This document shows, one piece after another, positions 1 to 64,000 of a stretch of DNA of 64,000 nt. This DNA is from Eledone cirrhosa. Lineage: Eukaryota. The translations under genes were made by a program, and so were the position numbers. Below the pieces are notes generated by a model that did not search any database, was not told where the DNA came from, and was given only the letters and a program-made list of their open reading frames with translations. Numbering within the stretch: the stretch's first letter is position 1; each line of letters begins with the position of its first letter. Location: contig OZ024755.1 of assembly GCA_964016885.1 (NCBI GenBank), positions 36,146,001 through 36,210,000 of the forward strand, given 5' to 3'.

Positions 1-209
1 TGGACATAAAGTCATTTTGAATATCTGGAAATCTAGGTAAAGTAATATCAAGTAGACCCCTACATCGACTCTTCTCTAATTTTTCACGCTCCACAGGAGA
101 TTTCTGAAATTCCTGTTTTCCATTATACACTATTTCCCTCCAAGATAATCGATCTAAAGTCATTTACCTTTGACTAACTCCCTGTACAGTACTGCGTAGG
201 AATACAATG
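1..209 (-). mobile_element. RTE-clade LINE ORF2 3' remnant, continuing the element at 6548-6735
   Basis: The minus strand reads ...VLYRELVKGK*..DRLSWREIVYNGKQEFQKSPVEREKLEKSR, resembling the RTE ORF2 C-terminus. It includes a diverged copy of the 56-bp satellite unit. Confidence 0.65.
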
Positions 210-217
210 GCCTAAGG

Positions 218-501
218 CAGTCATGGGCAACCTGCGGTTCACAAAGTTTTCTGAATGGCTCGCCTAAGTCACCTAAGTGAAATCTTTCTGATATTTTTAC
301 CCTAACTTTTCAGTCATAATTTATCTTTCTAACATTTTTATAATTGAGGAAAACAACGAATTCTGAAGAAACAAATCAAAACAACCTGAGTTACCACCCT
401 TTTTTTAATGTGGGCACGAATGTAAATTAGCACCTGCAGCCTGCCTGATGATGAGACATATCTCATGCGGCCTGCTTCTCGAAAAAGGTTGCCCATGCCT
501 G
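218..501. mobile_element. hAT (Buster/Charlie-like) MITE, copy 1
   Basis: TIRs cagtcatgggcaacct / aggttgcccatgcctg and an imperfect 8-bp TSD gcctaagg/atctaagg. Homologous to 12408-12698 and 48145-48426. Confidence 0.8.
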
Positions 502-509
502 ATCTAAGG

Positions 510-3500
510 TCATTTACCTTTGATTAACTTCCTGTACAGTACCTACTTAGGAATACAATGATCTGTCATTTACCTTTGACTAACTTCCTGTACAGTACCT
601 ACTTAGGAATACAATGATCTGTCATTTACCTTTGACTAACTTCCTGTACAGTACCTACTTAGGAATACAAATATCTGTCATTTACCTTTGACTAACTTCC
701 TGTACAGTACCTACTTAGGAATACAATGATCTGTCATTTACCTTTGACTAACTTCCTGTACAGTACCTACTTAGGAATACAAATATCTGTCATTTACCTT
801 TAACTAATTTCCTGTACAGTACCTACTTAGGAATACAAATATCTGTCATTTACCTTTAACTAATTTCCTGTACAGTACCTACTTAGGAATACAATGATCT
901 GTCATTTACCTTTGACTAACTTCCTGTACAGTACCTACTTAGAAATACAATGATCTGTCATTTACCTTTGACTAACTTCCTGTACAGTACCTACTTAGGA
1001 ATACAATGATCTGTCATTTACCTTTGACTAACTTCCTGTACAGTACCTACTTAGGAATACAATGATCTGTCATTTACCTTTGACTAACTTCCTGTACAGT
1101 ACCTACTTAGGAATACAATGATCTGTCATTTACCTTTGACTAACTTCCTGTACAGTACCTACTTAGGAATACAAATATCTGTCATTTACCTTTGACTAAC
1201 TTCCTGTACAGTACCTACTTAGGAATACAAATATCTGTCATTTACCTTTGACTAACTTGCTGTACAGTACCTACTTAGGAATACAAATATCTGTCATTTA
1301 CCTTTGACTAACTTCCTGTACAGTACCTACTTAGGAATACAATGATCTGTCATTTACCTTTGATTAACTTCCTGTACAGTACCTACTTAGGAATACAATG
1401 ATCTGTCATTTACCTTTGACTAACTTCCTGTACAGTACCTACTTAGGAATACAATGATCTGTCATTTACCTTTGATTAACTTCCTGTACAGTACCTACTT
1501 AGAAATACAATGATCTGTCATTTACCTTTGACTAACTTCCTGTACAGTACCTACTTAGGAATACAATGATCTGTCATTTACCTTTGACTAACTTCCTGTA
1601 CAGTACCTACTTAGGAATACAAATATCTGTCATTTACCTTTGATTAACTTCCTGTACAGTACCTACTTAGGAATACAATGATCTGTCATTTACCTTTGAC
1701 TAACTTCCTGTACAGTACCTACTTAGGAATACAATGATGTCATTTACCTTTGATTAACTTCCTGTACAGTACCTACTTAGGAATACAATGATCTGTCATT
1801 TACCTTTGACTAACTTCCTGTACAGTACCTACTTAGGAATACAATGATCTGTCATTTACCTTTGACTAACTTCCTGTACAGTACCTACTTAGGAATACAA
1901 TGATCTGTCATTTACCTTTGATTAACTTCCTGTACAGTACCTACTTAGGAATACAAATATCTGTCATTTACCTTTGACTAACTTCCTGTACAGTACCTAC
2001 TTAGGAATACAATGATCTGTCATTTACCTTTGATTAACTTCCTGTACAGTACCTACTTAGGAATACAATGATCTGTTCATTCACCTTTGACTAACTTCCT
2101 GTACAGTACCTACTTAGGAATACAATGATCTGTCATTTACCTTTGATTAACTTCCTGTACAGTACCTACTTAGGAATACAAATATCTGTCATTTACCTTT
2201 CACTAACTTCCTGTACAGTACCTACTTAGGAATACAAATATCTGTCATTTACCTTTGACTAACTTGCTGTACAGTACCTACTTAGGAATACAATGATGTC
2301 ATTTACCTTTGATTAACTTCCTGTACAGTACCTACTTAGGAATACAATGATGTCATTTACCTTTGATTAACTTCCTGTACAGTACCTACTTAGGAATACA
2401 ATGATGTCATTTACCTTTGATTAACTTCCTGTACAGTACCTACTTAGGAATACAAATATCTGTCATTTACCTTTGACTAACTTCCTGTACAGTACCTACT
2501 TAGGAATACAAATATCTGTCATTTACCTTTGACTAACTTCCTGTACAGTACCTACTTAGAAATACAATGATCTGTCATTTACCTTTGACTAACTTCCTGT
2601 ACAGTACCTACTTAGGAATACAATGATCTGTCATTTACCTTTGACTAACTTCCTGTACAGTACCTACTTAGGAATACAAATATCTGTCATTTACCTTTGA
2701 TTAACTTCCTGTACAGTACCTACTTAGGAATACAATGATCTGCCATTTACCTTTGACTAACTTCCTGTACAGTACCTACTTAGGAATACAATGATGTCAT
2801 TTACCTTTGATTAACTTCCTGTACAGTACCTACTTAGGAATACAATGATCTGACATTTACCTTTGACTAACTTCCTGTACAGTACCTACTTAGGAATACA
2901 ATCATCTGTCATTTACCTTTGACTAACTTCCTGTACAGTACCTACTTCGGAATACAAATATCTGTCATTTACCTTTGATTAACTTCCTGTACAGTACCTA
3001 CTTAGGAATACAATGATCTGTCATTTACCTTTGACTAACTTCCTGTACAGTACCTACTTAGGAATACAATGATCTGTCATTTACCTTTGACTAACTTCCT
3101 GTACAGTACCTACTTAGGAATACAATGATCTGTCATTTACCTTTGATTAACTTCCTGTACAGTACCTACTTAGGAATACAAATATCTGTCATTTACCTTT
3201 GACTAACTTCCTGTACAGTACCTACTTAGGAATACAATGATCTGTCATTTACCTTTGATTAACTTCCTGTACAGTACCTACTTAGGAATACAATGATCTG
3301 TTCATTCACCTTTGACTAACTTCCTGTACAGTACCTACTTAGGAATACAATGATCTGTCATTTACCTTTGATTAACTTCCTGTACAGTACCTACTTAGGA
3401 ATACAATGATCTGTCATTTACCTTTGACTAACTTGCTGTACAGTACCTACTTAGGAATACAATGATCTGTTCATTTACCTTTGACTAACTTCCTGTACAG

Positions 3501-6500
3501 TACCTACTTAGGAATACAATGATCTGTCATTTACCTTTGATTAACGTCCTGTACAGTACCTACTTAGGAATACAAATATCTGTCATTTACCTTTGACTAA
3601 CTTCCTGTACAGTACCTACTTAGGAATACAATGATCTGTCATTTACCTTTGATTAACTTCCTGTACAGTACCTACTTAGGAATACAATGATCTGTCATTT
3701 ACCTTTGATTAACTTCCTGTACAGTACCTACTTAGGAATACAATGATCTGTCATTTACCTTTGATTAACTTCCTGTACAGTACCTACTTAGGAATACAAT
3801 GATCTGTCATTTACCTTTGACTAACTTGCTGTACAGTACCTACTTAGGAATACAATGATCTGTTCATTTACCTTTGACTAACTTCCTGTACAGTACCTAC
3901 TTAGGAATACAATGATCTGTCATTTACCTTTGATTAACTTCCTGTACAGTACCTACTTAGGAATACAAATATCTGTCATTTACCTTTGACTAACTTCCTG
4001 TACAGTACCTACTTAGGAATACAATGATCTGTCATTTACCTTTGATTAACTTCCTGTACAGTACCTACTTAGGAATACAATGATCTGTCATTTACCTTTG
4101 ATTAACTTCCTGTACAGTACCTACTTAGGAATACAATGATCTGTCATTTACCTTTGATTAACTTCCTGTACAGTACCTACTTAGGAATACAATGATCTGT
4201 TCATTTACCTTTGACTAACTTCCTGTACAGTACCTACTTAGGAATACAATGATCTGTCATTTACCTTTGACTAACTTCCTGTACAGTACCTACTTAGGAA
4301 TACAAATATCTGTCATTTACCTTTGACTAACTTCCTGTACAGTACCTACTTAGGAAGACAAATATCTGTCAATTACCTTTGACTAACTTCCTGTACAGTA
4401 CCTACTTAGGAATACAATGATGTCATTTACCTTTGACTAACTTCCTGTACAGTACCTACTTAGGAATACAATGATCTGTCATTTACCTTTGATTAACTTC
4501 CTGTACAGTACCTACTTAGGAATACAATGATCTGTTCATTCACCTTTGACTAACTTCCTGTACAGTACCTACTTAGGAATACAATGATCTGTCATTTACC
4601 TTTGATTAACTTCCTGTACAGTACCTACTTAGGAATACAATGATCTGTCATTTACCTTTGACTAACTTGCTGTACAGTACCTACTTAGGAATACAATGAT
4701 CTGTTCATTTACCTTTGACTAACTTCCTGTACAGTACCTACTTAGGAATACAATGATCTGTCATTTACCTTTGATTAACGTCCTGTACAGTACCTACTTA
4801 GGAATACAAATATCTGTCATTTACCTTTGACTAACTTCCTGTACAGTACCTACTTAGGAATACAATGATCTGTCATTTACCTTTGATTAACTTCCTGTAC
4901 AGTACCTACTTAGGAATACAATGATCTGTCATTTACCTTTGATTAACTTCCTGTACAGTACCTACTTAGGAATACAATGATCTGTCATTTACCTTTGATT
5001 AACTTCCTGTACAGTACCTACTTAGGAATACAATGATCTGTCATTTACCTTTGACTAACTTGCTGTACAGTACCTACTTAGGAATACAATGATCTGTTCA
5101 TTTACCTTTGACTAACTTCCTGTACAGTACCTACTTAGGAATACAATGATCTGTCATTTACCTTTGATTAACTTCCTGTACAGTACCTACTTAGGAATAC
5201 AAATATCTGTCATTTACCTTTGACTAACTTCCTGTACAGTACCTACTTAGGAATACAATGATCTGTCATTTACCTTTGATTAACTTCCTGTACAGTACCT
5301 ACTTAGGAATACAATGATCTGTCATTTACCTTTGATTAACTTCCTGTACAGTACCTACTTAGGAATACAATGATCTGTCATTTACCTTTGATTAACTTCC
5401 TGTACAGTACCTACTTAGGAATACAATGATCTGTTCATTTACCTTTGACTAACTTCCTGTACAGTACCTACTTAGGAATACAATGATCTGTCATTTACCT
5501 TTGACTAACTTCCTGTACAGTACCTACTTAGGAATACAAATATCTGTCATTTACCTTTGACTAACTTCCTGTACAGTACCTACTTAGGAAGACAAATATC
5601 TGTCAATTACCTTTGACTAACTTCCTGTACAGTACCTACTTAGGAATACAATGATGTCATTTACCTTTGACTAACTTCCTGTACAGTACCTACTTAGGAA
5701 TACAATGATCTGTCATTTACCTTTGATTAACTTCCTGTACAGTACCTACTTAGGAATACAATGATCTGTCATTTACCTTTTACTAACTTCCTGTACAGTA
5801 CCTACTTAGGAATACAATGATCTGTCATTTACCTTTGAGTAACTTCCTGTACAGTACCTACTTAGGAATACAATGATCTGTCATTTACCTTTGATTAACT
5901 TCCTGTACAGTACCTACTTAGGAATACAATGATCTGTTCATTCACCTTTGACTAACTTCCTGTACAGTACCTACTTAGGAATACAATGATCTGTCATTTA
6001 CCTTTGATTAACTTCCTGTACAGTACCTACTTAGGAATACAATGATCTGTCATTTACCTTTGACTAACTTGCTGTACAGTACCTACTTAGGAATACAATG
6101 ATCTGTTCATTTACCTTTGACTAACTTCCTGTACAGTACCTACTTAGGAATACAATGATCTGTCATTTACCTTTGATTAACTTCCTGTACAGTACCTACT
6201 TAGGAATACAATGATCTGTCATTTACCTTTGATTAACTTCCTGTACAGTACCTACTTAGGAATACAATGATCTGTTCATTTACCTTTGACTAACTTCCTG
6301 TACAGTACCTACTTAGGAATACAATGATCTGTCATTTACCTTTGATTAACTTCCTGTACAGTACCTACTTAGGAATACAATGATCTGTCATTTACCTTTG
6401 ACTAACTTCCTGTACAGTACCTACTTAGGAATACAAATATCTGTCATTTACCTTTGATTAACTTCCTGTACAGTACCTACTTAGGAATACAATGATCTGT

Positions 6501-6559
6501 CATTTACCTTTGACTAACTTCCTGTACAGTACCTACTTAGGAATACAATGATCTGTCAT
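510..6559. repeat. 56-bp tandem satellite (about 108 copies) derived from RTE LINE coding sequence
   Basis: Unit atctgtcatttacctttgactaacttcctgtacagtacctacttaggaatacaatg with period 56 (561 to 617). Its reverse complement encodes MTDHCIPK*VLYRKLVKGK. Confidence 0.97.
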
Positions 6560-6735
6560 TCTTATAAAAGGGCCACTCAAGCACAATCTATATTGAATTA
6601 TGAGAGATTCAATACTTTCAAAATGACTTCATTCCGGCTCTTCAACATTACTCATATGAGATTGCCAACTGATATTGAGTATTCGGCGAGGATACTTTTG
6701 ATGAAAGTGATCAAGTATTTTTATATTTCACATGC
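6548..6735 (-). mobile_element. RTE-clade LINE ORF2 remnant running into the satellite
   Basis: The minus strand reads IKILDHFHQKYPRRILNISWQSHMSNVEE.*SHFESIESLIIQYRLCLSGPFIRM, which parallels the 17263-17652 RTE translation (LERFHQQSL...IESMIFRHRLRWSGHMIWM). Confidence 0.8.
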
Positions 6736-6827
6736 ATACAACAATGAAGACAATATACATACATACATATATAAAGAGCTATATATATATATATAATATG
6801 TGTATATAATTATATATATATATATAT

Positions 6828-7186
6828 ATGAATGTATGTATAGTATATTTGGCAATATACCGTATGTTTAATTAAAAACATTTAGAAGACCATACGCTAT
6901 CAGTTTTAAAGTAGTCACTATGTCACTTACTTCTTTTCGGCGAAGGAAGGGAGAGACGCTGACAGTCTGTTTCACGTTGGTTGGCATTTATCAAAATCAC
7001 GCACGCCCCTGCTTCCGCTGAAAATTATAGAAGCTGGATTCTTATAGAATTCCAGTAATAATCAGGACCTGATTATACAGAGCGATTGCCGGTCCAGCAA
7101 AAATTAGGTATTAGGATTGGTGTTCTGAAATAGCGATGTGTACATGAATGTATGTATAGTATATTTGGCTATATACCGTATGTTTA

Positions 7187-7189
<3 letters not shown>
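6828..7189 (-). mobile_element. 316-bp retrozyme-like element (1.15 units) in a (TA)n tract
   Basis: A 46-bp direct terminal repeat (6828-6873 and 7144-7189, one mismatch) gives period 316. (TA)n lies on both sides and there is an internal hammerhead-like motif. Confidence 0.65.
6945..7016 (-). ncRNA. putative type I hammerhead ribozyme (U3-A8 core variant)
   Basis: Minus strand: ggaag-c-aggggcg-tgcgtga-tt TTGATAA atg[ccaaccaa]cgt GAAAC agact GTC ag-cgtctct-cc-cttcc. Core spacing is correct and stem I is bulged, with only 2 bp next to the core. Confidence 0.55.
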
Positions 7190-7246
<57 letters not shown>

Positions 7247-7250
<4 letters not shown>

Positions 7251-8072
7251 CATGTTCGATATGTAGGAAAGGAACTGGCATAAATTCCATAAAATGTACG
7301 CAATGCAGATCCTGGGTACACAAGAGATGTAGTGGGATAGCAGGCAAACTAACAGGTAGGGAAAACTATGAATGCAGTAGATGTACAGGGAAAGTTGGCA
7401 GTAGTAATCGCAGTGATAGACACATTTTTCCAATACAGGTGGGTTCTATAGAGGTGGTTGATAGCTTCCGGTACCTAGGTTATCATATTAGCATGGCAGG
7501 AGGGTGTTCTGAGGCCATAGTATCTAGAATAAGGACGGCTTGGAAGAAGTTTAGGGAGCTGCTTCCTCTGTTGACAAAGAAGGGTTTCTCCCGGTGTACG
7601 AAATGATAGTTATATAATGCCGATGCGTGATGCTGCATGGTAGTGAGACATTGGCAGCAACTGCAGAGGATATGCGATGGCTGGAGAGAAATGAAGCAAG
7701 TATGCTCCGTTGGATGTGCAATATCAATGTGTGTGAATAACCAATCATAGACGAGTTGAGAAAGAAACTGGGTACCAAGGGGTTAAGCTGTAGTGTGCGA
7801 GAGAGAAGACTGCGATGGTATGGACATGTCATGCGCATGGAGGATGACTGCTGGGTAAAGAAGTGCCAAGAAATCCCAGTAGAAGGAAGACGTGGTAGAG
7901 GAAGACCACGAAAAACATGGGCGGAGGTGGTGAGAGCAGACCTCAGATCGCTGAAACTCAAGGAGGAGATGACGAAGGACCGTGACAAGTGGATAGATGC
8001 TGTGCTGAATAGGACCCGTCCAACCCTTGCAAGCAGGGAAAAGCGGACGTAAAATAATGATGATGATAATAA
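7247..8072 (+). mobile_element. 5'-truncated RTE-clade LINE with a PHD-like finger; decayed
   Basis: WPCSICRKG..KCTQCRSWVHKRC..YECSRC, then EVVDSFRYLG, RIRTAWKKFRELLPLL, RRLRWYGHVMRM and GRGRPRKTW. 3' tail aacccttgcaagcagggaaaagcggacgtaaa(tga)n. Confidence 0.9.
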
Positions 8073-8385
8073 TACACATATAGGTATACATATACACACA
8101 TATATATGGTGGGGGGCATATGTTTATAATAGAATGGATAAGTGCAAGGGTGGCTGTGTGTATGAGTATTTAATGCATAGGTTAAAAATGCTACCTAACA
8201 GGGGCCTCTCTCTCTCTCCCTCTCATACACACATTCTCTCTCACTGTATGTCTCTTTTCCAGCATAAGTCAGTGCCCCATATAATAACTGGTATGTACAT
8301 GTGGCTGACTAATATGTGATTATTGGCTTGAATATCTTCTATTTCGCATGCAATTACTTGCAATATGTGCAACTGTAAATATATC

Positions 8386-8604
8386 ATCATCATTTCATTT
8401 TACGTCCGCTTTTCCCTGCTTGCAAGGGTGGGACGGGAACTGATTCTGGCTTGATTTCTACAGCTGGATGCCCTTCCTAACACCAACCTCATTTACAGTG
8501 AGTGCTGGGTGCTTTTTTGCCGTGGCACCTCCACGACCACTTTGCAGTGGAATGATAGGGACCCCAGTCCCTATCATCTCATTTCTACAGCTGAGTAAAC
8601 TGGA

Positions 8605-8607
<3 letters not shown>
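8386..8607 (-). mobile_element. CORE-type SINE, 3' portion
   Basis: Reverse complement of the SINE body at 8930-9103 plus a LINE-type tail. Confidence 0.75.
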
Positions 8608-8637
<30 letters not shown>

Positions 8638-8825
8638 AAAAAAGTCAGGACCCCGATGGCTGAGCTCCAGTTGTTTCGAGAGCTGGCTGTCAAAACAGCC
8701 AGAGCTCAGCCGTTGGGGTCCTGACTCTTTTCCTATTACCCCCTCTACTACCCATAGTATCGAGTACTCTGGTACGTTATGGCCCACCTGGTTCCTTACC
8801 ACACCTCCTTCTTTATATATATATA

Positions 8826-9190
8826 TGGCTTAGTGGTTAGAGCATTGGCCTTGCAACCGAAAGGTTGTGAGTTCAATTCTCAGACCGGGTGATGTGTTGT
8901 TTCCTTGAGCAAGGCACTTTATTTCACATTGCTCCAGTTTACTCAGCTGTAGAAATGAGATGATAGGGACTGGGGTCCATATCATTCCACTGCAAAGTGC
9001 TCGTGTAGGCGCCACGGAAAAAAAAGCACCCAGCACTCACTGTAAATGAGGTTGGTGTTAGGAAGGGCATCCAGCTGTAGAAATCAAGCCAAAATCAGTT
9101 CCTGTATGAGCAAGGCATGGTCAGCCAACCAGACACTGCCCACAACAGGACAACCCGTCTAACCCATGCTAGCATGGAAGAAATGACGTA
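8826..9190 (+). mobile_element. tRNA-derived CORE-type SINE with RTE-like 3' tail
   Basis: A-box tggcttagtggttaga, B-box gagttcaattc, CORE-like ccttgagcaaggcactttatttcac, then ggttggtgttaggaagggcatccagc and the tail aacccatgctagcatggaa. Confidence 0.8.
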
Positions 9191-9277
9191 GGGGTTCTCC
9201 TACATGGATATAAAGTAGTGGCCGTACTCGAAAACGAGTTGGCAGCCACCATGTATATATATATATATATATATAAC

Positions 9278-9841
9278 AGTATCTGCTACCTAGGTGACCG
9301 AATTAGCAGCGGCGGTGGGTGTTCGGAAAGTACAATAACTAGGGTAAGAACGGGATGGAAGAAGTTCAGGGAGCTACTGCCACTGCTAGCTGCAAAAGGC
9401 ATTTCCCTCAAAATGAAGGGCAGACTGTATGATGTGTGTATACGAACAGCAATGTTACATGGTAGTGAGACCTGGGCGCTGAAGGTGGACGACTTACGTA
9501 GATTAGAGAGAAACGAAGCTTGCATGCTCCGATGGATGTGTAATAACAATATATGCGAATGGCAAAGCATAATTGAATTGAGAGAGAGACTGAGCATAAA
9601 AAGAATCAAATGCTGTCTGCAGGAGAGGAGGTTGCGTTGGTATGGACATGCGATGCGTATGAAGGATGACAGCTGCATAAAAAGGTGCAGAGCACTAGAA
9701 GTCGATGGAAGCTGCGGAGTGGGGAGACCCAAGAAGACCTGGGATGAGGTGATAAAGGCCGACCTTACCCAATTGCACCTCTCAAGGGCGATGACACACG
9801 ACCGTGACCTCTGGTGTCACACAGTAATACAGAAGACCTGA
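9278..9841 (+). mobile_element. RTE LINE ORF2 3' fragment
   Basis: ORF 9218-9841 contains YLGDRIS..RVRTGWKKFRELLPLL..MLHGSETW..RRLRWYGHAMRM..GRPKKTW. Confidence 0.9.
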
Positions 9842-9894
9842 CTTCCCACAGGAACAAGCCAAAGCTGAAGCATATAGATAATATGCCCCAACTC

Positions 9895-10322
9895 CCTCCC
9901 ACTGCAAGGTGGTCGTGGAGGTGCCACGGCAAAAAAGCACCCAGCCCATACTGTAAAGTCAATGTGTCGGTGCCACGGAAAAAAAGCACCCAGCACTCAC
10001 TGTAAAGTGGACGTGCAGGTGCAACGGAAAAAAAAAGCACCCAGCACTCACTGTAAAGTGGATGTGCAGGTGCAACGGAAAAAAAAAAGCACCCAGCACT
10101 CACTGTAAATGAGGTTGGTGTTAGGAAGGGCATCCAGCTGTAGAAACCAAGCCAGAATCAGTTCCCGTACGAGCAAGACAAGGTCAGCCGACCGGACACT
10201 GCCCACAACAGGACAACCAGGCTAACTCATGCTAGCGTGGCAGAATGGACGTAAAACGATGATGATGATGATGACGATGATGACGATGACGATGACGATG
10301 ATGATGATGATGATGATGATGA
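9895..10322 (+). mobile_element. SINE 3' half with internal ~50-bp tandem units and (GAT)n tail
   Basis: Repeated aaaaaagcacccagcactcactgtaaag, followed by ggttggtgttaggaagggcatccagc and the tail. Confidence 0.75.
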
Positions 10323-10764
10323 ACTCAACTCAACATGACAGTGGAATATCAGAGGTAGAGTTTCAAATTGTATTGATTCATAAAGCAATGAGAAATGTCT
10401 CTCTTGTTTGGTTTAGAGAACAACAGGGTTAAAGCAATTGCAATAATGGATGGATAACATTGACTTCCACTAAAAGAGAATTCAATTAAATGTCTATGAA
10501 TAGCTGCATATATCTATGTCTGCTAAAACAGAGAGAAGCAATGGTGATAATCACTGCCTAAATATGAGCATTTCTCTTTCTTTCTGCTCATGTCAGTGCC
10601 CATGTAATAATTTGTATGCACATGTGCATCCCTATGTTCACTGCATGTGGATTATTAGTTTGCATATGTTCTACATTGGATGCAATTACTTGCAATATGT
10701 GCAGCAGAATGAGGAAAAAAATATATATTTACTACTTTACAGGTAAATTACAGGTATCTTAACC

Positions 10765-11490
10765 CCTCTCTCTCTCTCTGACACACAGACACTCTTCCTT
10801 TCTCTCTCTCTGACATACACACACACTCTTCCTTTCTCTCTCTCTCTCACTCTGACACACACACACACTCTTCATCTCTCTCTCTCTCTGACACACGGAC
10901 ACTCTTCCTTTCTCTCTCTCTCTTTCTCTGACACACACACTCTTCCTCTCTCTCTCTCTGACACACAGACACTCTTCCTTTCTCTCTCTCTCTGACACGC
11001 ACACACTCTTCCTCTCTCTCTCTCTCTCTCTCTCTCTGACACACACTCTTCCTCTCTCTCTCTCTGACACACACACACTCTTCCTTTCTCTCTCTCTCTC
11101 TGACACACTCTTCCTCTCTCTCTCTCTCTCTCTCTGACACACACACTCTTCCTTTCTCTCTCTCTCTCTCTGAGATACACACACTCTTCATCTCTCTCTC
11201 TCTCTCTGACACACACACTTCCTCTCTCTCTCTCTCTCTGACACACACACACACATACTCTTCCTTTCTCTCTCTGACACACACACATACTCTTCCTTTC
11301 TCTCTCTCTCTCTGACACACACTCTTCCTCTCTCTCTCTCTGACACACACACTCTTCCTTTCTCTCTCTCTCTCACACACACGCACACACACTCTTCCTT
11401 TCTCTCTCTCTCTCTCTGACACACACACACACACACTCTTCCTTTCGCTCTCTCTCTGACACACACACACAAACACACACTCTTCCTCTA
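10765..11490. repeat. compound (CT)n/(CA)n minisatellite
   Basis: Repeated ctcttcct(ct)n-gaca(ca)n units. Confidence 0.95.
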
Positions 11491-11752
11491 TATCTCTCTG
11501 AATATTATTCAAGAGTTGACCACAGTCAGCCAAATATAATGGTAGGCTTCCACTTGCTACATTTTTAAGCTGTTAATCTGTATTCTCAGTTATTTGAAAC
11601 TATATAATCCTTCCCTATTCTTTTTAACAATGGTAAACTTCCTTTCTAAAACCTGTAATTCTAAGTAGCAGAGTCATGAATCTCACAAAACAACAACAGT
11701 ACTAATATCTGAACTTATGCTGATAGAATTGAATGTATTTAACTGTTGGAAT

Positions 11753-12115
11753 CTAGGATTGGTATGCCATATATACCAGGATTACTGGATATATGAACAT
11801 ACACACTTTGACATTTGCATTTTGATAAATTTATAGTTAATATAGTAAAGCCCTATAGTTTCTGTTGATAAATGGTTTCTGATTTAGGAACAAATTGTTG
11901 GCCTTGTGCCTAAATCAGGATGCACTGGGATCGATTTAATCGACTTACCTCTCCCACCAAATTGTTGGCCTTGTGCCTAAATCAGAAACCATTTATCAAC
12001 AGAAACTATAGGGCCTCAATATGTTAACTATAAATTTATCAAAATACAAATGTCAAAGTGCATATGATTGTTCATATATCCAGTAATCCTGGTATATATG
12101 GCATACCAATCCTAG
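11753..12115. repeat. inverted repeat with ~140-bp arms around a SINE 3' fragment
   Basis: ctaggattggtatgccatatataccagg...tttctgatttagg is the reverse complement of cctaaatcagaaac...ggcataccaatcctag. Confidence 0.9.
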
Positions 12116-12387
12116 TCTCTTATAAGTCTGTTCCATCAAAAACACTACAAATCAACTACAGCCACAAACAAATGAACCACTAAGAAACTTTACTTTGCAT
12201 ATCCAGCACTGGCAAGTATTATTGAACCAATTCCACCATTGATACCAGATTTAAACTTTCTATTTTTCAACCCTTTCTTATACCAACTCAGTCAAAAAAG
12301 CCAGCTCTGATTCTTTGAAACTAAACCAACTATTTTAAGTGGTTCCTATTTAAATTAAAACAATTCTATTCAATAAGAACCATCTGG

Positions 12388-12902
12388 TAACCCATTAGCA
12401 TTTAAACCAGGCATGGACAACCTTTTACGAGAAGCGGGCCGCATGAGATATGGCTCATCATCAGGCAGGCTGCAAGCGCTAATTTACATTCGTGCCCACA
12501 TTAAAAAAAGGGGCAGCAACTCATGTTGTTTTGATTTGTTTCTTCAGAATTCGTACACGTTGTTTTCCTCGGTCGTAAAAATGATAGAAAGATAAATTAC
12601 GACTGGAAAGTTGGGGTAAAAAAATCAGAAAGATTTCACTTAGGTGACTTAGACGAGCCATTCAGAAAGCTTTGCGGGCTGCAGCTTGCCGATGACCTAT
12701 TTAAACCGACCGTATCTGGCCAAAATTCTCTCACCTCTTTCTGTTCAAACTGGCTGTAACCGGCCACTCATATACCAGTTCTCAAAATAAATAACATCAA
12801 AATCTCATAGATTCAATATCATGTGAAATAATTATATGAGCTAAAGTCTTTACCATGAAAATACAATAGTAAATATAAAGTAATGTAAATGCTATAGGGT
12901 TC
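12388..12902 (+). mobile_element. piggyBac-like MITE interrupted by a hAT MITE
   Basis: Starts taacccattagcatttaaac, resumes after 12698 and ends aaatgctatagggtt. Homologous to 18261-18488. Confidence 0.7.
12408..12698. mobile_element. hAT (Buster/Charlie-like) MITE, copy 2 (opposite orientation)
   Basis: caggcatggacaacct ... gcttgccgatgacct, with a perfect 8-bp TSD atttaaac (12400-12407 and 12699-12706). Confidence 0.85.
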
Positions 12903-13403
12903 AGCTACTACCCTAGTGGTGAGATAATTAATAATTTTAGTAAATCTGTCAAAATTCTTCATTAATTAATTGAAATAGAGTGTATTTAATTAGAGATACG
13001 GTCATTAAAGGGTTAAAAATGTTCCTGCAGTTCAACCAGCACTAACAACTTCACCCCAAATCATTTTTTACTGCCCCATAAAAATATTTGAATGACCCAA
13101 TCAATGGCTGACACATCTTGCTGTGACAGGCTACAAATCCAACATTGTACAATGGTGCAATAGTCAAGCTACAATTAACTTTAATTTCCAACATTTATAT
13201 TTATTGCTGGTGTTTTTATAAACTTATTGATTAGTTTTTGTTGCCAGATTTTGTTTCTTTCCCAGCAGAAAATGCAGCCAGTGGACTCTGTAAAGTGGTT
13301 GGTGACGTGGTATGAAAGGAATACAACTGGAGAAAGGTACTGACTGGCATGGTCTGTGATGAACCCTTACAGACCTCTGGTAGCATGGAAAAACAGATGT
13401 TAA

Positions 13404-13845
13404 ATGATGGTGATAATGATGACAATGATGATGATGGTGGCAATGGTGATGGTGATGGTGATGATGATGATGACATTGAGGGTGATTATGGTGACGATGA
13501 TGATGATGACAATGCTGGTGATTATGATGACAACGATGATGATGATGATGATGACGATGGCAATGAAACTGGTTATAATGGTGATGGTGGTAGTTATGGC
13601 GATGGTGTTGATGATGATGATGAAAGTTATGGCGATTGTGGTGATGAAGATGGTGGTGGTGATGAAGATGGTGGTGGTGATGACGATGGTGGTGGTGATG
13701 ACGATGGTGGTGGTGGTGGTGATGATGGTGATGGTGGTGGGGATGATGGTGGTGGTGATGGTGTTGATGATAATGGTGATGATGGCAATGATATTGATGA
13801 TAATGGTGATGGTGTTTGATGATGATGATGATGATGATGATGAAG
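13404..13845. repeat. degenerate (GAT/GGT)n microsatellite grown from a SINE/LINE tail
   Basis: Follows the tail motif ggtagcatggaaaaacagatgttaaa. Confidence 0.9.
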
Positions 13846-14109
13846 GAGGAGCGGAGGGTTCTACTTAGTTCCAAAGAGTTTGGCTTCAGTATTCCTTGAT
13901 TTATTCCCCCTTTCTTACTTTCAACTCTCTACAAAGAACCAATTCATGTAAATATTTTTCACCAGCTCAGTCATATCTCAGGAGATATGAGAATTTAATG
14001 AACTTCGTTAATTTTGAATTTTCACTAACATCAGGGAAGTTTATGGTGATGGGTCGAAAAATAATTTTTTTATTAGAATATATTATAGCTTATTGATTTT
14101 CATAATTCT

Positions 14110-14149
<40 letters not shown>

Positions 14150-14157
14150 GGGGGAGG

Positions 14158-14470
14158 CATCATCATCATCATCATCTTACGTCCGCTTTTCGCTGCTTGC
14201 AAGGGTGGGATGGGTCCTATTCAGTATAGCATCTCTCCACTTGTCACGGCCCTTCGTCATCATCTCCGTGGTGAGTTTCAGCGATCTGAGGTCCACTCTC
14301 ATCTCACCACCTCCTGCCACGATTTTCGTGGTCTTCCTCTACTACTGGGATTTCTCGGCACTTCTTTACCCAACGGTCATCCTCCATGCGCATCACATGT
14401 CCATACCATCTCAGCCTTCTCTCCCCCACACCACAACTTATCCCTCTTATACACAGTTTCTTTCTCAACT
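14158..14470 (-). mobile_element. RTE LINE 3' fragment
   Basis: Reverse complement of the 7750-8070 family (RRLRWYGHVMRMEDDRWVKKC) with a (GAT)n tail. Confidence 0.85.
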
Positions 14471-15201
14471 CTTCACATGTCCATACCATCTCAGTCTTCT
14501 CTCCCGCACACTACAACTTATCCCTCTTATACCCAGTTTCTCTCTCAACTCGTCACATGTCCATACCATCTCAGTCTTCTCTCTCGCACACTACAACAAC
14601 TTATCCCTCTTATACACAGTTTCTCTCTCAACTCATCACATGTCCATACCATCTCAGTCTTCTCTCCCGCACACTACAACTTATCCCTCTTATACCCAGT
14701 TTCTCTCTCAACTCGTCACATGTCCATACCATCTCAGTCTTCTCTCTCGCACACTACAACAACTTATCCCTCTTATACACAGTTTCTCTCTCAACTCATC
14801 ACATGTCCATACCATCTCAGTCTTCTCTCCCCCACACTACAACTTATCCCTCTTATACCCAGTTTCTCTCTCAACTCGTCACATGTCCATACCATCTCAG
14901 TCTTCTCTCTCGCACACTACAACTTATCCCTCTTATACACAGTTTCTCTCTCAACTCATCACATGTCCATACCATCTCAGTCTACTCTCACACACACTAC
15001 AACTTATCCCTCTTATACCCAGTTTCTCTCTCAACTCATCACATGTCCATACCATCTCAGTCATCTCTCTCGCACACTACAACTTATCCCTCTTATACCC
15101 AGTTTCTCTCTCAACTCATCACATGTCCATACCATCTCAGTCATCTCTCTCGCACACTACAACTTATCCCTCTTATACACAGTTTCTCTTTCAACTCGTC
15201 A
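14391..15201. repeat. 80/83-bp tandem array (about 10 copies) from RTE ORF2
   Basis: Unit cacatgtccataccatctcagtcttctctc..cacactacaacttatccctcttatac.cagtttctctctcaact, equal to the LINE segment ELRKKL..GISC.V.ERRLRWYGHV. Confidence 0.92.
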
Positions 15202-15211
15202 TAATAATAAT

Positions 15212-15394
15212 AATTGTTTCTACTTTTGGCACAAGGCCAGCAATTACCAGTGTATTACTGGTACTTTATTTTATCGACCCTGTAAGGATGAAAGGTAAGT
15301 TAAGCTCGGCGGGATTTGAACTCAGACCGTAAAGGGACGTAACTCTATGCGTCAAAGCATGGTGTCCGACTCTCTACCGATACTGCCAATCCAC
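15212..15394 (-). mobile_element. tRNA-derived SINE with Deu/Nin-like domain
   Basis: Reverse complement of gtggattggcagtatcggtagag..gagttcaaatccc..ctttcatccttac.gggtcgataaaataaagtaccag..ggccttgtgccaaaagtagaaac. Confidence 0.85.
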
Positions 15395-15567
15395 AATAAT
15401 AATAAACAGACAGTTTTTTTTTTTTATAAATGCCCTTGTGTTGTTAATCATGGCCACAACACCAACAGATCTCATCCATTTCCCTTGCTATGAAGGGTTG
15501 GGCAGGTCATCACAAGTAAAATGGAAGGACACAACAAGTAATATAGTCTGAAATAAAGACAGAGTGG

Positions 15568-15598
<31 letters not shown>

Positions 15599-15691
15599 TT
15601 GTGGTCATCATCATCATCATCATCATCATCATTTTACGTCCCCTTTTTCCTGCTTGCGAGGGTGGGACATGGGTTGTTATTATTGAAGCTA

Positions 15692-15907
15692 TGTGGATTG
15701 GCAGTAGCGGTAGAGCATTGGACACCATGCTTTGTAGCATAGAGTTACGGCCCTTTATGTTCTGAGTTGAAAGCCTGCCACAGTTAGCTTTGCCTTTCGT
15801 CCTTACGGGGGTCGATAAAATAAAGTACCAGTAATGCACTGGGGGTGGATTTAATCAACTTTCCCCTTCCCTTCAAATTGCCGGCCTTGTGCCTAAAGTG
15901 GAAACAA
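15692..15907 (+). mobile_element. Deu/Nin-like SINE
   Basis: Same family consensus as 15212-15394. Confidence 0.85.
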
Positions 15908-16732
15908 GTATTGAAGCTACGGAAATATGATGGCTACAGATTGATGATGTCCGACATACCCATACCAGTAATTAGCGTAGATATGGTGGCTATTTTCGCC
16001 AGCTGGGTTAAGATTTGGTTTTCAAGGACATGTGATTTTTTACTTTCCCTTGTATAGCACAGGTCTGGTGATTGGGGTCAAACATAGCTTTATACTTGAT
16101 TTTGTTCTTAATGTATTCATGCTGGTGATAAGGCAATTGACTACGTTCATTACTAGAATATCTTTGATCATACAAATACTAAACGAAGGAGCTAACACCT
16201 GAAACATGAGACAGAAACAAAATTAAACATTCACTACTCTGAAAATATTGATTTTTTTTTTACAAAAGATGTTGTGGAGGGTGTGAGACTATAACATCAA
16301 GTGTTTCAACTTGCATAAGAGTTGCACAACAATCTTTAGGCTCAATATGTCCACTCTCCTTCTTTATATCTGTTGAGCCGTGAAATTGATAATATAATTG
16401 CTTAGCTAAGCATTTAAACCAACAAATATTTTTTGAACATTTACAAAAGCAAAAAGAAAAAGAAAAAGAAAAAGAAAAAGAAAAAGAAAAAGAAAAAGTC
16501 ATACCCTCATCCCCCACCCGTCTAAAAAAAAAAAAACCTGTTTCATGTCGGTCACCAGCAAAGATGACATGCATTCTTGAAGAATATATCTCTATCAACA
16601 GAAGCATAGCTTATTCTAATGGAATTCATGTCAACTTCATTACTTTTCAAACTATTACTTTCTGCTTCCATCTTTTTCCAGTTTGCATATATATATAAAT
16701 ATGTATATATGCATATACATGTATATATGCAT

Positions 16733-16785
<53 letters not shown>

Positions 16786-16819
16786 ATGCATATATACATG
16801 TGTATATATATATATATAT

Positions 16820-17125
16820 GATGGTTGCAAAATCATGTTCAAGCATCGCCATTGCCGGATAAAATGCTAAAAAATGTGAGGCACAAATGTAGCTCTTTAA
16901 ACCAGCCAAAGACTTGCACCCTCTGGCACATACAAGGCAACTGTAGGTTCCTCCTGCACTTTCCATTGCTTTGTTCTGACTGTGTGTTCTCATGTGTCTT
17001 TTAAGACCTCCCATGTTAGCACATTCCTTCCACCTTTTCAGATCATAATCTACATGAGGTCTACTGATATGACTTTGTTTGTGTCTAGTCAAACCAGCTT
17101 TGCTCAGGCAGACTTGACCACGGCA
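16820..17125 (-). mobile_element. RTE LINE 3' end with C2H2 fingers (inverted relative to 17170-17803)
   Basis: GQVCLSKAGLTRHKQSH, GGLKRHMRTH and CLVCARGCKSLAGLKSY, ending at a TA/CAT microsatellite. Confidence 0.75.
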
Positions 17126-17169
17126 TTGGTAGAACGTTGAACAATTCAGGCACACTTGATGATGATGAT

Positions 17170-17803
17170 GAAATAGCCTTAAGAATCAAGAAAGCCAGTG
17201 GTGCTTTTGGACGGCTGCATAAATGTTTATGGTCCAGTTGAGGTATCCCTATTGAAACCAAGGTGAAAGTGTATCTAACTTGTGTTGTCTCCTCTTTGCT
17301 TTATGCTTGTGAAACGTGGGTCACATACAGAAAGCACCTCAAGGAACTCGAGAGGTTTCACCAACAATCTCTTTGTGAGTTACTTGGGGTGTGGTGGAAA
17401 ATGTTTGTCAGTGATTTGGAAGTTCTCGAATGGAGCAGGTGCGTGACTATAGAAAGCATGATCTTTCGGCATCGGTTGAGGTGGTCCGGTCACATGATCT
17501 GGATGTCTGATGATCGTATTCCAAAGCAACTTCTCTACGGAGAACTGTGTGAAGGAAGGCGACCACCACACAAACCAAAAATGCGGTACCGGGACTGTGT
17601 CAGGGGTACCTTGGCTTGTGCTGGAATTTCATCTGCCGAATGGGAGAAATAGGCTGAGGAGCGTGTGAAGTGAAGATGTTTGATCAAATCAGGAGGTGAA
17701 CACTTTGAAACCCATCGGAGAGAACACCTTACACTGAAAAGGAAGGTAAGGAAAAGAGACTGTTCTGAACTGCCTGCTGTTGAACATCATCTGGTTTGCC
17801 AGA
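17170..17803 (+). mobile_element. RTE (BovB-like) LINE ORF2 fragment
   Basis: EIALRIKKASGAFGRL..TKVKVY..LLYACETW..RLRWSGHM..RIPKQLLYGEL..HHLVCQ. Confidence 0.88.
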
Positions 17804-17809
17804 TGATGT

Positions 17810-18030
17810 TCAACAGCAGAAACAAACTACCTGCATCTGTTGTTAGCTGTCAGGACACTGCATCCTTCAAAACCTCCATACACTACACCTGATATTCCAC
17901 CTCCAAACACACACATGCATGTATCTGTGTGTATATCATGACTCATACACTGTTCACTTTCCTGACATTTGTACATTGTTCTATGTACTATACATGAACC
18001 TTTGATGAGTTGTAGTGCACATTACAAAAT
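17810..18030 (+). mobile_element. CR1/L2-like LINE 3' end
   Basis: NSRNKLPASVVSCQDTASFKTSI resembles the WN.LP..VV....L..FK C-terminal motif. Confidence 0.5.
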
Positions 18031-18074
18031 AATTTCATTATTATTATTATAAATGAAATGGTAAATGTACTTAC

Positions 18075-18181
18075 AAAGCCCAAAGAACTTGTTAATGAAA
18101 GAATCTGGCCAGGAGTTAAATGGCATTTCTCTAACCATTCCTGACTATTGGAACAATGAAACACTTCCTGGTTCATTTTAG
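18075..18181 (-). CDS. candidate internal exon of an unidentified gene (xKMNQEVFHCSNSQEWLEKCHLTPGQILSLTSSLGF)
   Basis: Strong polypyrimidine acceptor (ctttttcttttatag|), GTAAGT donor and a 107-bp open frame. Non-repetitive, with no recognised homology. Confidence 0.45.
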
Positions 18182-18260
18182 CTATAAAAGAAAAAGAAGA
18201 TAAAAAGATGTTTAAATTGACAAAGATAATAAAAACAAGTGAACATATAAAGGTGCTACC

Positions 18261-18488
18261 TTAACCCTTTAGCATTTAAACTGGCCATATCTGGCTAGAA
18301 TTCTCTCACCTCTTTCTGTTCAAACTGGCTGAAACTGGCTGCTCATACCTACATTAAGGTATTCTTTTCAAATAAATAACATCAAAATCTTGTAGATTCG
18401 ATATTATGTGAGATAATTAAGTGAGATAAAGCCTTTACCATGAAAATACAACAGCAAATATAGAATAATGTGAATGCTAAAGGATTAA
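18261..18488 (+). mobile_element. piggyBac-like MITE (~220 bp)
   Basis: TTAA-ccctttagcattt ... aatgctaaagga-TTAA, with TTAA at both ends. Confidence 0.8.
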
Positions 18489-18693
18489 AAGATCAATAAT
18501 ATTGGTTTAATTTGATAAATTAATCAACTGAATAATCTTAACTTGAGAAATTTAGGTTAGCATTTAATATAGAAATATTTGTAAACTAGAAATGCTGAAA
18601 AGTTGCTAAAGTAACACAGAAATTAGGCATTTCACAAACCTTGTCCTAAATCCCAACCATGTTTCCATACTTATTTACCTTATATACTCAGGT

Positions 18694-18922
18694 ATAACCC
18701 TTTAGCATTTAAACCAGCCAAACCTGGGCAGAATTCTTTCACCTCTCTCTGTTCAAACTGGCCATAGCTGACCACAAATACTAATGTTAAGGTATTGTTC
18801 TTAAAATAAATCATATCAAAATCTCATAGATTCAATATTATGTGAGATAATTATGCGAGGTAAAGCTTTTACCATGGAAAGATAATAGTAAATATAGAGT
18901 AATGTATATGGTAAAGAGTTAA
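18694..18922 (+). mobile_element. piggyBac-like MITE
   Basis: ataa-ccctttagcattt ... atggtaaagag-ttaa; homologous to 18261-18488. Confidence 0.78.
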
Positions 18923-19595
18923 GGCAATCTGAATATAAGCCAACACCCCTATTTTATGTCTGAGAAATGGGCAAAAATGCAAACCCCCATTTATAAGCCC
19001 AGGCAGCTAATCAACACATTGTTTAGATGGTGTATATAAGCTGACCACCCCCTCCATTTTACCTTAGATGTTTAGGGAGGTCACATCTAGAGAAGCCTCT
19101 AGCCCAGACTGTAAAGTGGTTGTGATGGCGACATGGCTAGGTGCTTTTTGTCACGTCACTAATATGTCTGAATCAGAATATTTCAAAATATGCAAAGTAG
19201 AAATAGCAGAGGCATGTTCAGAAATGCATCATGCGTATAAATATGGTAGTTAGGACAGGTTCACTCTTGTAGTTAATGTTCTTGAGAGAGGCAGTGACAT
19301 GATAACTTCTATCTAATCTGGCCGAGTTTACATTCGCAAATAAGAAGAACCAAGGCCGCCCCCAGGAGCATTGGATTTGGTGTACTTCATATTTGTTTTG
19401 GTTGCTGAATACAATCAGGGGTCACTGCTTCTCCTGAAGGTCAATAGTTCTCGTCTAACTCGAGCGGAAGCGCCTTTCCATTATCAATTTGCATTGATCA
19501 TCTGCAAAGCCACATTGTTCTCAGAACCACTACACCAGTCTTTTGATGTGTGTAGCTGGAACTACTGCCACCCATTGATTTGGCAGGATTGCAAC

Positions 19596-19734
19596 TTATT
19601 TCTACAGCTGAGTAAACTGGAGCAACATGAAATAAAGTGTCTTGCTCAAGGACACAACACATCACCCTGTCCAAGAATCAAACTCACAACCTTTCGATTG
19701 CAAGCCCAATGCTCTAACCACTAAGCCATGCGCC
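19596..19734 (-). mobile_element. CORE-type SINE 5' part
   Basis: Reverse complement of ggcgcatggcttagtggttagagc..ccttgagcaagacactttatttca. Confidence 0.8.
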
Positions 19735-21024
19735 TAACTTCCTTCCCTGTGAATCTAAGGTATTATGCCTAGCTAGGAAATCATGGCAGTACATATGCTT
19801 GTGTGCATGCACACATATACATATATACAACTTGATTTCAGGGAGAAATATCATCTATAAACATAAAATACTGCTTTGTTTAGCTCCAGTACTGTATGTC
19901 TTATTGATTTAGCCACATATCATTCTGTGAACCAATATCAAAGCAAATAAAAGACAATTTTATTAATAAGTAAGATTTACCACCAGCACCACTGCCTCAG
20001 TTGTTCCTGCTAGCTTCATATTAATCACCTCATTCTCCAACATTACAACATGTCATTCAACTTTGTAACATGCTGTTAAAAACAAGGGTTTTGAAGAATA
20101 TTTTCCATTTTTAAATTCTTTTTATTACACCCTTAAAAAATTCTTTTACTACTTGCAGCCAGCAACACAGGATGTAAATTGCATACAATATAAGACAGCA
20201 TCATCTACTTTGCAAAAACACAATTTATTGCTTCCACACAGATAACGTTTCATATATATTGTTCGATTGACAAATCAAACCTTATCTGATTAAAACTGTG
20301 ACACAGAAGTAATTTGCTGAGCTTTTTTGTAAAGAAAACATTCCTCTTTCAAATCTAAGACAGCAATGTTTTTAACACCAATCAGATTTTACTTTGCCAG
20401 TCTTCCATTCACTCATCACAAAAAAAAACATCAAAGAATAAAAAAGATGGAGGGCAGATTCACTGCAACAAGATTGAACTGCCAACATTCACAGCACAAA
20501 ACCAAATAGCATATGCATAACAGTGCATACAAGATCTCAAACAAGATTAGTCTATGACATATGTATACATTCTGCAGGGCCACAAGATAACGCCTAAGTA
20601 TTCAGACATGTAACTAGGAGGGTTGAGTGTGCCTACCAAAATTTTAAAGTAGCAATTATTATGGAAATTTGGGGTTTATCAAGAATTCTTTGTTTGAATA
20701 TTTAAAAGAAAAAGGCTGACCATCTATAAAAAGAAAAACCTCCAAATTCAATCCCAGCATGTAAATTTATGTAACAAGATTGATAAAAGAGGTACCAGTC
20801 AAGTACTGAATGTCAGATAAACCAATATGTCTACACCTGAAGTGATAGGGACTTTTTTTTTTTACACATTTCATGCTCTGATGTATAAGGAAGGAAGAGA
20901 TGTATAACAAAGTGCCAAGCACTTAAAATAGATGAGGCCTGTGGAAGAGGGTGCCGAAGGAAGACATAGGACAAAGTTGTGAGGAATAAAACTCAAGAAA
21001 CTAAAAATCACCAATGAGACAACT

Positions 21025-21195
21025 TGCTTCTTCTTCTTCGCCCACATATTCCTGAGAGAGCCGTGGGGGCAGAGTCCTCAAATACTCCTTACAGTGGGTC
21101 CTGTCAGAAGCAACCATCTCCAACTGATCCGGGTCGATACCCAAGTAAAACCAACCAAGTTCATGGATGTTATCCAGCCATCCTGCTCCATTGAC
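21025..21195 (-). mobile_element. RTE-group LINE 3' end with (GAA)n tail
   Basis: WLDNIHELGWFYLGIDPDQLEMVASDR..LRTLPPRLSQE; a related fragment lies at 47785-47925. Confidence 0.65.
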
Positions 21196-21199
21196 CAAT

Positions 21200-22370
21200 A
21201 TTTTGCCAATATTTCAATATTCTTTGCAGCCTTAATTGCAGAGTTGCTATCATTTCAAACATTTCTGTATATATTCCTAATTCTTCAACAAACTTCCTAC
21301 TTTCCTTCATGATTCAGAAAACGAATCACCTTGAAAATATCAAAGTTAATGCTTATGCTGCTTGAATTCATAGTTCCTTTAGTGTGGGACAATAATAGAT
21401 TTGTATTCCAGAAAGATATGTTGTATTTCAGGAAAGTTGATATTACTGAGGAAATTTTGAGAAGATTCAAAGTTTTCAAAATCCATAATTGGGGACCACT
21501 AGCAAATGCTTGAAATGGGACAATAATTTTTTGGAATTTTTGCTTCTATTGATTTTGGCAAGAGATATGTTATAATTTGTGTAAATCAATCAAAAGTTTT
21601 CTCAGGATTGTGCATAGTTTTATTATAACATTTTATCAATGTATCATGGGTAGCTGTTAGAGAAGATAACCAAAAGATTGGCTCTTTGTCAATGTCAGGA
21701 AACTTCCATTTGTTGGCTTTCTTTAGTGCCATAGTTATGTCTTGCCAAGTCTGCTTTTCTAAATTATGGTGTTTCTTTTATGTTCTTTATCCATTCTGCA
21801 TTCTCATTATGAGATTTTTCTGTACTCCATGCTGTTACCAAAAATTCTTCAATATCACTTGAATTGTCTGTGTCCCAATTACCCTGTAAACCTTTTTGCA
21901 TCAGACATCGACAGTTTATTTTGCCTGTAAAACCTGTTTCGCTTGTCAAATTTTCTGATTCTTTGAGCTTTCAGCTGAACTTTCTGTTGCAGGGTTTCTT
22001 TGATTGATGTAATATCAGGTTTTGAAGTTACATTCTATTTCTTAATCCCTTTCCTTCCTCTTTTTGAGTTAACAGATTTGCCAGCATATATTTCATCAAT
22101 GATCGATATTCCTCCTTCCATTTCAATTTCTTTCTCAAAGGATTTAGTTTTTTTGTTTTTTTTGTGAGTGTTGTGTCCTTGTTTGCTTTTTCCTTGACAC
22201 GCACTTACTTTTTATTACTGTTGCTGCTGCATAACTAACCTCACTCAATTCTGATACATCAGGTTCCATTCTTTCAATTATTGCCTTACAATTGTGGCTT
22301 CATTTCCAATTATGTGTCTTTTGTTTTCCAAGTTTTCCATTGAGAATATCATGTTTTGTTTGTTCTATTC
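21200..22370 (-). mobile_element. decayed R4/Dong-like non-LTR retrotransposon
   Basis: Minus-strand pieces WSTEKSHNENAEWIK, ALKKANKWKFPDID..IFWL..L, TYLLPK..KNYCPI match the pre-RT region of R4-clade elements; many stops and frameshifts. Confidence 0.65.
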
Positions 22371-23293
22371 AATCTTTATGATCATCATCATCATCCAGTT
22401 TTTGATTATGCAGGACACAATTAATCCCTAAGTAGGAGTGGGTGCTGCCTGACAGCACTTCTTAGTGTCCCTCTCCATGTGATTCTGTCTGCTGGTCTCA
22501 CTTTGGCCAGGCCTGGCCAAGCCTAGCTTGATCCGGAGTGGCATCCTCAATCCTCCTGGATCGACATTCACTAAAAATATTCTCATCCATACTGTCGATC
22601 TTTCAGCTTGGCCATTCCCTGTTGTATTTCTAACACTTCAGATATTTTTGGTGACATTTCTTCCGGTGACAACTTTATCAATAACATCTGTTGTTTCTCT
22701 CCAGTCACATATTCATTTTCACCCCCCTTTTCATGTTGATATTCTCAAATCTTTTTCAACTTTCTTCTTAATTTTATTTAATAAGTTAAAAGTTTGTTTT
22801 CATCAATATTTGCATTCATTTCTGGATTCCTTTCCAGTGATTCCCAACGTGTGAAGTGAATGCTCCACAGGGAAGAAATTTGAATATTTATGGGGGGCAT
22901 TTGAAAATAATGTTAATGAAAACAAACTTCAGGTTTATCTTATTACTCCAAAGCTACTGTCGGAAACTATTATTTCACCTCTTCCACATGTTACTGTACA
23001 TCTGGCATCACCTATACACCAATTCCTTTACACTTTGCAGTTGATCATCGCTGTTTTATTATTCACGTGGATGGGGCATTACAATGTTTGAGATGTTGAG
23101 GTGGAGCATGGTACACAAAAGGTTGGAAATCACTGCTCTATACCCTAAAACAATTTACAGATGGTTTGCACAATGAGTGACAGAATACATATCGACAGTC
23201 AATTGACTTTCGTCAAATCGGACCGAGGACACAATGTTTCCATTGGTCTTTCCCATTGCTAATACTATCTATCGGTCGCAACTCCAGGTAGAA

Positions 23294-23412
23294 GGAGCAA
23301 CATGAAATAAAGTGTCTTGCTCAAGGACATAACACATCGCCTGGTCCAGGAATCAAACTCACAACCTCACAATTGCGAATTCAATTCCCTAACCACTCAG
23401 CTACATGCTTTC
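23294..23412 (-). mobile_element. CORE-type SINE 5' part
   Basis: ggagcaacatgaaataaagtgtcttgctcaagga, as at 19596-19734. Confidence 0.75.
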
Positions 23413-24220
23413 CAATATCATTTCTTTATACTCTTCTCGAGTCCATTTGATACATTTAGAGCTTTATTCCTTTTTTGTGGTGCTGAACTTAGAGGACTTG
23501 GGTTAAGATTACTCTTGTTCAAGTGACCATCTAAGTCCATATTTGGAGAAGAGCTTGTTTCAACTGCAGACTTTTTGATGACAGGCAAGAATGGGTAGCT
23601 AGTTTTCCTCCACCTGACAGCTTTGGTGACAGAACATGTGTGGTGGATGTAGTAAAAACATTGAGAACAAGGATTCTGATCTCTGACCAACACTTCTTCA
23701 ACTTAGTTCCACATGAAGAGGAAGGTGAGAATACAGCCACCAGTGGGAGAAGATGACCCTGAGATTGATGAAGCTATTTTGATCATCTGATTGGAAGCAA
23801 GAGGCACAACAACTAAGAGAGGGCACTTATGTGCAGACACACACACAGAGGCAGACATGAGCACGCACGCACACACACACACACACGACATACTTACAAA
23901 CAGACGCGAGCACACACACACATGTGGACATTTGCACACACACACACACAGTCATATGCTCAACACATATACACTTATGGACAAACATAAGCACACACAC
24001 GCACACATACTCACTGACTGAAATATGCACACTCCCATACATACACACAGACACACACACAGCATCTATTTTTAAAAGGCAAACCTCAAACATCCTTTGA
24101 GTGTAAATAAACTCAGTGTAAATAGTTTTAAATTTGGCTGCCATTTCTTGCAATAAACAGAACCTATTTCATAGTCTCTCAATTTGAATAATTAGATGAT
24201 CTTACACATACTATGGTTGG

Positions 24221-24961
24221 GAGAGTGTGTAGAAGAGAGTGTGTGTGGGAGAGAGAGTGTGTGTTGAGAGTGAGAGAGTGTTGAGAGAGTGTGTGTGTGT
24301 GAGAGAGAGTGTGTGTGTGTGAGAGAGAGTGTGTTGAGAGTGAGAGAGTGTTGAGAGAGTGTGTGTGTGTGAGAGAGAGTGTGTGTGAGAGAGTGTGTGT
24401 GAGAGAGTGTGTGTGTGAGAGAGAGTGTGTTGAGAGTGAGAGAGTGTTGAGAGAGTGTGTGTGTGTGAGAGAGAGTGTGTGTGAGAGAGAGTTTTTGTGA
24501 GAGAGTGTGTTGAGAGAGAGAGAGAGTGTGTGTGAGAGAGAGTGTGTTGAAGAGTGTGTGTGTGAGAGAGAGTGTGTGAGAGAGAGAGTGTGTTGAGAGA
24601 GAGAGAGAGTGTGTGTGAGAGTGTGTAGAAGAGTGTGTGTGTGAGAGAGAGTGTGTGAGAGAGAGAGTGTGTTGAGAGAGCGTGTTGAGAGAGAGAGAAA
24701 GTGTGTGTGAGAGAGAGTGTGTAGAAGAGTGTGTGTGAGAGAGAGTGTGTGAGAGAGAGAGTGTGTTGAGAGAGAGAGTGTGTTGAGAGAGAGAGTGTGT
24801 TGAGAGAGAGAGAGTGTGTAGAAGAGTGTGTGTGTGAGAGAGAGTGTGTGAGAGAGAGAGTGTGTTGAGAGAGAGAGTGTGTTGAGAGAGAGAGTGTGTT
24901 GAGAGAGAGAGTGTGTTGGGAGAGAGAGAGAGAGTGTGTGTGAGAGAGAGTGTGTAGAAGA

Positions 24962-24992
<31 letters not shown>

Positions 24993-26180
24993 TGTGTGTG
25001 TGAGAGAGAGAGTGTGTGTGTGTGTGAGAGCGAGAGTGTATGTGAGAGAGAGAGAGAGAGTGTATGTGAGAGAGAGAGAGAGTGTGTGTGAGAGAGAGAG
25101 TGTGTGTGAGAGAGAGAGTGTGTGTGAGAGAGAGAGTGTGTGTGTAGAAGAGAGAGTGTGTGTATAGAAGAGAGAGTGTGTGTATAGAAGAGAGAGTGTG
25201 TGTATAGAAGAGAGAGTGTGTGTAAGAGAGAGTGTGTGTGTGAGAGAGAGAGAGTGTGTAGAAGAGAGAGAGTGTGAGAGAGAGAGAGTGTGTAGAAGAG
25301 AGTGTGTGAGAGAGAGTGTGTGAGAGAGAGTGTGTGAGAGAGTGTGACAAAGTGTGTGAGAGAGAGTGTGTGAGAGAGTGTGAGAGAGTGTGTGAGAGAG
25401 TGTGTGAGAGAGTGTGAGAGAGAGTGTGAGAGAGTGTGTGAGAGAGAGTGTGTGAGAGAGAGTGTGTGAGAGTGTGTGAGAGAGTGTGAGAGAGTGTGTG
25501 AGAGAGAGTGTGTGAGAGAGTGTGAGAGAGTGTGTGAGAGAGAGTGTGTGAGAGAGTGTGAGAGAGTGTGTGAGAGAGTGTGAGAGAGTGTGTGAGAGAG
25601 TGTGTGAGAGAGAGTGTGTGAGAGAGTGTGTGAGAGAGTGTGTGAGAGTGTGAGAGAGTGTGAGAGAGTGTGTGAGAGAGAGAGTGTGTGAGAGAGAGTG
25701 TGTGAGAGAGAGAGTGTGTGAGAGAGAGAGTGTGCGAGAGAGAGTGTGTGCGAGAGAGAGTGTGAGAGAGTGTGTGAGAGAGTGTGAGAAAGAGTCTGTG
25801 AATGTGTGTGTGTGTGAATGTGTGTGAGTGAATGTGTGTGAGTGAATGTGCGTGTGTGTGTGTGAATGTGTGTGAGTGAATGTGTGCGTGTGTGTGAGTG
25901 AATGTGTGTGTGTGTATGCATGTGTATATACATGTGTGAATGTGTGTGTGAGTGTGTGTGTGAGTGACTGTGTATGAATGTGTGTGAGTGTGAATGTGTG
26001 TGAGTGTGTTTGTTTGTGTGTGAGAGTGTGTGTGTGTGTATGTGTATGATTGTGCATATGTATGAATATGTGTGACTGTGTGTATGTGTATGATTATGTG
26101 TGTATGGTTGCGTGTGTATGGTTGTGTCAGTGTGTGTATGATTGTGTCAGTATGTAATTATATATGTGTGTGTGTGTGGA
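24221..26180. repeat. compound (GA)n/(GT)n microsatellite field
   Basis: Direct inspection. Confidence 0.95.
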
Positions 26181-26387
26181 GGGGCGCACAGAGAGTAAGA
26201 AAGGAGAAGGGTCTGTAATATAGTCCTGCACCAGTTTTAATCAATCACAAGCCCCTAATCACCCTGTTCCCAAGCCATTAGCTGAAGATCAATAACCTAT
26301 ATTTCTGGTTCAATATATATAGAGACACAGGCTCAACACAGATTGACACCAACCAATATAACCAGATTCTCTCTTGACATCACATCT

Positions 26388-27040
26388 TACACTGACACCT
26401 CCACTGACACCACAGCCACCACTGCCACTGACACCACCACCACCACCACTGTCACCACCACCACCACAGCCAACACCACTGTCACCACCACCACCACTGT
26501 CACCACCACCACCACCACCACTGTGACCACCACCACCACTGCCACCACCACAGCCAACACCACTGTGACCACCACCGCCACCACTGTCACCACCACCACC
26601 ACCACTGCCACCACTGTCACCACCACTGTGACCACCGCCACCACTGTCACCACCACTGTGACCACCGCCACCACTGTCACCACCACCACCACCACTGCCA
26701 CCAGTCACCACCACTGTGACCACCGCCACCACTGTCACCACCACCACCACCACTGTCACCACCACTGTGACCACCGCCACCACTGTCACCACCACCACCA
26801 CTGTCACCACCACCACTGCCACCATTGTCACCACCACCACCACTGCCACCATTGTCACCACCACCACCACTGCCACCACCACCACCACCACCACCACCAC
26901 CACCACAGCCACCACCACCACCACCATTGTCACCACCACCACCACCATTGTCACCGTCATCATCACCATCATTGTCTCCACCACCACTATCATCATCAAT
27001 GTCCTCACCACTCCCAACACCACCACCACCACCATCACTC
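26388..27040. repeat. (CAC)n-rich degenerate microsatellite
   Basis: Direct inspection. Confidence 0.95.
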
Positions 27041-27052
27041 TCAGTATCATTA

Positions 27053-27357
27053 TGGATTGGCAGTATCGGTAGAGGGTCGGACACCATGCTTTGACACATG
27101 GAGTTACTGCCCTTGCCATTCTGAGTTCAAATCCCTCCGAGGTTAACTTTGCCTTTCATCCTTACGGGGTCGATAAAATAAAGTACCAGTAATTCACTGG
27201 GTAATTGCTGGCCTTGTGCCAAAAGTAGAAACAATTATTATCAGATTGATAGCTTCTGATATAGGCACAAGGCCAACAATTCTTTGGTGGGGAGGGAGGG
27301 GAAAGTCGATTAAATCGACCCCAGTGCATCACTGGTACTTTATTTTATCGACCCCCA
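27053..27357. mobile_element. two Deu/Nin-like SINEs tail-to-tail (27053-27236 +, 27253-27357 -)
   Basis: Family consensus is present on both strands. Confidence 0.8.
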
Positions 27358-27361
27358 AGCG

Positions 27362-27632
27362 ATGACTGAGATGGTATGGACATGTGATGCGCATGTAGGA
27401 TGCCCGCTGGGTGAAGAAGTGCCAAGAAATCCCAGTAGAAGGAAGACTCAGTGGAAGGAAGACCACGAAAAACATGGGCGGAGGTGGTGAGAGCTGACTT
27501 CAGATCGCTGAAGCTCACAGAGGAGATGATGTGGGACCGTGATGAATGGAGAGATGTCTTGCTTAATGGGACCTGTCCCACCCTTGCAAGCAGGGAAAAG
27601 CGGACGTAAAATGATGATGATGATGATGATGA
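27362..27632 (+). mobile_element. RTE LINE 3' fragment with (GAT)n tail
   Basis: Near-identical to 7808-8070. Confidence 0.85.
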
Positions 27633-27963
27633 CATTCTCTTCCCCTTCCACACGTATCTGTCTCAGTAAAATTATACACAGCCACAAACAAAGATGGTTA
27701 TTTCAATGAAACAGTCACACAATTTAACAAGATTTTATACATATCCTAACACAAGCACTATCAATGTTTTATTGAGCAAACTGAAACCATATTAACTCCC
27801 TAACTTAGAGGAATGTGATTCGTACAGGCTTGCCCCTTATCTCCCTTTGTCGTGGAAACCTTCTTTGCTAGATTCAAAGCACTTTTGTCAGTTTGTAAAT
27901 GGCTTACTCATTGGACACAGACACGCTGAGAACTTCTTTTGTCATTGCTTCGGAAATAAAGTT

Positions 27964-29511
27964 TTAACCCCTTAGCATTTAAACTGACCATATCCGGCCA
28001 GAATTCTCTCACCACCAGCTGTAACCAGCCACACATACCAACATTAAGGTATTGTTCTCAAAATAAATAACATCAAAATCTCATAGCTTTGATATTATGT
28101 GACATAATTATGTGAGGTAAAGCCTTTACTGTGAAAATACAATAGTATATATAATGTAAATGTTATGTGAGATATTATGTGAGGTAAAGCCTTTACTGTG
28201 AAAATACAATAGTATATATAGAGTAATGTAAATGTTATGTGAGATATTATGTGAGGTAAAGCCTTTACTGTGAAAATACAATAGTATATATAGAGTAATG
28301 TAAATGTTATGTGAGATATTATGTGAGGTAAAACCTTTACTGTGAAAATACAATAGTATATATAGAGTAATGTAAATGTTATGTGAGATATTATGTGAGG
28401 TAAAGCCTTTACTGTGAAAATACAATAGTATATATAGAGTAATGTGAGATATTATGTGAGGTAAAGCCTTTACTGTGAAAATACAATAGTATATATAATG
28501 TAAATGTTATGTGAGATATTATGTGAGGTAAAGCCTTTACTGTGAAAATACAATAGTATATATAGAGTAATGTAAATGTTATGTGAGATATTATGTGAGG
28601 TAAAGCCTTTACTGTGAAAATACAATAGTATATATAGAGTAATGTAAATGTTATGTGAGATATTATGTGAGGTAAAACCTTTACTGTGAAAATACAATAG
28701 TATATATAGAGTAATGTAAATGTTATGTGAGATATTATGTGAGGTAAAGCCTTTACTGTGAAAATACAATAGTATATATAGAGTAATGTGAGATATTATG
28801 TGAGGTAAAGCCTTTACTGTGAAAATACAATAGTATATATAATGTAAATGTTATGTGAGATATTATGTGAGGTAAAGCCTTTACTGTGAAAATACAATAG
28901 TATATATAGAGTAATGTAAATGTTATGTGAGATATTATGTGAGGTAAAGCCTTTACTGTGAAAATACAATAGTATATATAGAGTAATGTAAATGTTATGT
29001 GAGATATTATGTGAGGTAAAACCTTTACTGTGAAAATACAATAGTATATATAGAGTAATGTAAATGTTATGTGAGATATTATGTGAGGTAAAGCCTTTAC
29101 TGTGAAAATACTATAGTATATATATTGAGTAATGTAAATGTTATGTGAGATATTATGTGTGGTAAAGCCTTTACTGTGAAAATACAATAGTAAATATAGA
29201 ATAATGTAAATGTTATGTGAGATAATTGTGAAGTAAAGCCTTTACTGTGAAAATACAATAGTAAATATAGAGTAATGTAAATGTTATGTGAGATATTATG
29301 TGTGGTAAAGCCTTTACTGTGACAATACAATAGTATATATAGAGTAATGTAAATGTTATGAGAGATATTATGTGAGGTAAAGCCTTTACTGTGAAAATAC
29401 AATAGTATATATAGAGTAATGTAAATGGTATGTGAGATATTATGTGTGGTAAAGCCTTTACTGTGAAAATACAATAGTATATATAGAGTAATGTAAATGG
29501 TAAAGGGTTAA
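27964..29511 (+). mobile_element. piggyBac-like MITE expanded by an internal 72-bp tandem array
   Basis: TTAA-ccccttagcattta ... taaatggtaaaggg-TTAA. About 20 copies of ttatgtgagatattatgtgaggtaaagcctttactgtgaaaatacaatagtatatatagagtaatgtaaatg, with a 344-bp higher-order period. Confidence 0.9.
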
Positions 29512-30759
29512 GGAAAGCAAAGAGTATTTGAGACTCATTTACGACAAAAGAAGAGTTCCAAAACAAAGGGAGATAAGAGGGAGCCTCTATGAGTCATATT
29601 CCTCTATAACTAATATTAATGACCAACAAACTACCCAATATACACAGCATAAATATGTGAACATTCAGGATGTCCTTAATCATCTGTACATAAATGTTTG
29701 TGATTCTGTCACAATGCATAAAGAGAGAGGAGTAGTTTGACTACCTCATACTACTCCTCTCTCTTTACGTCTGCTGCTTGTGTGAATGTGTGTGTGTGTG
29801 TAAAAGAAAGGAAGGGGTGGTGGAAAAACTATAGCGAAATAGTGGCTGGTGTTCCATTTGTTATGCTGTGTATGTGTGTATGTGTTTGTGTGAATGTATG
29901 TGTATGTTTGTGTGAATGTATGTGTGTGTTTGTGTGAATGTATGTGTGTGTTTGTGTGAATGTATGTGTGTGTTTGTGTGAATGTATGTGTGTGTTTGTG
30001 TGAGCGTTTGTGTGAATGTATGTGTATGTTTGTGTGAATATATATCAGTGTGTCTGTGTTTGCACATTTACATTTATATACTCTTACCATATAAATGTAT
30101 AAATATACACATATACACATACGTGTCAGCGTGTTGAAAAAAGTCCTAGTAATTTCAAAAAGTTAAGTCCTATAGCCAAATGCAGTAGTAGCTTTACAGG
30201 TTTTATATGGTATCATTGAAGAACTGGTTGAACTGTGAAATATTCTGCACACCAGTAGCCTGACAACTATTGGTTCATTTCATTTTGTACATGCTAAATT
30301 CAACAAGATAAGAAACGAGTATCTGAGAGACAATGTTTTATGGAGTGACAAATTTAACCTATTGACTGCTGCGTACATTTTACACAGATACAGTTGCTGT
30401 GTTGACTGCTGCGTATATTTTACATAGCTTCAGTTGTTGTGCTGGTTTTTTATTCAGTAAAATGACTATTTTTTTTAAACAAACATCTATTAACAACAGA
30501 TATCTGAATGAGTGACAAACATCACATCAATAAACTAGTAACGCCATCTAGCTTTGATGTTATGAACTGCTGGAAACGAGTTCATAACTTTGAAGTTATG
30601 AACTGTTGGAAACGAGTTCAAACATGTTAGGATGAGTTATCTCATCCATGGCACTGAAGAAGTTAATATTTTGCTCAGGCTGCAACAGGAAGAAAATATT
30701 AACAGTTAAAAGATGTTTGATGTTGACTTTTATAAAGCATCTTTTGTGTTGGTTGAGAA

Positions 30760-31095
30760 CAGAAGTTCTCATAGTGGGCACTACCGCCTTCCCAGGGGGC
30801 ATTCAGGAGCTCAAGGGGGCACTGGGGCCTAAGGAGGAGGTGAGTGGGGGTGTGGTAGAGATGATATAATAGTATATAAAATATCAAATGATACATATTA
30901 TATATAAATATAGTATAATATAATAAATCTATAATATTTATTTATAAATAGTATATATTATATATAAATTAACGACTTTATTATATATTATTTCCAATTT
31001 GAATGTAGGCTTATCTCTCTGGAAATAGGAGTGAGGGGTGCTGAGGGTGTTATGTGGCCGTGTGGAGGGGGGATCAAAAAGTTTAAGAAACTCTG
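30760..31095. mobile_element. possible hAT-type MITE
   Basis: Ends cagaagttctca / aagaaactctg with G-rich subterminal motifs; TSD unclear. Confidence 0.4.
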
Positions 31096-31629
31096 CTTTA
31101 GAAGAAAAGTTTCCTGAAGATGAGATACAAGAATGGTCAGTTTTCAATTTAGTTATGATGAGCCCACAGCACGGTACAAAGGTAACCTAAGGGCAGCAGC
31201 AACAAACTCCCTCTTGCGCCAACACAGGCTGGAGATAAAATGTGTAGCAACAAGGGCAGTGCCCCAGCATGGCCTCAGTCAGATGGCTGGAACAGGTAAA
31301 AGATTAGTATATAGCTTTACATTTGATAATAAAAACAAGTTAATACCTTTTTCAAGAAATTAATAGAATTACAAAGGTGGTAATGTTGTTGGCATTAGGA
31401 AGGGTACCCAACTGTAGAAACATGGTAATTGGCTCTAAAACATGGTAAATGGCTCCAATCAGCCATAACCATAATAAAAATATTACAATACATTAACAGG
31501 ATAAAAAGCACCAAGCCTCCAATACAGGAGAGGTAAAATGACTTGAAGCAGTCATTATCTTCTCATGAGCGTTGGTAATAAAAGAAAAGTGAAATAGCTG
31601 CAACCAGTAATTGAATGACAACAATGGAA

Positions 31630-31878
31630 ACAAGCTGACCCAAGGAACCACAACTCTAGTGCTTTTTGTTTTCTCATTTTTAAACCCCCCAAAAAATAAT
31701 TCTACATGTCATTTCTGATAACACAACACAAGCTGACCCAAGGAACCACAACTCTAGTGCATTTTGTTTTCTCATTTTTAAACCCCGAAAAAAATAAGTC
31801 TACATGTCATTTCTGATAACACAACACAAGCTGACCCAAGGAACCACAAATCAAGTGCTTTTTTTTTCTCATTTTTAA
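31630..31878. repeat. ~98-bp tandem repeat, about 2.5 copies
   Basis: caagctgacccaaggaaccacaa recurs three times. Confidence 0.85.
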
Positions 31879-32451
31879 CCCTTTACTGTTTACATTACTC
31901 TATATATTCTATTGTAATCTCGAATCTATGAGATTTTGATGCTATTTATTTTGAGAAAAATTATTGTTTCTACTTTTGGCACAAGGCCAGCAATTACCCA
32001 GTGCTTTACTGGTACTTTATTTTATCGACCCTGTAAGGATGAAAGGCAAAGTTAACTTCGGCGGGATTTGAACTCAGACTGTAAAGGGACATTACTATGC
32101 TGCGAAGCATGGCATCCGACCCTCTACCAATTCTCCACCCTAGTTTGAGAAAAATAATTGTTTCTACTTTTGGCACAAGGCCAGCAATTACCCAGTACAT
32201 TACTGGTACTTTATTTTATCGACCCCGTAAGGATGAAAGGCAAAGTTAACCTCGGCCAGATTTGAACTCAGAATGGCAAGGGCCGTAACTCTATGCTGGA
32301 AAGCATGGCATCCGACCCTCTACCGATACTGCCAGAATGCTAGCCTATTTTGAGAAAAATAATGTCAGTATGTGTGGCTGGTTACAGTTTGAAGAGAAAG
32401 AGGTGAGAGAATTCTGGCTGGATACTGCTGGTTTAAATGCTAAAGGGTTAA
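31875..32451 (-). mobile_element. piggyBac-like MITE containing two tandem Deu/Nin-like SINEs (31962-32138, 32156-32335)
   Basis: TTAA-cccttta ... taaaggg-TTAA. tttgagaaaaa is repeated around each SINE. Confidence 0.82.
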
Positions 32452-33249
32452 ACCCAAAATTCATATTATGTTTTATCATCTTTCTCCTCCTTTCTTCCTC
32501 ACAGAATAACAGCCATAGGCTCCACTTTACTCAAAAGGACTACTTATTCTTCCTGATAAGACATAACAAGCACAGCCAAGAAACCACAACACTGGTGATA
32601 TTTTTCTCATTATCAAACTTAAATTTCATACAATCCTTTATCATCTTCTCTTCTCCTTTCTTGCACATCATATTTTATTAATAAAACACAGAGCTACTGC
32701 CAAATTGACAGTGATTTTCATTTGCATATTTACTGTTACTTTTAACAAGCGAATTAAACACAGAACCAATTTAGGTTGGTTTTGTTGTTGCAGATATAGC
32801 TATCATCATTCTTGTCATTAACTACACCAAGAAAACACCAAATACTTTCAATTTAAATAGAAATGATAATAACTAAGACACATTCACTTCATATTTTCTA
32901 CAGTTACAGTACCATCATAGACATGCATCTGTGGCATCACTCAATGATTATGTGAGCACTTGAATCAAAAGCAATTCCCTACTGCCACCACAATCCCTAA
33001 CAACAAACTCTCTCTCTCTCTCTCCTCTTATTATTTCACACTCTCCTTTACTCTCCCTTTCTGTCTCGCTCTCACATACACAAAGATAGAGAACTGAGGC
33101 TGGGAAACCCCCAGCTGAGATATAAAAAGAAAAGAAAAAGCCCCTGGACTGATTTCAAATTAAATGTCTACAGCAGATGTGCCCCTCTCCAACCAGCCCT
33201 ACACAACACACGCATCACATAGCTTTGTTTTATGTCATTATTTACTTGA

Positions 33250-33620
33250 CGCCATGCTTTGCAGCAAAGAGTTACGCCCCTTTATGGTCTGAGTTCAAAT
33301 CCCGCCGAGGTTAACTTTGCCTTTCATCCTTACGAGGTCGATAAAACAAAGTACCAGTGATGCACTGGGATAATTGCTGGCCTTGTGCCAAATGTAGAAA
33401 CAATTATTTGCTTATTGCCTTATTTGCTAAGGCGGTGGATTGACAGAATCGGTAGAGCGGCGGGCACCATGCTTTGCAGCACAGGGTTACAGCCCCTTTA
33501 TGTTATGAGTTAGAATCCTGCCAAGGTTAGCTTTGCCTTTCATCCTTACGGGCTCGATAGATTAAAGTACCAGTAATTCACGGAGATATTTGCTGGCCTT
33601 GTGCCAAAAGTAGAAACACT
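33250..33620 (+). mobile_element. two tandem Deu/Nin-like SINEs
   Basis: Family consensus occurs twice. Confidence 0.8.
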
Positions 33621-33721
33621 TATTTGTTTATTTCTTATGTTAAAATCTGCAAAGTATGCTATAAGGCTCCAGCATAACTTAATATATTTGACACTCTTCT
33701 TAAAATGAATCTTGTTTGTTG

Positions 33722-35056
33722 ATGTAGTAGTAGTGGTGGTAGTAGTGGTGGTAGTAGTTTTGTTGTGGTTGGTGTAGTAGTACTGGTTTGTTGTGGTTGG
33801 TAGTAGTGGTGGTGGTGGTGGTATTGTTGTGGTTGGTAGTGGTGGTGGTAGTAGTTTTGTTGTGGTTGGTGTAGTAGTACTGGTTTGTTGTGGTTGGTGG
33901 TGGTGGTGGTATTGTTGTGGTTGGTAGTGGTGGTGGTAGTAGTTTTGTTGTGGTTGGTGTAGTAGTACTGGTTTGTTGTGGTTGGTGGTGGCGGTATTGT
34001 TGTGGTTGGTAGTGGTGGTGGTGGTGGTAGTTTTGTTGTGGTTGGTGTAGTAGTACTGGTTTGTTGTGGTTGGGAGTGGTGGTGGTGGTGGTATTGTTGT
34101 GGTTGGTAGTGGTGGTGGTGGTAGTTTTGCTGTGGTTGGTAGTGGTGGTGGTGGTGGTATTGTGGTGGTGGTGGTGGTTTTGTTGTTGGTGGTGGTGGTA
34201 TTGTTGTGGTGGTGGTGGTATTGTTGTGGTTGGTAGTGGTGGTGGTATTGTTGTGGTGGTGGTGGTGGTGGTGGTATTGTGGTGGTGGTGGTATTGTTGT
34301 GGTGGTGGTGGTGGTGGTGGTGGTATTGTTGTGGTGGTGGTATTGTTGTGGTGGTGGTGGTGGTATTGTTGTGGTGGTGGTGGTTTGTTGTGGTTGGTAG
34401 TGGTGGTGGTATGGTGGTGGTGGTATTGTTGTGGTTGGTGGTGGTGGTGGTATTGTTGTGGTGGTGGTGGTGGTGGTATTGTTGTGGTTGGTAGTGGTGG
34501 TGGTGGTGGTGGTGGTGGTGGTGGTATTGTTGTGGGTGGTGGTGGTGGTGGTATTGTTGTGGTTGGGGTGGTGGTGGTGGTGGTATTGTTGTGGTTGGGG
34601 TGGTGGTGGTATTGTTGTTGTTGTTGTGGTATTGTTGTGGTGGTGGTATTGGTGTGGTGGTGGTGGTGGTGGTATTGTTGTGGTGGTGGTGGTGGTATCG
34701 GTGTGGTGGTGGTGGTGGTATCGGTGGTGGTGGTGGTGGTATCGGTGTGGTGGTGGTATTGGTGTGGCGGTGGTGGTGGTATTGTTGTGGTGGTGGTGGT
34801 ATTGTTGTGGTGGTGGTTGTTGTATTGTTGTGGTGGTGGTGGTGGTATTGTTGTGGTGGCGGTGGTGGTATTGTTGTTGTGGTGGTGGTGGTGGTATTGT
34901 TGTGGTGGTGGTGGTGGTGGTATTGTTGTGGTTGGTGGTATTGTTGTGGTGGTGGTGGTGGTGGTATTGTTGTGGTGGTGGTGGTGGTGGTATTGTGGTG
35001 GTGGTGGTGGTGGTGGTATTGTTGTGGTTGGTAGTGGTGGTGGTGGTGGTATTGTT
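33722..35056. repeat. (GGT/GTT)n degenerate microsatellite field
   Basis: Direct inspection. Confidence 0.95.
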
Positions 35057-35725
35057 GATCGGATTAGTAATGGAGGAGGATCCTCCAAGAGCATAGGGTC
35101 TAGAATAATGACAGAATAGAAGTTTAGGGAACTGCTTCCTCTGTTGACAAAGAATGAAAGGCCTGTTATATGATGCCTGTGTGAGATGTGCGATGGTGCA
35201 TGGTTGTGAGACATGGGCAGCAACTGTGGAGGATATGCAACGGCTGGAGTGAAATGAAGCAAGCATGGTCCACTGGATGTGTAATGTCAATGTGCGTGAA
35301 CGACCAAGCATAGATGTGTTGGGAGAGAAACTGTGTAGAAGAGGGATAAACTGTAGTGTGTGGGAGAGAAGACTGAGATGGTATCGACATGTGATGAGTT
35401 GAGAGAGAAACTGTGCAGAAGAGGGATAAACTGTAGTGTGTGGGAGAGAAGACTGAGATGGTATCGACATGTGATGAGTTGAGAGAGAAACTGTGTAGAA
35501 GAGGGATAAACTGTAGTGTGTGGGAGAGAAGACTGAGATGGTATCGACATGTGATGAGTTGAGAGAGAAACTGTGCAGAAGAGGGATAAACTGTAGTGTG
35601 TGGGAGAGAAGACTGAGATGGTATAGACATGTGATGTACATGGAGGATGATCGCTGTGTGAAGAAGTGCCAAGAAATCCCAGTGGAAGGAAGACATAGTT
35701 GAAGAAGACCACGAAAAACATGGGG
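35057..35725 (+). mobile_element. RTE LINE fragment with four tandem copies of an internal 80-bp segment
   Basis: Homologous to 7490-7920; period 80 at 35323, 35403, 35483 and 35563. Confidence 0.88.
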
Positions 35726-36108
35726 CGTCCAATCAGCAGCAAATACGGTACATTGTTATTAATAATTTAGTGCTAAAAAAATATATATATATTGCCACGA
35801 AAATAGCCATTAAAGAAAATCATGGAAGATATTTACGATTCCACGAATATGAGGTGGTTTCCACAAACAATTATTAGTTTGGTTCTATGGTAAATTCCGC
35901 GAATAACCAGGAACGTGAATACCGGGGTACACTGTACTGCCATTCCATCACCCCCAAGTTTCAGAGAAATAATGCAACTGCCTCAACTTGTGTTCTCTTC
36001 AGCCTGATACCAAACTTACTTACCCAGCATCTCAGACATTACATAGCTAACTTCATTCTCTTCTATATAATAAGTGATGTGTTACTTTGTGACTCAAGTC
36101 TCATTGAA

Positions 36109-37744
36109 TACTAAATATACTGAACTTTATCTCTTGTCACTGTTGCAACTTCCATTCCTTACTAAATATACTGAACTTTATCCCTTGTCACTGTTGCAAC
36201 TTCCATTCCTTACTAAATATACTGAACTTTATCCCTTGTCACTGTTGCAACTTCCATTCCTTACTAAATATACTGAACTTTATCTCTTGCCATTGTTGCA
36301 ACTTCCATTCCTTACTAAATATACTGAACTTTATCCCTTGTCACTGTTGCAACTTCCATTCCTTACTAAATATACTGAACTTTATCTCTTGCCATTGTTG
36401 CAACTTCCATTCCTTACTAAATATACTGAACTTTATCCCTTGTCACTGTTGCAACTTCCATTCCTTACTAAATATACTGAACTTTATCTCTTGTCACCGT
36501 TGCAACTTCCATTCCTTACTAAATATACTGAACTTTATCTCTTGTCACTGTTGCTACTTCCATTCCTTACTAAATATACTGAACTTTATCTCTTGTCACT
36601 GTTGCAACTTCCATTCCTTACTAAATATACTGAACTTTATCCCTTGTCACTGTTGCAACTTCCATTCCTTACTAAATATACTGAACTTTATCTCTTGTCA
36701 CCGTTGCAACTTCCATTCCTTACTAAATATACTGAACTTTATCTCTTGTCACTGTTGCTACTTCCATTCCTTACTAAATATACTGAACTTTATCTCTTGC
36801 CACTGTTGTTACTTCCATTCCTTACTAAATATAATGAACTTTATCCCTTGTCACTGTTGCAACTTCCATTCCTTACTAAATATACTGAACTTTATCTCTT
36901 GTCACTGTTGCAACTTCCATTCCTTACTAAATATACTGAACTTTATCCCTTGTCACTGTTGCAACTTCCATTCCTTACTAAATATACTGAACTTTATCCC
37001 TTGTCACTGTTGCAACTTCCATTCCTTACTAAATATACTGAACTTTATCTCTTGTCACTGTTGCAACTTCCATTCCTTACTAAATATACTGAACTTTATC
37101 TCTTGTCACTGTTGCAACTTCCATTCCTTACTAAATATACTGAACTTTATCCCTTGTCACTGTTGCAACTTCCATTCCTTACTAAATATACTGAACTTTA
37201 TCCCTTGTCACTGTTACAACTTCCATTCCTTACTAAATATACTGAACTTTATCTCTTGTCACTGTTGCAACTTCCATTCCTTACTAAATATACTGAACTT
37301 TATCTCTTGTCACTGTTGCAACTTCCATTCCTTACTAAATATACTGAACTTTATCCCTTGTCACTGTTGCAACTTCCATTCCTTACTAAATATACTGAAC
37401 TTTATCCCTTGTCACTGTTGCAACTTCCATTCCTTACTAAATATACTGAACTTTATCTCTTGTCACTGTTGCAACTTCCATTCCTTACTAAATATACTGA
37501 ACTTTATCCCTTGCCACTGTTGCAACTTCCATTCCTTACTAAATATACTGAACTTTATCTCTTGTCACTGTTGTTACTTCCATTCCTTACTAAATATACT
37601 GAACTTTATCTCTTGTCACTGTTGTTACTTCCATTCCTTACTAAATATACTGAACTTTATCTCTTGTCACTGCTGCAACTTCCATTCCTTACTAAATATA
37701 CTGAACTTTATCTCTTGTCACTGTTGCTACTTCCATTCCTTTAC
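36109..37744. repeat. 51-bp minisatellite (about 32 copies)
   Basis: Unit actaaatatactgaactttatcycttgtcactgttgcaacttccattcctt. Confidence 0.97.
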
Positions 37745-38086
37745 ATTTATTGCTATATAACATTACAATTAAAACATGTCATCATGTAGCCTATCTATAA
37801 TACAAAACAGGATCATTTGTCACAAGCAACAAGCAGAAGCTGGCTTATGTTCTGTTGTTGGCTCATGAGTTAACAATTATTAACTCAGCAAAGTAGCTTT
37901 AATCCTCGCCATTAATTGTATCAAGGTATCAAACAATACAAAGAGTTTTATTTAGATATCAAATATTTTAATAACAAATGATTCATACAAACTGAATCAT
38001 GGAACCAAATATAACTCGATTACTTACTGGAATTAAACCTGCATTAACTATACTAAAAAATGCCAAACTACTATTATTTCTAGTGA

Positions 38087-38205
38087 AGGCGCATGGCTTA
38101 ATAGTTAGAGAGTTGGATTCGCAATTGTGAGGTTTTGTGAGTTCAATTCTCGGACTGGGTGATGTGTTGTCTTCTTGAGCAGGACACTTTATTTCATGTT
38201 GCTCT
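38087..38205 (+). mobile_element. CORE-type SINE 5' part
   Basis: aggcgcatggcttaatagttaga..gagttcaattc..ttgagcaggacactttatttca. Confidence 0.78.
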
Positions 38206-38420
38206 TTCTGCCAGGTGTTGCGACCGGTAGATAGTATCAGCAATAGAAAGACCAGCGGAACCCCCTTTAGGAAACCCAGCCCTAAACCACCCTTCAGTGG
38301 AGATATGACAAACAGGTTTCCTTCAACAGCACCAATACACAAGAAGATATTGATGTGCTACCTCCTCTCTATACATGAGTAACAGAGTAGCTCATGATTT
38401 CTCATGATGTCTCCATGTGC

Positions 38421-39190
38421 ATAATGCTACATGTCACAAGCTGATTTCTCACGATGTCTGTATATATAATGCTACATGTCACAAGCTGATTTCTCACGAC
38501 GTCTGTATATATAATGCTATATGTCACAGGCTGATTTCTCACGATGTCTGTATATATAATGCTACATGTCACAGGCTGATTTCTCACGACGTCTGTATAT
38601 ATAATGCTACATGTTACAAGCTGATTTCTCACGATGTCTGTATATATAATGCTACATGTCACAAGCTGATTTCTCACGATGTCTGTATATATAATGCTAC
38701 ATGTCACAAGCTGATTTCTCACGATGTCTGTATATATAATGCTACATGTCACAAGCTGATTTCTCACGATGTCTGTATATATAATGCTACATGTCACAAG
38801 CTGATTTCTCACGATGTCTGTATATATAATGCTACATGTCACAAGCTGATTTCTCACGATGTCTGTATATATAATGCTACATGTCACAAGCTGATTTCTC
38901 ACGACGTCTGTATATATAATGCTACATGTCACAAGCTGATTTCTCACGATGTTTGTATATATAATGCTACATGTCACAGGCTGATTTCTCACGACGTCTG
39001 TATATATAATGCTACATGTCACAAGCTGATTTCTCACGATGTCTGTATATATAATGCTACATGTCACAAGCTGATTTCTCACGATGTCTGTATATATAAT
39101 GCTACATGTTACAAGCTGATTTCTCATGTCTTCATATGTATAATGCTACATGTTACGTTTGTTGATTTCTCGTGGTGCCTTCATATATAT
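38421..39190. repeat. 45-bp minisatellite (about 17 copies)
   Basis: Unit ataatgctacatgtcacaagctgatttctcacgatgtctgtatat. Confidence 0.95.
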
Positions 39191-39370
39191 AATTGTTTCT
39201 ACTTTTGGCACAAGGCCACCAATTCCCCCAGTGCATTACTGGTATTTTATTTTATCGACCCCCGTAAGGATGAAAGGCAAAGTTAACCTCGGCGGGATTT
39301 GAACTCAGATCATAAAGGGCCGTAACTCTATGCTGGAAAGCATGGTGTCCAACCCTCTACCGATACTGCT
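39191..39370 (-). mobile_element. Deu/Nin-like SINE
   Basis: Family consensus. Confidence 0.82.
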
Positions 39371-39406
39371 AACAGTAACTAATAATTTCTCAGAGTCTTC
39401 ATATAT

Positions 39407-39448
<42 letters not shown>

Positions 39449-39518
39449 AATGCTACATGTTACAGCAATGACTTCTGATAGTGCCTTCATATGTATATGG
39501 CTACATGTTGCAGTAACT

Positions 39519-42500
39519 CATTATATACACCCAAAACCATCAGTTCCCATCATATACACCCAAAACCATCAGTTCCCATTTTATACACCCAAAACTATCA
39601 GTTCCCATTATATACACCCAAAACCATCAGTTCCCATTATATACACCCAAAACTATCAGTTCCCATTATATACACCCAAAACTATCAGTTCCCATTATAT
39701 ACACCCAAAACCATCAGTTCCCATTATATACACCCAAAACTATCAGTTCCCATTATATACACCCAAAACTATCAGTTCCCATTATATACACCCAAAACCA
39801 TCAGTTCCCATCATATACACCCAAAACCATCAGTTCCCATTATATACACCCAAAACTATCAGTTCCCATTATATACACCCAAAACCATCAGTTCCCATCA
39901 TATACACCCAAAACTATCAGTTCTCATCATATACACCCAAAACTATCAGTTCCCATTATATACACCCAAAACTATCAGTTCCCATTATATACACCCAAAA
40001 CTATCAGTTCCCATTATATACACCCAAAACTATCAGTTCCCATTATATACACCCAAAACTATCAGTTCCCATTATATACACCCAAAACTATCAGTTCTCA
40101 TCATATACACCCAAAACTATCAGTTCCCATTATATACACCCAAAACTATCAGTTCTCATCATATACACCCAAAACTATCAGTTCTCATCATATACACCCA
40201 AAACTATCAGTTCCCATCATATACACCCAAAACTATCAGTTCCCATTATATACACCCAAAACTATCAGTTCCCATTATATACACCCAAAACCATCAGTTC
40301 CCATTATATACACCCAAAACCATCAGTTCTCATCATATACACCCAAAACTATCAGTTCCCATTATATACACCCAAAACTATCAGTTCCCATTATATACAC
40401 CCAAAACTATCAGTTCCCATTATATACACCCAAAACCATCAGTTCTCATCATATACACCCAAAACTATCAGTTCCCATTATATACACCCAAAACCATCAG
40501 TTCTCATCATATACACCCAAAACTATCAGTTCCCATTATATACACCCAAAACTATCAGTTCCCATTATATACACCCAAAACCATCAGTTCCCATTATATA
40601 CACCCAAAACCATCAGTTCTCATCATATACACCCAAAACTATCAGTTCTCATTATATACACCCAAAACTATCAGTTCTCATTATATACACCCAAAACTAT
40701 CAGTTCCCATTATATACACCCAAAACTATCAGTTCCCATTATATACACCCAAAACCATCAGTTCCCATTATATACACCCAAAACTATCAGTTCCCATTAT
40801 ATACACCCAAAACCATCAGTTCCCATTATATACACCCAAAACTATCAGTTCTCATTATATACACCCAAAACTATCAGTTCCCATTATATACACCCAAAAC
40901 TATCAGTTCCCATTATATACACCCAAAACTATCAGTTCCCATTATATACACCCAAAACTATCAGTTCCCATTATATACACCCAAAACCATCAGTTCCCAT
41001 TATATACACCCAAAACCATCAGTTCCCATTATATACACACAAAACCATCAGTTCCCATTATATACACCCAAAACCATCAGTTCCCATTATATACACCCAA
41101 AACTATCAGTTCCCATTATATACACCCAAAACTATCAGTTCCCATTATATACACCCAAAACTATCAGTTCTCATTATATACACCCAAAACTATCAGTTCC
41201 CATTATATACACCCAAGACTATCAGTTCCCATTATATACACCCAAAACTATCAGTTCCCATTATATACACTCAAAACCATCAGTTCTCATCATATACACC
41301 CAAAACTATCAGTTCCCATTATATACACCCAAAACTATCAGTTCTCATTATATACACCCAAAACTATCAGTTCTCATTATATACACCCAAAACTATCAGT
41401 TCCCATTATATACACCCAAAACTATCAGTTCCCATTATATACACCCAAAACTATCAGTTCTCATTATATACACCCAAAACTATCAGTTCCCATTATATAC
41501 ACCCAAAACTATCAGTTCTCATTATATACACCCAAGACTATCAGTTCCCATTATATACACCCAAAACTATCAGTTCTCATTATATACACCCAAAACTATC
41601 AGTTCCCATTATATACACCCAAAACTATCAGTTCTCATTATATACACCCAAAACTATCAGTTCCCATTATATACACCCAAAACTATCAGTTCTCATTATA
41701 TACACCCAAAACTATCAGTTCTCATTATATACACCCAAAACTATCAGTTCCCATTATATACACCCAAAACTATCAGTTCTCATTATATACACCCAAGACT
41801 ATCAGTTCCCATTATATACACCCAAAACTATCAGTTCTCATTATATACACCCAAAACTATCAGTTCTCATTATATACACCCAAAACTATCAGTTCCCATT
41901 AGATACACCCAAAACTATCAGTTCTCATTATATACACCCAAAACTATCAGTTCTCATTATATACACCCAAAACTATCAGTTCCCATTATATACACCCAAA
42001 ACTATCAGTTCTCATTATATACACCCAAAACTATCAGTTCCCATTATATACACCCAAGACTATCAGTTCCCATTATATACACACAAAACCATCAGTTCTC
42101 ATTATATACACCCAAAACTATCAGTTCCCATTATATACACCCAAAACTATCAGTTCCCATTATATACACCCAAAACCATCAGTTCCCATTATATACACCC
42201 AAGACTATCAGTTCTCATTATATACACCCAAAACTATCAGTTCCCATTATATACACCCAACACTATCAGTTCCCATTATATACACCCAAAACTATCAGTT
42301 CCCATTATATACACCCAAGACTATCAGTTCCCATTATATACACCCAAAACCATCAGTTCCCATTATATACACCCAAAACTATCAGTTCCCATTATATACA
42401 CCCAAAACCATCAGTTCCCATTATATACACCCAAAACTATCAGTTCCCATTATATACACCCAAAACCATCAGTTCCCATTATATACACCCAACACTATCA

Positions 42501-42696
42501 GTTCCCATTATATACACCCAAAACTATCAGTTCCCATTATATACACCCAAGACTATCAGTTCCCATTATATACACCCAAAACTATCAGTTCCCATTATAT
42601 ACACCCAAGACTATCAGTTCCCATTATATACACCCAAAACCATCAGTTCCCATTATATACACCCAAAACTATCAGTTCCCATTATATACACCCAAA
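39519..42696. repeat. 29-bp minisatellite (about 110 copies)
   Basis: Unit cattatatacacccaaaactatcagttcc; one more degenerate unit follows the SINE at about 42888-42912. Confidence 0.97.
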
Positions 42697-42887
42697 GGAC
42701 GGTGGATTGGCAGTATTGGTAGAGGGTCGGACGCCATGCTTTGCAGCATAGAGTTATGGCCCTTTACATTCTGAGTTCAAATCCCATTGAGGTTAACTTT
42801 GCCTGTCATCGCTATGGGGGTCGATAAAATAAAGTACCAGTAATGCACTGGGTAATTGCTGGCCGTGTACCAAAAGCAGAAACAATT
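42697..42887 (+). mobile_element. Deu/Nin-like SINE inserted at the end of the 29-bp array
   Basis: Family consensus. Confidence 0.85.
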
Positions 42888-43069
42888 CTATACACCCAAA
42901 TCCATCAGTTCTGATTTTATAAACACAAATATTATAGACTCGCAACTGTTTGCTTTCTAAATTCAATTCACATGTTGCTTAGTGTCTTGTCCCTTGGTTA
43001 TAATTAACCATTAGATAGACAACTTCTCTGCATTACTAGCAATTCAGTTAGTACCGTATATTCTCACTG

Positions 43070-44371
43070 ATTCAGTGTGGAAATACCAAAACAGACAAAG
43101 ATTTGGTGGTGGACATGCAAAAGTCTCTCTTGTAAAATTGGGGTATTTAAAGGATGGGGATGTTGTGTATGACTGCGGCATCAAACCACAGACTACGCAG
43201 CACCTCCTGATATGCCCCCTGCTAGAACACCCCTGCACAGCATTGGACTTGGCAGAGTTTAATGAGATAGGACAGTAATGTGTTCAGCTGTGGTGGAACC
43301 ACATCTGGCCAACCTTTGTAACTGACACTCTTGTGGACACAAGGACAGTAATGTGTTCAGCTGTGGTGGAACCACATCTGGCCAACCTTTGTAACTGACA
43401 CTCTTGTGGACACAAGGACAGCAATGTGTTCAGCTGTGGCAGAACCACATCTGGCCAACCTTTGTAACTGACACTCTTGTGGACACAAGGACAGCAATGT
43501 GTTCAGCTGTGGTAGAACCACATCTAGCCAACCTTTGTAACTGACACTCTTGTGGACACAAGAACAGCAATGTGTTCAGCTGTGGTAGAACCACATCTAG
43601 CCAAGCTTTGTAACTGACACTCTTGTGGACACAAGGACAGCAATGTGTTCAGCTGTGGTAGAACCACATCTAGCCAAGCTTTGTAACTGACACTCTTGTG
43701 GACACAAGGACAGCAATGTGTTCAGCTGTGGTAGAACCACATCTAGCCAAGCTTTGTAACTGACACTCTTGTGGACACAAGGACAGCAATGTGTTCAGCT
43801 GTGGTAGAACCACATCTAGCCAAGCTCTGTAACTGACACTCTTGTGGACACAAGGACAACAATGTGTTCAGTTGTGACAGAACCACATCTAGCCAAGCTT
43901 TGTAACTGACACTCTTGTTGACACAAGGACAGCAATGTGTTCAGCTGTGGTAGAACCACATCTAGCCAAGCTCTGTAACTGACACTCTTGTGGACACAAG
44001 GACAACAATGTGTTCAGTTGTGACAGAACCACATCTAGCCAAGCTTTGTAACTGACACTCTTGTTGACACAAGAACAGCAATGTGTTCAGCTGTGGTAGA
44101 ACCACATCTAGCCAAGCTCTGTAACTGACACTCTTGTGGACACAAGGACAACAATGTGTTCAGTTGTGACAGAACCACATCTAGCCAAGCTTTGTAACTG
44201 ACACTCTTGTTGACACAAGGACAACAATGTGTTCAGATGTGGTAGAACCACATCTAGCCAAGCTCTGTAACTGACACTCTTGTGGACACAAGGACAGCAA
44301 TGTGTTCAGCTGTGGTAGAACCACATCTAGCCAAGCTCTGTAACTGACACTCTTGTGAACACGAGAAGAAG
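43070..44371 (+). mobile_element. I-group (Ingi/Vingi-like) LINE 3' end with its last 73 bp amplified about 15 times
   Basis: VWKYQNRQRFGGG..KLGY..DCGIKPQTTQHLLICP (decayed CCHC knuckle), then period-73 repeats from 43269, ending in acacgagaagaag. Confidence 0.75.
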
Positions 44372-44713
44372 TCAGTGCCAATACCAAATGATACTTGCAT
44401 GAGATAGAATAATCATATAATAGCCCCTTTAAAATTCTGTTCATTACATGCAATATATTTATTTAATAAAAATAAAATACAGATAATATCCAAATAAAAC
44501 TAATCAAGGTTTTCTCTTTAAGGCAGTTGAAACACACATGTCTAACTGAAGTCAAATTTCTCAGTATGTTACAGAATTTGCAGTTAGTTAACATTGAAAG
44601 AATTAAAATTAAAATAATTGTTTATTACATCCTTTTTTCCGGAGTTAAAATTTCAAGGGAGGACAATCAAATGAAATGGAAAAATGCTGATATGGACCAC
44701 AAAAGACATACTA

Positions 44714-44806
<93 letters not shown>

Positions 44807-45004
44807 TTAAAATTCAAAGAAAACGAGAGAAAAGAAAAAAAAGGTAAGTAATAAATAAAAGAAATAAATTTGAGAAAATGAAATTTTATAAAACGAAAAA
44901 AATATACTTTTAAAATATTTAAACAAGGCCATTAATATTAATCACAATGACCATTGTAATAACAGGATATCAGCAGTACTACTACTAGTACCACTACTAA
45001 TGTC

Positions 45005-45039
<35 letters not shown>

Positions 45040-45089
45040 TAACAATAACAATAATAATGATTTCATTTATTGGCCACAAGGGCCAAATC

Positions 45090-45123
<34 letters not shown>

Positions 45124-45556
45124 GCCAACAAATCTATGTGAAGAATCAAACCTGGAACTAAATAACAATTATGAAGTCTTGCAAAAAGTAATTGAAATTA
45201 ATTAATTCCGTCAAATAATTAATCCAAAAGACATTGAAAGGTAGTTTTCCCATGTTTTATTGATGGCTTGCTGAAATTCAATGACAATCACACCTTGGCT
45301 TTTTCTCCTTTTCTCTCTTTAATTTTCACGGTGAGAGAAAAACAAAAAAAATTTGGAATCAAGGAGGAAAAAGAATAAGGTGTTAGCATGGTTGTAACAC
45401 TGACGCAAACAGAGAGAGGGGGGGGAGAGGGAGAAGGGGGAGGGGGACAATAGCACTGCTAGAAAGCTACAGCACTTAAGTGGTGATTACACAGTTCGAA
45501 ACAAAAATGGAAGAAAATGAAATATGCGAGTGGATACAAGCTGGATTTGCTAAACT

Positions 45557-46075
45557 ATCATCATCATCGTTTAACGCCCATCTTCCACGCTAGCATGGGT
45601 TAGACGGTTTTGTTCCATTCGATGCAGGGATGGTCGGGAGACTGTGCCTCACTCGTACAGAACTATCTCTGGCAGGTTTCCTACAGCTGGATACTTTTCC
45701 TAACACCAACCACCTTTACAGAGTGGACTGGGAGCTTTTTTACCATGTCACCTGCATGACCACTTTGCAGTGTGGACTGGGGACTTTTGGTTGTGTCACC
45801 AACACACTGGACGGAGAAATAGTAGGATGTGTTGGGGTGGGGTTTATATTGGGTTAAGAGGAGGTGCCTACTGACTGTAGGTTTGTATGCAAGGGAAGGT
45901 GGGTCTTCTGTACAACTACATGGCGCCAAAGATCTCGATCCAGTGACATTGTCTTAGAGATGTGTAAGTGAGCAAGGTCAGTTTTTATTACCTCGTTCCA
46001 GGTTTTTCTTGGTCTACCCACTCTGTAGTTTCCATCAATTTTCATTGCTCTGCACTTTTTTATACAGCTGTCGTG
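45557..46075 (-). mobile_element. SINE 3' half plus RTE LINE 3' fragment
   Basis: GRPRKTWNEVIKTDL..DRDLWR at 45900-46045; SINE tail motifs at 45557-45810. Confidence 0.75.
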
Positions 46076-46159
46076 TATAATTGTGTTAATTATTTTAATA
46101 CAAACCTGGCCAAAACAAGCTCTGGTTCAATGAAACAAAACAACACATTTTAAAGAGGT

Positions 46160-46800
46160 TTTACTTAACACCATGAAGAACATACTCAGTGTCACCCAGC
46201 AAAAGATGGAGCAGATCATGTTGGGTACTATGCTGTGTGACAAGAAGAACAACAGCATTTGGACCTGACAACAAACTGGAGTCAGCGACATAATAACAAC
46301 CGTCAAGACGAACAGACACAGATTGACTAGTCACATCTGGAGACTCAGTGACAACAGATGGGCTGGTCACATCTGGAGACTCAGTGACAACAGATGGGCT
46401 GGTCACATCTGGAGACTGACAATAGATGGGCTCGTCACACCTGGAGACTCAGTGACAACAGATGGGCTGGTCACATCTGGAGACTGACAACAGATGGGCT
46501 GGCCACATCTGGTGACTCAGTGACAACAGATGGACTGGTCACATCTGGGGACTCAGTGACAAGAGATGGACTGGTCACATCTGGAGACTCAGTGACAACA
46601 GATGGGGTGATCACATCTGGTGACTCAGTGACAACAGATGGGCTGGCCACATCTGGTGACTCAGTGACAACAGATGGACAATCAGAGTGACAGAGTGAAC
46701 ACCAAGAAAATGGACACGGTCAAAAGGACATCCAAAGACAAGATGGTGAGACGATCTCATCAACCACCAGTGACCCTCAGGGCCAAGACTGGCAAGGAAA
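46160..46800 (+). mobile_element. RTE LINE fragment with an internal 36-bp tandem array (46329-46677)
   Basis: VTQQKMEQIMLG..QTGVSDII..(WAGHIWRLSDNR)n..WTIRVTE*TPRKWTRSKGHPKTRW*DDL. Confidence 0.82.
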
Positions 46801-46829
46801 ACTGTTGGGGAAAGGAGTCCATACCGACA

Positions 46830-47235
46830 AAGTATTGTTCTCAAAATAAATAATATCAAAATCTCATAGTTTCAATATTATGTGAGATGAAGTCTTTACT
46901 GCGAAAATACAATAGTATATATAGAGTAATGTAAATATGTGAAATAATTATGTGAGGTAAAGCCTTTACCATGAACATATAGTAGTGTATATAGAGTAAT
47001 GTATATGTTATGCGAGATATTATGTGAGGTAAAGCCTTTACTGTGAAAATACAATAGTATATATAGAGTAATGTAAATGTTATGTGAGATATTACGTGAG
47101 GTAAAGCCTTTAGTGTGAAAATACAATAGTATATATAGAGTAATGTAAATGTTATGTGAGATATTATGTGAAGTAAAGCCTTTACTGTGAAAATATAATA
47201 CTATATATAGAGTAATGTAAATGTTAAAGAGTTAA
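46830..47235 (+). mobile_element. piggyBac-like MITE 3' part with about 5 copies of the 72-bp segment
   Basis: Same unit as 27964-29511; ends taaatgttaaagag-ttaa. Confidence 0.8.
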
Positions 47236-48144
47236 TGCTCTAATACTTCTCCCAGTCCACTATGCTAGATTGGTATTTTATTTATCAACCATGGAAGGAT
47301 GGAAGACTAAGTTGATATTAAGATTTGGACTTAGAACATAAGGAATAAATAGTATAAACCATTTAATCTTCTTCTGTTACACTTCCTCCTCTGCTGATAA
47401 ATTTAAAAGTATTAAAAACATACTATGAACACCTGAGACAGAAAACAGCAACAATCCTCCAGACTGGACTCAGTCCATCTATCACTTGAGGACATTATCA
47501 GTTACACACAAATTTGGTACTATAAAAATGTTTTTGTTTTGTTTTTTCCCTTTTACTCTAATTTACAATAATACAAGGTTATTTGTAAGCCACTTAACAG
47601 AAGCTATCGGATTGGCTGTCTTCATCTGCTATCATCTAATTTGTCTTTATTCCTTCCTACGTCTATAAAATAAGTATTAGTAATATACTGCTGTTGATTC
47701 AATTGTCTATATTTTAACTGTTGAAAAAGATAATTGCTTGGTAGAGGAAAGACACAGTAGAGTGTCATCCTTGTCTTCTTTGTTCTCCACCTCCTCCTCT
47801 ACTTGTTCTTGAGAGAGTTGTTAGAGTTAGAGCAGAGTCTTCAGATACACTTTCCAGACAGTCCTATCAGTAAAAGCGGTTTCCAAATATCTAGTTGGAT
47901 CCCAAAGCGAGACCTAGCGAGCTTCATCATCATCATCACCATTTTACATCCAATTTGCCACACTAGCATGGGTTGGACGAGTTCTCCTGTTGTGGGCAAT
48001 GCTGCGTCAGGTGACCATGTCTTGCTCATACAGAACTGATTCTGGCTTTGTTTCTACAGCCGGATGCCCTTCCTAACACCAGCCTCATTTACAGTGAGTG
48101 CTGGGTGCTTTTTTTGTCATGACACCTACACGAACACTTTACAA

Positions 48145-48426
48145 CAATCATGGGCAACCTGCAGCCTGCGGGCCGCATGCGATCCATGAAGCTTTCTGAA
48201 TGGCTCATCCAAGTCACCCGAGTGAAATGTGATTTTCTTTACTCCAACTTTTCAGTTGTAATTTATCTTTCTATCATTTTTACAATCGAGGAAAGCAGCG
48301 TGTACGAATTCTGAAGAAACAAATCAAAACAACCTGAGTTACTGTTCTTTTTTTTTTTAATGTGGGCATAAATGATGAGCCATACCTCTTCATTTATGCC
48401 CACATTAAAAAGGTTGTCCATGCCTG
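48145..48426. mobile_element. hAT MITE, copy 3, nested in a SINE
   Basis: caatcatgggcaacct ... aggttgtccatgcctg; TSD ctttacaa/ctttacag. Confidence 0.82.
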
Positions 48427-48856
48427 CTTTACAGTGTAGACTGGGTGCTTTTTGTCATGACACCTACACAAACGCTTTACGAGGGGAGGGGGGAATACTA
48501 TATATATGCTTCAGCTTCGACCTGTACCCGTGGGAAGTCTTCTGGATGTTATCTAACCTTCTTGTCTGTGGTCTACCTCTGACTCTCCTGCCCTTTGGCT
48601 TTCCCTGTAAAATCTGCCCAATGATGTTAACTTTGCTTGTAAAGCCTGTACAATACCCCTCCCCCCTTCTATAATTTTTAATGAATTCTAACATTACTCT
48701 ATCTATATTTGTGTTGTTCTAAACTTCTGTGCCATCTTTCTATCCACCATAAGCCATTGGTGATATGTTACAGGGGCCACACTTCTAGTATAGTGACACC
48801 TCTCACCAGGGGACATTTCATTTACCAAAAACATACCATTTAACCCTTTATTATTT

Positions 48857-49212
48857 GGTGGATTAGCAGTATCGGTAGAGGGTCGGACGCCATGCTTTCC
48901 AGCATAGTTACATCCCTTTACGATCTGAGTTCAAATCCCGCCGAGGTTGACTTTGCCTTTCATCCTTACGGGGTCGATAAAATAAAGTACCAGTAATGCA
49001 CTGGTTATTTGCTGGCCTTGTGCCTAAAGTAGAAACAATTATTTGGTGGATTGGCAGTATCGGTAGAGGGTCGGACACCATGCTTTCCAGCATAGTTACT
49101 TCCCTTTACGATCTGAGTTCAAATCCCTTTCATCCTTACGGGGGTCGATAAAATAAAGTACCAGTAATACACTGGGATAATTGCTGGCCTTGTGCCAAAA
49201 GTAGAAACAATT
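48857..49212 (+). mobile_element. two tandem Deu/Nin-like SINEs within a piggyBac-like MITE remnant
   Basis: The consensus occurs twice, flanked by ttaaccctttatt and atttaaaccagtcatatctggccagaattctctcacc. Confidence 0.8.
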
Positions 49213-49437
49213 ATTTAAACCAGTCATATCTGGCCAGAATTCTCTCACCTCTTTCTGGCCAAGGACACCAGAAGTCTCCACTGCTACAGGCTCCACTACA
49301 AGCCTATTGGAGAGCAACCAATATTTGGAGAGCTAATTATTGACTTGAATGACATTACTTGTTACATGGATATTGGACGTGATCAATGTTTTCTTTGTAT
49401 TTATTTTTAATCCCACCTTGCTGTTTTCACTATTCAG

Positions 49438-49501
<64 letters not shown>

Positions 49502-49637
49502 CAGGGGCTGCCGGCGAAGAAACAACACCACACCTTCAGCCGGCACCCTTTTTTTTTGGGGGGGGGGGGGGGGGGTATTAGATGTTTTCCAAATTTAAAG
49601 GTTCCTTAGGAACTTTCAATGTTTATTTTAGGTTTTG

Positions 49638-49697
49638 CCCTCTGAAGAGCTCAGGCTGTCTTAACTGACAGTCCTCGGTGAAATATATATAACAGAG
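49638..49697 (+). ncRNA. degenerate Penelope-type minimal hammerhead motif
   Basis: ccct CTGAAGA gctcagg-ctgtc ttaact gacag-tcctcggt GAAA tatatat aac agag. The core and stem II are good, while stem I and the cleavage triplet are imperfect. Followed by aataaa and (TA)n. Confidence 0.4.
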
Positions 49698-49801
49698 TTT
49701 TAAATAAACCTGAATCAACTGAATATGGCCTCCAATCTTATATATATATATATATATATATCTCCAGGGAGTGTAACACGGAGTTACTGTAGTATTATTA
49801 T

Positions 49802-49841
<40 letters not shown>

Positions 49842-49910
49842 TATGAAGAGAGAAGAAACATTTAGATATAATTAGTAATAAAATGTATCATACCTAAACT
49901 GTTCCTAAAT

Positions 49911-49998
49911 TCCTCGACTACGTAGTTTCGTGGCATAAACAAAAACAATATATCAAAGATATAGAGTCCTTGCGAGGTCTGCCAACTTATCAAGAGGA
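49911..49998 (-). ncRNA. type I hammerhead ribozyme, first of 8 minus-strand copies (others start at 50502, 51093, 51684, 52275, 52866, 53457, 54038)
   Basis: Reverse complement of the motif at 54584-54671. Confidence 0.78.
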
Positions 49999-52900
49999 TA
50001 CCTCATTTTACTAGTCTCAAGAACGCGTCTACACGACGTGAGAAAGAATCCCAAAAGGCGGAGGGGGAGATAGTCACGCGATATAACGGTCGAGAAACAG
50101 AGCTAAGCCTCTTATAACCACGAAGAAAATACCACGGAGGCGGAGGGGGTATTCATATCGAGGCCGTAGAAGAGGTAGTGAAGAAGGCGAGAAGTATGAG
50201 TAATGGAAGCTTTCCAGTTGTCCCCACACTTCAAAGATTGCTCGACCAGAGGGAGTTATTAATATATTTAAAAACACACAGATACATGCGGACACACACA
50301 TATATACATGAATGCATCCGCACCCAACTGTGAGTTAAGGGTGCCAACTTCACCGATGTTGCTCAATGAATGACTGGGACAGACCAATTCAGTTTGAACC
50401 AGACTGAACCAGTATCAGAGTTAAAAATACATTATGAAGAGAGAAGAAACATTTAGATATAATTAGTAATAAAATGTATCATACCTAAACTGTTCCTAAA
50501 TTCCTCGACTACGTAGTTTCGTGGCATAAACAAAAACAATATATCAAAGATATAGAGTCCTTGCGAGGTCTGCCAACTTATCAAGAGGATACCTCATTTT
50601 ACTAGTCTCAAGAACGCGTCTACACGACGTGAGAAAGAATCCCAAAAGGCGGAGGGGGAGATAGTCACGCGATATAACGGTCGAGAAACAGAGCTAAGCC
50701 TCTTATAACCACGAAGAAAATACCACGGAGGCGGAGGGGGTATTCATATCGAGGCCGTAGAAGAGGTAGTGAAGAAGGCGAGAAGTATGAGTAATGGAAG
50801 CTTTCCAGTTGTCCCCACACTTCAAAGATTGCTCGACCAGAGGGAGTTATTAATATATTTAAAAACACACAGATACATGCGGACACACACATATATACAT
50901 GAATGCATCCGCACCCAACTGTGAGTTAAGGGTGCCAACTTCACCGATGTTGCTCAATGAATGACTGGGACAGACCAATTCAGTTTGAACCAGACTGAAC
51001 CAGTATCAGAGTTAAAAATACATTATGAAGAGAGAAGAAACATTTAGATATAATTAGTAATAAAATGTATCATACCTAAACTGTTCCTAAATTCCTCGAC
51101 TACGTAGTTTCGTGGCATAAACAAAAACAATATATCAAAGATATAGAGTCCTTGCGAGGTCTGCCAACTTATCAAGAGGATACCTCATTTTACTAGTCTC
51201 AAGAACGCGTCTACACGACGTGAGAAAGAATCCCAAAAGGCGGAGGGGGAGATAGTCACGCGATATAACGGTCGAGAAACAGAGCTAAGCCTCTTATAAC
51301 CACGAAGAAAATACCACGGAGGCGGAGGGGGTATTCATATCGAGGCCGTAGAAGAGGTAGTGAAGAAGGCGAGAAGTATGAGTAATGGAAGCTTTCCAGT
51401 TGTCCCCACACTTCAAAGATTGCTCGACCAGAGGGAGTTATTAATATATTTAAAAACACACAGATACATGCGGACACACACATATATACATGAATGCATC
51501 CGCACCCAACTGTGAGTTAAGGGTGCCAACTTCACCGATGTTGCTCAATGAATGACTGGGACAGACCAATTCAGTTTGAACCAGACTGAACCAGTATCAG
51601 AGTTAAAAATACATTATGAAGAGAGAAGAAACATTTAGATATAATTAGTAATAAAATGTATCATACCTAAACTGTTCCTAAATTCCTCGACTACGTAGTT
51701 TCGTGGCATAAACAAAAACAATATATCAAAGATATAGAGTCCTTGCGAGGTCTGCCAACTTATCAAGAGGATACCTCATTTTACTAGTCTCAAGAACGCG
51801 TCTACACGACGTGAGAAAGAATCCCAAAAGGCGGAGGGGGAGATAGTCACGCGATATAACGGTCGAGAAACAGAGCTAAGCCTCTTATAACCACGAAGAA
51901 AATACCACGGAGGCGGAGGGGGTATTCATATCGAGGCCGTAGAAGAGGTAGTGAAGAAGGCGAGAAGTATGAGTAATGGAAGCTTTCCAGTTGTCCCCAC
52001 ACTTCAAAGATTGCTCGACCAGAGGGAGTTATTAATATATTTAAAAACACACAGATACATGCGGACACACACATATATACATGAATGCATCCGCACCCAA
52101 CTGTGAGTTAAGGGTGCCAACTTCACCGATGTTGCTCAATGAATGACTGGGACAGACCAATTCAGTTTGAACCAGACTGAACCAGTATCAGAGTTAAAAA
52201 TACATTATGAAGAGAGAAGAAACATTTAGATATAATTAGTAATAAAATGTATCATACCTAAACTGTTCCTAAATTCCTCGACTACGTAGTTTCGTGGCAT
52301 AAACAAAAACAATATATCAAAGATATAGAGTCCTTGCGAGGTCTGCCAACTTATCAAGAGGATACCTCATTTTACTAGTCTCAAGAACGCGTCTACACGA
52401 CGTGAGAAAGAATCCCAAAAGGCGGAGGGGGAGATAGTCACGCGATATAACGGTCGAGAAACAGAGCTAAGCCTCTTATAACCACGAAGAAAATACCACG
52501 GAGGCGGAGGGGGTATTCATATCGAGGCCGTAGAAGAGGTAGTGAAGAAGGCGAGAAGTATGAGTAATGGAAGCTTTCCAGTTGTCCCCACACTTCAAAG
52601 ATTGCTCGACCAGAGGGAGTTATTAATATATTTAAAAACACACAGATACATGCGGACACACACATATATACATGAATGCATCCGCACCCAACTGTGAGTT
52701 AAGGGTGCCAACTTCACCGATGTTGCTCAATGAATGACTGGGACAGACCAATTCAGTTTGAACCAGACTGAACCAGTATCAGAGTTAAAAATACATTATG
52801 AAGAGAGAAGAAACATTTAGATATAATTAGTAATAAAATGTATCATACCTAAACTGTTCCTAAATTCCTCGACTACGTAGTTTCGTGGCATAAACAAAAA

Positions 52901-54583
52901 CAATATATCAAAGATATAGAGTCCTTGCGAGGTCTGCCAACTTATCAAGAGGATACCTCATTTTACTAGTCTCAAGAACGCGTCTACACGACGTGAGAAA
53001 GAATCCCAAAAGGCGGAGGGGGAGATAGTCACGCGATATAACGGTCGAGAAACAGAGCTAAGCCTCTTATAACCACGAAGAAAATACCACGGAGGCGGAG
53101 GGGGTATTCATATCGAGGCCGTAGAAGAGGTAGTGAAGAAGGCGAGAAGTATGAGTAATGGAAGCTTTCCAGTTGTCCCCACACTTCAAAGATTGCTCGA
53201 CCAGAGGGAGTTATTAATATATTTAAAAACACACAGATACATGCGGACACACACATATATACATGAATGCATCCGCACCCAACTGTGAGTTAAGGGTGCC
53301 AACTTCACCGATGTTGCTCAATGAATGACTGGGACAGACCAATTCAGTTTGAACCAGACTGAACCAGTATCAGAGTTAAAAATACATTATGAAGAGAGAA
53401 GAAACATTTAGATATAATTAGTAATAAAATGTATCATACCTAAACTGTTCCTAAATTCCTCGACTACGTAGTTTCGTGGCATAAACAAAAACAATATATC
53501 AAAGATATAGAGTCCTTGCGAGGTCTGCCAACTTATCAAGAGGATACCTCATTTTACTAGTCTCAAGAACGCGTCTACACGACGTGAGAAAGAATCCCAA
53601 AAGGCGGAGGGGGAGATAGTCACGCGATATAACGGTCGAGAAACAGAGCTAAGCCTCTTATAACCACGAAGAAAATACCACGGAGGCGGAGGGGGTATTC
53701 ATATCGAGGCCGTAGAAGAGGTAGTGAAGAAGGCGAGAAGTATGAGTAATGGAAGCTTTCCAGTTGTCCCCACACTTCAAAGATTGCTCGACCAGAGGGA
53801 GTTATTAATATATTTAAAAACACACAGATACATGCGGACACACACATATATACATGAATGCATCCGCACCCAACTGTGAGTTAAGGGTGCCAACTTCACC
53901 GATGTTGCTCAATGAATGACTGGGACAGACCAATTCAGTTTGAACCAGTATCAGAGTTAAAAATACATTATGAAGAGAGAAGAAACATTTAGATATAATT
54001 AGTAATAAAATGTATCATACCTAAACTGTTCCTAAATTCCTCGACTACGTAGTTTCGTGGCATAAACAAAAACAATATATCAAAGATATAGAGTCCTTGC
54101 GAGGTCTGCCAACTTATCAAGAGGATACCTCATTTTACTAGTCTCAAGAACGCGTCTACACGACGTGAGAAAGAATCCCAAAAGGCGGAGGGGGAGATAG
54201 TCACGCGATATAACGGTCGAGAAACAGAGCTAAGCCTCTTATAACCACGAAGAAAATACCACGGATGCATTCATGTATATATGTGTGTGTCCGCATGTAT
54301 CTGTGTGTTTTTAAATATATTAATAACTCCCTCTGGTCGAGCAATCTTTGAAGTGTGGGGACAACTGGAAAGCTTCCATTACTCATACTTCTCGCCTTCT
54401 TCACTACCTCTTCTACGGCCTCGATATGAATACCCCCTCCGCCTCCGTGGTATTTTCTTCGTGGTTATAAGAGGCTTAGCTCTGTTTCTCGACCGTTATA
54501 TCGCGTGACTATCTCCCCCTCCGCCTTTTGGGATTCTTTCTCACGTCGTGTAGACGCGTTCTTGAGACTAGTAAAATGAGGTA

Positions 54584-54671
54584 TCCTCTTGATAAGTTGG
54601 CAGACCTCGCAAGGACTCTATATCTTTGATATATTGTTTTTGTTTATGCCACGAAACTACGTAGTCGAGGA
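54584..54671 (+). ncRNA. type I hammerhead ribozyme (U3-A8 variant); predicted cleavage after C54666
   Basis: tcctc TTGATAA gttggca [44 nt] tgccac GAAAC tacgta GTC gagga: 5-bp stem I, stem II and palindromic stem III actacgtagt. Confidence 0.8.
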
Positions 54672-55174
54672 ATTTAGGAACAGTTTAGGTATGATACATT
54701 TTATTACTAATTATATCTAAATGTTTCTTCTCTCTTCATAATGTATTTTTAACTCTGATACTGGTTCAGTCTGGTTCAAACTGAATTGGTCTGTCCCAGT
54801 CATTCATTGAGCAACATCGGTGAAGTTGGCACCCTTAACTCACAGTTGGGTGCGGATGCATTCATGTATATATGTGTGTGTCCGCATGTATCTGTGTGTT
54901 TTTAAATATATTAATAACTCCCTCTGGTCGAGCAATCTTTGAAGTGTGGGGACAACTGGAAAGCTTCCATTACTCATACTTCTCGCCTTCTTCACTACCT
55001 CTTCTACGGCCTCGATATGAATACCCCCTCCGCCTCCGTGGTATTTTCTTCGTGGTTATAAGAGGCTTAGCTCTGTTTCTCGACCGTTATATCGCGTGAC
55101 TATCTCCCCCTCCGCCTTTTGGGATTCTTTCTCACGTCGTGTAGACGCGTTCTTGAGACTAGTAAAATGAGGTA

Positions 55175-55262
55175 TCCTCTTGATAAGTTGGCAGACCTCG
55201 CAAGGACTCTATATCTTTGATATATTGTTTTTGTTTATGCCACGAAACTACGTAGTCGAGGA
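55175..55262 (+). ncRNA. type I hammerhead ribozyme, second plus-strand copy
   Basis: Identical to 54584-54671, shifted by 591 bp. Confidence 0.8.
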
Positions 55263-55493
55263 ATTTAGGAACAGTTTAGGTATGATACATTTTATTACTA
55301 ATTATATCTAAATGTTTCTTCTCTCTTCATAATGTATTTTTAACTCTGATACTGGTTCAGTCTGGTTCAAACTGAATTGGTCTGTCCCAGTCATTCATTG
55401 AGCAACATCGGTGAAGTTGGCACCCTTAACTCACAGTTGGGTGCGGATGCATTCATGTATATATGTGTGTGTCCGCATGTATCTGTGTGTTTT

Positions 55494-55534
<41 letters not shown>

Positions 55535-55568
55535 ATAATAATACTACTACAGTAACTCCGTGTTACAC

Positions 55569-55638
55569 TTGTGTTCTCATCAGATAAAATAAGGTAACAT
55601 GATATCATGTTACCTTATTTCATCTGATGAGAACACAA
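55569..55638. repeat. 70-bp near-perfect loopless palindrome
   Basis: ttgtgttctcatcagataaaataaggtaacatgat|atcatgttaccttatttcatctgatgagaacacaa, with one mismatch. Confidence 0.92.
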
Positions 55639-55721
55639 TTTTTGTCCCAGGCTGATTTTTTATTCAAAATGCACATAATAAAATATATGGAACTCTTTTA
55701 ACCATCTTTTAATTTCTTCTT

Positions 55722-55770
<49 letters not shown>

Positions 55771-56585
55771 GTAGTTTTTATATAACAGAAAACAGTGTCT
55801 TTCAATAACCTTTCAGCTTGGCACAAGCTAATGCCATAACAGCGATGAATTAATCGCGTGTCGCAAAACTAATTCATCGCCGTTATATATATATATATAT
55901 ATTATTGTTTCATTATACAGCTATGTATATATTGTTTATATATTTCAATTAATATTGAAAATAAGAAAAAAAAATAGAAACTTAGTGAAATTTAGTAAAA
56001 TAGTTGGCTTTTTCATTAAGATTTTTTCATTAAACTTAACAAAAGCTCCTAGCATGCTAGAAGATTCTAAATTAAGTATCAACAATTTGAAATTTGAGGC
56101 TTTGTGTAATAAAATTAAGTGTGATCTCAGGCAGGTAAAAATATAAATATACACACTTTAAAATGAAGTTAACAAACAAATCAAATACATTTCAAAAGAT
56201 CAGCTCTCAGTTGACTATCATCCTTCTGTACATACGTATGTACGTATGTATGTATGTATGTATGTATGTATGTATGTATGTATGTACACACATACATAAA
56301 TACATACGTACAGGCATGTATGTATGTATGCATACATACATGATGGCTGCAACTCGATTTCGAGTAATGCCATCGCTTGATACTTATGTATGAGCATCAT
56401 AGATGTGGCTTTTTACTCTTATTAGGGACTTGCCTATGGCCAGCAATACGATGCATCGCAAAAAATGTCACATGTCACATATCAAGCGATGACTGTGCTT
56501 GAAGCTTTCTTAAGTAAAGAAATGCTTTGCATGCATTCATGCATGCTTACATAAATTACATACATACATACATACATTACCTCAC

Positions 56586-56790
56586 ATAGGAGACTGAAGT
56601 TAGCTGGACATGCTCATCAACATCCAGAGTTGACACTGCACTCAGTGCTCCTGTGGGAGCCCCTGCACAGACACACTAGAAGAGGGAGACCGGGGTTGAC
56701 GTATGTTGATGCTCTAAGGACAGACACAGGTCTCTTGGAGATGCAGGACATGGCAGCGATGAGGGGGGACAGAGACCGCTGGAGAGAACC
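56586..56790 (+). mobile_element. RTE-group LINE 3' fragment
   Basis: RRLKLAGHAHQHPE..VLLWEPLHRHTRRGRPGLTYVDALRTDTGL..DRDRWR. Confidence 0.75.
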
Positions 56791-57434
56791 CCGTCCATGG
56801 ATCTCAGGAATTTAGATAGATAAATACATTACATATATACACGAGGATTGCCCTCTCTTATTGATTCTTCATTGCCATCCCATTCGCGTCCAAGACTTTG
56901 TAGACCAGCTGCAGATCTGCAGGATTTACAACACAGGTGACAGAAGAGAGTTGTTCTTTCCACATACATATGAGCGAGACACGGTCACCCGATCAATCTT
57001 GCCTCAAGTGGGACAATTCACGTCTAACCCATGCTAGCATGGAAGATAGAAGTTAAACGATGATGATGATGATAAATACATTATACACACTACACACACT
57101 ACACACACACCCTATACACACCCTATACACACACACAGACACCCTATACACACACACACACTACACACACACCCTATACACACACACACACACAGACACT
57201 ATACACACACACACACACACACACACCCACACATAAATAAATTACATGACATATATAAGTGCATATATAAGTGCGTATGTGTTACACACACACAAATAAT
57301 ACAACTATATAATTTCATATGAGAAATAAACACATACATGCACATATTACTTCTATGGGTTAAAGATGGCAAATTAGAATTGTTAGGGTGTTGGTATTTG
57401 TTCCAGATGATTCTGCTCCGAGTTCAGAACTTAC

Positions 57435-57589
57435 CTCCGTCGATTGGGAGTTGCGACCAAGGGAAGAATGAAACACAATGATGATAAGGGTTAAATTCAA
57501 CACCAATATATTACAGATACTTCTTTCTAAACGATGAAACACTAACACAACTTCAGAAAGATTTAAATTCAGAAGCGAAGCATGAATGG
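57435..57589 (-). CDS. weak candidate exon (IHASLLNLNLSEVVLVFHRLERSICNILVLNLTLIIIVFHSSLGRNSQSTE), possibly non-coding
   Basis: Acceptor tatatctttgttcag|, consensus donor GAG|GTAAGT and an open frame; no recognised homology. Confidence 0.28.
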
Positions 57590-58901
57590 CTGAACAAAGA
57601 TATAAAGTGCCTGATCAAATAGTCTTTTGTTTGCTCTAAATATACTTGAGAGAGAGAGAGTAATGCACAGACAGACAAACAAAAACACTTAAGAGTATGA
57701 CTGTATACAAATATGAATACAAATAAGAATGCCCTACATATACAGATTTACACTTGAAAATAAACAATAAGATTCAGTACACAAAACAAAGATTCCATGC
57801 CATTCAAAAATAATACAAAAGTAGATGTAAAATAATACAAAAGTAGAAGAAAAAAAAAACGTGCTTGAAATCTCCAAGACTTAACTTCAAGTTATTTTCA
57901 ATGCAACTGTCAAAACTAATATAGCTAACAGGTGTCTAGAGTCCAATACAAAAGACTAATTTACATATGGGCCTTCCAGTGATATACACTCCTCTATCTA
58001 TCTATCCATCTTTCTATCTATATATCCTTTTCACACACACATACATGTCTTTTTTTTATTTCTTCTGCTGTATCCTCTCTTTCTGTCATTTTGAGGAACA
58101 TTTTTCAATTAACCCACAAGAAATCTTTTGCAATGCCTCTATTTCTCTTTGTCATTTAACATTTTACTGAAATCATCCTGAAAGTAATAACAGAATTTGT
58201 TTTGGGTAAAGAAAATGTAAAATTCTATACAGAAAGTTTTAGTTTGAAAGAAGAAGAAAAAAAAATCTTTAAATATGACAAATATTTCAGGATTTTTTTT
58301 TTTTTCTTTCCATTTTCCGGTTTTAGCTTTCAGATATTATTTATATATTTAAAAAAAAAAAAACAAATAAAAAAAAAAAAACACTTGTCTTAATATGATG
58401 TGGGTAGAAGACAATTTCTAATTGAAAACTCCACTCACCCTCTCCAACTCACCTGTTTATACAAGAAACTCTAAGAGAGAATTCAGAAACATGAAAGCAG
58501 TGACAACATTGAAGCCAATTTTGATATTATCATTGAGAATTGGAAACAAATATAATTAGAATTTGATAGAATTTTCTTTTTAATTACAAAGGTAATGTTG
58601 ATATTTTTTCTTTAACCTTACAGGCATTCAAAATATGAAATCTAACAAAATAGATATATAAAACTAACATTTAGAAAATCACCTATTATACCTCTTGGTT
58701 TTATATAAATTGTACAGTATACATCATTGTCACCATTTTAATGTCTATTTTATTTTTCTGCTTATATATATATGAGAGAGTGTGTGTGTGTGTGGTATGT
58801 GTATATATATGTATACACACACACATATATACATATATATATACACATATACATGTATATATGGACACATATACATATATACATATATATACACACACAC
58901 A

Positions 58902-58933
<32 letters not shown>

Positions 58934-59003
58934 CACACATATATATATATACATATATATATATATACACATATATATATATACACACACGCACATATAT
59001 ATA

Positions 59004-59397
59004 TACAGTCAGTAGGCATCTCTAACAAAATACACCCCCGCCCCATCCACACCGCCCCTTTCAATGTAAAGTTATGTTGGTGCCACAACATCCAGGCCGA
59101 AACAAATGAGATCGTGTAGGTGTCACGACAAAAAAACACAGTCCACGCTGTAATGTGGCCGTGTAGGCAACACGGTAAAAACCTCCCAGCCCCACACTGT
59201 AAATGTGGTTGGTGTTAGGAAGGGCATCCAACTGTAGAAAACCCGCCAGACAGTCCTATGCGAGCAAGACAATCACTCTTGCCTCAAGTAGGAAAACTCC
59301 CGTCCAAACCCATGCAAGCGTGGAACACGGACGTTAAACGATGATGATGATATACACATATATATACATATATATATATACACATATATATACACAC

Positions 59398-59438
<41 letters not shown>

Positions 59439-59445
59439 TACACAC

Positions 59446-59476
<31 letters not shown>

Positions 59477-59965
59477 CATATATACACACACATATATACA
59501 CACACATATATACACACACATATATATATATACATATATATATATATGTACTAAGCGAAACCTACAGTCAGTAGGCACCCTTAAACAAATATACACCCCA
59601 ATCCACTACCCCTACCCTATCCTCCCACTCCCACCAACACCATCCTCTCTCTGTAAAGTTGCTACCACAACATCCAGTCCAAATAAATGAGATAATGAGA
59701 TCGAGATTGTGTAGGTGTCACGACAAAAAAAACACACACAGTCCACCCTGTAATGTGGCCGTGTAGGTAACACGGTAAAAAGTTCCCAGTTCCACACTGT
59801 AAACGTGGTTGGTGTTAGGAAGGGCATCCAGCCATAGAAAGCCTGCCAGATAGTTCTACATGAGCGAGACAGTCACCCGACCAACCTTGCCTCAAGTGGG
59901 ACAACTCCCGTCTAACCCATGCTAGCGTGGAAGATGGACGTTAAACGAAGATGATGATGATGATA
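59004..59965 (+). mobile_element. two related SINE 3' halves with (GAT)n tails, separated by (TA/CA)n
   Basis: tacagtcagtaggca ... ggttggtgttaggaagggcatcca ... ggacgttaaacga occurs twice. Confidence 0.75.
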
Positions 59966-59990
59966 TATACACATATATATATATATACAC

Positions 59991-60035
<45 letters not shown>

Positions 60036-60110
60036 CACACACATATATATATACACACACATATATATACATACACATATATATACACACATACATATAT
60101 ATATATACAC

Positions 60111-60141
<31 letters not shown>

Positions 60142-60410
60142 TATACATATATATGTGTATATATATATATGTGTGTGTGTATATATATATAGATAGATAT
60201 ATATATATACTTATATAGGTGTATATAGATATATATATACATATATACATATATAGATATATATAAATACACATACAGAGATATTTTAACCACTAAATCT
60301 TCAGATGCAAAGCTGAAACAGTCCAAGAGAAAACAAATAAGTGATGAGCTTTGCTTCTGAAATATCATGCCAAAGTACACTGGGTAAACTTATTACTTTG
60401 TTTTGTTTCA

Positions 60411-60813
60411 TTTTACAGTGTAGACTGGGAGCTTTTTGTTGTGGTACTAAAATGACCACTTTACAGTGTAGACTGGGAGCTTTTTGTTGTGGCACTAAAA
60501 TGACCACTTTACAGGGTAGACTGGGAGCTTTTTATTGTGGCATTAAAATGACCACTTTACAGGGTAGACTGGGAGCTTTTTGTTGTGGCACTAAAATGAC
60601 CAATTTACAGGGTAGACTGGGAGCTTTTTATTGTGGCACAAAAATGACCACTTTACAGGGTAGACTGGGAGCTTTTTATTGTGGCACTAAAATGACCACT
60701 TTACAGGGTAGACTGGGAGCTTTTTATTGTAGCACTAAAATGACCACTTTACAGGGTAGACTGGGAGCTTTTTATTGTGGCACCAAAATGACCACTTTAC
60801 AGTGTAGACTGGG
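60411..60813. repeat. 48-bp tandem array (about 8 copies) derived from the SINE internal repeat
   Basis: Unit accactttacagggtagactgggagctttttattgtggcactaaaatg; compare tttacagtgtagactgggtgctttttgtc at 48428. Confidence 0.9.
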
Positions 60814-62109
60814 GATTAAATATTGTATACTGTATTAAATTTCATTTTTCTTTTCTTCATTTTTATCTATTTCTCTTTGATTTATTTGCAGTTTCATTTC
60901 TGCTGGAGTATGAAGAAGACATTTTGAATGTGAGGTGTCAACCACCTGAACCAAATAAAATACTTGAAATTACATTCTAGAATTAATCCATCAATTTCAG
61001 CGTTTGTGTAATGTGTACTTTATCAGCCGGCATTGTCAGCTCTGTTTCCAAACTTTCTACTCTCTTTAGCTTCTACTGGAACTAACAATGGCAACCCCTC
61101 AAACTTTGAGCATGTGATCCTGGCTAAATAACACTGTTACTCCCAGTGCCATCACTAACCTTGGAAAGAAAATATCTACTAACAATTTTGCATCAACTAA
61201 GACCGTTAATGAATGCTAAAAACTTTTCTGTAATATACAAGGCCTGTACCTTTCAAATTCTTAACCTCATACTTAGGAGAAGAAAACAAAAACAAAATAC
61301 CCTAACAACGTTAATGTGTTCCTTCAATTTCTAAGTTTTTAGGATAACTTCAACTAAAACTTTTGCTTTTTCAAACTTTGACCATAAAGCAACACTAACA
61401 AGTTTCTGGCATGGCATGAACAAACAAAACATATATGACTTCAACTATGCTTTTTCAAAACACAACGGATCATATATTCACTCTTAGGAAGGAAAAAGTA
61501 AATATACTTCAACAGCTTTGAGGATGACTTCAACTTCAGAGTTTGTGTAACATTTATCAGCTCCATTGTTAGACATTCCCTTTAGCTTCCATTGTCGTTA
61601 ACAATGACTACTGTTTTTGTTTTTTTGTTTTTTTTTACCAATACCATTTAGTCACATTTATCATACACATCATCATCATCGTCATTGTCATTTTTATGCT
61701 GTCATTGGTTGACTTAGACATTTTAAGGCAGTGTTCAGTAATCAGAGGTCTTCCTGACCACAATCCACATTTGTTTCTTACCTAATGTAGGGATCTTTAC
61801 ACAGCTAAATGCTGAGACATAAAACTTCTCTTTATGCAAAATTTAAACAAACATCACTGTCTGTATTAGCAATGTTAAATATGAAGCAAAGAGAGTTTGT
61901 CTACTGATGTCATTAGCAAAGAATTGGTTAGCTTCATGTTTACAATATAAGACACTTGCTCAAGGTTTCTGGCAGTGAAGGCACAGAAACTAAAAGCACA
62001 AAGTTGCAAAGCAAGCAACTTAACCACACAGCAAGCCATTCCGACATGAAGCAAAAATAAATATACAAACAAACTGTTCAATCCTTCCTAACTTATGTGA
62101 TACCAAGTA

Positions 62110-62860
62110 ATCATCATCATTGTTTTACATCCATTTTTCCACTCTAGCATGGGTTAGTCAAGTTGTTGTGGGCAATGCAAGGTCAGGTAACCATGTCTTG
62201 CTCATACAGAACTGATTCTGGCTTTGTTTCTACAGCTGGATGCCCTTCCTAACACCAACCTCATTTACAGTGTGGACTGGGTGCTTTTTTGCCATGACAC
62301 CTACACGACCACTTTACAGTGGGAAAGGGGTGGAGGCACACTGTATATATATGCTTCAGCTTTGGTCTGTACCCGTGGGGAGTTGGGAAGTCTGGTTGGA
62401 AGTAAAAGTGTAGACATCTAACATAGCTCCGCGCTGGCATTTACTGTACTGAAACACATTGGCACAGCGTACCTGTAGCTTCATGGAACTCTTGTGATCA
62501 TCATCATCATCATCATCATCATCATTTTACATCCGCTTTTCCCTGCTTGCAAGGGTGGGACGGGTCCTTTTCAGCACAGCATCTCTCCACTTTTCCCGGT
62601 CCTTCGTCATCTCCTCTGTGAGCTTCAGCAATTTGAGGTCAGCTCTCACCACCTCCACCCATGATTTTCATAGTCTTTCTCTACTGCGTCTTCCTTCCAC
62701 CAGAATTTCTTGGCACTTCTTTACCCAGCGGTCATCTTCCATGTGCATCACATGTCCATACCAACACTGTCTTCTCTCCTGCACATTAGTTTATCCCTCT
62801 TATACATAGCTTCACTCTCAATTTGTCCATACTTGTTCATTGACATACATTGACATTGAT
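62110..62860 (-). mobile_element. SINE 3' half (62110-62370) and RTE LINE 3' fragment (62498-62860)
   Basis: Reverse complements of the SINE and LINE families seen at 8826-9190 and 7700-8070. Confidence 0.78.
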
Positions 62861-63113
62861 ATTTGATTATCATCGTATCAGAGACACAAAGACAATCCTT
62901 CTTCAATAGAATTGAATATTTCTGGAACATTTAACTCATTTATATTTTCACCACAAATAATTGTTCTACTGTTTCAGATTAAATATTAACTGCCTTACAT
63001 TCACTTTATCATTGTACCTCTCCAGATCTAACAGGCGCCATAAATATATCTAGCAATGAATACTTCCCCAGGAAAAAATAAAAGCAAAAAAACAAACATA
63101 CATAATACACTAC

Positions 63114-63159
<46 letters not shown>

Positions 63160-63256
63160 ACAGGGTGTGTATATTTCATAGCAACAGATCATTTCAACAT
63201 ACAAAACAGAGTTATGGAATGTGTATATATATTTATGTGAAATGTGTGTGCATGTG

Positions 63257-63589
<333 letters not shown>

Positions 63590-64000
63590 GAAATATAAGA
63601 ATCAAAGAACTGTTCAAAACATTATTGTGCTTACAGCTGTTTCCTCCAAACCGAGGTTTGGATTCTTCGGAGCAATTTATTAATGCATGGACAGTTATAT
63701 GACCTCCTTTTCAGCCGAGAGACATACCAATACATATTCAAACATTGATACATATTCAAACATTGTGGGTCAACATTCATTACAGAATTTAGAGTGGCAG
63801 TACACACTTCGAGATTACATTTATATTAATAGGTACAATCAAAAATCAAAGATATAGGTTAAAGTACAACATGAAGATAAGTGGTTATATAGTGCAAATG
63901 TTATATGTGTGGCACGCATGTGCGTCTTGTTTATATAGTGTGGCAGAGAGATATGTGTGGTAGAGGCACTTAGGTAGGTAAATAAGAGTGTTAGGTTGGT
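63590..64000 (-). mobile_element. probable Penelope-like element pseudo-LTR, extending past the window edge
   Basis: A minimal HHR sits near the 3' end, which abuts (TA)n, and there is an upstream tatataaa; no ORF is visible in the window. Confidence 0.5.
63628..63674 (-). ncRNA. Penelope-type minimal hammerhead motif (U4C change)
   Basis: Minus strand: tgct CCGAAGA a-tccaaacc-tc-ggtttgga-g GAAAC agct GTA agca, with palindromic stem III acagctgt. Confidence 0.65.

Follow-up and report, generated by a model that had tools for sequence, protein, structure and literature searches.

A worn copy of a dispersed, hammerhead-bearing 316-bp repeat in (TA)n tracts of Eledone cirrhosa, very likely a non-autonomous retrozyme mobilised by PLEs

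Closest described systems

Animal non-LTR retrozymes were defined by Cervera & de la Pena (2020), who showed their circles and named PLEs as likely helpers (PMC7229834), and Li, Clavereau & Pollet (2026) argued that retrozymes are non-autonomous PLE derivatives (bioRxiv 10.64898/2026.07.22.740005). Insertions of PLEs are described as 5′-truncated partial tandems next to which an inverted copy lies, with a tail of 30–40 bp, often at one end only (PMC8557442), and (TA)n is targeted by Hydra and Naiad PLEs (Craig et al. 2021; PMC8557442). Frangieh et al. (2024; PMC11167929) showed cleavage and extension of both strands by a PLE, with RT beginning at two internal sites, which delimit the tail. Hammerheads (HHRs) with a U3–A8 core are known from the Cercyon PLEs of Schistosoma mansoni, with about 1,300 matches (Cervera & de la Pena 2014; PMC4209133).

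Here, we discuss a 316-bp repeat family, one copy of which lies in the window, i.e., the whole stretch of 64,000 nucleotides of E. cirrhosa DNA that was analyzed. The family resembles animal non-LTR retrozymes (PMC7229834; bioRxiv 10.64898/2026.07.22.740005) in that its unit is non-coding, falls within 150–450 bp, has a low GC content (<50%), follows a head-to-tail phase, and lacks LTR, PBS, and PPT; the ends vary by truncation, PLEs co-occur, and each unit has one type I HHR, which is degraded in the window copy. Unlike those retrozymes, the family is nearly all dispersed and truncated, with fewer than two units per copy and often with inverted pairs in (TA)n. A homologous PLE pLTR is reported for 24 of 57 Xenopus families (bioRxiv 10.64898/2026.07.22.740005), whereas none was found for the 316-bp family among three PLE families.

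The likeness to EN+ PLEs (Hydra, Neptune, and Poseidon clades; PMC8557442, PMC11167929) extends to 5′ truncation, partial tandems, an inverted 5′-adjacent copy, a 30–40-bp one-end tail, two internal RT start sites, an HHR upstream of the 3′ end, and (TA)n targeting (Hydra, Naiad), but the 316-bp family has no RT or GIY-YIG ORF. In addition, with helix III at 3 bp and helix I long, its HHR comes closer to canonical type I HHRs than to the minimal form of PLEs. The compensated U3–A8 core is identical to that of S. mansoni Cercyon HHRs (PMC4209133), although, unlike in Cercyon, a single retrozyme family here shows the two core states in successive subfamilies.

A search of the published literature returned no account of the 316-bp family and no count of short/tail pairing; related elements may appear in the supplements to PMC8557442, PMC7229834, and the bioRxiv preprint, and most subscription papers were outside the search. 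The family itself is new. The element class is already described, and the U3–A8 core is already in print for PLE HHRs (PMC4209133); the surprise is therefore modest.

The insertion and its repeat family

The preliminary description had claimed a 46-bp terminal redundancy at period 316 between (TA)n tracts, and this was recovered: positions 7144–7189 and 6828–6873 are identical at 45 of 46 sites, with the sole mismatch at 6854, and TRF annotates a degenerate TA tract (6753–6848) on one side and a perfect one (7191–7247) on the other. Over one 316-bp unit, 14 sites of the window copy depart from the family majority. The window element is a worn copy of an abundant, dispersed, short mobile element with a putative self-cutting RNA motif (Table 1). 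A reading of 6931–7017 as an exon is unsupported, since the repeat there is present in high copy number. A minisatellite unrelated in sequence, with 108 copies of 56 bp (window 509–6560), ends about 270 bp before the element.

Table 1. Features of the insertion and its surroundings in window coordinates (u, position in the 316-bp unit)
Feature	Position	Strand	Remarks
Entire insertion	6828..7189	-	Single-armed, 5′-truncated partial tandem; 1.15 units of the 316-bp unit of a very likely retrozyme; 362 bp
Insertion ends	5′ end 7189; 3′ end ~6828-6830	-	3′ end of the "short" class
One complete 316-bp unit	6830..7145	-	u1 = 7145, u316 = 6830
46-bp 3′ part of the preceding unit	7144..7189	-	pseudo-LTR-like redundancy from 5′ truncation; 45/46 to 6828-6873
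3′-terminal 46 bp	6828..6873	-	Stops at the putative short RT start site and runs into (TA)n
"Tail" segment of ~35 nt, u3-u37	7109..7143	-	Internal in the window copy; extended 3′ end in other copies
Degenerate (TA)n target tract at the element 3′ end	6753..6827	.	Tandem-repeat annotation (TRF)
Perfect (TA)28 tract at the element 5′ end	7191..7247	.	Tandem-repeat annotation (TRF)
HHR core UUGAUAA, U3-A8 replacing C3-G8	6988..6994	-	From sequence, genome patterns, and tree
Helix II, 4 bp, with CAACCA loop	6974..6987	-	Change at 6977 breaks one pair in the window copy
GAAA, short near-palindromic helix III (ACA-GAC-UGU), and GUC	6961..6973	-	Predicted cleavage 3′ of 6961
Helix I, proximal 4 bp	6998-6995 with 6960-6957	-	Two pairs broken in the window copy, at 6997 and 6957
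Helix I, distal ~20 bp	7024-7004 with 6953-6934	-	Covariation in 50 copies; kept in the 310-bp sister family
Helix I, whole (proximal, internal loop, distal)	6934..7024	-	Covariation; sister-family pairing

The genome search for further copies of the unit, which the preliminary description had proposed, revealed a dispersed multi-copy family: a DNA search of the 3.0-Gb genome gave 3,013 first-look candidates, and the best non-self matches among the 40 scored were 92–94% identical. A 31-nt motif near the 3′ end of the unit had 1,361 exact matches in the genome (control: 0). Most of the first 100 of these matches, all on contig C1, provided 90 loci, from which two were removed (one at an identical place and one near-duplicate), leaving 88 loci with 168 arms; as the sample was picked by a 3′ motif, its coverage is biased to the 3′ end, whereas end positions and pairing were not forced. 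Head-to-tail copies with two cores on one strand were rare (2 of the 88 loci), and the window locus has one HHR. No long tandem array was seen among the 88 loci; L079 spans about 3.4 units.

Several TA-associated HHR repeat families are present in the genome and belong to the known PLE/retrozyme class, which agrees with the earlier suggestion of a wider class of TA-targeted ribozyme elements. A young sister family with a 310-bp unit, 68% identical to the 316-bp unit, forms near-identical tandems (L266 100–1240; L063 1–890; L118; L191) and has both 3′ ends in common with the 316-bp family; its CUGAUGA HHR lies in the same position, its loop III is a palindromic CGCG, and the pairing of the long helix I is retained.

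Other repeats were encountered among the fetched loci. In a third, older relative (L175 100–525; L017 700–1190; L212), the 3′ start region is about 70% similar, and a degenerate hammerhead lies within a long helix in L175 and L017. A structure scan of fetched loci returned other recurrent minimal hammerheads with palindromic loop III (L054, L055, L133, L047, L061, L125, L069, L204, and L111), including one family with a UUGAAAA (U3–A8) core. At L332 (930–1390), a 31-bp piece of the unit (u274–u306) has grown into a minisatellite of about 15 copies beside a full copy.

The hammerhead and its core variants

The letters of the minus-strand hammerhead claimed earlier are present: TTGATAA (6994–6988) is followed by atg[8]cgt and GAAAC-agact-GTC, with the GTC at 6963–6961 and C17 at 6961. 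The predicted cleavage point lies after u185 in unit numbering, and both C and U are common at N17 across family copies. On both strands of the window, a stricter HHR regex matched only this copy, and a looser one gave eight matches in all. Such a match is not attributable to chance, because exact family patterns match 59 and 657 places in the genome, compared with 0 for reversed controls.

We built a consensus and examined covariation, as had been proposed. In an alignment of 50 copies, the type I HHR with helix I extended by about 20 bp had 89% of cells paired and two-sided changes in 16 of 32 pairs (slid controls: 5–10), values reached by 0 of 500 shuffles, with the caveats that the copies are related, so that the compensatory changes represent few events, and that pattern selection left the core and helix III columns invariant. 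The stem structure first proposed thus survives as a real HHR in refined form, in which stem II is a 4-bp helix capped by a CAACCA loop and the "bulged" stem I forms a long helix that covaries. As far as aligned sequences can demonstrate it, the compensatory changes establish that the HHR was under selection in master copies, and the covariation gives self-cleavage indirect support. Among inserted copies, mismatches amounted to 5.5% at core positions versus 5.9% elsewhere; that the core is kept no better is expected after insertion.

An intact family copy matched the Rfam hammerhead clan weakly (HH9, 21.9 bits, E 0.0028, below gathering), and Rfam found no HHR in the window copy when run on the whole window and on 6900–7080. 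RNAalifold on the family yielded a 6-bp non-HHR helix instead of the active fold, and both RNAalifold and MFE favored base pairing between the core and the helix III strand. The linear fold of the window unit was not significant (z −1.5). The window copy is probably a weak or dead ribozyme, because the changes at 6997, 6957, and 6977 break two proximal helix I pairs and one helix II pair; with these three broken pairs in stems I and II it would be a poor cleavage substrate, and with a single HHR it would be unable to release a monomer by double cleavage.

UUGAUAA had been described as a core shared with a 591-bp unit elsewhere in the window. It is a real compensated core, but the 316-bp family is mostly CUGAUGA (about three quarters of loose-pattern matches). 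Strict genome-wide patterns gave 657 matches for C3–G8, 59 for U3–A8, 21 for C3–A8, and 14 for U3–G8, and looser patterns gave 1,127 for CTGATGA (control: 11) and 353 for TTGATAA (control: 28). Since single changes under independence would produce only about 0.5 double changes, where 59 were observed, these counts indicate that U3–A8 is not noise and marks whole amplified subfamilies.

The core tree comprised 86 of 143 eligible rows (31 CTGATGA rows were removed by random subsampling and 26 single-change rows were excluded) and was built with both core columns deleted and rooted on the 310-bp sister family. In this rooted tree, the U3–A8 subfamilies form a ladder below C3–G8 subfamily A, although an AU test does not reject U3–A8 monophyly (p 0.34, 0.25). 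The window copy falls within subfamily A (98/89 support). It is of A-type (CUGAUGA) at five diagnostic sites and B-type at three, all within 8 nt, and its 29 closest relatives consist of 26 CTGATGA, 2 CCGATGA, and 1 TTGATGA copies. These observations would suit a UUGAUAA acquired by private decay or by a short recombinant patch and not inherited from a UUGAUAA master. We consider this origin rather unlikely: even without the core columns, the window copy is sister to L215, another UUGAUAA copy with the identical stem II change (88/84 support), and three parallel mutations that all equal subfamily B are improbable. Most likely, as tree and diagnostic sites suggest, the window copy derived from a small transitional or recombinant UUGAUAA master. 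One UUGAUAA subfamily (L302, L311, L312, L316, L324, L326–L328, L340) has a helix III that is 4 nt longer and could fold as a stable monomer, whereas other subfamilies carry a short, dimer-type helix.

Insertion pattern and mobilization

Arm 3′ ends fell into two fixed positions about 35 nt apart, u309–u12 (68 arms) and u30–u46 (61 arms), which account for 129 of the 168 arms from 88 loci; the remaining 39 ended elsewhere, and 5′ ends were scattered. Back-to-back inverted arms occurred at 54 of the 88 loci (55 pairs); the window copy is single-armed. Among the 31 pairs that could be classified at both ends, 28 combined a short with a tailed arm (p 5e-6 against 50:50), three were short/short, and none was tail/tail. 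Compared with a background of 8.6%, a TA run followed 49 of 61 tailed ends; for short ends, whose alignments run too far into TA-like letters, the count was 38 of 68. The cleavage junction was crossed by 67 of 129 arms, with no pile-up of 5′ ends at u186. Most arms were shorter than one unit; 27 were longer, up to 499 nt in this sample. Fixed 3′ ends with an optional tail, variable 5′ ends, inverted arms, and short/tailed pairing are PLE signatures.

Intact autonomous PLEs exist in the genome. A Hydra-type PLE (L265–L270) has an 821-codon ORF with the DKT and CxCX5C motifs given for Hydra; its pLTR contains an HHR, and its ends lead into TA repeats. It is very young (109 of 109 scored matches 98–100% identical) and, judging from these sequence features, is a candidate active element. 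A second family (L271–L300) has a GIY-YIG endonuclease at its C terminus and ends in TA, and a Poseidon-like family is also present (4 loci read). The clade labels Hydra-type and Poseidon-like are tentative and draw in part on the motifs of PMC8557442. No sequence in common with the 316-bp unit was found in the pLTRs/UTRs of these three families. The end spacing of the unit, about 35 nt, compares with two 3′ ends about 90 nt apart in the Hydra-type PLE and about 55–60 nt apart in the second family, and many further PLE families were seen only as fragments. Pieces of pLTR related to the Hydra-type PLE lie at window 55575–55720, and a CUGAAGA hammerhead-like motif is found in the 3′ region of the second family.

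We regard it as very likely that the window element is a decayed, single-armed copy of a non-autonomous non-LTR retrozyme with a 316-nt non-coding unit and a type I HHR, mobilized in trans by a PLE. Source loci would be transcribed through tandem units, and the HHR, by analogy with other retrozymes, presumably cleaves the multimers into monomers, possibly circularized. A PLE RT/GIY-YIG protein would nick (TA)n DNA, and RT would start inside the RNA at one of the two sites seen as fixed ends, about 35 nt apart and 131–170 nt downstream of the HHR cleavage site. Passing the HHR junction, with either an uncleaved multimer or a religated circle as template, and stopping randomly, RT would leave partial tandems of the observed kind, such as the window copy, in which the 46-bp redundancy would be the remainder after RT from the short site ran one unit plus 46 nt. 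Both target strands may often be primed, typically one per start site, giving the observed back-to-back inverted arms. Several points speak against this scenario: none of the three PLE families compared matched the unit, the predicted folds pair the core with the helix III strand, Rfam did not recognize an HHR in the window copy, and tandem-core loci are so few (2 of 88) that loci able to make monomers are rare.

This same rarity favors a religated template, and the insert might be the direct cDNA of a 316-nt circular RNA, copied by rolling-circle RT over 1.15 turns; this would be a sub-case of PLE mobilization in trans that needs a circular template. The 1.15 turns claimed earlier hold as a partial tandem of 1.15 units, but the 46-bp repeat is no proof of a circle, because an uncleaved linear multimer leaves identical DNA. 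The free crossing of the cleavage junction and the arms exceeding one unit agree with a circle, and circles are shown for coral, mussel, and axolotl retrozymes (PMC7229834). Conversely, PMC11167929 describes a PLE that used unprocessed RNA in vitro, with no need for HHR cleavage, most arms here are below one unit, and repeated ends, when compared within 30 arms, did not tell circle and multimer apart. We put the circular template at slightly less than an even chance.

A self-contained retrozyme also has to be weighed against two readings of another kind. The pieces could belong to a long autonomous PLE as nothing but its truncated 3′ ends (pLTRs); PLE copies are mostly 5′-truncated (PMC8557442), and the insertion signatures are as in PLE ends; yet long arms wrap to the same unit at period 316 and not into an ORF, all ORFs inside the unit have 42 codons or fewer with no RT plus GIY-YIG ORF, and no fetched locus joined the unit to a common upstream ORF, so that we find this reading very unlikely. 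It is also very unlikely that a SINE-like or satellite repeat with a passive HHR-like motif was spread by a LINE or through amplification at the DNA level. Such repeats are likewise short, non-coding, and high-copy, and the predicted lowest-energy folds differ from the active HHR, but a tRNA scan found no tRNA head in 5 of 5 loci, there is no A tail, and the two fixed 3′ ends, inverted arm pairs, and compensated core and helices also argue against it.

The non-autonomous retrozyme mobilized by a PLE could be taken further, on a speculative and in our view doubtful level: the 316-bp family and its sisters would be circular-RNA parasites with no remaining pLTR ancestry that recruit a PLE by structural mimicry of the RT start region, with one PLE complex priming both target strands, each from a different start site (28 of 31 pairs), and the HHR would have switched its core pair (U3–A8 versus C3–G8) and helix III length while mobile. 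As an ORF-less retrozyme with the PLE insertion signatures checked here, the 316-bp family cleanly supports, from genomic data, the link proposed between animal retrozymes and PLEs. The near-strict short and tailed pairing is a testable constraint on how PLE enzymes use two start sites, and the subfamily series supplies naturally occurring HHR variants, which differ in core pair, helix II base, and helix III length, for cleavage assays.

The preliminary description also took the element as a second retrozyme family sharing the target preference of the 591-bp unit; what stands is a multi-copy, TA-targeted, HHR-bearing family of retrozyme type that is not homologous to that unit. An 11-mer and an 18-nt TA-like motif (E 0.026) were shared; otherwise the two units did not align. 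We rejected the 18-nt motif as a sign of kinship because it is of low complexity and plain microsatellites score similarly, and for this reason the claim of no other similarity is borne out. The 591-bp array itself consists of two back-to-back inverted arms in TA repeats (window 49836–54268 and 54262–55502), and every unit contains a UUGAUAA hammerhead of its own, in which helix II is long and helix III palindromic. The 591-bp unit also occurs in L084, L213, and L245.

Follow-up and report, generated by a model that had tools for sequence, protein, structure and literature searches.

Metazoan non-LTR retrozymes, as portrayed in the parts of PMC7229834 and 10.64898/2026.07.22.740005 drawn on here, are non-coding tandem repeats in which each unit has one type I hammerhead, their GC content is under 50%, and they occur as thousands of dispersed short arrays in genomes where Penelope-like elements (PLEs) are also present. 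The array of Eledone cirrhosa described here shares all of these features. Its 591-nt unit is longer than the 170-400 nt given in the relevant sections of PMC7229834 but falls inside the range of 51-972 found in those of 10.64898/2026.07.22.740005, and it differs from metazoan retrozymes in its long stem II and U3-A8 core. The retrozyme passages drawn on here contain no head-to-head multimers with two fixed ends, and the word "inverted" occurs 0 times in the portion of PMC7229834 consulted. The step from a circle to a cDNA of more than unit length was tentatively proposed in 2014.

EN+ PLEs (PMC8557442, PMC3846280) resemble the Eledone arrays in other respects: they form partial tandems with an inverted 5'-truncated copy, carry a tail at one end only, insert at (TA)n targets and have a hammerhead near their ends. 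Unlike EN+ PLEs, the Eledone unit has no ORF, its tail is 165 nt rather than 30-40 nt, an arm may hold up to 7.5 laps, and the unit is short enough for variants to be tested lap by lap. A further likeness is to the Poseidon PLE of Anolis, PAc, studied in vitro (PMC11167929, in part), in which reverse transcription starts internally at two sites downstream of the hammerhead, both DNA strands are cut and extended, and the tail is the stretch between the sites. Subtraction of the published coordinates in that part of PMC11167929 places the PAc start 85-92 nt after the cut, compared with 80 nt in the Eledone unit. However, the PAc start sites are adjacent, unlike those of the Eledone unit at +80 and +245, and PAc starts at RNA non-homologous to the target, whereas at both Eledone sites the last letters are TA-like and run into the tract. 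In the same part of PMC11167929 a circular template is not reported for PAc, and insertion by the anole PLE in vitro did not require hammerhead cleavage.

Covariation of U3-A8 is already known in PLE hammerheads. In twin priming of L1, two primers on one RNA lead to an inversion joined by microhomology; the two L1 products derive from different stretches of a single linear RNA, whereas the Eledone arms copy the same unit, often repeatedly. The papers drawn on here treat as open both the origin of the tandem and inverted copies of PLEs and the route by which hammerhead circles return to animal genomes. The Eledone retrozyme family offers thousands of young insertions, laps that can be compared individually, defined reverse transcriptase (RT) start sites and a co-resident candidate PLE whose ribozyme core is the same. 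Together these allow the circle model to be tested both by counting and with purified components.

Results

Organization of the array and its unit

The window analysed is a stretch of 64,000 nucleotides of Eledone cirrhosa DNA, to which all positions refer. Between 49836 and 55502 a single 591-nt unit is tandemly repeated in two oppositely oriented arms (Table 1), and the geometry proposed in the earlier note, 7.5 and 2.1 copies meeting head-to-head at CGGA (54262-54265), is borne out. The CGGA overlap is exact over 4 nt, and an extended version matches at 6 of 7 nt. All full-length copies, six in the left arm and the one in the right, match the reference unit at 100%, and the seventh copy of the left arm lacks 10 nt near 53949. 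Merging of the outer ends with (TA)n by microhomology also holds, the left arm overlapping the tract at 49805-49838 by ATA and the right arm that at 55497-55531 by ATATAT. The coordinates 49770 and 55569, which come from the earlier note, take in an extra inverted flank repeat beyond the (TA)n tracts; the repeat fragment includes a 22-mer with 41 exact genome copies, and its right-flank copy is probably an inverted target duplication from insertion or repair.

Table 1. Features of the head-to-head array (positions in the window)
Feature	Position	Strand	Description
Left flank	49770..49804	+	End fragment of another repeat family, then (TAT)n; inverted copy in right flank
(TA)n target tract, left end	49805..49838		
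Left arm	49836..54265	-	7.5 tandem copies of 591-nt unit; ribozyme sense on minus strand
Left arm ends			Outer, unit position 80 (site 1); inner, about 366-369
Predicted hammerheads, left arm (8)		-	Cuts 49916, 50507, 51098, 51689, 52280, 52871, 53462, 54043
Head-to-head junction	54262..54265		4-nt microhomology CGGA common to both arms
Right arm	54262..55502	+	2.1 tandem copies of 591-nt unit
Right arm ends			Outer, unit position 245 (site 2); inner, 187
Predicted type I hammerhead, right-arm copy 1	54585..54670	+	Pattern scan; cut 54666/54667
Predicted hammerhead, right-arm copy 2	55176..55261	+	Pattern scan; cut 55257/55258
Equivalent of PLE "tail"	55338..55502	+	165 nt, site 1 to site 2; at right outer end only (definition from PMC8557442 and part of PMC11167929)
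(TA)n target tract, right end	55497..55531		
Right flank	55532..55569	-	Inverted copy of left-flank fragment

A pattern scan finds one hammerhead motif per tandem unit, on a single strand. The left arm carries its 8 motifs on the minus strand and the right arm its 2 on the plus strand, and therefore the ribozyme-sense strands point outward; the outer ends lie 80 and 245 nt downstream of a predicted cut, and therefore neither is a cleavage site. Both points had been claimed previously and both stand. The predicted hammerhead has a U3-A8 core, a 4-bp stem I, a long stem II and a palindromic stem III, and its fold scores -7.1 kcal/mol, whereas the optimal structure for the same 94 nt reaches -23.1 kcal/mol. 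Nothing in the unit reached the Rfam gathering threshold, and a search for a parent hammerhead with a short stem II gave 4 hits, of which 3 fall in copies of the unit that have suffered deletion or diverged and 1 is unrelated.

The layout is that of a plain, non-coding tandem with no apparent LTR, PBS or PPT architecture, and there are 7,458 exact copies of the core genome-wide. A coding or endless-ORF role for the unit (591 = 3 x 197) was rejected, with stops present in all six frames. There is no ORF with RT and GIY-YIG, and hence the unit is not an autonomous PLE. By these sequence features the unit is a non-LTR retrozyme, for which self-cleavage and circular RNA are predicted from the motif.

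Two fixed outer ends, used one each

Are the outer ends circularly permuted, as the earlier note expected? They are not. Two fixed sites are used throughout the genome, site 1 at 80 nt and site 2 at 245 nt after the predicted cut, with 2,644 exact junctions of site 1 and 1,122 of site 2 with (TA)n, against 0 for controls, and the independent deep run X3 has the identical two loose ends. Of 119 mapped loci 78 are head-to-head, and 74 of these pair one site-1 end with one site-2 end; the remaining four have one odd end, and none has two alike. The rule holds in 54/58 loci when 20 that were picked as pairs are left out, and in all 23 of 23 outward pairs across the initial 102.6 Mb of C1. What stands of the expectation for other insertions is therefore (TA)n and microhomology, and not permutation, a result close to the fixed ends that the earlier note had itself named as speaking against its reading.

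In the 39 best-matching loci the outer ends run into (TA)n, bar one degraded end, and in 26/35 single-arm loci the inner side also meets (TA)n. Flank repeats are direct in 5/99 loci (one abutting, L036) and inverted in 5/64 head-to-head loci, and (TA)n masks any target site duplication. Conservation of the site-1 tract was discarded as circular, because many loci had been chosen by exact match there. At the level of sequence, the two fixed ends and one-sided tail are the "tail" signature of PLEs. Such ends leave room for a circular template, because a PLE RT can start internally at two set sites (PMC11167929, in part). The one-each rule was itself rejected as proof of a single template: it holds in the autonomous PLE described below and in L217, a locus with discordant arms, and therefore reflects the enzyme.

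Arm lengths and inner joins

At least one unit is present in 96/163 arms and at least two in 39/163, and both arms exceed one unit in 18/64 head-to-head loci. The predicted cut site is crossed 274 times with 0 indels within 5 nt. The inner ends are scattered over the unit; positions 1-3 hold 1/163 (0.8 expected), and positions 576-591, just beyond the cut, hold 12/163 (4.4 expected). Joins have 0-5 nt of microhomology or a short insert, with long near-palindromic overlaps of 8-29 nt in 6/64. At least 2 nt are shared by 21/41 flush junctions, compared with 15% by chance, which supports the proposal of two (TA)n-primed cDNAs joined at their inner ends. Because fixed ends replace permuted ones, the case for a circle rests on scar-free crossings and on the pattern of variants, not on endpoints.

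Variants across copies

Variants scored at positions covered 3 or more times per locus, in 61 loci, are shared by every copy of an insertion (99), confined to one copy (67) or present in an intermediate number (4). This favours amplification of a single unit over unequal crossing-over, as had been suggested, and so do 25 private all-copy substitutions, 14 of them spanning both arms, which come from 18 of the initial 99 loci. Haplotypes of the two arms are concordant in 43/46 loci, compared with 9% (maximum 20%) after shuffling. There are 77 distinct all-copy alleles in 107 loci, and 2/73 all-copy alleles lie within the hammerhead (6.9% expected, p 0.11), which gives no significant sign of selection on the motif. 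Single-copy alleles recur in a second locus in 3/63 cases, none in the same arm and lap, and young arrays, including the one at 49836-55502, have no single-copy substitutions. The arms of L217 come from two subfamilies and differ at 11/12 markers, and in one locus 2 of 6 copies share a variant. L227 proved to be two separate insertions and was split, which removed six intermediate variants; L092 contains two duplicated insertions, of which only the first was counted. These patterns indicate that each insertion was very likely copied from a single monomer.

On the sense strand, 17 of 34 all-copy alleles are A>G and 4 are T>C (p 9e-5), or 13 and 4 without L106; A>G accounts for 4/67 single-copy variants. 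In 20 held-out loci the rare variants lack this excess (2 A>G and 4 T>C of 7), so that, on a held-out set of this size, the all-copy bias is only weakly replicated. Polarising by the oldest copies reverses 4 lineage A>G calls and, in the opposite direction, 2 G>A calls. A per-lap RT error bias (T>C and G>A in single copies) was discarded as non-significant once composition was corrected.

A candidate Penelope-like partner

The Eledone cirrhosa genome contains a young PLE with RT, CxxxxCxxC and GIY-YIG motifs, whose hammerhead has the U3-A8 core of the retrozyme unit. Its ends lie at cut+82 and cut+150, its outward pairs are mixed in 29/31 cases, and 40/40 scored copies are 98-100% identical. 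The candidate family appears Neptune-like, with a putative 4,979-nt cut-to-cut unit. The retrozyme unit shares with one PLE family the U3-A8 core, a similar stem I, a pyrimidine tract before site 1 and a TTTCTAA-TATATA-like site 2. Across 46 GIY-YIG loci there is no extended nucleotide homology to the unit, except for retrozyme copies inserted in one, and therefore the partner is one candidate among many families; 150 of 10,597 GIY-YIG candidates were scored. The one-sided tail (74/78), the (TA)n ends and a co-resident PLE with the same core and two-site rule support a PLE as mobiliser, as the earlier note had supposed.

Discussion

The reading we favour, and consider reasonably likely, is that a non-LTR retrozyme is moved in trans by a (TA)n-targeting PLE, probably via a circular monomer lapped by the RT. 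Priming of the PLE type at two sites can be held with considerable confidence from the sequence; that the template monomer is a closed circle is a fairly probable interpretation of the variants and crossings. Tandem copies would be transcribed, cut by the hammerhead to 591-nt monomers and ligated to circles, as the motif and other retrozymes suggest (PMC7229834, in part). A PLE endonuclease would then cut both (TA)n strands, as another PLE did in vitro on AT-rich DNA (PMC11167929, in part). The two DNA 3' ends would be extended by the presumed PLE enzyme, one each from the fixed RNA sites +80 and +245 that correspond to the observed ends. Almost always, both extensions would have one and the same monomer as template, maybe for several laps with strand displacement around the putative circle. 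The cDNAs would stop variably and join through the observed 0-5 nt microhomologies or short inserts, to give outward arms. The template would be the ribozyme-sense strand, and the suggestion is that its A-to-I editing may be a main source of heritable change. For one generation, a homogeneous young array read as a linear multimer would also yield all-copy variants.

A wider version of this cycle is plausible, at somewhat less than even odds. A PLE dimer would prime the two strands of the target on a single circular RNA carrying A-to-I edits and lap it repeatedly, so that single edits would become fixed in all copies in both arms. Run on the 4,979-nt unit, this cycle would explain why autonomous PLEs have pseudo-LTRs, tails and inverted copies, and the Neptune-like candidate would be the enzyme. 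If true, circular RNA, edits included, is written into the germ line as multimers, and the genome is a fossil record of twin-primed rolling-circle reverse transcription.

Could the same two sites have been primed on a linear multimer, either a source-array transcript that was never cut or an RNA-to-RNA copy of the circle? The palindrome in stem III points to cleavage that is slow and depends on dimers, axolotl has multimers of retrozyme RNA, the anole PLE in vitro used mostly uncut RNA (PMC11167929, in part), and the absence of single-copy substitutions from young arrays such as that at 49836-55502 would fit. However, on a linear multimer copy number could only drop with each round, the many distinct all-copy alleles need a one-unit bottleneck followed by amplification, and single-copy alleles seldom recur and never in the same arm and lap; in the RNA-to-RNA form a circle is still needed upstream. 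We regard a linear multimer as unlikely. Repeated end-to-end jumps of the RT on one self-cleaved linear monomer would explain variants present in all copies or in one just as well as a circle, and end-to-end jumping is known for the R2 RT. Yet the 274 crossings of the cut are free of indels, and inner ends are not piled at the cut but cluster just past it, which makes such jumping quite improbable.

Growth by other means is less probable still, to a degree that we consider slight. The head-to-head form could arise by self-priming on antisense RNA, as proposed for rotifer PLEs (PMC3846280), or the arrays could grow as DNA through gene conversion and unequal crossing-over, and the near-palindromic junction overlaps, the discordant arms of L217 and the variant in 2 of 6 copies would suit these routes. 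Both arms nevertheless begin at fixed sites beside (TA)n, the majority of joins are not fold-backs, intermediate variants are rare (4/170), and the mutation bias is specific to the sense strand. The probability that misassembly or fold-back of long reads produced the inversion or the copy number seen here is negligible: no piece in 4 sequencing runs (one deep, X3) spans the central junction, but a fold-back would be symmetric, whereas these two arms have different fixed outer ends and are unlike at the join, and 74/78 loci are likewise mixed-ended with distinct junctions.

Parts of the unit were detected in 20 sequencing runs under 17 organism labels, none of them listed as RNA, a distribution that is not taken as evidence of horizontal transfer. 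X1 and X9 are low-depth traces, and in the independent deep run X3 allele shares are about those of genome G000.

Results

Two inverted arms of the 591-nt unit meet at CGGA, with a (TA)n tract at each outer end, and the geometry described in the earlier note thus stands. A single 10-nt deletion is the sole difference among the full unit copies. The unit has stops in all six reading frames and folds better than its own shuffles (z -5.7). A pattern scan predicts a single type I hammerhead in each unit. In both arms it lies on the strand that points outward, and its core is U3-A8 and its stem III palindromic. An Rfam search reported nothing. U3-A8 is already known as a covariation in the hammerheads of Penelope-like elements (PLEs), according to the available text of PMC4209133. 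Unit positions are counted from the first base 3' of the predicted cut.

Features of the window and of two further array loci (window positions unless a genome contig is named)
Feature	Position	Description
Left arm	49836-54265	7.5 copies of the 591-nt unit
Right arm	54262-55502	2.1 copies, inverted relative to the left arm
Hammerhead-like stretch, by eye	49630-49710	CTGAAGA...GAAA with hairpin; failed the hammerhead pattern scan
Inverted repeats of flank sequence	49763-49804 and 55532-55569
Half of another abundant repeat	55569-55720	right flank
Minisatellite arrays, long and many	509-6560, 28095-29499, 36109-44362	periods 29-80 nt, at most 110 copies; unrelated to the 591-nt unit
Match of sequencing run X1	54205-54852	621-nt contig (591 + 30 overlap), depth 7.8
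Array L188	C4:341451230-341454282	stem II loop lacks 26 nt in both matched copies
Array L138	C2:222536212-222538747	five copies with a 590-nt period

The 3' half of the hammerhead has 7,458 exact copies across the 3.0-Gb genome. We mapped 119 loci, comprising the 39 best hits (window locus included), 20 chosen by an end at position 80 (site 1), 20 as pairs, 16 and 20 by an end at position 245 (site 2), and four further hits; their identity to the window's unit ranges from about 86 to 100%. Array length variants recur copy by copy in L188, L138 and L125, the last with a 3-nt deletion in all copies.

Where do the arms end? Circularly permuted endpoints had been proposed, and this was not borne out: outer ends fall at position 80 or 245. 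Exact patterns of an end plus (TA)n gave 2,644 matches for position 80, 1,122 for position 245 and none for controls. One arm ends at each site in 74 of 78 head-to-head loci. A single end is odd in the other four, and no locus has the same site at both ends; without the 20 loci chosen as pairs, the rule holds in 54/58. Another 41 mapped loci are single-arm. Both match lists are complete for the first 102.6 Mb of contig C1, and each of the 23 outward-facing pairs there is mixed. The deep run X3, which is independent and possibly from the source sample, contains loose (TA) ends at both fixed places and the 591-nt return joint; the centre of the window locus was spanned by none of the runs examined. 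The contig from run X1 closes the whole unit on itself, which is equally compatible with a tandem array and with a circle. Inner ends are variable, with clusters at positions 171-182, 336-372 and 576-591. Among 56 resolved junctions, 41 are flush and 15 bear an insert, and 21 of the 41 flush junctions share at least two bases (chance, 15%). In 5/64 head-to-head loci (the window locus, L065, L092, L097 and L114), flank sequence outside the two (TA)n tracts forms an inverted repeat with one copy per side, perhaps through fold-back at the self-complementary (TA)n.

Variants were compared copy by copy at positions covered at least three times inside one locus. Across 61 loci, 99 substitutions are in all copies, 67 in one copy and four in between. 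Of the substitutions present in every copy, 25 from the first 99 loci are private, that is, unique within a sample of about 100 loci out of thousands, and 14 of these extend across both arms. L106 carries nine all-copy changes (7-8 of 7-8 copies), of which five are private. In 43 of 46 informative loci the two arms match at every lineage marker, compared with 9% when arms are shuffled. Two loci differ at one marker and L217 differs at 11/12; the arms of L217 come from different subfamilies, yet retain one site-1 and one site-2 end, and it is a two-template event or a later conversion.

Discussion

From the sequence evidence, the most likely explanation of these insertions is two-strand, two-site PLE priming on a single template. 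Once a (TA)n tract is cut, a PLE enzyme would prime each of its two strands on a single monomeric sense RNA, entered at two fixed sites; reverse transcription on each strand would lap the template, and microhomology would join both cDNAs. A closed circle is the simplest form for this template and probably the right one. Unequal crossing-over or inherited mixed multimers should give intermediate variant counts, the class with only four members. A linear multimer as template is rather unlikely. In 274 passages of an arm across the cut site there is no indel nearby, nor do inner ends accumulate at the cut; a cleaved linear monomer, copied by run-off or by end-to-end jumping, is therefore disfavoured. 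Jumping of the R2 type leaves scars. A linear monomer re-read without scars is less likely still. Antisense self-priming or growth at the DNA level is improbable, and an artefact very improbable.

A strand bias gives support to a sense-strand RNA template. On the sense strand, the 34 all-copy alleles include 17 A>G and 4 T>C changes (p 9e-5 once composition is allowed for), or 13 and 4 without L106, whereas only 4/67 single-copy variants are A>G. ADAR editing is expected to show paired surroundings and few sites after G; surroundings of the A>G sites are more paired (0.69 vs 0.57, p 0.01), and 2/26 are preceded by G (p 0.07). The bias is a lead to editing, although it might equally stem from the RT's own bias or from selection that favours pairing. 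Rare variants in 20 held-out loci (n=7; 2 A>G, 4 T>C) count against it, and polarising with old copies reverses some calls in both directions.

The window element is a retrozyme, a known kind of non-autonomous element carried by circRNA (PMC7229834, as far as its text is available). In the accessible parts of earlier papers, more-than-unit cDNA from circles was already proposed (PMC4209133, PMC7761336), no motif indicated a helper (PMC7761336), and retrozymes were given a PLE origin, with no analysis of insertion ends (10.64898/2026.07.22.740005). Searches at the level of listings and abstract starts turned up no study of retrozyme insertions that deals with fixed two-site ends, with variant patterns per copy or with editing. 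Three things seem new: the two-site, one-per-arm rule for multimeric retrozyme insertions, the copy-by-copy evidence pointing to a single template molecule, and a candidate helper resident in the same genome.

The insertion geometry itself is of the known PLE type. PLE insertions have been described with partial tandems, a 5'-truncated copy in inverted orientation, a one-sided tail and (TA)n as target (PMC8557442, PMC3846280). In purified form, a PLE from anole cuts both strands and extends them, with internal RT start at two tail-bounding sites (PMC11167929). The genome holds 10,597 GIY-YIG candidates, of which 150 were scored; two long frames tested match RVT_1 and GIY-YIG. In one family (L172, L173, L177, L180, L185), RT, CxxxxCxxC and GIY-YIG motifs are visible by eye; by a motif named in the accessible text of PMC8557442, it would be Neptune-like. 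Its hammerhead has the U3-A8 pair and a stem III that is palindromic, and its ends lie at cut+82 (2,964 in the genome) and cut+150 (6,748). Its outward pairs are mixed in 29/31, the other two not being clean single insertions. Identity across 2.4 kb is 98-100% in 40/40 scored copies, the 775-codon RT frame is intact in 12 of 20 fetched stretches, and four copies exceed the cut-to-cut unit of 4,979 nt. Its end motifs are like those of the retrozyme, whereas extended homology is absent, and it is therefore a candidate rather than a proven partner. In L172-L211, terminal repeats differ less within an insertion than the between-insertion median, except for pairs with a separate third copy in L185, as expected if one template supplied both arms. 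In three full-length copies (L202, L203, L207; 3/3), a frame of 409-410 codons begins just past site 2 and overlaps the RT frame in a different reading frame, possibly reflecting a programmed frameshift or an intron.

The abundant repeat in the window's right flank (1,931 candidates) is probably another family moved by a PLE. Its copies (L071, L072, L074, L075) have outward-facing arms, a variable centre and (TA)n flanks, with an extension of about 100 nt on one side only in three of the four viewed; in the window, its left arm is mostly absent.

What the first reader, a model, noticed from the sequence alone, without database searches (positions are those of the whole stretch)
49839..55502. 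591-bp tandem repeat carrying a variant hammerhead ribozyme in each unit: candidate new retrozyme / circular-RNA family
Seen: ten copies of tcctc-TTGATAA-gttggca[44 nt]tgccac-GAAAC-tacgta-GTC-gagga, one per 591-bp unit, in units that are nearly identical and retain their CpGs. Known: hammerhead cores are CUGANGA...GAAA...NUH. Metazoan non-LTR retrozymes (newt satellite 2, Dolichopoda pDo500, Schistosoma Sm-alpha) are tandem repeats with one type I HHR per unit, whose transcripts self-cleave to monomers, and circular forms are reported for retrozymes. Inferred: this is a young non-autonomous ribozyme-processed retroelement giving a 591-nt RNA, which is long for this class. A search for the canonical CUGANGA core would miss it.
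Basis: partly seen in the sequence, partly recalled or inferred. Interest (0 to 1): 0.92.

Follow-up and report, generated by a model that had tools for sequence, protein, structure and literature searches.

The report
Hammerhead retrozyme inserted as back-to-back arms
This is one insertion of a very abundant, protein-free jumping repeat that carries a predicted self-cutting RNA motif and sits in TA microsatellites, often as two back-to-back arms that end one at each of two fixed sites, which suggests it is copied, likely from an RNA circle, by a Penelope-type retrotransposon enzyme working from both DNA strands.

Summary
The ten motifs and the 591-bp unit are real, but this is not a plain tandem repeat: 7.5 units lie on the minus strand and 2.1 on the plus strand, head to head, inside (TA)n. 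The genome holds 7,755 exact copies of an 18-base part of the motif. Outer ends fall at two fixed unit positions 165 bases apart (A, B); 57 of 57 inverted pairs with two standard ends are A+B, never A+A or B+B. Coding Penelope-like elements of this genome show the same pattern and the same U3-A8 core. Between subfamilies 80% alike, 1 of 44 hammerhead positions differs against 80 of 547 elsewhere, and that change keeps stem I paired. U3-A8 cores and units up to 972 bp are already in print, so neither is new. Cleavage, transcription and the circle are not shown; no partner element was identified. Verdict: new family of animal non-LTR retrozymes, with clear Penelope-type insertion rules. This scan noted the same layout before in other families and genomes.

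The parts
49836..54268 (-). Left arm, 7.5 units; read on the hammerhead strand it runs from unit position 448 out to position 162 (site A), then (TA)n. Unit position 1 = window 54585
54262..55502 (+). Right arm, 2.1 units; from unit position 269 out to position 327 (site B), then (TA)n
54262..54265 (.). Head-to-head junction of the two arms, 4-base overlap (CGGA) shared by both
54584..54671 (+). Type I hammerhead motif: stem I 54584-88/54667-71, core UUGAUAA 54589-95, stem II 54596-602/54647-52 with one bulge, extended hairpin 54609-43, GAAA 54653-56, predicted cut after 54666
55175..55262 (+). Second plus-strand hammerhead copy
49911..54125 (-). Eight minus-strand hammerhead copies (49911-49998, 50502-50589, 51093-51180, 51684-51771, 52275-52362, 52866-52953, 53457-53544, 54038-54125)
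54656..54665 (+). 10-base palindrome forming helix III; weak as a monomer hairpin, -12.9 kcal/mol as a duplex between two copies
54578..54608 (+). Predicted 5-bp pseudoknot between GAGGU upstream of stem I (54578-82) and ACCUC in loop II (54604-08); perfect in 101 of 114 copies, no covariation
54709..54746 (+). Conserved block ending at site A (unit 125-162), 80 nt after the predicted cut; likely first reverse-transcription start
54875..54911 (+). Conserved block ending at site B (unit 291-327); likely second reverse-transcription start
55015..55084 (+). Conserved block (3 of 70 positions differ between subfamilies) with a GC-box-like and a TATA-like motif; candidate internal promoter, untested, motif names recalled
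49805..49838 (.). Left (TA)n target tract
55497..55531 (.). Right (TA)n target tract
49770..49838 (.). Left flank, present again in inverted form at 55497-55569; not part of the element

Best explanation
This is one head-to-head insertion of a non-coding 591-base repeat family with thousands of dispersed copies in (TA)n tracts, likely a retrozyme mobilised in trans by a Penelope-like (Neptune/Nematis-type) reverse transcriptase-endonuclease. Shown: copy number, target, two fixed outer ends, the A+B rule, arms longer than one unit, conservation of the hammerhead. Inferred: a tandem copy is transcribed from an internal promoter; neighbouring hammerheads pair through the palindromic helix III and cut out a 591-nt monomer that is ligated to a circle, in which the ribozyme is predicted to be folded off. 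The enzyme, probably a dimer, nicks both strands of (TA)n and primes two cDNAs on the same RNA sequence, one at site A and one at site B; each runs round the circle for a variable distance, and the two are joined by 0-5 bases of overlap. My odds for the steps: Penelope-type mobilisation 0.85, functional ribozyme 0.75, circular template 0.6, family A as partner 0.3.
For: Dispersed and abundant: 7,755 and 7,158 exact matches for the two halves of the motif, controls 0. 125 of 131 A/B ends are followed by at least 4 TA units. 159 of 170 arms in 103 loci end at A (84) or B (75); 57 of 57 standard inverted pairs are A+B. From junction lists alone, 23 of 23 outward pairs in the first 99.5 Mb of C1 are A+B, p=1.2e-7 against 0.5 (partly the same loci). 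In 40 loci taken by position: 21 inverted A+B, 7 single A, 7 single B, 5 other. Coding family A (938-aa frame with RT and GIY-YIG matches; CX4CxxC before the nuclease) has a U3-A8 hammerhead, two ends 62 nt apart and one of each in 7 of 8 inverted pairs. Published Penelope features match: tail at one end only, inverted 5'-truncated copy (PMC8557442), two start sites, both strands cut and extended, predicted dimer (PMC11167929). Hammerhead: 1 of 44 positions differ between subfamilies against 80 of 547 (p=0.010), the one change being U-A to U.G to C-G in stem I. Circular fold z=-6.1 on the hammerhead strand, -1.0 on the other. 106 of 170 arms exceed one unit, both arms do in 16 of 57 pairs. Ten variants private to a locus are shared by all its units, five across both arms, which needs a monomer-to-multimer step or conversion. 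5' ends do not pile up at the cut site (3 seen, 3.2 expected), so cut linear monomers are not the usual template.
Against: No cleavage or RNA data. Covariation does not exceed column shuffles (score 0.084 against 0.084; one pair with a double change). In the isolated motif helix III has pair probability 0.03-0.04 and the active fold is 1.6 kcal/mol above the minimum. Locus L119 carries a stem I mismatch in all 3 units of both arms and still inserted. In the anole element, ribozyme mutants did not affect insertion in vitro (PMC11167929), and 8 of 9 Xenopus dimers did not cleave. No sequence similarity between the unit and six sampled coding families. 121 unit-specific variants stand against 10 shared ones. 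Loci were chosen by an exact 18-mer or by best BLAST score, so the conservation test is partly biased; the unselected 5' half shows 0 of 19 differences.
Confidence: 0.78

Rival explanations
1. Same Penelope-type paired priming, but on long linear, uncut multimer transcripts; the hammerhead is kept for another step or is weakly active, and no circle is needed.
For: No 5' pile-up at the cut site; weak monomer fold; L119 stem I mismatch; uncut RNA was the main substrate for the anole enzyme in vitro (PMC11167929).
Against: Copying linear multimers cannot spread a new variant to all units of a locus (10 cases) or keep producing arms of up to 7.5 units when most loci hold 1-3 without repeated template jumps or conversion; hammerhead conserved across subfamilies.
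Confidence: 0.25
2. The unit is the terminal repeat (pLTR) of a coding Penelope-like element not yet sampled, and the arrays are its 5'-truncated insertions.
For: Penelope insertions are mostly 5'-truncated and retrozymes resemble pLTRs; only 150 of 10,595 GIY-YIG candidates were scored and 45 loci plus 20 of family F examined.
Against: Units follow each other directly with no frame between them; no open frame over about 90 codons in the unit; tblastn with 5 Penelope proteins hit 6 of 120 loci searched, none joined to an arm; the one suggestive case, L140, is chance (only 1 of 20 family F loci carries the unit).
Confidence: 0.08
3. The inverted arm arises by fold-back self-priming rather than by a second target-primed cDNA, as proposed for rotifer Penelope elements.
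For: PMC3846280 reads junction palindromes this way; 11 of 57 pairs have 5' ends within 40 nt.
Against: 7.8 such pairs are expected by chance; 5' positions and arm lengths are unrelated (rho -0.13); fold-back does not explain why the far end is always the other fixed site.
Confidence: 0.07
4. Plain satellite DNA expanded by unequal crossing-over, or a long-read fold-back artefact.
For: Near-perfect unit identity and an inverted duplicate of the flank in this locus.
Against: Thousands of short dispersed loci with the same two ends; the same layout in an 80%-identical subfamily whose copies have diverged; arms end at different sites, which a read fold-back would not give.
Confidence: 0.02

Closest known systems
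Metazoan non-LTR retrozymes (PMC7229834, parts 2-3 of 6 and passages read; bioRxiv 10.64898/2026.07.22.740005, parts 1-3 of 5 read, supplements not seen)
   Same: Non-coding tandem units, one type I hammerhead per unit, GC under 50%, short palindromic helix III, strongly folded predicted circle, co-occurrence with Penelope-like elements; length inside 51-972 bp.
   Different: U3-A8 core, 44-nt extended helix II and a predicted pseudoknot instead of the usual loop contacts; head-to-head arms, (TA)n targeting and two fixed ends are not described in the parts read ('inverted' and 'microsatellite' occur 0 times in PMC7229834). RNA and cleavage not shown here.
Endonuclease-bearing Penelope-like elements, Neptune/Nematis type (PMC8557442 and PMC3846280, passages; PMC11167929, parts 1-2 of 4 and passages)
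   Same: Partial tandems, inverted 5'-truncated arm, tail at one end only, AT-rich or microsatellite target, hammerhead upstream of the 3' ends.
   Different: No reading frame; tail of 165 nt against 30-40 nt in print and about 60 nt in coding families here; both arms can be multimers.
Hammerheads of Penelope terminal repeats, including the Schistosoma U3-A8 variant (PMC4209133, parts 1-2 of 4 read)
   Same: U3-A8 pair, 5-bp helix I, long helix II with a bulge, G10.1-C11.1, palindromic helix III predicted to act as a dimer.
   Different: Has a 3-bp helix III rather than none; sits in a stand-alone repeat.
L1 twin priming (recalled, no call)
   Same: Two target-primed cDNAs give a head-to-head insertion joined by short overlap.
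   Different: In L1 the second primer lands at variable internal places; here both starts are fixed and paired.

Membership tests
Type I hammerhead ribozyme | Three helices around the conserved core with cut after NUH | tested here: met
   93.9% of cells paired against 31-59% for slid controls; GUC cut triplet
Type I hammerhead ribozyme | Watson-Crick pair at core positions 3 and 8 | tested here: met
   U3-A8 in 7,158 copies, C3-G8 form in 0; known variant
Type I hammerhead ribozyme | Covariation of stems | tested here: inconclusive
   One compensated pair in stem I (UA 15, UG 4, CG 11 of 32) and one-sided changes in the helix II extension; overall score not above shuffles
Type I hammerhead ribozyme | Match to an Rfam hammerhead model | tested here: not met
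   No hit; not a defining feature for variant cores with long inserts
Type I hammerhead ribozyme | Self-cleavage | not testable with these tools
   Needs in vitro assay
Non-LTR retrozyme | Tandem units each with a type I hammerhead, at least two consecutive | tested here: met
Non-LTR retrozyme | No protein, no LTR arrangement | tested here: met
   Six-frame translation; tblastn
Non-LTR retrozyme | Dispersed multicopy family | tested here: met
Non-LTR retrozyme | Expressed as unit-length linear and circular RNA | not testable with these tools
   Only contigs of unrecorded kind were available; a unit-length cyclic contig also follows from tandem DNA
Autonomous Penelope-like element | RT plus GIY-YIG reading frame | tested here: not met
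Penelope-mobilised non-autonomous element | Partial tandems, head-to-head inverted arm, tail at one end, microsatellite target | tested here: met
Penelope-mobilised non-autonomous element | Sequence shared with the terminal repeat of a coding partner | tested here: inconclusive
   No blastn hit against six sampled families; only loose likeness to family A (U3-A8 core, first end 81 against 80 nt after the cut); most families unsampled

The most novel reading that the evidence does not exclude
A 591-nt ribozyme-made RNA circle carries two dedicated reverse-transcription start sites 165 nt apart that an asymmetric Penelope enzyme dimer must use one each, rolling round one circle in two directions of the target at once; and the youngest variant exists as a free, homogeneous circle that turns up almost unchanged in runs labelled as many different organisms, that is, a retrozyme that spreads between hosts like a viroid. 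The first half is well supported by the A+B rule; the second rests on single unbranched unit-length contigs in runs of unrecorded kind and could equally be trace DNA or cross-contamination.
Probability: 0.12. Interest if true: 0.85.

Novelty: new member of a known kind. Interest (0 to 1): 0.5.

Why it matters
How Penelope-like elements make their tandem, inverted and 'tail' structures is stated to be open (PMC8557442), and that animal retrozymes ride on them has been argued from co-occurrence and Xenopus sequence similarity. This family gives a large, young, countable record: two start sites used strictly one per arm, multimeric arms copied from one monomer sequence, and no sign of cut linear templates. 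That makes a specific model (dimer, two primers, circular template) testable with a 591-nt RNA and the existing in vitro system. It also shows that thousands of hammerheads per genome escape both Rfam and canonical-core searches.

Tried and rejected
Rfam: no hammerhead hit; the microRNA hits are AT-repeat noise. Sequencing runs: no RNA holder listed, which says nothing about expression. 8 of the 20 holder runs were laid, all contigs: they cannot show ends, strand or a circle. Partner search: Pfam PF26215 is not in the library, so PF01541 was used; no similarity to families A-E or F. L121 looked like a chimera of a retrozyme arm and family A, but is a complete small family A twin insertion beside a retrozyme arm. 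L140 looked like a coding element ending in the unit; rejected. The inverted flanks are not terminal repeats of the element: absent from other loci, part of another repeat. 5' pile-up at the cut site: none. Fold-back junctions: not above chance. The bacterial promoter scan found nothing and does not apply to an animal. One search was swamped by TA matches and repeated; the loop II extension indices were off by one and redone. A look-up of earlier findings by sequence gave nothing. Literature searches found no paper on cephalopod retrozymes or on paired priming in Penelope elements; the library lacks most subscription journals and I could not check Repbase or Dfam, where the family may be listed. 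The words octopus and cephalopod in those searches came from my recalled impression of the repeat landscape and were not tested.
Full report
Observation. Eight copies are on the minus strand and two on the plus strand. Read on the hammerhead strand, both arms run outward from a junction at 54262-54265 (4-base overlap) and end in (TA)n: the left arm (7.5 units) at unit position 162, the right arm (2.1 units) at position 327, with position 1 = window 54585. Rfam finds no hammerhead.

Genome-wide family. The unit has 574 candidate places, of which 40 were scored, giving many 99-100% matches on many contigs. Exact patterns give whole counts: 7,755 for an 18-mer of the 3' half, 7,158 for the 5' half with the U3-A8 core, 0 for the same stretch with the canonical core; reversed controls were 0. 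I examined 103 distinct loci: best matches to the window unit, the first 40 loci by position on C1 and best matches to an old copy (five dropped as duplicates). Of 170 arms, 84 end at position 155-167 (site A), 75 at 315-335 (site B) and 11 elsewhere; 106 exceed one unit, 30 exceed two, 9 exceed three. 125 of 131 A or B ends run into (TA)n. Exact junction counts are 2,703 for A and 1,138 for B, the latter pattern fitting only younger forms.

The pairing rule. Of 65 adjacent opposite-strand pairs, 57 are A+B, 7 have one non-standard end and 1 is tail to tail; none is A+A or B+B. From the coordinate lists alone, 23 of 23 outward-facing pairs in the first 99.5 Mb of C1 are A+B; no inverted A+A among 100 A ends and no B+B among 100 B ends (overlaps partly with the loci above). 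In the 40 loci taken by position, 21 are inverted A+B, 7 single A, 7 single B, 5 other. The inner ends of the two arms are unrelated (11 of 57 within 40 nt, 7.8 expected) and most often overlap by 0-5 bases. They do not gather at the predicted cut (3 of 170 at positions 78-88, 3.2 expected).

Penelope connection. The genome is rich in GIY-YIG elements (10,595 candidates, 150 scored). Five sampled frames match RT, four of them also GIY-YIG (three RT scores lie just under the Pfam cut-off); four carry CX4CxxC before the nuclease, the mark given for Neptune and Nematis (PMC8557442, passages). Family A has a hammerhead with a U3-A8 core, ends in (TA)n at two sites 81 and 143 nt after its predicted cut, and uses one of each in 7 of 8 inverted pairs, two of them ending five bases early. 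Families D and F show two ends as well. In print, Penelope insertions form partial tandems with an inverted 5'-truncated copy and a 30-40 bp tail often at one end only, and the anole enzyme cuts and extends both strands, starts at two internal sites bounding the tail and is predicted to be a dimer (PMC11167929). The 165 nt between A and B is therefore best read as a long tail. No coding element sharing sequence with the unit was found.

The ribozyme. Comparing 28 old loci (about 80% identical to the window unit) with 33 young ones gives 81 fixed differences: 1 of 44 in the core and stems, 80 of 547 elsewhere (p=0.010), 7 of 44 in loop II, 1 of 38 before site A, 3 of 37 before site B, 3 of 70 in a GC-box/TATA-like block. 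The one stem change is compensated (U-A 15, U.G 4, C-G 11 of 32 rows). Against this, the covariation score equals that of shuffles, the alignment was anchored on core letters, and sampling began from an exact 18-mer; the unselected 5' half shows 0 of 19 differences. Helix III is a 10-base palindrome, unstable alone (probability 0.03-0.04) but -12.9 kcal/mol as a duplex, which predicts dimer action as described for animal hammerheads. A 5-bp pseudoknot between the sequence upstream of stem I and loop II is possible in 101 of 114 copies, with no covariation; such contacts are common (PMC3088659, passages). The unit as a circle folds at -173 kcal/mol against -134 +/- 6 for 40 shuffles, the other strand at z=-1.0, and stems I and III are not formed in the circle. 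U3-A8 is known in nature and stated to be active.

Template. In 53 loci, 10 variants seen in no other locus are shared by all units of their locus, 5 across both arms, against 121 unit-specific ones. Both arms were thus copied from one monomer sequence in those cases, which needs a circle, repeated jumps on one molecule, or later conversion. One such variant (L119) breaks stem I, which shows that an intact stem is not needed in the copy that inserted.

Other data sets. Twenty runs from 16 studies under 17 organism labels hold part of the unit, 13 with at least half its words. Eight were laid. X1 and X8 give single contigs of 621 and 620 bases that close on themselves after 591, X9 has the same joint plus a piece of an older variant, X2 gives one 577-base contig at depth 105 with one difference and no 95-99% variants; X12 ends at site B followed by (TA)n and X16 holds a slightly older variant. 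Tandem DNA gives the same joint, and the kind of these runs is not on record, so this is a lead and not evidence of a circle or of transfer.

Verdict. A new family of animal non-LTR retrozymes, likely Penelope-mobilised. The core variant and the length are in print. The value lies in the strict two-site pairing rule and the multimeric arms, which I did not find described in the searches listed under Tried and rejected. Earlier notes of this scan report the same layout for other families; I read them after forming my view and do not count them as support. Interest 0.5.

Noticed in passing
window 49770-49838 and 55497-55569: The left flank (about 36 bases plus TAT and TA repeats, 17 TA units on both sides) is repeated in inverted form at the right border. 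The motif is a fragment of another (TA)n-abutting repeat, 41 exact copies, single-sided elsewhere. Inverted flank matches occur in 4 of 85 loci against 0.6% across loci.
   Followed up: partly
window 55569-55640: 72-base near-perfect hairpin containing CTGATGAG, member of an abundant family (972 candidates), often itself in inverted pairs; possibly another Penelope-type end.
   Followed up: partly
L073, L077, L047, L052: Coding Penelope-like family D has a hammerhead-like motif with U3-A8 and GCAA in place of GAAA, and two 3' ends used one per arm.
   Followed up: partly
L140:2332-4343 and L178-L197: A further young Penelope-like family F (98% identity among the best copies, 2,507 candidates) with a canonical-core hammerhead-like motif and two ends about 60 nt apart; eight copies on C12 lie about 60 kb apart, suggesting a large tandem duplication.
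   Followed up: partly
L119:1309-2677: Stem I mismatch private to this locus in all three units of both arms.
   Followed up: partly
runs X1, X2, X8, X9, X12, X16 laid on window 54330-54920: Near-identical unit in runs with different organism labels, in two cases as one unbranched unit-length cyclic contig. Trace DNA, contamination, RNA or transfer cannot be told apart.
   Followed up: partly
L192:3060-3140: A much older fragment resembling unit positions 163-245, suggesting subfamilies older than those sampled.
   Followed up: no
window 509-6560, 28095-29499, 36109-37741, 39519-42696, 43269-44362: Several long minisatellites (periods 56, 72, 51, 29, 73) with 93-96% identity; the 72-bp unit recurs at 46875-47226 and an 80-bp unit at 14391-15201 recurs inverted at 35313-35636.
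   Followed up: no

Follow-up and report, generated by a model that had tools for sequence, protein, structure and literature searches.

A 591-bp tandem repeat of Eledone cirrhosa with a Penelope-type hammerhead, a predicted stem I-II pseudoknot and two-armed insertions with two preferred ends

Hammerhead ribozymes are carried by several kinds of animal repeats, among which those of Penelope-like elements (PLEs) and of non-LTR retrozymes are closest to the case described here. PLE hammerheads have a long helix II and a helix I of only 4-5 bp, with a mid-helix bulge in D. virilis; about 1,300 of them in Schistosoma have a U3-A8 pair, and a small palindromic helix III occurs in several invertebrate hammerheads (PMC4209133). 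Natural hammerheads with U3-A8 have also been reported to be active in vitro (PMC3088659). The main accounts describe PLE hammerheads as lacking recognisable tertiary contacts (PMC4209133, PMC7761336), while stem I-II pseudoknots, tested by compensatory mutation, are present in about 40% of another hammerhead set (PMC3088659). Regarding mobility, the Poseidon element PAc, modelled as a dimer, cuts and extends both target strands and uses two internal start sites that bound its tail; its hammerhead is protein-assisted and dispensable for insertion in vitro (PMC11167929). Circular templates have been hypothesised (PMC4209133, PMC6765202), and RtcB circularises retrozyme RNA in vitro (PMC7229834). 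Vertebrate retrozymes are linked to PLEs by homology, and eight of nine Xenopus retrozyme dimers did not cleave (bioRxiv 10.64898/2026.07.22.740005). As far as these sources go, the literature leaves open the origin of tandem and inverted PLE insertions, the role of the hammerhead, and the mobility of retrozymes via circular RNA.

The window (the whole stretch of 64,000 nucleotides analysed here) contains an array of ten hammerhead cores spaced 591 bp apart, each in a 591-bp unit. The array consists of two arms arranged head to head and overlapping by 7 nt at the junction. Counting unit positions from the predicted cut site, the plus-strand arm (54262..55502) holds 2.1 units, and its outer end at +245 is joined to a (TA)n tract at 55497-55531; the minus-strand arm (49836..54268) holds 7.5 units with eight hammerheads, and its outer end at +80 is joined to (TA)n at 49805-49838. 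Apart from a 10-bp deletion near 53940 in the minus arm, the units are identical. This tandem, inverted organisation had been overlooked in the preliminary description of the locus, which dealt with a single hammerhead. The unit is non-coding, with no reading frame above 86 amino acids; the arms are made of unit sequence only, with no open reading frame for reverse transcriptase (RT) plus GIY-YIG between pLTRs, as an autonomous PLE would have. Arrays of 99-100% identity are found on many contigs of the 3.0-Gb genome (40 of 494 candidates scored). With tandem non-coding units, a type I hammerhead and dispersed recent insertions, the 591-bp unit is a very young mobile repeat behaving as a non-LTR retrozyme. 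In two runs (X1 and X6) the unit makes up a single contig that exceeds the unit length by 30; a circular or a tandem form would account for this, and so, equally, would trace host DNA, and the observation is given no weight as evidence. Elsewhere, the window contains large, homogeneous minisatellite arrays at 509-6560 (period 56), 28095-29499 (72), 36109-37741 (51), 38395-39153 (45), 39519-42696 (29) and 43269-44362 (73). The fragments at 7160-7606, 9173-9841 and 17242-17652 resemble what we take to be C-terminal regions of non-LTR retrotransposon RTs.

The hammerhead in the plus arm (54584..54671) is identified by its core pattern, by folding and by pair counts over 28 family copies. Stem I is formed by UCCUC (54584-88) and GAGGA (54667-71), and is followed by the core UUGAUAA (U3 to A9, 54589-54595), stem II (54596-602/54647-52), GAAA (54653-56) and stem III, the perfect palindrome ACUACGUAGU (54656-65), with a GUC triplet and predicted cleavage after C54666. 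A second, identical hammerhead lies one unit downstream on the same strand (55175..55262, predicted cut after 55257) and is a possible dimer partner. Besides the U3-A8 core, G10.1-C11.1, GAAA and GUC are all present, and the stems are 97-100% paired in the 28 copies. Although an Rfam search at the gathering score gave no match for the hammerhead region, the core-anchored pattern has 7,022 matches genome-wide and none in a reversed control, and therefore the motif is not a chance occurrence. The hammerhead is real and of type I, and self-cleavage is predicted from its sequence. The preliminary description was thus right about the ribozyme class and core, and also about the compensatory nature of the 3-8 pair, which is U3-A8 in 250 and U3-G8 in one of the 251 matched copies from 103 loci. 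It had likewise correctly noted the palindromic stem III, suited to dimer cleavage, and the 44 nt that separate A54602 from U54647 in stem II, and every string that it quoted is found in the window; a bulge in stem II at 54598, which is C in most genomic copies, had escaped it. For the palindrome a homoduplex of -12.9 kcal/mol is predicted and no hairpin when folded alone, as expected for dimer cleavage.

What does not hold is the view that such a U3-A8 hammerhead is unusual. Apart from the Schistosoma examples cited above, there are 5,263 further U3-A8 matches from other families in the same genome (control 54), and an autonomous PLE of this genome has such a hammerhead as well. Long stem II extensions are also common, with 3,175 C3-G8 matches (control 13), and stem III is palindromic in seven of 13 family representatives of long-stem-II hammerheads in this genome. 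U3-A8 and a palindromic stem III are ordinary, already published traits of PLE hammerheads.

Stem II continues, according to the prediction, as one unbranched extension (54610..54642), with a helix at 54610-16/54636-42, a 2x2 internal loop and a hairpin at 54619-33; RNAalifold on the 28 copies, drawn from young and old subfamilies, agrees. The internal loop that caps stem II proper contains on its 5′ side ACCUCG (54604..54609), complementary to UGAGGU (54577..54582), the six bases preceding stem I. A Watson-Crick pseudoknot between these two strands, which had gone unnoticed, is the most likely stem I-II contact on the evidence of comparative sequence. All pseudoknot cells are paired over the 28 family copies and none is broken, with the terminal pair varying across subfamilies as U-A (14), U-G (11) and C-G (2). 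More specifically, the pseudoknot is kept via compensatory changes in eight of the 13 long-stem-II hammerhead families of the genome, as judged from 109 distinct sequences compared in fixed windows; these 13 families are related to one another. At least four Watson-Crick pairs are formed in seven of the 13 families versus 24% of cross-family pairings, the eighth family has six pairs including three G-U, and the remaining five of the 13 are without such a pseudoknot. The mean duplex energy is -4.4 kcal/mol versus -2.1 kcal/mol for cross-family pairings (3 of 20,000 permutations), and position controls for the windows gave -2.5, -1.0 and -0.5 kcal/mol.

For 29 sequences chosen from these eight families, with the strands anchored on their best helix, the four central columns are paired in 29 of 29, with forms including GAGG/CCUC, GAGU/ACUC, GAGC/GCUC and GGAA/UUCC; one column alone shows G-C, U-A, A-U, C-G and U-G. 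Overall 103 of 114 cells are paired in this picked and anchored set versus 82.7 after shuffling (0 of 20,000). The MAFFT alignment of the families shifts the register of the pseudoknot, hence pairs were not counted on it directly. In an unrelated C3-G8 hammerhead (locus L119), a GAGUUU-like partner was predicted from the loop and then found in the flank at the same spacing. Against the pseudoknot, within-family pair counts do not beat shuffles: the alternative structure with the unbranched stem II has 98.2% of its cells paired, but 127 of 500 shuffles did as well, so that the signal is a cross-family one. In addition, forcing the core costs the nested fold 8-13 kcal/mol relative to the free fold, which exceeds the -6.9 kcal/mol of the pseudoknot duplex. 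With a stem I flank that pairs with loop II and covaries with it, the motif belongs, computationally, among the pseudoknotted hammerheads. No pseudoknot in PLE or retrozyme hammerheads was found among literature titles and abstract openings, though Lunse et al. (PMC5785218), the supplement of PMC7229834 or additional file 1 of PMC4209133 may already show one. The pseudoknot would supply a tertiary contact for a class of hammerheads described without one, and may explain the poor cleavage by trimmed constructs.

The same sequences can also adopt a fold in which the ribozyme is off. Here the bases just 5′ of stem I fold back on it (GAGG-UAU-CCUC, 54578-88), and GAGGA, the 3′ strand of stem I, is buried in a long hairpin after the cut site (+1..+71, 54667..54737). 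This hairpin, which stops 9 nt short of the +80 end site (54746), has a counterpart in a second long predicted hairpin (+171..+234, 55428..55491, plus strand), 11 nt before the +245 end. The predicted fold of a 591-nt circle has a z-score of -5.35 (40 shuffles), with the ribozyme in the off state. RNAalifold additionally pairs a strand overlapping the pseudoknot (54576-54581) with 54735-54740, just before the +80 end site; this pairing is broken in two of the 28 copies, both of which retain the pseudoknot. It is possible that it links the state of the ribozyme to access to the priming site, if the modelled pairing forms.

The 591-bp element has its outer ends at +80 or +245, in both cases about 10 nt past a long predicted hairpin. 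Ends were surveyed at 103 loci, comprising 39 of best identity, 36 taken in order along one contig (C1) and 28 of an older subfamily. The 69 two-arm calls consist of 63 that pair a +80 end with a +245 end, four that were kept after hand inspection as having one atypical end (L035, L076, L163 and L185), and two artefacts that were dropped, namely L062, cut by the locus edge, and L073, in which two insertions are joined. Hence 63 of 67 two-arm insertions have one end of each kind, and none has 80/80 or 245/245; L083 and L086 look like duplicates of a single insertion, in which case 62 of the 63 may be independent. One-arm copies end at +80 in 14 cases, at +245 in 19 and elsewhere in two. Central junctions mostly show an overlap or gap of a few bases and are truly symmetric in three of 65, and no direct target-site duplication was found beyond (TA)n in 65 loci. 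An inverted, 5′-truncated arm, a tail at one end and an AT-rich target, all of which this element shows, together make up the insertion signature of PLEs. At four loci, G>A at +77 occurs only in the terminal copies, as would be seen were those bases contributed by the (TA)n primer, which we infer.

The host flanks of the window array beyond (TA)n (49770-49804 and 55532-55570) are inverted copies of each other over about 36 bp. Strong inverted flank matches of this kind were seen in two of 65 two-arm loci (the window and L056) versus five of 4,160 cross-locus pairs, and one more locus (L131) has such a match under a looser filter; they could reflect an inverted target duplication or nested older insertions. 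Next to the window array, a near-perfect 68-bp palindrome (55570-55637) contains the hammerhead-core-like word CTGATGAG and may mark where the arms of another PLE-type insertion meet head to head.

Mobilisation of the 591-bp element by a PLE is well supported, and the genome offers a candidate partner. At locus L140 lies a tandem PLE; in its 938-codon frame, GIY-YIG (Pfam PF01541) scores 28.3 bits, above its cut-off, and RVT_1 scores 28 bits, below the cut-off of 29.6; a Cys-rich linker resembles that of Neptune and Nematis as these are described in PMC8557442. This element has a U3-A8 hammerhead and a (TA)n target, and +82 and +150 are the positions at which its copies join (TA)n. Each position is used once in all nine two-arm copies whose two ends can be seen, three of them from the GIY-YIG search and six from a search that selected +150 ends. 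The ends resemble those of the retrozyme in their pyrimidine-rich sequences, but other families have similar ends too, and other U3-A8 families of the genome also end in (TA)n. In a blastn comparison of the unit with 50 GIY-YIG loci, which came from 150 scored of 10,597 candidates, no homology was found except simple repeats and one neighbouring insertion. Because of this lack of homology, and because other families end alike, the partnership is unproven and an L140-type PLE is proposed, from sequence features, as a candidate.

Several observations were made alongside. The element itself (L140:2773-7901) is a young Neptune-like PLE with a unit of 4,979 bp, a long, minisatellite-like 3′ region and a 68-nt tail. 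Contig C1 of the genome (G000) holds many further long-stem-II hammerhead families ending in (TA)n (L211-L289), some of which are tandem (L226, spacing 663, and L231, spacing 485) and resemble further retrozymes that have two end sites of their own. Two abundant U3-A8 families with a short stem II (L290-L319) can end at either of two sites in (TA)n or (CT)n, about 35 nt from each other, a spacing that matches the classic PLE tail length.

Our main reading, to which we assign a probability of roughly three in four, is that the hammerhead in every unit, likely held by the pseudoknot, cuts tandem RNA, and that a PLE RT likely copies the resulting circle. In such a cycle stem II continues as one hairpin whose internal loop is complementary to the bases 5′ of stem I, as sequence and covariation show. 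Cleavage after C54666 would probably be most efficient in dimers formed via the palindromic stem III, perhaps with the assistance of protein, and by analogy with known systems a host ligase would close the monomer into a circle of 591 nt, where the ribozyme is predicted to be off. The insertions in (TA)n, with two head-to-head arms ending at +80 and +245 and often several identical units per arm, would then arise when a dimeric PLE RT-endonuclease cuts both (TA)n strands; each target strand would be primed at one site on the same RNA, with synthesis running round the circle, and the two cDNAs would be joined at short microhomologies.

A more specific version is offered tentatively, as something that we hold at somewhat under even odds: one dimeric PLE RT-endonuclease may use one ribozyme-made circular RNA at two dedicated priming sites, both subunits rolling, and the hammerhead may be a pseudoknot-locked bistable switch of a large, pseudoknotted PLE-type class, which cuts multimers and is then off in the circle. 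If true, dual-site, one-per-strand priming on a circular RNA would be an undescribed integration geometry; a search of the literature for the terms of this mechanism in combination returned a review only. Variants bear on whether the two arms share a template. The same variants are found in both arms at eight of eight informative loci among the 39, and at L043 and L047 variants present in no other locus run through every full unit of the two arms. Shared variants could, however, go back to a common source locus instead of a single RNA molecule. The family offers thousands of near-identical insertions resolved by long reads, a strict one-site-per-arm rule and a candidate PLE partner. Together with the variants shared by the arms, these make the dual-priming, one-circle model directly testable.

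Neither the circle nor dual priming would be needed if the template were a linear multimer, or if units were multiplied by unequal crossover after insertion, with an inverted arm that primed itself. Tandem source loci are plentiful, local amplification (bioRxiv 10.64898/2026.07.22.740005) and antisense self-priming (PMC3846280) have both been proposed, and the +80/+245 asymmetry corresponds to the ‘tail at one end’ already known. However, both outer ends join (TA)n precisely, the private variants of L043 and L047 extend through all full units of both arms, and the mostly asymmetric central junctions (three truly symmetric of 65) are unlike those of a fold-back; we consider this explanation unlikely. 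A linear multimer that is primed twice is possible. Equally unlikely, in our judgement, is a hammerhead fold that has been retained chiefly as a structure for the PLE protein, or that cuts only in the bound state, with self-cleavage dispensable for mobility. The PAc hammerhead does cleave only with protein and its mutants still insert (PMC11167929), and the free fold of the unit is the ribozyme-off one; yet core, stems and pseudoknot are kept across subfamilies of about 80% identity though their flanks change, and the exact unit-length tandems fit a monomer that is cut and ligated.

We give almost no credence to the complete fold of the preliminary description, with a branched stem II and a stem I extended round a purine-rich bulge that pairs with a U-rich strand, since although all its helices can be drawn in the window copy, it has 88.2% of cells paired with no two-sided change, a covariation score matched by 500 of 500 shuffles, and would bury the covarying pseudoknot strands. 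The branched insert is predicted at -6.2 kcal/mol versus -15.6 kcal/mol for the unbranched one, and its cct/agg hairpin has a pair probability of 0.00 and 51.8% of cells paired in 28 family copies, versus 94.9% for the unbranched helix, whose 3′ side is the supposedly free U-rich strand. For the extended stem I the outcome is divided. Its outer parts, pairing in 72% and 79% of cells, are not upheld, whereas the inner five pairs (GUAUC/GAUAC) can form in 28 of 28 copies via G-U and possibly represent a minor fold; the extension costs only 3.6 kcal/mol within the borders originally drawn, but 15.4 kcal/mol when the next 50 nt are included (-29.4 versus -44.8). The proposed loop I-II contact (aggaacag/ttgttttt) is a duplex of -3.6 kcal/mol with 84.4% of cells paired and no two-sided change, and both strands have better partners by folding and pair counts; indeed, the aggaacag ‘bulge’ sits in the conserved hairpin 3′ of the cut site, which is 99.2% paired in the 28 copies. 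The features flagged at first are thus either known or mis-folded, and what stands out instead is the covarying pseudoknot and the two-site insertion rule.

Compared with the PLE pLTR hammerheads reported in PMC4209133 (Cercyon of Schistosoma and Penelope of D. virilis), the present one has the same U3-A8 pair, stem I of 5 bp, long stem II bulged in mid-helix and short palindromic stem III; unlike them, it has a 44-nt stem II extension with a covarying pseudoknot, and its unit is without an open reading frame. The pseudoknotted hammerheads of PMC3088659 likewise have Watson-Crick pairing of a stem I flank with loop II, but the tested examples in that account are of type II and metagenomic, whereas here the motif is of type I, belongs to an animal repeat and uses an internal loop of stem II. 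With the metazoan non-LTR retrozymes, as presented in PMC7229834 and bioRxiv 10.64898/2026.07.22.740005, the family shares tandem non-coding units that each contain a single type I hammerhead, a low GC content, a highly self-paired predicted circle and PLEs in the same genome, and 591 bp falls within the retrozyme range of 51-972 bp given in the latter. It differs from them in its PLE-type hammerhead (U3-A8, bulged long stem II), in which a pseudoknot takes the place of the canonical loop 1-loop 2 contacts, and in a predicted circle that folds the ribozyme off, whereas the circles of PMC7229834 mostly leave it free; dispersed two-arm insertions with two fixed ends are not described for retrozymes in the main accounts of these two sources. 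In its insertions the family shares with PLEs, according to PMC8557442 and PMC3846280, an inverted 5′-truncated arm and a tail at one end, unlike them having a tail of 165 nt rather than 30-40 and arms that are both multimeric and non-coding. Finally, the AT-rich target, the priming of both strands and the two internal starts downstream of the hammerhead are the same as in the PAc Poseidon element of PMC11167929; the rule of one site per arm is strict here (63:0), whereas PAc gave no difference between strands in vitro.
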